28,130 bases of DNA from a virus. Its lineage: Duplodnaviria; Caudoviricetes. The stretch covers positions 1-28,130 of IMG/VR virus record IMGVR_UViG_3300010354_000472. One strand, written 5' to 3'. Shown one piece after another: positions 1 to 28,130 of the stretch. Within the stretch, counting starts at the first letter, position 1, and each line of letters opens with the position of its first letter. The notes below the pieces were generated by a model that saw nothing but the letters and a program-made list of their open reading frames with translations, had not been told where the DNA came from and searched no databases. Made by a program: the position numbers and the translations under genes.

Positions 1-33
1 CATATATAATGTTTGATATGAACATGAAAATAT

Positions 34-183
34 ATGGAACTTAAACTGGACCATTACGAAAAAGATCTATTAATTGATTGCATTCAACATCGTCTAGATA
101 CGGATAAAGTTTTAGTCATTAATGATTCTCTTAAGAATGAAATTGAAGATTTATTGATTAAAGTTGAAGAAGAGTGCGTCTGA
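34..183 (+). CDS. Small hypothetical protein, 49 aa (MELKLDHYEKDLLIDCIQHRLDTDKVLVINDSLKNEIEDLLIKVEEECV)
   Basis: Translated by hand: ATG 34-36 to TGA 181-183. Amphipathic helical pattern, same strand as all neighbours. Not in the supplied ORF track. Confidence 0.65.
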   Translation: MELKLDHYEKDLLIDCIQHRLDTDKVLVINDSLKNEIEDLLIKVEEECV

Positions 184-190
184 ATTTTCT

Positions 191-198
191 TCTAAATA
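191..198 (+). promoter_or_regulatory. Putative T4-type late promoter (TCTAAATA)
   Basis: Intergenic; one mismatch to T4 gp55 consensus TATAAATA; identical octamer also at 1234-1241. Confidence 0.5.
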
Positions 199-210
199 AC
201 ACAGAAACCA

Positions 211-239
211 TTGCATGATTTGATTTGTAATGGTAGAAT
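211..239 (+). promoter_or_regulatory. Putative host-sigma70-type (early) promoter with extended -10
   Basis: TTGCAT (211-216), 17-bp spacer, TAGAAT (234-239), with TG at 231-232 (TGn extended -10); ends 23 bp upstream of ATG 263. Confidence 0.6.
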
Positions 240-262
240 GATAACGTTGCAATTCTAATTTT

Positions 263-1015
263 ATGTCTAAAGGATTTACAATTAAAGCTACAGCACCAAC
301 ACCAAAAAAGAATGAGGATGAATTTGATATTGAAGCCGCGAAAGCGATGATTCGCGGTAAATCAATTATCTTCTGTCTTCCTGGTCGTGGATGTTCTTAT
401 ATCTTTTTGAAGAATTTTGTTCAACTGTGTTTTGATTTAGTTCAGAATGGTGCATCCATTCAAATTTCACAGGACTATTCTTCCATGGTTAACTTTGCAC
501 GTTGCAAAGTTCTTGGAGCAAACGTTCTGCGTGGACCAAAACAGATTCCTTGGGATGGTAAACTGAAGTACGATTACCAACTTTGGATTGACAACGATAT
601 TGTTTTCGATACTGAGAAGTTTTATCGTCTCGTTGCAATGGATAGAGATATTGCAGCTGGTTGGTACATGACTGAGGATGGTCAAACAACTTCTGTTGCT
701 CATTGGCTTGAAGAAGATGACTTTAAGAACAATGGTGGTGTGATGAATCATGAGACCGGTGAGACCATGAGTAAGCGCCGGAAACCCTTCACGGTGGACT
801 ATACTGGGTTCGGGTGGGTTCTTATCAAACATGGTGTCTTCGAGTCTCTAGAGTACCCCTGGTTCGCGCCTAAGATGCAAGTATTTGACTCTGGCGAAGT
901 TCAGGATATGTGTGGTGAAGACGTTTCGTTCTGTCTTGATGCAATTAAAGCGGGCTTTGAGATCTGGTGTGATCCGAAGATCCGTGTGGGTCACGAAAAG
1001 ACTCGTATTATTTGA
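263..1015 (+). CDS. GT-A fold glycosyltransferase-like protein (conserved cyanomyophage type), 250 aa
   Basis: N-terminal beta-strand IIFCLPG, 'NFARCK' helix, DxD motif (LWIDNDIVF), 'TGFGWVLIK', catalytic-type 'GEDVSFC' and C-terminal 'VGHEK', all typical of GT2-like enzymes. Confidence 0.75.
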   Translation: MSKGFTIKATAPTPKKNEDEFDIEAAKAMIRGKSIIFCLPGRGCSYIFLKNFVQLCFDLVQNGASIQISQDYSSMVNFARCKVLGANVLRGPKQIPWDGKLKYDYQLWIDNDIVFDTEKFYRLVAMDRDIAAGWYMTEDGQTTSVAHWLEEDDFKNNGGVMNHETGETMSKRRKPFTVDYTGFGWVLIKHGVFESLEYPWFAPKMQVFDSGEVQDMCGEDVSFCLDAIKAGFEIWCDPKIRVGHEKTRII

Positions 1016-1021
1016 TTTCTG

Positions 1022-1048
1022 GCGCGTTCGAAGTCAATTTCAGCGCGC
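1022..1048 (+). other. GC-rich intergenic stem-loop (not a canonical terminator)
   Basis: GCGCGTT-C-GAAG/TCAA/TTTC-AGCGCGC: 11 bp including two G-U pairs and one bulge; no U-tract on either strand. Confidence 0.55.
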
Positions 1049-1076
1049 AAACTAAACCAATTGTGAGGTATTAAAA

Positions 1077-1229
1077 ATGGCAGTAAAAGCAAAAGGTGGA
1101 TTGAATAAGAATACTGGTTATCTCCCTGGAAAGCCCAAACTCACTCGACAGGGAATGGGAAATGGAACTAAGTATGCGGCAACTAGTCGTAATAAGGCCA
1201 GGAAGCCATATCGCGGACAAGGTAAATAA
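1077..1229 (+). CDS. Small, very basic protein, 50 aa, C-terminal YRGQGK motif
   Basis: MAVKAKGGLNKNTGYLPGKPKLTRQGMGNGTKYAATSRNKARKPYRGQGK; SD-like GAGGT at 1065-1069; no Asp/Glu residues. The K-x-YRGQG-[KR] ending is one I recall from small T4-like phage proteins. Not in the ORF track. Confidence 0.85.
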   Translation: MAVKAKGGLNKNTGYLPGKPKLTRQGMGNGTKYAATSRNKARKPYRGQGK

Positions 1230-1233
1230 ACAG

Positions 1234-1241
1234 TCTAAATA
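1234..1241 (+). promoter_or_regulatory. Putative late promoter (TCTAAATA)
   Basis: Intergenic, 25 bp upstream of ATG 1267; matches the T4-like late motif. Confidence 0.6.
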
Positions 1242-1266
1242 ATTTCAGCAGTAGTTTTTTAAAGAA

Positions 1267-1422
1267 ATGTCTGAAACAACACCAAAAGTAGGTCCATCAG
1301 AGGCAGATGCACCTGTAACACCACCAGAAACTGCAAATGTTTTTGGTTATGATGTAGCTGCAAATGCAGGGACAGTTGCACCCTCTAAACCAAATCCTGC
1401 TTCACCACTCGCTGCAGGATGA
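1267..1422 (+). CDS. Small Pro/Ala-rich hypothetical protein, 51 aa
   Basis: MSETTPKVGPSEADAPVTPPETANVFGYDVAANAGTVAPSKPNPASPLAAG; follows a late promoter, and its TGA (1420-1422) lies 1 nt before the next ATG (1424). Not in the ORF track. Confidence 0.75.
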   Translation: MSETTPKVGPSEADAPVTPPETANVFGYDVAANAGTVAPSKPNPASPLAAG

Positions 1423-1423
1423 T

Positions 1424-1891
1424 ATGTCGGAAAAAGAAGCATATATTCGTAAATGGATTGGAGAAGTTTCCAAGAATCGACCTGAATTAGGTGGATTTGC
1501 TGTTTGCCCATATGCTCAAAACTCAAAAACTTTAATTGTAGAGACTACTATTGATGACATTGTGCCTGAACCAGGTCATGATGTCATCATTTTTATTATT
1601 GAAGACTTTTGGAGACCAGATCAAGTCCAAACATGGGTCTCACATTACAATGAAAAGTTCCAATATTACAAATTTTTCGAAGATTTGTCCTCCAGAGATA
1701 CTTTCATAAGTGGAGTAAAGACAAATAATGAGAAATATAATTTAATTTTGTGTCAATCTAAGAAAAAATTGAGCGCAATTCGTAAAAAATTGATGGAAAC
1801 AGAATATTACACCTATTGGACCGAAGAATATCTCAAAGAAATACTTGGAGATGACTTCAAATATGCAGAAAAAACTACAGAAGACGAGTAA
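1424..1891 (+). CDS. Hypothetical protein, 155 aa, DUF1415-like N-terminus
   Basis: Start moved from 1364 to ATG 1424 (MSEKEAYIRKW) because 1364-1422 is occupied by the upstream ORF. 'WI...ELGGFAVCPYA' resembles the W...LxLCPFA motif of DUF1415; ends with a YYxxW motif. Confidence 0.7.
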   Translation: MSEKEAYIRKWIGEVSKNRPELGGFAVCPYAQNSKTLIVETTIDDIVPEPGHDVIIFIIEDFWRPDQVQTWVSHYNEKFQYYKFFEDLSSRDTFISGVKTNNEKYNLILCQSKKKLSAIRKKLMETEYYTYWTEEYLKEILGDDFKYAEKTTEDE

Positions 1892-1902
1892 AAGTAAAAA
1901 TT

Positions 1903-1970
1903 TTTGACATTTCGGGATAGCAACCCCGTAAAAAGTTCTGATTTTTCAAATCAGGAGCTAAAATGTCAAA
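1903..1970 (+). ncRNA. Candidate cis-regulatory RNA (three-way junction) covering the RBS and start codon of the 1963 ORF
   Basis: P1: TTTGACATTT (1903-1912) is the exact reverse complement of AAATGTCAAA (1961-1970, contains the ATG). P2: CGGG...CCCG (1913-1928). A-rich linker 1929-1933. P3: TTCTGATTT-TTC-AAATCAGGA (1936-1956, extendable to 1934-1959) contains SD AGGAG. Confidence 0.6.
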
Positions 1971-2202
1971 CTTATCCGTAGATAGAGACTCAAATTACAT
2001 GCATAAAATGTGGGGAACCACAAAATTGGTTACAGATTATGGTGTAAATCCTCAAAAAAGAGTGATTCAAGAAGTCATGCATGATTCAGCACCTCACCAT
2101 GATTTAAAAAAACAAACAGACCTTCATGAAAAAATTCGTAATGATGAAGATTACGATGATTGGGAATATGGTACTGAACCAACTTACGGTAAAAAGTGGT
2201 AA
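1963..2202 (+). CDS. Conserved-type cyanophage hypothetical protein, 79 aa, acidic C-terminus
   Basis: Strong SD AGGAG at 1953-1957; motifs VDRD..YM..MWGT..L.TDY and IRNDEDYDDWEYGTEP; directly upstream of gp25. Confidence 0.8.
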   Translation: MSNLSVDRDSNYMHKMWGTTKLVTDYGVNPQKRVIQEVMHDSAPHHDLKKQTDLHEKIRNDEDYDDWEYGTEPTYGKKW

Positions 2203-2219
2203 AAAGGTCGTATACATAT

Positions 2220-2227
2220 AATAAATA
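2220..2227 (+). promoter_or_regulatory. Late promoter (AATAAATA) for the gp25-gp6-gp7 unit
   Basis: ATAAATA at 2221-2227, intergenic, 15 bp before the gp25 ATG. Confidence 0.75.
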
Positions 2228-2242
2228 CCCTTAGTTTGAGTA

Positions 2243-2641
2243 ATGATTAGGCTTTCTCGCAAATTTAAAGATATAAGTCTTTCTTTTGTAAGGAATCCTG
2301 TGACTAATGATATTCTTTCAATTAATGATGATGATGCGGTTAAAAAATCTGTTATCAATTTAGTTAGAACTAAAATAGGTGAGAGATTTTTTAACCCACT
2401 TTTGGGATCTAAAGTTGAAAATTCTATGTTTGAGTTGCAAACTCCAGAGATGGCATATTCTATGGAGTTAAGTATAACAACTTTGTTGAAAAACTTTGAA
2501 CCTAGGATTTCCTTATCCTCTGTTTTGGTTACATATCCTGATGATTCTAATGAAGTTAATGTAAGAATAGCTTACACTATTATTGGAATTCCTTCTCCAA
2601 CTCAAACTGTAGACTTCATACTACAACCAACTAGAGTCTAA
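2243..2641 (+). CDS. gp25: Baseplate wedge subunit gp25 (GPW/gp25 family)
   Basis: FKDISLSF..NPVTND, AVKKSVINLVRT..GERFFNP.LGS and FEPRI motifs; immediately upstream of gp6. Confidence 0.93.
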   Translation: MIRLSRKFKDISLSFVRNPVTNDILSINDDDAVKKSVINLVRTKIGERFFNPLLGSKVENSMFELQTPEMAYSMELSITTLLKNFEPRISLSSVLVTYPDDSNEVNVRIAYTIIGIPSPTQTVDFILQPTRV

Positions 2642-4515
2642 TGTCATTCAATCAATTTACAAATTTAGATTTCGGTGATCTTAGGACTCAGATCAAAGAC
2701 TATTTGCGCGTAAACAGTCAATTTACTGATTTTGATTTTGAAGGTTCTAATTTTTCGGTTTTAATTGATCTATTAGCGTATAATAGTTACATAACTGCCT
2801 ATAATTCAAATATGGCAGTTAATGAGATGTTTCTGGATAGTGCTACTCTCAGAGAAAACGTAGTTTCACTATCGAGAAACATTGGTTATCTGCCAAGATC
2901 GAAAAGATCTTCTAGGGCCTTAATAAATTTTAGCGTTGATATGAGTCAAACAAACGCTAAAAGTGTTAAGTTACTTGCTGGACAAGTAGCCCTTGGTGCA
3001 GTAACTAATGGAAATTATATTTTTTCAATACCTGAAGATATTATTACTCCTGTCGATACAGATGGAATTGCTTTATTTGATAATTTGCAAATTTACGAAG
3101 GCATATATCTAACTAGTACATTTATAGTAGATGAATCTCAACCAAATCAAAGATTTATTCTCCCAAATATTGGAGTAGATACAACTACAATTAGAGTTAA
3201 AGTTACTAATCAAGTAACTGAAATATATAATCAATACGACACGTTATTAAATATCGGAAAAGATTCTAGAATTTTTCTAATTCAGGAAGTAGCGGATTCA
3301 AAATATGAAATTAGATTTGGAGATGATATTATAGGTAAAAAACCATCCAATGGTAGCAGAATAGAAATTAGTTATATTATTACAAATGGATCTTTAGGTA
3401 ATGGAGCTACAAACTTTACCTTCTCGGGTAGATTAAAAGACAATAATTTACTTGACATAACTACAGGAATTTCATTAGTTCTAACTCAATTAAAATCAGA
3501 GAACGGTGATGACATAGAACCAGTAGATTCTATTAAGTATTTTGCTCCAAAAGTTTATGCATCTCAATATAGAGCAGTAACTGCAAATGATTATAAATCT
3601 CTCATTCCATACATCTATCCTAATGTAGAGTCTGTAAATTCTTATGGTGGAGATGAATTGGATCCACCAGAATATGGGAAAGTTTTTATATCTATTAAAC
3701 CAAGAAATGGAACATTTTTATCACAGATTACCAAACAAAATATCTTAAATACAATCAAGAAGTATTCAATTGCTGGTATTAAACCAGAAATAGTTGACCT
3801 ATCTTATTTGTATGTGGAATTGGATACTTCGGTATATTATAATGTCAATCGATTGAGTAATCCAGAAATAGTTAAAACAAAGGTAGTTGATACTTTAACT
3901 GCATACTCTAACTCTAAGGATGTTAATAGTTTTGGTGGTAGATTTAAGTATAGTAAAGTTATTGGTCTTATAGATGATTGTGATAAATCTATTACATCTA
4001 ACATAACAAAAGTTAAGATGAGGAGAGATTTAAATCCAGAATTAAATACTTTTGCAACTTATGAACTTTGTTTTGGAAATCAAATACATATTAAAACTGG
4101 AGGATATTCGGTAAAATCCACCGGCTTTTTTATTAACGGTGTATCTGATGTGATTTACATGGCAGACACTACATCAACTACGGACAAAAATACTGGAATT
4201 ATATTCTTCTTTAAATTGGAAAATAATCTTCCAGTCATTATAAAAAATAATGCAGGTACAATAAATTATAAGAGAGGTGAAATTCTTTTGGATGTTGTTA
4301 ACATAACATCATCAGTATTGGCAAATGGATTTATAGAAGTTCAGGCTATCCCAGAATCAAATGATATCATAGGACTTCAGGATTTATATTTACAATTAGA
4401 TGTTCAAAAATCTATGGTAAATATTATAGAAGATGTTGTAAGTTCTGGTGAGAATTCTTCTGCAACTCAATATGTTGTTACATCAAGTTATTTAAACGGA
4501 AAGTATACGAGATAA
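2641..4515 (+). CDS. gp6: Baseplate wedge subunit gp6
   Basis: LDF..., FTDFDFEGSNFSVLIDLLAYN, NEMFLDSATLRENVVS..RNIGY.PRS, FGD.I.GK and QYRAVTANDY motifs of T4 gp6; TAATG overlap with gp25. Confidence 0.95.
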   Translation: MSFNQFTNLDFGDLRTQIKDYLRVNSQFTDFDFEGSNFSVLIDLLAYNSYITAYNSNMAVNEMFLDSATLRENVVSLSRNIGYLPRSKRSSRALINFSVDMSQTNAKSVKLLAGQVALGAVTNGNYIFSIPEDIITPVDTDGIALFDNLQIYEGIYLTSTFIVDESQPNQRFILPNIGVDTTTIRVKVTNQVTEIYNQYDTLLNIGKDSRIFLIQEVADSKYEIRFGDDIIGKKPSNGSRIEISYIITNGSLGNGATNFTFSGRLKDNNLLDITTGISLVLTQLKSENGDDIEPVDSIKYFAPKVYASQYRAVTANDYKSLIPYIYPNVESVNSYGGDELDPPEYGKVFISIKPRNGTFLSQITKQNILNTIKKYSIAGIKPEIVDLSYLYVELDTSVYYNVNRLSNPEIVKTKVVDTLTAYSNSKDVNSFGGRFKYSKVIGLIDDCDKSITSNITKVKMRRDLNPELNTFATYELCFGNQIHIKTGGYSVKSTGFFINGVSDVIYMADTTSTTDKNTGIIFFFKLENNLPVIIKNNAGTINYKRGEILLDVVNITSSVLANGFIEVQAIPESNDIIGLQDLYLQLDVQKSMVNIIEDVVSSGENSSATQYVVTSSYLNGKYTR

Positions 4516-4516
4516 A

Positions 4517-7500
4517 ATGTCAGAAATCAAAAGAGTAAAAATCAGCTCGATCATTGGTACACAAATTCCAGAATTCTTGTCTATAGAATCTCCTCTTTTT
4601 TCGGATTTTCTTAAGCAATATTACCATTCGTTAGAGTATCAATCAGGACCGATTGATATTATTTCGAACATTGCAAAGTATAAAAATTCTAAAACATTTA
4701 ACAATGTAGAGTTAACTGAAGAAACTGCTTTAACTTCTGATGTTTTATCTTTTGATGATGTCATAAATGTTGAGTCTACTAAAGGTTGGCCAGACTCATA
4801 TGGACTGTTAAAAATTAATGATGAAATCATTACTTATTTGTCTAAAACTGAAACTTCTTTCCAAGGTTGTATTCGAGGATTCAGTGGAATTGAAAACCTT
4901 GAATCCTTAGATAATCCAGAATTTTTAGTTTTTACCACAACCCAAGCCTCAGAACATTCTGATAACAGCGTAGTTCAGAATTTAAGTAATTTATTCTTAA
5001 TTAAATTCTTTGAAAATTTCAAATATGAGTTTTTGCCTGGATTTGAGTCCAGGGATTTCTATAAAGATATTTCTATTGAAAATGTAGTTTATAAGATTAA
5101 AGACTTATATAAGTCCAAGGGAACAGACTTATCATACAAGTTGTTATTTAAAATTTTGTATGGTACAGAGATTGAAATTATAAAACCACAGGATTACACT
5201 ATTTCGCCATCATCAAATTCATATTTTATTACAAAAAATATACTAGTAGAAAAAATTTCTGGTGGAAATCCAGTAGATATTAAAGGTAATTTTTTATTCC
5301 AAAATATAACTGGAATTGGTACAGTAAGTGCCTCGATCTTTAATGTTGAATATAGACCTGTAGCCGATAAAGAATTTTATGAGATTTCTCTTGACAGCAC
5401 ATCATTCAGTGGTAATTTTCAAGTTTCCGGTAAAACTAGAATACTCGAAGATATTCAGGTAAATAGTAATACTATTTTAGTTGATTCAACTGTAGGATTT
5501 GCTAACTCAGGAACTATTTTAGTAAAACCAAAAAATTCAGATTTTATTACTATTAGATATACCGGTAAAAATATTAATCAATTTACCGGAGTTACCAATG
5601 TAACTAAATTTTTAGATTCTGGACTTGATTTGATTGAAGAAAAATTTGCATTTAGTTATGTTGGAGTCGGAAATACTTCTAAGGTAAATTTTAGAGTTAT
5701 TAATGTAATTGATAATATTGATTTTTCAAAAACTTCAAATTTAAGAGTAGGTGATACTATTTCACTATCTGGATTTGGTAAAGATTTATATGATAGTTAT
5801 GAATTCAATAGTTGGATTTATAATATTCCAACAAATCATAGTATAAGAAGTATATCACAAATTGACGCTACAAAATTTAGAATTAATTTATTTGATAAAA
5901 TTTATTTTTATCAAAATGAAATTATTTTACTGATAGATGGTTTAGGAAATAAAACAGAAGCTGAAATTATATCCGTTGAATATTCAACTTCGGATTCAAT
6001 TAAAAAATATAGCAACAGAATTTTGGTTCAAGTCTTAAATTCTGCATCTTTTAATATTTTAAATTCAAAAATTGTAAGAAAGAAAATATACAAAACAAAT
6101 CATTATAGTAATTATTTCCCAAACTTGGAAAATATTCCCGCAGGAATTCAAAACACATATATTGATTCAGATGAAAAGTATTTCTATGTTACTTCGTCTG
6201 GTTTACCAAATTATACCATTTTTTCCACAGACAATAAAAATACAGTATCTACAGTAGGAACTTCCGTAACTGACACATTTAATGTTTCTAATCATAACTT
6301 GTTTAGTGGTGAATTAGTGTATTATCTACCAGAAACATCTTCTGGAATATTGACCGGATTATATTATGTTACAAAAATTGATGATAATAAATTAAAATTA
6401 TCATATAGTAAGTCAGACATCTTTTCAAAAAAATACATTGAAACCACTTCTTCAGTTGATGGCGATTCTTTATATAAATTTGGATATCAAAATAAAACTT
6501 TAAAACATCAAAAACTTCTAAAGAAATTCTACTTTGATAATAGTAAACCAAGAGAGTCTTTTGATGATTTAAATGAAAGAACAACTTTTAATAGAGAAGT
6601 TGGACTATTGATAAACGGGGTTGAATTATTATCACCTAATTTATTTGATGAAAACATTTATTATGGAAATGTGACATCAATTAATGTTACTAATTTCGGA
6701 AAAGATTATGATGTAATCGATGTTCCACCTTTAGAAATTAAAGATGAAACTGGCACAGGACTCAAAGCCCATTTAAATATTTCTGGTTCAGTTAGAGAAG
6801 TTAAAATATTAAATGCTGGATATGGATATCAAGAAAAACCAAAAATTACAATAACCGGCGGAAATGGTACGGGTTGTATATTGGACTCTAATTTTGTTAA
6901 AACTAGAGTTTCTGCAGGATTTAAAGCAGATTTAAATGTAAGTACAGTAGATAATACCATACAGTTTTTGAATACCATTCCTTTTGAAGATGGAGAAGAA
7001 ATTGTTTATGATTCTAACAAAAATAGTAATATACCTGGAATCGTAAATAACTCAACCTATTATGTTGGCATTCTTACAGATAATAAGATTAAGCTTTTTA
7101 ATACTAAGACAAATGCTCTTCAAAAAGTAAATGAAATCGATATTGTTGGCGTTTCATCTGGATTTCATTTTATAACAACATTAAAGAATAAAAATACTTT
7201 TACTAAAATTTATGTTAAGGAATCTGGTCAAGGATATTCCAATAGAAAAGTAAGAGTTCCATCTGTACTTTCTGGAGATAATAGAAGTGCCGGAATTAAT
7301 ACTTTTGATTCATATATTTTTGCAAAAAGTCATGGATTTAAAGATTTTGACCTTGTAAAATATTCTCATCAAGGTTCCCCCATAAGTGGATTATCTACTT
7401 CAATAAACTATTATGTTAAGGTTATTGATGTAAACAAATTTAGACTTTATGAAGCTGGAATTGGTACAACCTTAGATGATCAAAATTATATAAAAAATAA

Positions 7501-10500
7501 ATTTGTTAAATTTAATTCATTAGGGGTTGGAACTCACATTGTTGGATACCCCCCAATTCAAATACATGTAGAAGCAAAATTATCGATAGGATCTACTACT
7601 GTAATTAATACTGAACTAAAACCTATTGTACTAGGATCAATCGAAGATGTTTATTTGGAAGATGGTGGAATTGGCTATGGATGTACAAATATTATTAACT
7701 ATCACAGAAGACCTAATGTTGGAATTGCAAGTATAACTGCTGAAGCAATTTTGAAACCTATTATTATTGATGGATCAATCGTTGATGTTCAAATTATTAA
7801 TAGAGGAAAGGGATTCAGAGAAAATTCTGAAATTATAATCTATGGTGAAGGAAAATATGCTCAAATAGAACCCATCGTTCAGGATGGTAAACTAGTAAAT
7901 GTTAATATTGTTTTTGGTGGTATTGGGTACAAATCCTCAAATACTATACTTGTATTAAGAAATAGAGGACAAGATGCTAAGTTTTTAGCTAATGTAAAAG
8001 AATGGAAAATAAATCAGGTTGTAAAAAGTAAAAATACAATTTCTGAAGAAGATGATGGAATACTTTATCCAAGTAAAAATCCAAATTCAGAATTGCAGTT
8101 CTTTAATTTCTACGTTCCTAAAAATTTAAGATATCAATCTTCCGATAATTTTACGGATTCAAACAAAGAAAATACAGGTACTCTAAATCACTCTCCAATT
8201 TTAGGTTATGCGTATGATGGTAATCCAATCTATGGCGCATACTCATATGATACTACTAGTGGTGGATCTATAAGGAGGATGAATTCTAGTTATGTGTTAA
8301 ATCCTAATTTAACATTAGGGATAAGGCCTCCATCGTTTGAGAGTGGATTTTTTATTGATGATTATGAATATGATGGATCTGGAGATCTAGACCAACACAA
8401 TGGAAGATTCTGTATTACTCCAGAATATCCAAATGGAACTTATGCATATTTTTGCACTATAGATGTTAATGCATCAAATGAGGCTATTCCAAGATATCCA
8501 TATGTTGTAGGCCCATATTTCTATAATAAACCACTAACTGAGAATTTCTTACCATCATATAACCAGGATCTTGATATTTTTACTAAAAATCTTACCAGAA
8601 ATGTAGGACCTTATTACTTAAATAGATCAAGTTCATATTATGATTTAATTGATAAAGTTTCGGATGAGTATAAACAGGAGTTTTACGTAAGTTCAATAAA
8701 TTCAGGTAAAATAGAAGATGTTTCTATATTCTCTCCTGGTGATAATTATAAAATAAATGATCAAGTAGATGTAGACACATCAGATACTGGTGGAATCCAA
8801 TCAAATATAGTTGTAAGTGAATTAGATGGCAGAGAAATAGAGTCTTTCAGTTTATTTGAAGATTTAATTCCAAATGTAGAATTTTTCATAAGAAATCCAA
8901 ATACTGTTGTAAAAACAAGTTCTCCACATGGAATTAAGGACGGCCAACCAGTTTTAATAAGTGGAGTATCAACAATCACAGCATCCAAGTTTGAAGGAAT
9001 AAAATATGCACAAGTTGCAGAAAAAACTTCTCAATTACTTGATAATATTGGTACAACGGGTGTTACTGGATTATCTACTTTTATAACATTAAAAGATATC
9101 AATGGATTTAAAGTTAATGATTTTATCGGTATAGGCACAGAAGTATTATTAATCACCGATATCGATTCAAGAAGATCTGGATTTTATGTAAATAGACTCC
9201 AGAATACTGGAATCCATACTGTAGGAATTGACAATGTAGTTTTATTATCCAGAGAATTTACAATTCCTACGGGAGATGTGAAAGAAGTAACCTTTGAAAA
9301 CTACACGACATTTTTTGACCCTAAATTTTCCGTAGGTGTAGGTACAATCGGATCAACTCGCACAGTTGTTGGATTCGGAACCACATCTTTTGAAACTAAA
9401 TTTATACCTTCTAGAAGCATATATTTACCATCACATAAGTTTTACACTGGTCAACCATTGGTTTATAATTCTGGTTTTGCTGGAACATCACTGTATGTTA
9501 ATAATGTAGGTTCTGCGACATCTATTAAATTGTCGAATAATCAAATAGTTTATGCAGTAAATCTTGGAAAAGATTATATTGGATTATCTACGATAGGATT
9601 TACGAGTTCTACTGGAATCGGAACTAATTTAAATTCTCTAGAGTTTTGGGATCAAACTTTTGCTTATGGAGTTATTGGAGCCGCTCACTCATTAACTACT
9701 TTAAATCCTAAAATCACAGGAACTGTAGAAAAAATACTAGGAGTAGTAACCACCAAATCAAATCATAATTTGAGTAACGATGATATTATCACACTTAAAT
9801 TAACTACAGATTACAATGAAGTTATTAAGGTCGTTTTTGACCCAGTAAACAGAAAAGTTTTAATGAGAGAAATTAATTTTTCTAATACTGATGTTTCTGT
9901 ACCTGATAGTTCTATAGATATTTCTTCATATGATGGTAATATAGAAACTGGTGATAAAGTTGTCTATATTTCGACTTCTCCCATAAATGGACTTAATGGT
10001 TATGGTGTTTATTATGTTTTAAAAACAGATTTTAATTCTATAAGATTATGTCAGTATAGAAGTGATATTAATGAATCCAAATTTATTAATTTTTCTTCGG
10101 ATGGTGGAGTTGGTACTACTCACAAATTATATTTTGTTAATCCACAAATTTCATGTGTAAGAACTACAAAAATAGAATTTGATTTATCTGACAGCAGTTT
10201 GAACAATCTTGACTTACAGTTTTACTTTGATTCTAATTTTATTCAAAAAATTAATGAAAGAACCGGATTTTTCGTAAGTAGAGAAGGAGTTCCGGGAACT
10301 GCAGATTCTAAAATTATTTTAGATCTTTCCGCACAATTTTTCCCAATTTATTATAATCTGTTTCCTAAGGGATCATCTGACGAAAGTAAAAAACAAATAT
10401 CATCGGATGATGATGTAAAGTCTCATAACAAAATTTCTATAATAAATCATCAACTCAATAGTAAATTTAAAGTATCAGTTTCTTCTGATAAAACATTTTC

Positions 10501-13500
10501 TTTCTTTAATACTAAAAAGTTAACTTTTATTGAAACTAATATTATTATCCAAAGTGCCACGAAGTTTTCATATAAAACCACATCTACCAGTGCATTAGGC
10601 CCTATATCTAAATTAAAAATCAATTTTTCAGGCAGAGGTTACCGAAAATTACCTAGTATTAGAGGAGTACAAAGTGTTTCCGGTAAAAATGCAGTATTAA
10701 AACTAATATCTCCAAATGTGGGAAGAGTTGAGACCTTCAGTAGAGTTAAAGATGGTTTTGATTACCCAACAGATCCAACACTTTCACCATCTTTGAGTAT
10801 ACCAACCGTTATTGGAATAAAAGATATACGGACCATAGATTATATTGGAATCATTACTGGAGGTAGAAGATATAATACTTCACCAAAACTGATAGTAAAA
10901 AATGATACTAGTGGAATTGAACTTAATGCAAAAACATCTGGAGGATCTGTAACTTCCGTAGATATTATTAAAAATTCTACTTCATTATCTTCACCATTGG
11001 ATATTATCCCAATATATAATTCAAATGGTTATGAAATTGATGCAATTTCTGCAGTTGGTAATTTAGTAACATTAGAATTAACTAACAATCCTACTTTCAA
11101 CCCCTTCATATCTTCTGGATTCGGAAGGACTGATTATGTATATCCATTCAAAATTGGAGATAAAATTTTTATTGAAAATTGTAGATTAACTGATTCTACA
11201 TTAGATGAAGCTAATTTTAATTCATCTTCATATAATTATTCCTTCTTTGATGTTGTTGGCGTAAACACTAACAATAATACAGTAACTTATAATATGGCTG
11301 GAATTTCTACAGGTTCCTTTGGTACATATAGTGACGAGTTGAATTTGGGTATTGTTATTAACAAAAATGACATGCCCGAGTTTAGTATGGTATTGAAAGA
11401 TGACGTTAGTTACATTTCAAATGAAAAAGTATCTTCAGAGACATTTTTCGGTACAGTAATGGAAAATGGTTGGGATAATAAACTCAATCAAATGAGATTA
11501 AAAAATATTTCTGGTGAAATAAACATAGGAGATAAAATTTTTGGAGAAATATCTAAAATTAATGGTACAGTAGAATATTTTGATGTATTTAATTTGTATG
11601 CTACTTTGGGAGTTTCTAGAGATAAAACATCTTCTATAGATCTTTCTTCTGGTATTTTAAATGATTCCTTACAAAAAATTTCCGACAATTTCTATTATCA
11701 AAAATTCTCATATTCTATTAAGGGAAGTATTCCATATAATGTATGGAGAGAGTCCGTAAGGTCAATTGTGCATCCTTCCGGATTTAAAGAATTTTCTGAT
11801 TTAGAAATTTTAACCAAACCAACTTTAAATGAAGTTAATTTGGGAATTGCCAAATCTTCAAACATGAAGCCAAGATTGTCAGCAACAGATTCATTCACAT
11901 TCATTAATATTGATCAAACAGTACCTGTAAATCTCAAGACAAATTTTGCTAGAGTTTATGAAGAAGAATTATTGCCCGATGGATCTATTCAGAATGTATA
12001 CCTCGATGAAGGAATTGATTTAAGTTCTTACATTATTAATAAAACAAATAAGGTTGTTGAGATTGACGATATTAGTGATCAATTTGAAGGAAGTTCTTTA
12101 CAATTGTTGGACGAACGTTTTTCTGGTGCTTCGGATTTACTAGATGATAATAAAATTTTTATTCAGGAAGAGGTTGTAGGATTTGTTACTGCAAAATATC
12201 CAGGTATTAGTACAAACGTTGGTTGGAGCAAGACTGTATTCTACAATAGTGTTGGATATGTCATTGATGCAGTTTCTCATGATCTCAAATATCAATCTAA
12301 TAATGAATCTATCGAAGAGGGACTGAATTATTGGGCCGGACTTGGAACTAGTTATGTTGCAGGAGTATCTACTCAAACTATTGATGCATTTAAATATATT
12401 ATCGATTTATCAAAATATGTTATTAATAATGTTGGGGTTAAAACATCATACCAACTTGGCAATTCTGTTGGAATATCTTCTGTCATTTATAATAATATAA
12501 CAGGCATAACAACTGTTACAACTACAACCAGTCATGGATTATCAGCAACAAACACTAACTATGTTGTTCTAAAAAATATATCATTCTCATTTAATCCTGG
12601 AAGTGGAATAACCACTGCAATTTTCCCGAATTCTAGTCTAGCCACCGGACCTTTAACACTCGAAAAATATGTTTACAGAGTAGAAGTTGTTGATTCATTA
12701 AGATTTAGAATAAATGTAGGTCCATCAACCATTACTTACACTTATGTAAGCGGTGGTACTGCCCAGGGAGGTTTTATATCTACATCCCAATATCTAAATT
12801 ATGCAGTTTTACCTGATTTTGATTGCAGTCCAAATTACAGTGAAAACTGTTATGTAGATGTTTTCACATCGATTAGTGATTATGTGGGAATAATTACTAC
12901 AACTATTGGAATTGGTACAACAGCAAGTCCCAATTCTATAATATATCCATCTTTAGCTAAGGGTGGATCAGTTGTTGGATTAACCACATTTAAATTAAAA
13001 AATAAAGGAACTTCTTTATTCAAACATGAATTTTCTGGTAATGAAGTTGATATTGTTAATGATAAATTTATAATTTCAAATCACAATTTCCAGTCGGGAC
13101 AGGAATTGATATATTCATATTCTGGAGGAAGTCCAGTTGGAATTGCAACTACCTCTTATGTTTCTGGTGATGTTGACACACTATTGAATGTTTATAATTT
13201 TAGTGGAACTGCTATTTTAGAAAATGGTTATAATGTTGCAATTACAACGACTATTTCTGGAACAGTTCCAACAGGCCCAACTGGGACTATAAGTTATACC
13301 CAAGTGTTGGGAGTTAATACAACTGGACTTGGAACAAATGCATTATTTAATGTATTGATCTCTTATAACGGTGGTGGTGTGGCTATATCCACATCAATTA
13401 TTCCAACTTATGGTGGATATGGATATAACCTTGGGGAACAAGTTTCTATTTCTGGAACTCATTTTTCTGGAACAAGTCCTACTAATGATTTGAGATTTAA

Positions 13501-16500
13501 TATCTCAAAAACAGGACCAACGGTAATACAAGCCCAGGCAAATACAAGTTATTCTTCAGTTCCTTCTTCAGATTTAAGTGGAGCAACTTTTGATGTTTCT
13601 AGAGATTCAACTGGTGCGGTTACATATGTAAAAGTTTTAAATGGTGGGTCTAATTATACCAACAATTCTGTTATTTCTATAGCAGGAACTTATATTGGTG
13701 GAGTAGGTTCTAGAGATAATATATCATTTACGCCATTGGAACTTGGCGCCAAAGTTTTACCAACTTCAGTATTTGTTTATAAATTAAATGATAATGAGTT
13801 TAAACTTTCTGGATTATCTACAAGTATATTTTTCAACTTAACTGGAATAGGTACTGCAACACATTCACTATCATATAAAGAACCAAACTCTAGTGTAATT
13901 ATTACTATAGATGGAATAATACAGAAAGCTGTTTCTAGAAAATCACTAAATGTTTCTTTTGCTTCTAGTGTTTCTTCAGCATCAACAACAATAATAAGTA
14001 TTTCTTCTGGAATTTCATCTCTATCTACTAACGATATTATTAATATTGATAGTGAATATGTTTCTATTAAAACCATTGGCGTAACCTCTGCGAACCAAGT
14101 AGAAGTTGAACGCGGTTACTTTGGTACAGTTGCATCAGCACACACTGTAGGCGCTAGTGGAACGGTATTAGTCGGTGATTTTAATATCGTTGGAGATGTA
14201 ATCTATTTCGATCAAGCACCAAATGGAAAAATTGGACCAGTAGGGTTAGAAACCGGATCCACATTTGGAGGTAGAGTTTTTAGTAGAAAGTTTGATCCAT
14301 ATATTACGCAAGATAGGAACATTTTATTTGATGACATATCACTATCGTTTACAGGTATTGCAGCAACAGAATTTACTTTAAAATCTGGTGGACAAACTAC
14401 AAGTACCATTTTTAACAATGTAAACAGTTCTACTAATATTAATAATAATCCTATAGTTCTTATTAACAATGTATTCCAAAATCCAACAAGTGATTATACA
14501 GTAGATGGAGTTGGAACAAACGTAATTAAATTCTTATCAGGAACCCCAAATTCTGGAAAAATATCAAAAGTATCAATATCAACCAGTTATGGGTATGCTC
14601 CTAGAATTGGAGCAGCTGCTACTGTAACTGTTTCTGCTGCTGGTACTATTAGTAGTGTAATTGTTACTGGATCTGGATCTGGATATAGGTCTTCTCCAGT
14701 TGTTAGTATTGCATCTACTATTGGATTTGGAGCAAGTGTTGTAGCTACAGTGAGTGCTGCAGGCACAATTTCCGGATTTACTATTGTTAACGCTGGATCT
14801 GGATACACCACAACATCAAGACCAGAAGTTGTAATCGGAATACCAACTGGATATAGTAATCTCAGTTTGGGTTATACTGGCGGAACTTCTGGAGTTGGCC
14901 AAAAGGCAAAACTTACAGTGGAAGTTGGTATGGGTTCGAGTATAATAACATATAAGTTTGATGAACCTGGAGTTGGATATAAAGTTGGTGATAAACTCAC
15001 TCCTATTGGAATAGTAACTGATTCATCACTAAGTTTTGAGCCTTTTGTATTAACAGTTGAAGAAGTGCAAACTGATAGTTTCTTCGGATTTTATCCTGGA
15101 CAATTTGTACAATTTGATGATATTTCAGAATTCTTTAATGGATTTACAAAGAAATTTACACTCACAACTACTTTAAATGGAGTAAAACAAGTTCTAGGAC
15201 TGAGAGTTCCTGATGGAACTGATTTGGACATAACTAATAACATTTTCATATACATAAATGATATTTTACAAGTTCCGAATGTAGCATATAAGTTTTCAGG
15301 AACTAGAGTAATATTCACTGAACCACCGAAATCAGGATCTAAATGCGTTATTTTATACTATAGAGGTTCTTCTACTGATGTTGAATTAATTGACCCACCC
15401 AAAACAATTAAACCCGGAGATACTGTAACAATACAGGAGAATCCTGAAGATTTATTTGACATTTCGCAATTTGATAGAGTTGTTAAAAAAATTACTGCTG
15501 CCGATCAATTTGAAACTTTTAATTATTATTCAGTTGGTATTATTACTGATCCTACAAAAATTAGACCTCTTACTTGGAAGAAACAACTTAATGATACTGT
15601 TATCAATGGTTCTTTATATTCCAAGTCAAGACCGAATTTACAAAGTAATATTAAACCTACTGCAACTATCATTAAAAAAATTGAACCTACAGACACTGTA
15701 ATATATCTTGACAATGCATATCCACTATTTTCAGATTTAGATTCTCTTCCAGAAGATATAAGAGATGTATTAATATTGGAAAATAGATCTATTCAGGAAT
15801 CTCTAGGCGAATGTGTAGTATCATCAGCATCTACAATTTCATCAATTACTATTACTAGTGGTGGAATTGGATATGCTAATACGCAATCACCCAAAGTAAT
15901 CATTTCCGAGTCTTTAATTCTCAAAAAAGATCCTATTTTCAATTGGACTGGTGGTGTTGGACTATCGACTTCGTATGATTTGAAATCTATTAAATATAAA
16001 GATAAATTTATTTCTGTAGGAAATAACTCAGTGTATTCCACAAGTTTTGATGGAATAAATTGGCAAGTTTCTACAGTGGGATTTGGTCAATCTTCTAATT
16101 TTAATTCACTTGATGTAGTGGGAGTTGGAACAAGCAATTTCTTGGTTTCTGTAGGAAATCTTGGACAAGTGATAAAAGCCACAGATTATGGTAATACAAT
16201 ATCTTCATGGACACAAATTCCATTAGAAGAAGAGGTTTCAATCCCTGGTTTTGGAGCAGTCAGTAGAGTAAGTAGTGGATATACTGGCACATTTAATCAA
16301 ATTGTATATTCAAGTGTTACGGATACTTGGGTTACAGTTGGTGTAGCCGGATCAATATTTGTGGGAACAGGAGTAGGTACAGATTCACTTGTCAGTAGAT
16401 ATTCTGAAACTTTATCCGACCTGAATAGTGTATCTTTTGGAGTTGAATATTTTGTTGCTGTTGGTGATGATGGAATAATTAGAACGTCAAATAATGGAAA

Positions 16501-17623
16501 TATTTGGGAATTTGTAAGTTCTCCAGTTATTACCAATTTAAATAAGGTAATTTATGCTGATGGAAAATACGTTGCTGTTGGAGATTATGGAGTAGTTATT
16601 AGATCAGTAGATCGAACTTCTTATGAAATTATTCCAAATAATCTTGGAATTGTAAACATAACAAACATTTATTACAACTATGATTTTTATGTTATTGTTA
16701 CCGCCTTAGGTGATTTATATTATTCCTTTGATTTAAGTAATTGGATTTATAGATCAACATCACAAGCCAACTTTATCAATGATTTAATATTTGTAGATAA
16801 TGTTGGTCCCAATGGAAGGTATGTCGCCATAGGATCTGGAGCTACTGCAATATATGCAGAACCAGTTTATAACAGAGCTGAGGCTATTTCTAGTGTAACT
16901 TCTGGAGTTGTTACTTCCATACAGATTACTAATGGAGGGTTTGGTTATGACTTAAATAATCTACCACCAGTAATAATAGAACCAGATAGTTATAATACAG
17001 AATTAATTAGATCATTTAAAGTTGTTGGTGATCATGGAGTGATTATTGGAGTCACAACATATATTTCTGGAACTCCCGGAATTGGAACAACTTCTCCAAA
17101 GATTTCTTTTACACTAAAATCCGAACAATATGATAATAGTACTTTAGGTATTGGATATTCATCCCTTAATACCTTTGGAATCCTCAATAGTCAATTATCT
17201 AAGGGTGATTATTTTGTTATTACTGATAGTAATGTGGAAACCGGTGGGGACCTAGTGGGAATTACCACACTTCTTGGTGGTATGAGTAACTATCCAAATT
17301 CTAAAATTGGTATAGCAAAATCTTTTATAGATGGAGTTTATATTGTAGAAGATATAACCACACCATCCATTGGTATTGTTACTGTTACGTGCAACTTTGC
17401 TCCTATGGTGGATAATTATGTCAAAGTTTATACAAGAGGTTCAAACAATACTGGAGTTGGAACAAATAATTATTATGGCAAATATAGTTGGGCTAAGATT
17501 TATGACTATCAAAATAGAATTTTAGATAATCCAAAGACTTTTGAAGTTTTTAATGATAATGGAATTTCTGGAATTTCGTCTTCTCCGAAAATTATAAGGA
17601 CTAGAAGTGTAATAAGTAAGTAA
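4517..17623 (+). CDS. gp7: Giant baseplate wedge initiator (gp7-like), 4368 aa, multi-module
   Basis: Lies between gp6 and gp8. N-terminal QIPEF...FLKQYY and IKDLYKSKGT..SYKLLFKILYG, internal DNFYYQKFSYSIK...VHPSGFK.F motifs characteristic of cyanophage gp7; uninterrupted 13.1-kb ORF. Confidence 0.85.
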   Translation: MSEIKRVKISSIIGTQIPEFLSIESPLFSDFLKQYYHSLEYQSGPIDIISNIAKYKNSKTFNNVELTEETALTSDVLSFDDVINVESTKGWPDSYGLLKINDEIITYLSKTETSFQGCIRGFSGIENLESLDNPEFLVFTTTQASEHSDNSVVQNLSNLFLIKFFENFKYEFLPGFESRDFYKDISIENVVYKIKDLYKSKGTDLSYKLLFKILYGTEIEIIKPQDYTISPSSNSYFITKNILVEKISGGNPVDIKGNFLFQNITGIGTVSASIFNVEYRPVADKEFYEISLDSTSFSGNFQVSGKTRILEDIQVNSNTILVDSTVGFANSGTILVKPKNSDFITIRYTGKNINQFTGVTNVTKFLDSGLDLIEEKFAFSYVGVGNTSKVNFRVINVIDNIDFSKTSNLRVGDTISLSGFGKDLYDSYEFNSWIYNIPTNHSIRSISQIDATKFRINLFDKIYFYQNEIILLIDGLGNKTEAEIISVEYSTSDSIKKYSNRILVQVLNSASFNILNSKIVRKKIYKTNHYSNYFPNLENIPAGIQNTYIDSDEKYFYVTSSGLPNYTIFSTDNKNTVSTVGTSVTDTFNVSNHNLFSGELVYYLPETSSGILTGLYYVTKIDDNKLKLSYSKSDIFSKKYIETTSSVDGDSLYKFGYQNKTLKHQKLLKKFYFDNSKPRESFDDLNERTTFNREVGLLINGVELLSPNLFDENIYYGNVTSINVTNFGKDYDVIDVPPLEIKDETGTGLKAHLNISGSVREVKILNAGYGYQEKPKITITGGNGTGCILDSNFVKTRVSAGFKADLNVSTVDNTIQFLNTIPFEDGEEIVYDSNKNSNIPGIVNNSTYYVGILTDNKIKLFNTKTNALQKVNEIDIVGVSSGFHFITTLKNKNTFTKIYVKESGQGYSNRKVRVPSVLSGDNRSAGINTFDSYIFAKSHGFKDFDLVKYSHQGSPISGLSTSINYYVKVIDVNKFRLYEAGIGTTLDDQNYIKNKFVKFNSLGVGTHIVGYPPIQIHVEAKLSIGSTTVINTELKPIVLGSIEDVYLEDGGIGYGCTNIINYHRRPNVGIASITAEAILKPIIIDGSIVDVQIINRGKGFRENSEIIIYGEGKYAQIEPIVQDGKLVNVNIVFGGIGYKSSNTILVLRNRGQDAKFLANVKEWKINQVVKSKNTISEEDDGILYPSKNPNSELQFFNFYVPKNLRYQSSDNFTDSNKENTGTLNHSPILGYAYDGNPIYGAYSYDTTSGGSIRRMNSSYVLNPNLTLGIRPPSFESGFFIDDYEYDGSGDLDQHNGRFCITPEYPNGTYAYFCTIDVNASNEAIPRYPYVVGPYFYNKPLTENFLPSYNQDLDIFTKNLTRNVGPYYLNRSSSYYDLIDKVSDEYKQEFYVSSINSGKIEDVSIFSPGDNYKINDQVDVDTSDTGGIQSNIVVSELDGREIESFSLFEDLIPNVEFFIRNPNTVVKTSSPHGIKDGQPVLISGVSTITASKFEGIKYAQVAEKTSQLLDNIGTTGVTGLSTFITLKDINGFKVNDFIGIGTEVLLITDIDSRRSGFYVNRLQNTGIHTVGIDNVVLLSREFTIPTGDVKEVTFENYTTFFDPKFSVGVGTIGSTRTVVGFGTTSFETKFIPSRSIYLPSHKFYTGQPLVYNSGFAGTSLYVNNVGSATSIKLSNNQIVYAVNLGKDYIGLSTIGFTSSTGIGTNLNSLEFWDQTFAYGVIGAAHSLTTLNPKITGTVEKILGVVTTKSNHNLSNDDIITLKLTTDYNEVIKVVFDPVNRKVLMREINFSNTDVSVPDSSIDISSYDGNIETGDKVVYISTSPINGLNGYGVYYVLKTDFNSIRLCQYRSDINESKFINFSSDGGVGTTHKLYFVNPQISCVRTTKIEFDLSDSSLNNLDLQFYFDSNFIQKINERTGFFVSREGVPGTADSKIILDLSAQFFPIYYNLFPKGSSDESKKQISSDDDVKSHNKISIINHQLNSKFKVSVSSDKTFSFFNTKKLTFIETNIIIQSATKFSYKTTSTSALGPISKLKINFSGRGYRKLPSIRGVQSVSGKNAVLKLISPNVGRVETFSRVKDGFDYPTDPTLSPSLSIPTVIGIKDIRTIDYIGIITGGRRYNTSPKLIVKNDTSGIELNAKTSGGSVTSVDIIKNSTSLSSPLDIIPIYNSNGYEIDAISAVGNLVTLELTNNPTFNPFISSGFGRTDYVYPFKIGDKIFIENCRLTDSTLDEANFNSSSYNYSFFDVVGVNTNNNTVTYNMAGISTGSFGTYSDELNLGIVINKNDMPEFSMVLKDDVSYISNEKVSSETFFGTVMENGWDNKLNQMRLKNISGEINIGDKIFGEISKINGTVEYFDVFNLYATLGVSRDKTSSIDLSSGILNDSLQKISDNFYYQKFSYSIKGSIPYNVWRESVRSIVHPSGFKEFSDLEILTKPTLNEVNLGIAKSSNMKPRLSATDSFTFINIDQTVPVNLKTNFARVYEEELLPDGSIQNVYLDEGIDLSSYIINKTNKVVEIDDISDQFEGSSLQLLDERFSGASDLLDDNKIFIQEEVVGFVTAKYPGISTNVGWSKTVFYNSVGYVIDAVSHDLKYQSNNESIEEGLNYWAGLGTSYVAGVSTQTIDAFKYIIDLSKYVINNVGVKTSYQLGNSVGISSVIYNNITGITTVTTTTSHGLSATNTNYVVLKNISFSFNPGSGITTAIFPNSSLATGPLTLEKYVYRVEVVDSLRFRINVGPSTITYTYVSGGTAQGGFISTSQYLNYAVLPDFDCSPNYSENCYVDVFTSISDYVGIITTTIGIGTTASPNSIIYPSLAKGGSVVGLTTFKLKNKGTSLFKHEFSGNEVDIVNDKFIISNHNFQSGQELIYSYSGGSPVGIATTSYVSGDVDTLLNVYNFSGTAILENGYNVAITTTISGTVPTGPTGTISYTQVLGVNTTGLGTNALFNVLISYNGGGVAISTSIIPTYGGYGYNLGEQVSISGTHFSGTSPTNDLRFNISKTGPTVIQAQANTSYSSVPSSDLSGATFDVSRDSTGAVTYVKVLNGGSNYTNNSVISIAGTYIGGVGSRDNISFTPLELGAKVLPTSVFVYKLNDNEFKLSGLSTSIFFNLTGIGTATHSLSYKEPNSSVIITIDGIIQKAVSRKSLNVSFASSVSSASTTIISISSGISSLSTNDIINIDSEYVSIKTIGVTSANQVEVERGYFGTVASAHTVGASGTVLVGDFNIVGDVIYFDQAPNGKIGPVGLETGSTFGGRVFSRKFDPYITQDRNILFDDISLSFTGIAATEFTLKSGGQTTSTIFNNVNSSTNINNNPIVLINNVFQNPTSDYTVDGVGTNVIKFLSGTPNSGKISKVSISTSYGYAPRIGAAATVTVSAAGTISSVIVTGSGSGYRSSPVVSIASTIGFGASVVATVSAAGTISGFTIVNAGSGYTTTSRPEVVIGIPTGYSNLSLGYTGGTSGVGQKAKLTVEVGMGSSIITYKFDEPGVGYKVGDKLTPIGIVTDSSLSFEPFVLTVEEVQTDSFFGFYPGQFVQFDDISEFFNGFTKKFTLTTTLNGVKQVLGLRVPDGTDLDITNNIFIYINDILQVPNVAYKFSGTRVIFTEPPKSGSKCVILYYRGSSTDVELIDPPKTIKPGDTVTIQENPEDLFDISQFDRVVKKITAADQFETFNYYSVGIITDPTKIRPLTWKKQLNDTVINGSLYSKSRPNLQSNIKPTATIIKKIEPTDTVIYLDNAYPLFSDLDSLPEDIRDVLILENRSIQESLGECVVSSASTISSITITSGGIGYANTQSPKVIISESLILKKDPIFNWTGGVGLSTSYDLKSIKYKDKFISVGNNSVYSTSFDGINWQVSTVGFGQSSNFNSLDVVGVGTSNFLVSVGNLGQVIKATDYGNTISSWTQIPLEEEVSIPGFGAVSRVSSGYTGTFNQIVYSSVTDTWVTVGVAGSIFVGTGVGTDSLVSRYSETLSDLNSVSFGVEYFVAVGDDGIIRTSNNGNIWEFVSSPVITNLNKVIYADGKYVAVGDYGVVIRSVDRTSYEIIPNNLGIVNITNIYYNYDFYVIVTALGDLYYSFDLSNWIYRSTSQANFINDLIFVDNVGPNGRYVAIGSGATAIYAEPVYNRAEAISSVTSGVVTSIQITNGGFGYDLNNLPPVIIEPDSYNTELIRSFKVVGDHGVIIGVTTYISGTPGIGTTSPKISFTLKSEQYDNSTLGIGYSSLNTFGILNSQLSKGDYFVITDSNVETGGDLVGITTLLGGMSNYPNSKIGIAKSFIDGVYIVEDITTPSIGIVTVTCNFAPMVDNYVKVYTRGSNNTGVGTNNYYGKYSWAKIYDYQNRILDNPKTFEVFNDNGISGISSSPKIIRTRSVISK
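6179..8515 (+). other. Discontinuous YHYH-like domain within gp7
   Basis: Three separated segments: YVTSSGLPNY (~6185), GLLINGVEL (~6602), and HSPILGYAYDGNPIYG...DLDQHNGRFCITPEYPNGTYAYF...YPYVVGP (8189-8515). Confidence 0.6.
6293..13110 (+). repeat. Dispersed protein-level repeats in gp7 (H-[GNK]-[LFI]-x-x-G-type beta modules, FCCH-like)
   Basis: His codons at 6293 (HNLFSGELVYY), 7331 (HGFKDFDLVKY), 8927 (HGIKDGQPVLI), 9434 (HKFYTGQPLVY), 9764 (HNLSNDDII), 12533 (HGLSATN) and 13082 (HNFQSGQELIY); several are followed by YYV...D...[FI]xL. Confidence 0.6.
15941..16860 (+). repeat. Beta-propeller (BNR/Ycf48-like blades) inserted near the gp7 C-terminus
   Basis: About seven repeats of [LF]N.V.[YF]...[FY]V[AST]VG..G.I..S.[DN]...W, e.g. 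FISVGNNSVYSTSFDGINW, YFVAVGDDGIIRTSNNGNIW, YVAVGDYGVVIRSVD, YYSFDLSNW. Confidence 0.7.
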
Positions 17624-17629
17624 AATGTA

Positions 17630-17637
17630 ACTAAATA
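17630..17637 (+). promoter_or_regulatory. Late promoter (ACTAAATA) upstream of gp8
   Basis: In the 33-bp gp7-gp8 spacer, 19 bp before ATG 17657. Confidence 0.7.
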
Positions 17638-17656
17638 AAAAAAAGTATGTTCTAAA

Positions 17657-19252
17657 ATGCCCGCTATAATATCAGATCAGTTTAGAATCTTAAATGCAGA
17701 TAACTTTGTAAAAAGTGTTTCTGGAGTAGGTGATACTTCAAACAAATATTATACTTTTATAGGACTTCCCAATAGTAATAATTCAGCTGCTGGAGGATCT
17801 CCAACTTGGGTTTCAAATACCCCATCTCCTTTAGATGGATTTAGGGAAGAATTTCAAGTTAAAGAAAGTATCATATCTTTGAAACAAATTGCAAGTCAAG
17901 ATGTAAGAAGACTTGTTAGAAAAGTTACTTGGGTTGCGGGAAATACTTATGAAATGTATAGACATGATTATACTGTGTTTAATGTAACTTCGGTTACGTC
18001 TCAGACAAGTCTATATGAAGCAAATTATTATGTAATAAATGAAGATTTGAGAGTTTATATATGTTTGCAAAATGGAACTGATCCAGAAAACCCAAAAGGA
18101 AGACCATCCTTTGACCAACCAACTTTTATTGATCTAGAACCTAGAGCAGCTGGTGCTAGTGGAGATGGTTATATATGGAAATATTTGTATACTATTAAAC
18201 CCTCGGAAATCGTTAAATTTGATTCTATTGAATTTATTCCAGTACCAGAGGATTGGGGAAATACTGGAGAATCAATATCTACAAAAAATAACGCAATTGA
18301 TGGAAAAATAGAAGTAATATTGGTTAATAATAGGGGTTCTAATTATCAACCAATTTCAACATCTTTTTCAAATGTTCCAATTCTAGGAGATGGTTCTGGA
18401 GGAAAAGCTACAATAACAATCGATTCTTTTGGAAAAGTTTCTGAGGTATTTGTTACTGATGGGGGAAAAGGATATACTTATGGAACAATTCAATTTTATC
18501 CAGGAGCCCCTGGTTCTGAAATTACTGGTCCCTTACGTCAATTGAGTAATACTGGAATAGGAACTACATCTATAGCTTCTTTTAATGTCATCATCCCTCC
18601 AAAAGGTGGTCATGGATATGATGTTTATAGAGAATTAGGAGCATATCGAGTTCTTTTATATTCTAGATATGAAACTCTAGAAAGTAATCCAGACATTATT
18701 TTAGGAAATGATTTTGCTAGAGTTGGAATTTTGAAAAATCCAACAATAGTTGGAAGCAATAATCAACTATTGGATGCCTCTTTGGTTAGTGGATTGAATG
18801 CTTTAAAACTATCTGGAGTTACAACTAACACAACATATGGTGTAGATTCTGTAATTAAACAGACCGTAGGATTGGGTTCTACTGCAATTGGATTTGTGTC
18901 ATCTTGGGATCCAATAACAGGTGTTTTAAAATATTATCAACCAACTGGTTTAGCTTCAAGTGAAACTGGATTTAAAATTATCCCATTCACATCAAATCCA
19001 GATGTTGGATATGGATTAACAATTAATTGTTCGTCAATCATTGGTCCTACATTATCAATTAATTCTAATTTTAGTGGCGTAAGTACCACAATAAATAATA
19101 GAATATATCAGTTAGGCCAAGAGTTTGTAGCGGGCATTTCTTCTGCTGAATATAATAAAAAATCCGGTGACATTATCTATTTGGATAATAGGCAACCAAT
19201 TCCCAGATCAACTAATCAAAAAGAAGACATTAAAATTGTATTGGAGTTCTAA
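17657..19252 (+). CDS. gp8: Baseplate wedge subunit gp8
   Basis: MPAIISDQFRILNA.NF, YEMYRHDY, VYICLQNG, DGYIWKYLYTI, PPKGGHG.D...ELGA and terminal DNR.PI.RS..QKEDIKIVLEF are typical of cyanophage gp8. Confidence 0.92.
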   Translation: MPAIISDQFRILNADNFVKSVSGVGDTSNKYYTFIGLPNSNNSAAGGSPTWVSNTPSPLDGFREEFQVKESIISLKQIASQDVRRLVRKVTWVAGNTYEMYRHDYTVFNVTSVTSQTSLYEANYYVINEDLRVYICLQNGTDPENPKGRPSFDQPTFIDLEPRAAGASGDGYIWKYLYTIKPSEIVKFDSIEFIPVPEDWGNTGESISTKNNAIDGKIEVILVNNRGSNYQPISTSFSNVPILGDGSGGKATITIDSFGKVSEVFVTDGGKGYTYGTIQFYPGAPGSEITGPLRQLSNTGIGTTSIASFNVIIPPKGGHGYDVYRELGAYRVLLYSRYETLESNPDIILGNDFARVGILKNPTIVGSNNQLLDASLVSGLNALKLSGVTTNTTYGVDSVIKQTVGLGSTAIGFVSSWDPITGVLKYYQPTGLASSETGFKIIPFTSNPDVGYGLTINCSSIIGPTLSINSNFSGVSTTINNRIYQLGQEFVAGISSAEYNKKSGDIIYLDNRQPIPRSTNQKEDIKIVLEF

Positions 19253-19257
19253 TAGAA

Positions 19258-22200
19258 ATGGCACAAAACACTAATTTAAATACATCTCCATATTTTGATG
19301 ATTTTGATCCAACAAAAAATTATCAAAGAGTTTTATTTAAGCCAGGAACTCCAATTCAAGCAAGAGAATTAACAACACTTCAATCTATTCTACAAAATCA
19401 GGTTGAGAAATTTGGTAAACACTTCTTTAAAGAAGGATCTGTAGTAATTCCCGGAAACATTGCATATGATTCCGAATATACTTGTGTTCAAATTGATCCA
19501 ACTCACTTAAGTATCCCTGTAATAACTTATTTGCCATATCTAGTTGGAAAACAAATAAAAGGCGAGACAAGTGGAGTATTTGCCAAGATTGAAAACTATA
19601 TTACCAGTGAAGAATCTGAAAATGATACTTATACATTGTATATAAAGTACCAAAGTTCCAGTGAAACCGATTTTACACGCAACACTTTTGTTGACGGGGA
19701 AAATTTAATTGTTTTAGAAAATATTGATTATGGATTAGGGGTCATTAGATTAGAGTCATCATTTGCAACTACTATTATATCAAATTCAACAGCTACTGGA
19801 TCTGCTGCAAAAATAGAATCCGGTGTTTATTTTATACGAGGATTTTTTGTAGATGTTTTTCCACAGACTGTAATATTAGATCAATATTCAAATTTACCTT
19901 CCTATAGAATAGGATTATCTATTTTTGAAGATATAGCCGTACCCTCTCAAGAAAATTTCGACTTATTCGATAATGCCAGAGGATTTTCAAATTTTGCTGC
20001 TCCTGGAGCAGATAGACTTAGAATTGTATCAACTCTAATAAAAAAATCTTTAAACGATTTTAATGATGAAAATTTTGTCGAATTACTGAGAATTGAAAAT
20101 GGAAATATTAAAAGAATTCTAAAAAAAGAAAACATTCCTTCTCTAATAACAGATGAATTGGCAAGAAGAACATCTGATGAATCTGGAGATTACTATGTAA
20201 CCCCATTCAAAGTTATTGCTAAAGAATCATTAAATGACAAAATAGGAAATAATGGCATTTATAATCCAGATCAACTAACAAAACAAGGAAGTACCCCTTC
20301 AGACGACCTATTAACATTGCAGATTTCACCAGGAAAAGCATATGTTAAAGGATATGAAGTAGAGACTCTTGTAACAGTGAATGCCGATGTAGAAAAACCA
20401 AGAACCACCGAAACTGTTAAGGATGTAACTGTTCCCTTCAGTTTAGGTAAACAAGTAGAACTTAATAATGTTTATGGATCCATTCCTGTTGGATTCGGTT
20501 CAACTAGTCAGGTAACTTTATATTCAAATAGAACTGCAACTCCAGGACTGCCTTCTGGAATTCCTATAGGTGTAGGTAGAGTTTATGATTTAAAGTTAAA
20601 AAATAATGCATATACTGATGCTTCCACTGTTTTCGAAGCATCACTTTATGATTTGCAAACTTATACATATTTGACATTAAATGCCACTATAACTCTTTCT
20701 AAACCAGCATTTGTTGAAGGTAAAAATAGTTCAGCATCTGGATATTTAACCTCATCAGTTACAAATAGTAATCAAGTAATACTATATCAAGTTTCTGGAG
20801 ATTTTATTGTAGGCGAACAATTAAAAATTGATGGACAAGATGTATCCAGAACAATAATTAGTGTTAGAGACTATAATCTTGGTGACATAAGACAAGTAGT
20901 TGGATATGTTGGAACTACAACATCTTTTACAGCCGATACTGCAATAACTGTAGGAATTCCTATTGCACCACAAGGAACTAGTTTTACTATTTCTACAGGT
21001 TCTGGTGGAATAAGTACTGTAACAACCTCTTCTTCAACTTTTGGAGTAGGAATTAATACTGGAGATATTTTTGTTTATACTAAATCTGGAGAAATATTAC
21101 CGACTTATAATAGAGTCACTTCTGTAAATTCTTCTGCAAAATCTATAACTATTCAAGCAACTACAAGTGTTTCTGGTATTAATAGTGGAGGACTTCCTGC
21201 AAGTTCAACGACTACAAGTAGTTTGTTAAAGGGAGTTTCTACACTATTAAATTCAAAAGAATCATTTTTCTTTGCTGAGTTACAAAATCCAAATGTTGCA
21301 AGTGTTGATGTTTCTGATGCTGAAATAGTCTATAGGAAGTCTTATTCGGTAACTGTTGCATCGAATGGATTGACAGCAACATTAGAAAGTGATACTACTA
21401 TTACTTTAGAGCCGTTTGATGAAGAAGATTATTCTTTAGTATTTTCTGATGGTACTATTGAAAGATTAACTTCTAATCAATTTACAATTACTTCTGGAAG
21501 AACTTTAACTTTAGTAAATTTGAGTAAAAATGGTTCTGCAACTTTAACGGCTACTTTAAGAAAAAGAAGATTAAAGTCTAGAAAGAAAATTTATAATAGA
21601 TGCGCCATTTTAGATATCAGAAATTCTAGTACCCGTTCATCTGGAATAGGTAGTACAACTCTTAATGATGGACTAACATATAGTCCTTACTATGGGACAC
21701 GAGTACAAGACTCAAGAATATCATTAAATGTTCCAGATGTAATCTACATTGCGGGTGTTTTTGAATCTTCTAACTCAAATGATGCTGAATTGCCAAGATT
21801 AGAAGTTGTTGATTTAAATGCAAATATTTTAAATGCAATTAAAGGTGAAACAATTTACGGTCAATCGAGTAATGCAATTGCATTGTTTGTTTCTACTAAT
21901 GGTACAAATCAATTAGAATTTGTATATATTAATGAAAATACTTTTACTAAAGGTGAAAAAATTGTATTTGGCGAATCAAATGTTAGTGCTAGAATAAGTA
22001 CTTTGATAGAAGGGGATAGAAATATTATATCAGATTTTAATTTTGACGACGGACAAACTTTAGAAATAGCTGATTATTCATCACTAAGAAGAAAGTCTGG
22101 TGTAACTGCACCAACAAAAAGATTAAAAGTAGTATATAATTATTATTACATAGATCCAAATGATGATGGAGATTTTGTAACAGTTAGTTCTTATGAACGA

Positions 22201-25200
22201 GAAAGATATTCAAGAGATTTGCCAAGAATTTCTTATTATAAATCAAGTGATATTGTTGATTTAAGACCAAGAGTTAGTCCATATAATAACACATCAACTC
22301 CTTTTTCTCCATTTGAATTTGATTCAAGAAAGTTTTTACCTGCAACCAATTCAAGTCCATATAATTTTGCTAAAGATAAAGATTTATTTTTATCATATTC
22401 ATATTATCTTGGTAGAATTGATAAATTATACCTTAACAAATATGGTGAATTCTTTGTTACAAAAGGGGTAGCATCACAGGGTCCAATTTCCCCAAGCATC
22501 ATTGAAAATGCTATGGAAGTAGCTACAATTATTATGAACCCATATGTTTATAATATTAGAGATGTGACGGTGAAATTATCTTCACATAAACGTTATAGGA
22601 TGCAAGATATTGCAAGACTTGAAGATAGAATAAAAAACATCGAATATTACACTTCATTATCTCTTTTAGAAACTGATACTAAAAATTTAACTCTAAGAGA
22701 TTCTCAAACTCAATTAGATAGATTTAAATGTGGTTTTCTTGTAGATAATTTCAAATCAATACGTTCAGGATCTTTGGGGGATCCTCAACATAAGTGTAGT
22801 ATTGATACTAAAGAAGGATTACTTAGACCTCAACACTATACAACCTCAATAGACCTTCTTTTAGGTTCCGAATCGGTAACTGGATCATCAAATCTATCAA
22901 ATCCAGATGCAGATTTGAGATTTGTAAAAGATTTGGGAAATCCAAATACAGTCAAAGTTGGCGATGTTGTTTGTTTGAAGTATAGTGATGAAGTATTTTT
23001 GAGAAACACATTTGCAACTAGAGTTGAAAATGTTAATCCATTTAATGTTGTTAATTGGATTGGTGCTATAGAATTGAATCCATCAACAGACACTTGGATT
23101 GAAACTAGAGGATCAAAAAGGACTATAGAACAAGAAGGAAATTATGAGGCCACAATAAGACAATTAAGTGTTGATACTAATACAGGGCTATCACCAATAG
23201 AATGGGGTTCTTGGGAAACTACTTGGACTGGTACACAAGAAATTTCTAGAGAAAACGTACATACTATATTCCAAGGAACTACTTTTGTTGGTTCTACAGG
23301 CAACTGGTGGAGAGAAGAACAAACTTTCAGAGATCAATTCTTAACATTTACAAATTCTACAACTCTTACAACTACACAACAGTCTAGACAGGGTATTCAG
23401 TATAAAGTTGGTGAAAGAATTGATTCCGTTAACTTGGGAACTTCTGTCGTATCTACGGATATTATTCATGTAATGAGATCTAGAAATATTGAGTTCATAT
23501 CAAGAAGATTAAAACCAAAAACAAGAGTATATGCATTTTTTGATAACGTTGATATGAACAAATATGCTGTTCCAAAACTTATCGAAATTCAAATGGAAAG
23601 CGGTACTTTTACTGTTGGTGAAACAGTGGTTGGTACTGTGGGAACAACTTCAATTAGATTTAGATTAGCTACTGCTAATCATAAGTATGGACCATATAAT
23701 CAACCTGAACAGGTTTATGTCGATAATCCATATTCACCTACTCAATTAATACCTACAGCATATTCAACAACATCAACTATATTGAATGTTGATACCGCTT
23801 CTTTAGAATTACAATCTGCCTCAGGATTTTATGGACATATTATCCCAAATATGCAACTAAGAGGTGAGGTTTCTAAAGCAATCGCAAAAGTAACAGATGT
23901 TAGATTAGTTACTGACGCTTCAGGTACGTTAATTGGATCATTGTTTATTCCGGATTCTACATTACAATCTACTCCATCATTTGAAACAGGAACAAAAACT
24001 TTTACTCTCACAAGTAGTTCTACTAACACAACAATCGTTGGTGCTACTGATAGTATAGCTGATGTTAAATTTAGATCCTCTGGAACTATAAACAATACTG
24101 AAGAAGTTACTTTGAGGACAAGAAATGCAAATATTGAAAGAACTAGTAGAACTGAAGAAAGAACTTTAACGAATCGAGAAACAACATTAACAGCTGGAAC
24201 TACCTTTATAAACCGTACTGTAGTTCAAACAAGATGGGTTGACCCAATTGCACAATCTTTCGAAGTTCCAGATGAAAATGGAATTTTCATTACAAAATGT
24301 GATTTATTCTTCAAAACTAAAGATACTAATAATCTACCAATTACTATGCAAATCAGAACTATGCAAACTGGTTTGCCTACAACAACAATTATTCCTTTCG
24401 GTGAAGTTGTTTTAGATCCAAGTCAGGTTAATGTATCTGAAGATGGTAGAACTGCAACAACATTTACTTTCCCATCTCCAGTTTATCTTGAGAGTGGAAA
24501 TGACTATTGTGTAGTATTGATTTCGGCATCAAATGAATATACAGTATGGATTTCTAGGATGGGTGAAGAAGATGTAACAACATTGAATTTACCAGAGTCG
24601 CAAAAAATAGTTGTATCACAACAACCTTTATTGGGATCATTATTTAAATCGCAGAATGGCGCTACATGGGATCCTAGCCAATTAGAAGATTTGAAATTGA
24701 CTCTTTATAGAGCAAAGTTTGTTACTGGATCTTCTACGGTTAGATTCTATAATCCAAAATTGGATATTGGTAATAACCAGATTGTAACCCTAAGACCTAA
24801 TCCATTAGATTGCATTTCCAAATCAACCTTGATTGGATTAGGAAAAAGTTTAACTTCTTCTGAAGTCACTGGTTTAACTCCTGGAAGTCCAATTCTACAA
24901 AGTAACAATCAAACTTTTAGGTCTAATCTGAAGAGTATAGTTGGTTCCGTAGGAATTGGAAGTACGTTAGTAATAACTTCAGCGGGAACTGGGTTTACAT
25001 CTACATTTAAAACATATTCCAATGTAGATGCAATTTCAATGACTGGTTCTGGTTTTGGCGCTAAAGTAAATTTAAGTGTCCAAAATGGTGTTGCTATTGC
25101 TGCTACCGTTTCTATTGGTGGAACTGGATATGCTTATGGAGATTCATTGGAAGTTAACTATTCCCAAACAGATGGACTTGGTACTAATTTAATTCTTACC

Positions 25201-26742
25201 ATTCCAAATAATGTAGGAATCATCTCCTCTTTCAATTCTCTATTAGTAGATAGAGTACAGGGAACTCTGAATCAGAATACTGTAGACAGTCTGTACTATG
25301 TTGGTTCTTCTGGAACTTCACTTCTTTCTAATGCAACTGTAAATACTATAACTGATTTAACAGACGGATTGCACTTTAAAGTTAGTCATAATAATCATGG
25401 AATGTACTCTTCGGTTGACAAAGTTGCTCTTTCAGGAATTCAACCTGATCAAAAACCAGAAACATTAAAGGCATTATATGATTCAACTTCTACAAGTAAC
25501 ATTTCAGTAAGTTCTGTTGGAATATTTACAAGTTTTGAGAATGTTCCCGTTTCGTCTATAAATCCTGGATATATTTTAATTGATAATGAGGTTATTAGGT
25601 ACACTGGAGTAGTTACTTCTACAAATAGTTTAATTGGAATCACTAGAAATATTGATGACACAATTTCTGGATCATATGATGTTGAATTCCCAATCTTTAA
25701 ATATGAATTAAATGGAATTTCCTTAAGAAGAATAAATAAAACTCATAATCTATCTGATACTAATTCAGTTACTTATCCAAGTGATTTAGATTACTATTAT
25801 GTTAAGGTTGGAATGAGTAGTAGAGGTATTGATAGAACACCTGGAAATGTACTTGGATATCCTGCCTTGTATTTTAATGATGATAAGTCATGTGGATCAT
25901 ATGATACTGTTCCATTATTGGGATCTCCGAAGGGACCAAAAGCAACTCAAAACATACCATTTAATGTTATTCGACCAAATATTCAAACATTATTACCACA
26001 AAAAACATCTATATCCGCAAAAGCAAGAACGTTTAGTGGATCTACTCCAGATAGTGATTTAACTTCATTTGTAGATCAAGGATTTGCAGATATATCTCTT
26101 AATTCAAATAATGAATTTAATTCTCCAAGAATTATTTCTTCGCAAATTAATGAAGAAACATACTTGTCAAGTTTTCCTGGTAAAAAATCATTTACTATGG
26201 AACTGACCTTGACAACTCAAGATGAAAAAGTTTCTCCAATGATTGATTTGGATAGAGTGAATCTGGTTACTATTGCTAATAGAATTAACTCCAAAGTTAC
26301 AAATTATGCGGAAGATTCTAGAGTTAATTCCTTAATAGATGATCCAACAGCGGCAATTTATTTAAGTAATATTGTTATTTTGGATAAAGTTGCTGACAAT
26401 CTAAAAGTATTCTTTGACGCTTTCAGACATTCAACAAATGAAATTAGAGCATGTTATAGAATCTTTAGATCTGACTCTCCGGCAGAAGCTCAACTTTGGC
26501 AATTATTCCCAGGATATGATAATTTAGATGCAAATCTACAAGTTATTAATTCTTCCAAGAATAACGGAAGACCTGATAAAAATGTAGCAAGTTCTACATC
26601 TGAAAATAATTTCAATTCTTATGAATTTACAGCTTCCAATCTTCCACAGTTTAATGGATTCCAAATAAAGCTTTTAATGACGGGAACAAATTCATCTTTT
26701 GTTCCAAAAATTAGAGACTTTAGAGTTATTGCAACTATTTAA
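19258..26742 (+). CDS. vrlC: VrlC-like / DUF4815-domain large virion structural protein, 2494 aa
   Basis: N-terminal NLN.SPYFDDF...YQRVLFKPG.PIQARELT.LQS, APGADRL, ELARRT.DESGDY, RFK.GF.VDNF, DPIAQSF, LFKSQNGATW..SQ.EDLK and C-terminal F..FQIK...P.I.D.R.IA; follows gp8 as in cyanomyophages. Confidence 0.85.
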   Translation: MAQNTNLNTSPYFDDFDPTKNYQRVLFKPGTPIQARELTTLQSILQNQVEKFGKHFFKEGSVVIPGNIAYDSEYTCVQIDPTHLSIPVITYLPYLVGKQIKGETSGVFAKIENYITSEESENDTYTLYIKYQSSSETDFTRNTFVDGENLIVLENIDYGLGVIRLESSFATTIISNSTATGSAAKIESGVYFIRGFFVDVFPQTVILDQYSNLPSYRIGLSIFEDIAVPSQENFDLFDNARGFSNFAAPGADRLRIVSTLIKKSLNDFNDENFVELLRIENGNIKRILKKENIPSLITDELARRTSDESGDYYVTPFKVIAKESLNDKIGNNGIYNPDQLTKQGSTPSDDLLTLQISPGKAYVKGYEVETLVTVNADVEKPRTTETVKDVTVPFSLGKQVELNNVYGSIPVGFGSTSQVTLYSNRTATPGLPSGIPIGVGRVYDLKLKNNAYTDASTVFEASLYDLQTYTYLTLNATITLSKPAFVEGKNSSASGYLTSSVTNSNQVILYQVSGDFIVGEQLKIDGQDVSRTIISVRDYNLGDIRQVVGYVGTTTSFTADTAITVGIPIAPQGTSFTISTGSGGISTVTTSSSTFGVGINTGDIFVYTKSGEILPTYNRVTSVNSSAKSITIQATTSVSGINSGGLPASSTTTSSLLKGVSTLLNSKESFFFAELQNPNVASVDVSDAEIVYRKSYSVTVASNGLTATLESDTTITLEPFDEEDYSLVFSDGTIERLTSNQFTITSGRTLTLVNLSKNGSATLTATLRKRRLKSRKKIYNRCAILDIRNSSTRSSGIGSTTLNDGLTYSPYYGTRVQDSRISLNVPDVIYIAGVFESSNSNDAELPRLEVVDLNANILNAIKGETIYGQSSNAIALFVSTNGTNQLEFVYINENTFTKGEKIVFGESNVSARISTLIEGDRNIISDFNFDDGQTLEIADYSSLRRKSGVTAPTKRLKVVYNYYYIDPNDDGDFVTVSSYERERYSRDLPRISYYKSSDIVDLRPRVSPYNNTSTPFSPFEFDSRKFLPATNSSPYNFAKDKDLFLSYSYYLGRIDKLYLNKYGEFFVTKGVASQGPISPSIIENAMEVATIIMNPYVYNIRDVTVKLSSHKRYRMQDIARLEDRIKNIEYYTSLSLLETDTKNLTLRDSQTQLDRFKCGFLVDNFKSIRSGSLGDPQHKCSIDTKEGLLRPQHYTTSIDLLLGSESVTGSSNLSNPDADLRFVKDLGNPNTVKVGDVVCLKYSDEVFLRNTFATRVENVNPFNVVNWIGAIELNPSTDTWIETRGSKRTIEQEGNYEATIRQLSVDTNTGLSPIEWGSWETTWTGTQEISRENVHTIFQGTTFVGSTGNWWREEQTFRDQFLTFTNSTTLTTTQQSRQGIQYKVGERIDSVNLGTSVVSTDIIHVMRSRNIEFISRRLKPKTRVYAFFDNVDMNKYAVPKLIEIQMESGTFTVGETVVGTVGTTSIRFRLATANHKYGPYNQPEQVYVDNPYSPTQLIPTAYSTTSTILNVDTASLELQSASGFYGHIIPNMQLRGEVSKAIAKVTDVRLVTDASGTLIGSLFIPDSTLQSTPSFETGTKTFTLTSSSTNTTIVGATDSIADVKFRSSGTINNTEEVTLRTRNANIERTSRTEERTLTNRETTLTAGTTFINRTVVQTRWVDPIAQSFEVPDENGIFITKCDLFFKTKDTNNLPITMQIRTMQTGLPTTTIIPFGEVVLDPSQVNVSEDGRTATTFTFPSPVYLESGNDYCVVLISASNEYTVWISRMGEEDVTTLNLPESQKIVVSQQPLLGSLFKSQNGATWDPSQLEDLKLTLYRAKFVTGSSTVRFYNPKLDIGNNQIVTLRPNPLDCISKSTLIGLGKSLTSSEVTGLTPGSPILQSNNQTFRSNLKSIVGSVGIGSTLVITSAGTGFTSTFKTYSNVDAISMTGSGFGAKVNLSVQNGVAIAATVSIGGTGYAYGDSLEVNYSQTDGLGTNLILTIPNNVGIISSFNSLLVDRVQGTLNQNTVDSLYYVGSSGTSLLSNATVNTITDLTDGLHFKVSHNNHGMYSSVDKVALSGIQPDQKPETLKALYDSTSTSNISVSSVGIFTSFENVPVSSINPGYILIDNEVIRYTGVVTSTNSLIGITRNIDDTISGSYDVEFPIFKYELNGISLRRINKTHNLSDTNSVTYPSDLDYYYVKVGMSSRGIDRTPGNVLGYPALYFNDDKSCGSYDTVPLLGSPKGPKATQNIPFNVIRPNIQTLLPQKTSISAKARTFSGSTPDSDLTSFVDQGFADISLNSNNEFNSPRIISSQINEETYLSSFPGKKSFTMELTLTTQDEKVSPMIDLDRVNLVTIANRINSKVTNYAEDSRVNSLIDDPTAAIYLSNIVILDKVADNLKVFFDAFRHSTNEIRACYRIFRSDSPAEAQLWQLFPGYDNLDANLQVINSSKNNGRPDKNVASSTSENNFNSYEFTASNLPQFNGFQIKLLMTGTNSSFVPKIRDFRVIATI

Positions 26743-26746
26743 AATT

Positions 26747-26983
26747 ATGTTAGTACCTGTAGAAGGAAATATTGGGCTATTCAGAGATGAAAACTCTAAC
26801 GCTATCTTAAATTGTTCTGATTCTGATTATGAAAAATATTTGGAATTGAAAACTGAAAAAATAAAAGAAATTAATAGATTAAATGAACTTAATAATAAAG
26901 TTAATGAAATAGATCAATTAAAGACTGATGTGGGTGAGATAAAAGATATGATGAAATTGATTTTGTCTAAATTAAACTCCTAA
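26747..26983 (+). CDS. Small coiled-coil protein, 78 aa (conserved type downstream of vrlC)
   Basis: Start moved to ATG 26747 (MLVPVEGNIGLFRDENSNAILN) to remove the overlap with vrlC; C-terminal heptads INRLNELNNKVNEIDQLKTDVGEIKDMMKLIL. Confidence 0.8.
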   Translation: MLVPVEGNIGLFRDENSNAILNCSDSDYEKYLELKTEKIKEINRLNELNNKVNEIDQLKTDVGEIKDMMKLILSKLNS

Positions 26984-26984
26984 T

Positions 26985-26992
26985 CATAAATA
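26985..26992 (+). promoter_or_regulatory. Late promoter (CATAAATA)
   Basis: ATAAATA at 26986-26992, intergenic, 20 bp before ATG 27013. Confidence 0.72.
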
Positions 26993-27012
26993 CTTAAAAA
27001 CGGATTCTAATA

Positions 27013-27345
27013 ATGGCGGCAAGGAATGTAAACTTAGTTCTTGAACAAGGGGTTGACTTTCAAGCCACCTTTACTATCAGGAATACTAATAACGCACCAT
27101 TAAATTTAACTGGATATACGGGTATTTCTTCAATTAGGAAACATCCAACATCTTCAACAACATACCCATTAACATTAACTTTTCCCGATAGAATCAATGG
27201 AAAAATTGCAGTTTCTATGGGATATACTGCGACTGACGCGATTGAAGGTGGTCGTTATGTTTATGATGTTATTCTTATTTCTCCTAATTCTTACAGAACC
27301 CGAGCTGTTCAAGGAAATGTTCTGGTAACTCCCGGAGTATCATAA
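27013..27345 (+). CDS. Small virion structural protein, 110 aa (Ig-like/BppU-N-like beta sandwich)
   Basis: NL.LEQG.DF...F....PLNLTGY.....IRKH ... G.I ... GRYVYDV.L......R.VQG.V.V.PGV pattern of a common phage tail/baseplate adaptor family. Confidence 0.75.
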   Translation: MAARNVNLVLEQGVDFQATFTIRNTNNAPLNLTGYTGISSIRKHPTSSTTYPLTLTFPDRINGKIAVSMGYTATDAIEGGRYVYDVILISPNSYRTRAVQGNVLVTPGVS

Positions 27346-28022
27346 TGACAGATTACTTAGTAACGTTAAATGAGCCAGGTCCTTATAGAATTGGTGTTGA
27401 TTATGAGATTCCCACTAAATCAATTCAATATGGAAATATTATCCTTGATAATATAAATTCACAATTTACAGGAACAGCCCATACTTTCGGTTTATCATCA
27501 ACTGGAACTGGATATGTCCCAATTAACGATCAACAATTGATTGTTGTAAAAAATAATCTTGTAATGGAACCTATTGAAGATTATACAACATCTACTAATA
27601 ATATAATATTTACTGTAGCACCAAATCCTGGTGATGATGTTTTTATTATTGCTCTTGCAACAACTGCAGATTTAACTAGAACCATTAATTATGTTGTTGA
27701 TAGTGGATCTATTGCAATGATTGCAGGAAATAAGGGTTCTGTAACCTTGGATGTAAGTGGGGTTATTGAATCTTTGGTCATCTTGTCTGATCAACAAGGT
27801 GATTTAACTTTGGATATAAAAAAATCAACATATTCAACATTCCCAACTTTCACTTCTATAGTTGGTGGAGTTTATCCACAAATGACAAATAATAGAAAAG
27901 TTAGAGATGATAACCTAACTAATTGGGATACAACTCTAGTTGCTGGTAATATTTTGACGTTTGATGTAGTCGCCGTGAATAATATAAATCGTTTTCTAGT
28001 TTCTTTGAAATTAAAATTATAA
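27345..28022 (+). CDS. Putative virion structural protein, 225 aa, two modules
   Basis: TAATG overlap with the previous gene. The N-terminal module LDNINSQFTG..TF.L...LIVVKNN..MEP..DYT...IIF..AP..GD resembles modules in gp7; the C-terminal part is a TINYVVDSGS...KG beta domain. Confidence 0.75.
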   Translation: MTDYLVTLNEPGPYRIGVDYEIPTKSIQYGNIILDNINSQFTGTAHTFGLSSTGTGYVPINDQQLIVVKNNLVMEPIEDYTTSTNNIIFTVAPNPGDDVFIIALATTADLTRTINYVVDSGSIAMIAGNKGSVTLDVSGVIESLVILSDQQGDLTLDIKKSTYSTFPTFTSIVGGVYPQMTNNRKVRDDNLTNWDTTLVAGNILTFDVVAVNNINRFLVSLKLKL

Positions 28023-28025
28023 ATA
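28018..28025 (+). promoter_or_regulatory. Perfect T4 late promoter TATAAATA overlapping a stop codon
   Basis: Exact gp55 consensus; includes TAA 28020-28022; 43 bp upstream of ATG 28069. Confidence 0.8.
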
Positions 28026-28068
28026 AAGATAGTTATTAAAAATCATAACCTGTAGGGGAGTTGTTTAA

Positions 28069-28130
28069 ATGGCACTATTAGTTCCAAATATTGGAGAACT
28101 TGAGTCACTCAGATACTTGGTTGCACAGAA
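28069..28130 (+). CDS. 5' end of next late gene (MALLVPNIGELESLRYLVAQ...), truncated by the window; probably structural
   Basis: SD AGGGGAG at 28054-28060, ATG 28069, open to the window end, downstream of a perfect late promoter. Confidence 0.75.
   Translation, partial: MALLVPNIGELESLRYLVAQ

Follow-up and report, generated by a model that had tools for sequence, protein, structure and literature searches.

The window (the whole stretch of DNA analysed here, 28,130 nucleotides) is a 28-kb fragment of a T4-like cyanomyovirus and constitutes the entire record for this genome. In a blastn comparison with isolate phages, its nearest isolate was Synechococcus phage S-SCSM2R, followed by other Kyanoviridae. 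The region of interest is a 71-nt spacer between an ORF of 175 aa and a small ORF of 79 aa, which is followed by the gp25 baseplate wedge gene (Table 1). Upstream neighbours vary among phages and include purM, SAM decarboxylase, a 2OG-Fe(II) oxygenase region, and hypothetical genes. On the far side of the ORF at the gp6 position, a 4368-aa ORF (4517-17623) follows directly; it encodes a giant structural protein, rich in repeats, in the place that gp7 has in T4.

Table 1. Genes, RNA helices, and promoter-like words around the leader of the small gene (window positions)
Feature	Position	Strand	Remarks
CTAAATA late-promoter-like word	1236..1242	+	nearest upstream of the motif
Upstream ORF, 175 aa	1364..1891	+	phrog_10325 match, E 6.7e-23; ends 12 nt 5′ of P1
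P1 5′ arm, TTTGACATTT	1903..1912	+	clade-specific; outside the conserved motif
Match to covariance model R1	1911..1965	+	75.5 bits; sole R1 match in the window
P2 hairpin, CGGGATAGCAACCCCG	1913..1928	+	4-bp stem CGGG/CCCG and 8-nt loop
P2 loop, ATAGCAAC / AUAGCAAC	1917-1924	+	positions 1-4 and 6-8 invariant across the family
Linker, TAAAA	1929-1933	+	
Linker with invariant AAAAGUUCU	1929..1939	+	AAAAGUUCU at 1931-1939; its 3′ part is the P3 5′ arm
P3 bulged hairpin	1934..1959	+	3′ arm contains SD AGGAG, 1953-1957
P1 3′ arm, AAATGTCAAA	1961..1970	+	exact complement of the 5′ arm; covers ATG 1963-1965 and codons 2-3
Small ORF, 79 aa	1963..2202	+	acidic; no Pfam family, weak phrog_1414 match only
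ATAAATA late-promoter-like word	2221..2227	+	ends 15 nt before the gp25 start
gp25 baseplate wedge gene	2243..2641	+	PF04965, E 7e-13; phrog_261
ORF, 624 aa	2641-4515	+	gp6 annotated here in relatives

An earlier note on this DNA had described the spacer as an RNA of three helices, and P1, P2, the linker, and P3 were all found as described. The three-way junction they form was both the minimum free energy (MFE) and the centroid structure of the 68-nt element (ViennaRNA). Its predicted energy was −20.3 kcal/mol (z −3.65), while shuffles averaged −9.16 (SD 3.05) and 1 of 200 was as good. The same fold was recovered in a 121-nt context (−24.4 kcal/mol; z −2.60), where 3 of 200 shuffles were as good. 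P1 places 10 perfect pairs over the AUG. P3 takes the SD into its 3′ arm, an arrangement which had been proposed and which is corroborated by the covariation of P3 described below. The single-base bulge of P3 is G1954 in the MFE fold, G1954 and G1955 being interchangeable, and the spacing between SD and AUG is an ordinary 5 nt.

Blastn of the region against isolate phages returned short matches of up to 89% identity. These matches start at P2 and extend into the small gene, the flanks being otherwise dissimilar between phages. The P2-linker-P3 motif occurred at the same place in all six isolates recovered by blastn and also in Syn9, at 58,102-58,165 of that genome. As read from the six isolates, its consensus consists of GGGAUAG(C/U/G)AACCCC, a few bases, AAAAGUUCUG, a hairpin, GGAG, and AUG. 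A pattern scan of IMG/VR yielded at least 119 stretches with the motif, with an estimate of about 2300 in the collection. Since such a scan fixes part of the sequence, two locus sets were gathered independently of the motif. In the set anchored on gp25, 37 of 42 loci carried it about 300 to 380 nt upstream of gp25; one of the remaining loci had too little upstream DNA, and four, with gp25 only 43 to 44% identical, were without it. In the set anchored on the small protein, it was present at 80 of 80 loci, 62 in the strict form and 18 with small variants. A covariance model, R1, built from the A2 alignment of 45 diverse sequences, matched 80 of 80 small-protein loci and all 12 added gp25-anchored loci with a gp25 identity of at least 67%, and 0 of the 4 distant gp25 loci.

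In each of the eight complete genomes where R1 matched, exactly one strong match was present. Weak secondary R1 matches (E 0.03 to 0.7) were dismissed as noise; one of them, in Syn9, lies antisense within petE. No similar hairpin was found elsewhere in the genomes, and the sole extra pattern match, seen in S-BM3 upstream of gene 43, is stemless and falls within an ORF, and was taken as chance rather than as a second copy. The motif is dispensable, as seven of eight cyanomyovirus isolates sampled evenly down the gp25 ranking were without it genome-wide. The only carrier in this sample was ACG-2014f.

Bacterial and archaeal genomes (596 Gb) gave 98 pattern matches, about the chance number by our own estimate. 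Of these, 22 had an R1 E value of 0.01 or better, and 10 scored at least 42 bits. All 10 strong matches are followed by the same small phage protein family, which identifies them as phage contigs in metagenome-assembled genome (MAG) bins, and a host or bacterial origin of the motif was rejected on this ground. The genome contigs with both motif and small phage gene (L297, L302, L306, L317, L318, L321, L326, L329, L355, and L358) belong to bins of Chlamydiae, Woesearchaeota, Flavobacteriales, Acidimicrobiaceae, and others, and also to a Synechococcus lacustris assembly. Those in bins of unrelated taxa are likely mis-binned cyanophage DNA.

Both hairpins of the motif covary. P2 always has 3 to 6 pairs (138 unique sequences), and its stem occurs as CGGG/CCCG, AGGG/CCCU, GGAG/CUCC, AGAG/CUCU, and GGUG/CACC. 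Compensating changes among the isolates turn GGG/CCC into GGAG/CUCC and CUGAUUU/AAAUCAG into CUGUUUU/AAAACAG. In the seed alignment A2, 90.5% of cells were paired, and the covariation score was 0.26 versus 0.097 in shuffled alignments (0 of 500 as high), these figures, like those for A3 below, being descriptive, as the shuffles ignore phylogeny. The independent set A3 (93 matches, 59 distinct sequences) was gathered without reference to the motif. Here, 94.6% of cells were paired, compared with 34 to 60% when the partners were slid by 1 to 3 columns. One P2 pair appeared as GC in 38, CG in 13, AU in 5, and UA in 3 sequences, and a second one as AU in 38, GC in 20, and CG in 1, neither with a single unpaired cell. 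A P3 pair was UA in 39, AU in 18, and GU in 1, and pair 1940-1952 of P3 covaries A-U with U-A. What makes P2 and P3 convincing is the comparison with slid partners, together with the variety of pair types. Furthermore, the lower P3 stem has a conserved U-G pair whose counterpart on the opposite strand would be a mismatched A-C, and this is evidence for an RNA of the sense strand. A coding explanation of the motif was rejected, since stops in all three frames leave no open frame across it in 136 of 194 contexts.

Alongside the covarying stems are bases that do not change at all. The loop AUAG-N-AAC (7 of 8 positions; AUAGNAAC) and AAAAGUUCU were invariant in 59 of 59 distinct sequences, as was AAAAGTTCT; the invariant bases themselves give no covariation signal. 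The linker varies in length among sequences, A3 columns 20-25 being gapped. P3 itself was found in three layouts. The SD lies within the 3′ arm in one of them, as in the window. In another, CUGUUU...AAACAG closes a loop containing the SD, and the 3′ arm abuts the AUG. In the third, of which Syn9 has a related version, the linker and the P2 3′ arm pair with an AGAGAGG-type SD. In all three layouts, the invariant segment pairs with the ribosome-binding region. The covarying P2 stem, the near-invariant loop, the A-rich linker, and the invariant run paired with the ribosome-binding region are all directly observed features, and the covariation in the alignments argues firmly that this last pairing is made. 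The stability of P3 is only about −6 to −11 kcal/mol, so the occlusion of the SD may be mild.

The earlier note had expected conservation and covariation of the whole element in homologs, with P1 co-varying with the first codons and the P2 loop and linker staying fixed. The P2 loop (7 of 8 positions) and AAAAGUUCU are indeed fixed, and P2, linker, and P3 are widespread with covarying stems; P1, however, is confined to the clade of the window and shows no covariation with the first codons. Its GACATTT core occurs in 16 of 194 contexts, all from this clade. Helices of at least 7 bp joining the start region to the 14 nt that precede P2 were found in 29 of 194 contexts, versus 11.6 expected from shuffled flanks. 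Fifteen of these 29 are the GACATTT/AAATGTC of the window's clade (the sixteenth context, L146, was scored on another helix), and the other 14 are at chance level. Within the clade, no compensatory change was seen in P1, and one member (L135, GACTTTT) has an uncompensated mismatch. The P1 3′ arm is fixed by the Met-Ser-Asn codons, which are also present in clades without P1. Across the 28 kb of the window, there are 24 inverted pairs with an exact seed of at least 9 nt within 80 nt. As a perfect inverted repeat of 10 bp, P1 is not unusual in this A+T-rich window and stands out only by its location. The three-way junction was therefore given up as a conserved unit, and P1 is, on the evidence of the alignments, a clade-local add-on outside the conserved motif.

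P1 may nonetheless have a local use, e.g., as a link between the upstream cistron and initiation. The P1 5′ arm of many clade members consists of the last codons of the upstream ORF ((D/E)-I-S-G), and the stop TAG falls in the P2 loop, so that a terminating ribosome would sit on P1 and P2. A TAG stop of the upstream ORF inside the P2 loop was seen in the window relatives L128, L133, L137, L147, L177, and L216. In the window, the upstream ORF stops 21 nt earlier and in another frame; in the window's own lineage, the P1 5′ stretch is non-coding and the helix is at its longest (10 bp).

The motif always precedes one protein family, which comprises 139 unique proteins of 46 to 98 aa in a single blastp cluster. 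The family is modular. A common N-terminal part, SPVDRDxNYMxxMWGT..LITDY, is joined to one of two alternative C-terminal parts, …IRNDEDYDDWEYGTEP or …RPCGGxxGFDDFVERWHE (window 1963-2202, loci L007-L255). Some members have the C-terminal part only, without the N-terminal module, and keep the same RNA. SynMITS9220M01 and Bellamy have weak relatives of the small protein before gp25 without the RNA motif, and, by eye, Syn1, P-RSM4, and S-SSM7 also seem to keep such a relative before gp25 without the RNA. The proteins are acidic, with a median pI of 5.0 and a median net charge of −5 (−4 in the window protein), and the net charge is positive in 7 of 138 proteins. The AlphaFold model of the 79-aa protein is poor (pLDDT 65, pTM 0.25). 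Both the acidity and the poor model speak against the suggestion that the 79-aa product regulates its own translation.

A late-promoter consensus of cyanomyoviruses has been reported as NATAAATA (PMC2984593), and its 3′ six bases, TAAATA, were used here as a search word. Of 194 unique contexts, 102 have TAAATA just upstream of P2, ending 2 to 7 nt short of its first pair (5 to 6 nt in 88). In Syn9, CATAAATA is followed by eight bases and then by GGGAUAGGAACCCC. Transcription in these 102 contexts would begin at P2, which would prevent P1 from forming. In T4, late transcription begins about six bases downstream of the late-promoter element, and with this geometry P2 would be the 5′-terminal hairpin. 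Starts at P2 would thus rest on the promoter words together with the T4 geometry. In the other 92 contexts, including the window, the motif comes directly after the upstream ORF without such a promoter. Neither TAAATA nor ATAAAT occurs between 1237 and 2220 on the + strand of the window, in agreement with the earlier observation that no late promoter lies inside the element. Going by the promoter words, the CTAAATA upstream of the 175-aa ORF is likely the start of a polycistronic late transcript carrying the motif, and gp25 would have a late start of its own at the ATAAATA before it.

A sigma-70-like scan found no + strand site in the region, and the total of 11 sites versus 8.0 expected is no excess. 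A sigma-70 promoter built on the TTGACA of P1 was considered and rejected, the only such site being on the − strand (1969 to 1941, with AAAAAT as second hexamer). This − strand site (TTGACA, 17 nt, AAAAAT) points antisense out of the first codons of the small gene and is probably a by-product of the Met-Ser-Asn codons. In the metatranscriptome X1, 23% of the sampled words were present; only short contigs, mostly relatives below 95% identity, fell on the window, and no transcript starts or ends were seen in them.

The spacer had been regarded as a structured RNA outside the known motifs, and Rfam bears this out, with no family at gathering score anywhere in the window. There was also no Rfam family at E up to 0.5 in 20 diverse motif loci and no riboswitch family at E up to 10 on 59, 141, or 601 nt. 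The best likeness was to RF03003 GP20-b, at 17.7 bits versus a gathering score of 36.2. The second hairpin and the A-rich tail of the GP20-b model align base for base with P2 and the linker, whereas its first hairpin maps to the non-conserved flank, where the A/U pairs are weak and all relatives differ in sequence. GP20-b is a candidate cis-regulatory RNA upstream of gp20 (portal), whereas the present motif always lies before the small gene that precedes gp25. None of five complete motif-bearing genomes had GP20-b above the cut-off. The two are set apart by model score and gene context. A search for GP20-b instances in IMG/VR with its consensus pattern gave 48 matches, all coding or chance and without the hairpin, and these were discarded. 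Rfam matches to a snoRNA and to TYMV were likewise put down to low-scoring chance likenesses to AAGUUCUGA. In the literature, 10-mers of the motif gave only unrelated primers among the matches listed. A 2023 catalogue of structured RNAs from IMG/VR mentions Synechococcus in 38 table rows (PMC10690425). The motif, compared with that catalogue by its tables, may already be among its unnamed candidates.

Several T4 systems invite comparison. According to an account of T4 RNA control, the gene 43 operator of T4 and RB69 combines a hairpin with a sequence overlapping the ribosome-binding site, its loop is -UAAC- (-CAAC- in a SELEX variant), and the AA and AC bases matter for binding (PMC3014915). 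The motif shares with it a hairpin upstream of the start, a single-stranded sequence running into the ribosome-binding site, and NAAC in the loop, and both are single-copy and gene-specific. The motif differs in preceding a small late gene by gp25, in having NAAC at the 3′ end of the loop, and in having P3, a second hairpin with the SD. In S-BM3, no such hairpin was found upstream of gene 43. By analogy, the gene 43 operator is the closest mechanism in print to the motif. The same account describes RBS-occluding hairpins of T4 genes e, soc, 49, and I-TevI, which are relieved by an internal late promoter (PMC3014915). Here too, the SD and/or AUG is predicted to lie in a helix on longer transcripts, but the window has no late promoter inside the helices. 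In the relatives, the promoter is upstream of P2, so that the late transcript keeps P3 and only P1 would be removed. The T4 scheme of a late promoter within the hairpin does not fit P3. A third T4 case is the split-SD hairpin of gene 25, which lies between the SD and AUG of that gene and enhances initiation (PMC3014915). Like the motif, it is an RNA structure at a translation start near gp25 in a T4-type phage, but the motif serves the gene before gp25.

Taken together, we favour the reading that T4-like cyanophages have a conserved leader RNA of two hairpins, that 1911-1965 is one copy of it, and that this leader, similar to a translational operator, probably sets the translation of the small gene; we put the probability of this reading at about 0.55. 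The pairing with the ribosome-binding region would hold translation initiation down. A trans-acting factor (probably a protein) could dock on the invariant loop and linker and would then stabilise or open the pairing at the ribosome-binding site, in a manner resembling the hairpin-plus-RBS operator of T4 gene 43. It had been argued earlier that P2 and the A-linker, not being needed for occlusion, should be recognised by something, and the invariant loop and AAAAGUUCU amid covarying stems fit this idea. With a late promoter immediately upstream, the late mRNA would begin with P2 as its 5′-terminal hairpin, which might also protect that mRNA. In the window's clade, the element would be inside a polycistronic mRNA, with P1 predicted to pair the end of the upstream cistron with the AUG, and P1 would tie initiation at the small gene to ribosomes finishing the upstream ORF. 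The term ‘switch’, in the sense of two states, found no support in this analysis. The finding is narrower than first claimed, the motif being one more phage control element of a familiar kind, though an uncatalogued one.

Other explanations have to be weighed against this operator-like leader. The one we take most seriously, while still judging it unlikely, is a plain expression leader without a trans-acting factor, in which P2 is a stabiliser, the linker a standby or S1 landing site, and P3 a mild brake. The leader of phage T7 gene 10 and the 5′ hairpin of ompA are parallels. TAAATA stands 2 to 7 nt before P2 in 102 of 194 contexts, where P2 would begin at or beside +1, and in the commonest layout an A-rich linker stays unpaired, both as this explanation would have it. 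However, a stabiliser needs a stem and not a fixed loop, and here phages with only about 40 to 70% gp25 identity agree in 7 of 8 loop positions and throughout a 9-nt run. Moreover, in the 92 of 194 contexts without a promoter before P2, the window's among them, the hairpin is internal to a longer mRNA. An element acting at the DNA level was considered as well. It would be a junction between the variable upstream genes and the baseplate module, promoting recombinational shuffling, or else a promoter part, and T4-type phages have promoter/stem-loop cassettes as a parallel. The changing upstream neighbours, the fixed motif and downstream module, and a nucleotide identity far above that of the flanks would suit it. 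Yet compensatory changes keep the pairs, the conserved U-G pair is strand-specific, and on the sense RNA the invariant bases are those of loops and single strands. Only about half of the contexts have a late promoter next to the motif, and the sigma-70-like scan has no + strand site here. We consider such a DNA-level role very improbable.

A pseudoknot deserves separate mention. In general form, the invariant loop, the A-tract, and the GUUCU run would make a ligand- or protein-triggered pseudoknot that competes with the SD hairpin, which we regard as quite improbable. The narrower version, a small ligand-sensing switch, appears a shade less probable again, though slightly ahead of the DNA-level element. 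In it, UAG or AAC of the loop would pair with GUU/CUG of the invariant run, with the A-tract along the P2 stem in the topology of the smallest riboswitches, and this fold would compete with P3 and free the SD. An invariant loop, an A-tract, and a run that doubles as the P3 5′ arm do fit mutually exclusive folds, and the CUG to CUA variants are compatible with both pairings. Against this, no riboswitch family was found even at E up to 10 on 59 to 141 nt, the proposed pairs never vary and hence do not covary, the regulated gene has no link to any metabolite, and the linker length varies (the gapped A3 columns). The full model of the earlier note, a three-way-junction switch that locks SD and AUG under control of the 79-aa product bound to P2 and the linker, is in our view the least probable of all. 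In its favour, MFE prediction gives this junction in the window, and motif and small gene always go together in the motif-bearing lineages (139 unique proteins, one cluster). Nevertheless, P1 is clade-specific, lacks covariation, and partly coincides with coding sequence; the 79-aa product is acidic and mostly without a confident fold; and proteins lacking the N-terminal module keep the RNA, while weak relatives of the protein exist without it.

T4-like cyanophages are among the most abundant marine viruses, and to our knowledge little is known about post-transcriptional control in them. As a short, very widespread, single-copy motif that covaries cleanly and keeps its loop invariant, the element is an unusually strong candidate for a specific control point based on RNA and protein (or RNA and ligand). 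This candidate control point sits at the entry to the baseplate genes, and its carriers in culture include Syn9 and S-SRM01. If the pseudoknot were true, it would be a new and very small class of switch, by which a signal from the infected cell would gate the first baseplate-module gene in thousands of cyanophages of marine and fresh waters.

Three isolates show local peculiarities at this site. In S-BM3 (L006, 747-1436), the annotated purM ORF runs through the whole motif and stops at a TAA just 5′ of the ATG of the small gene. In S-SSM7 (L411, about 440-488), a terminator-like hairpin with a T-run occupies the motif site, directly 5′ of the GTG start of the small gene. In S-SKS1 (L004, 1549-1700), the small gene is unannotated and has an intact leader motif before it; its translation stops early, after 48 aa, and the tail is unrelated, as if a frameshift had occurred.
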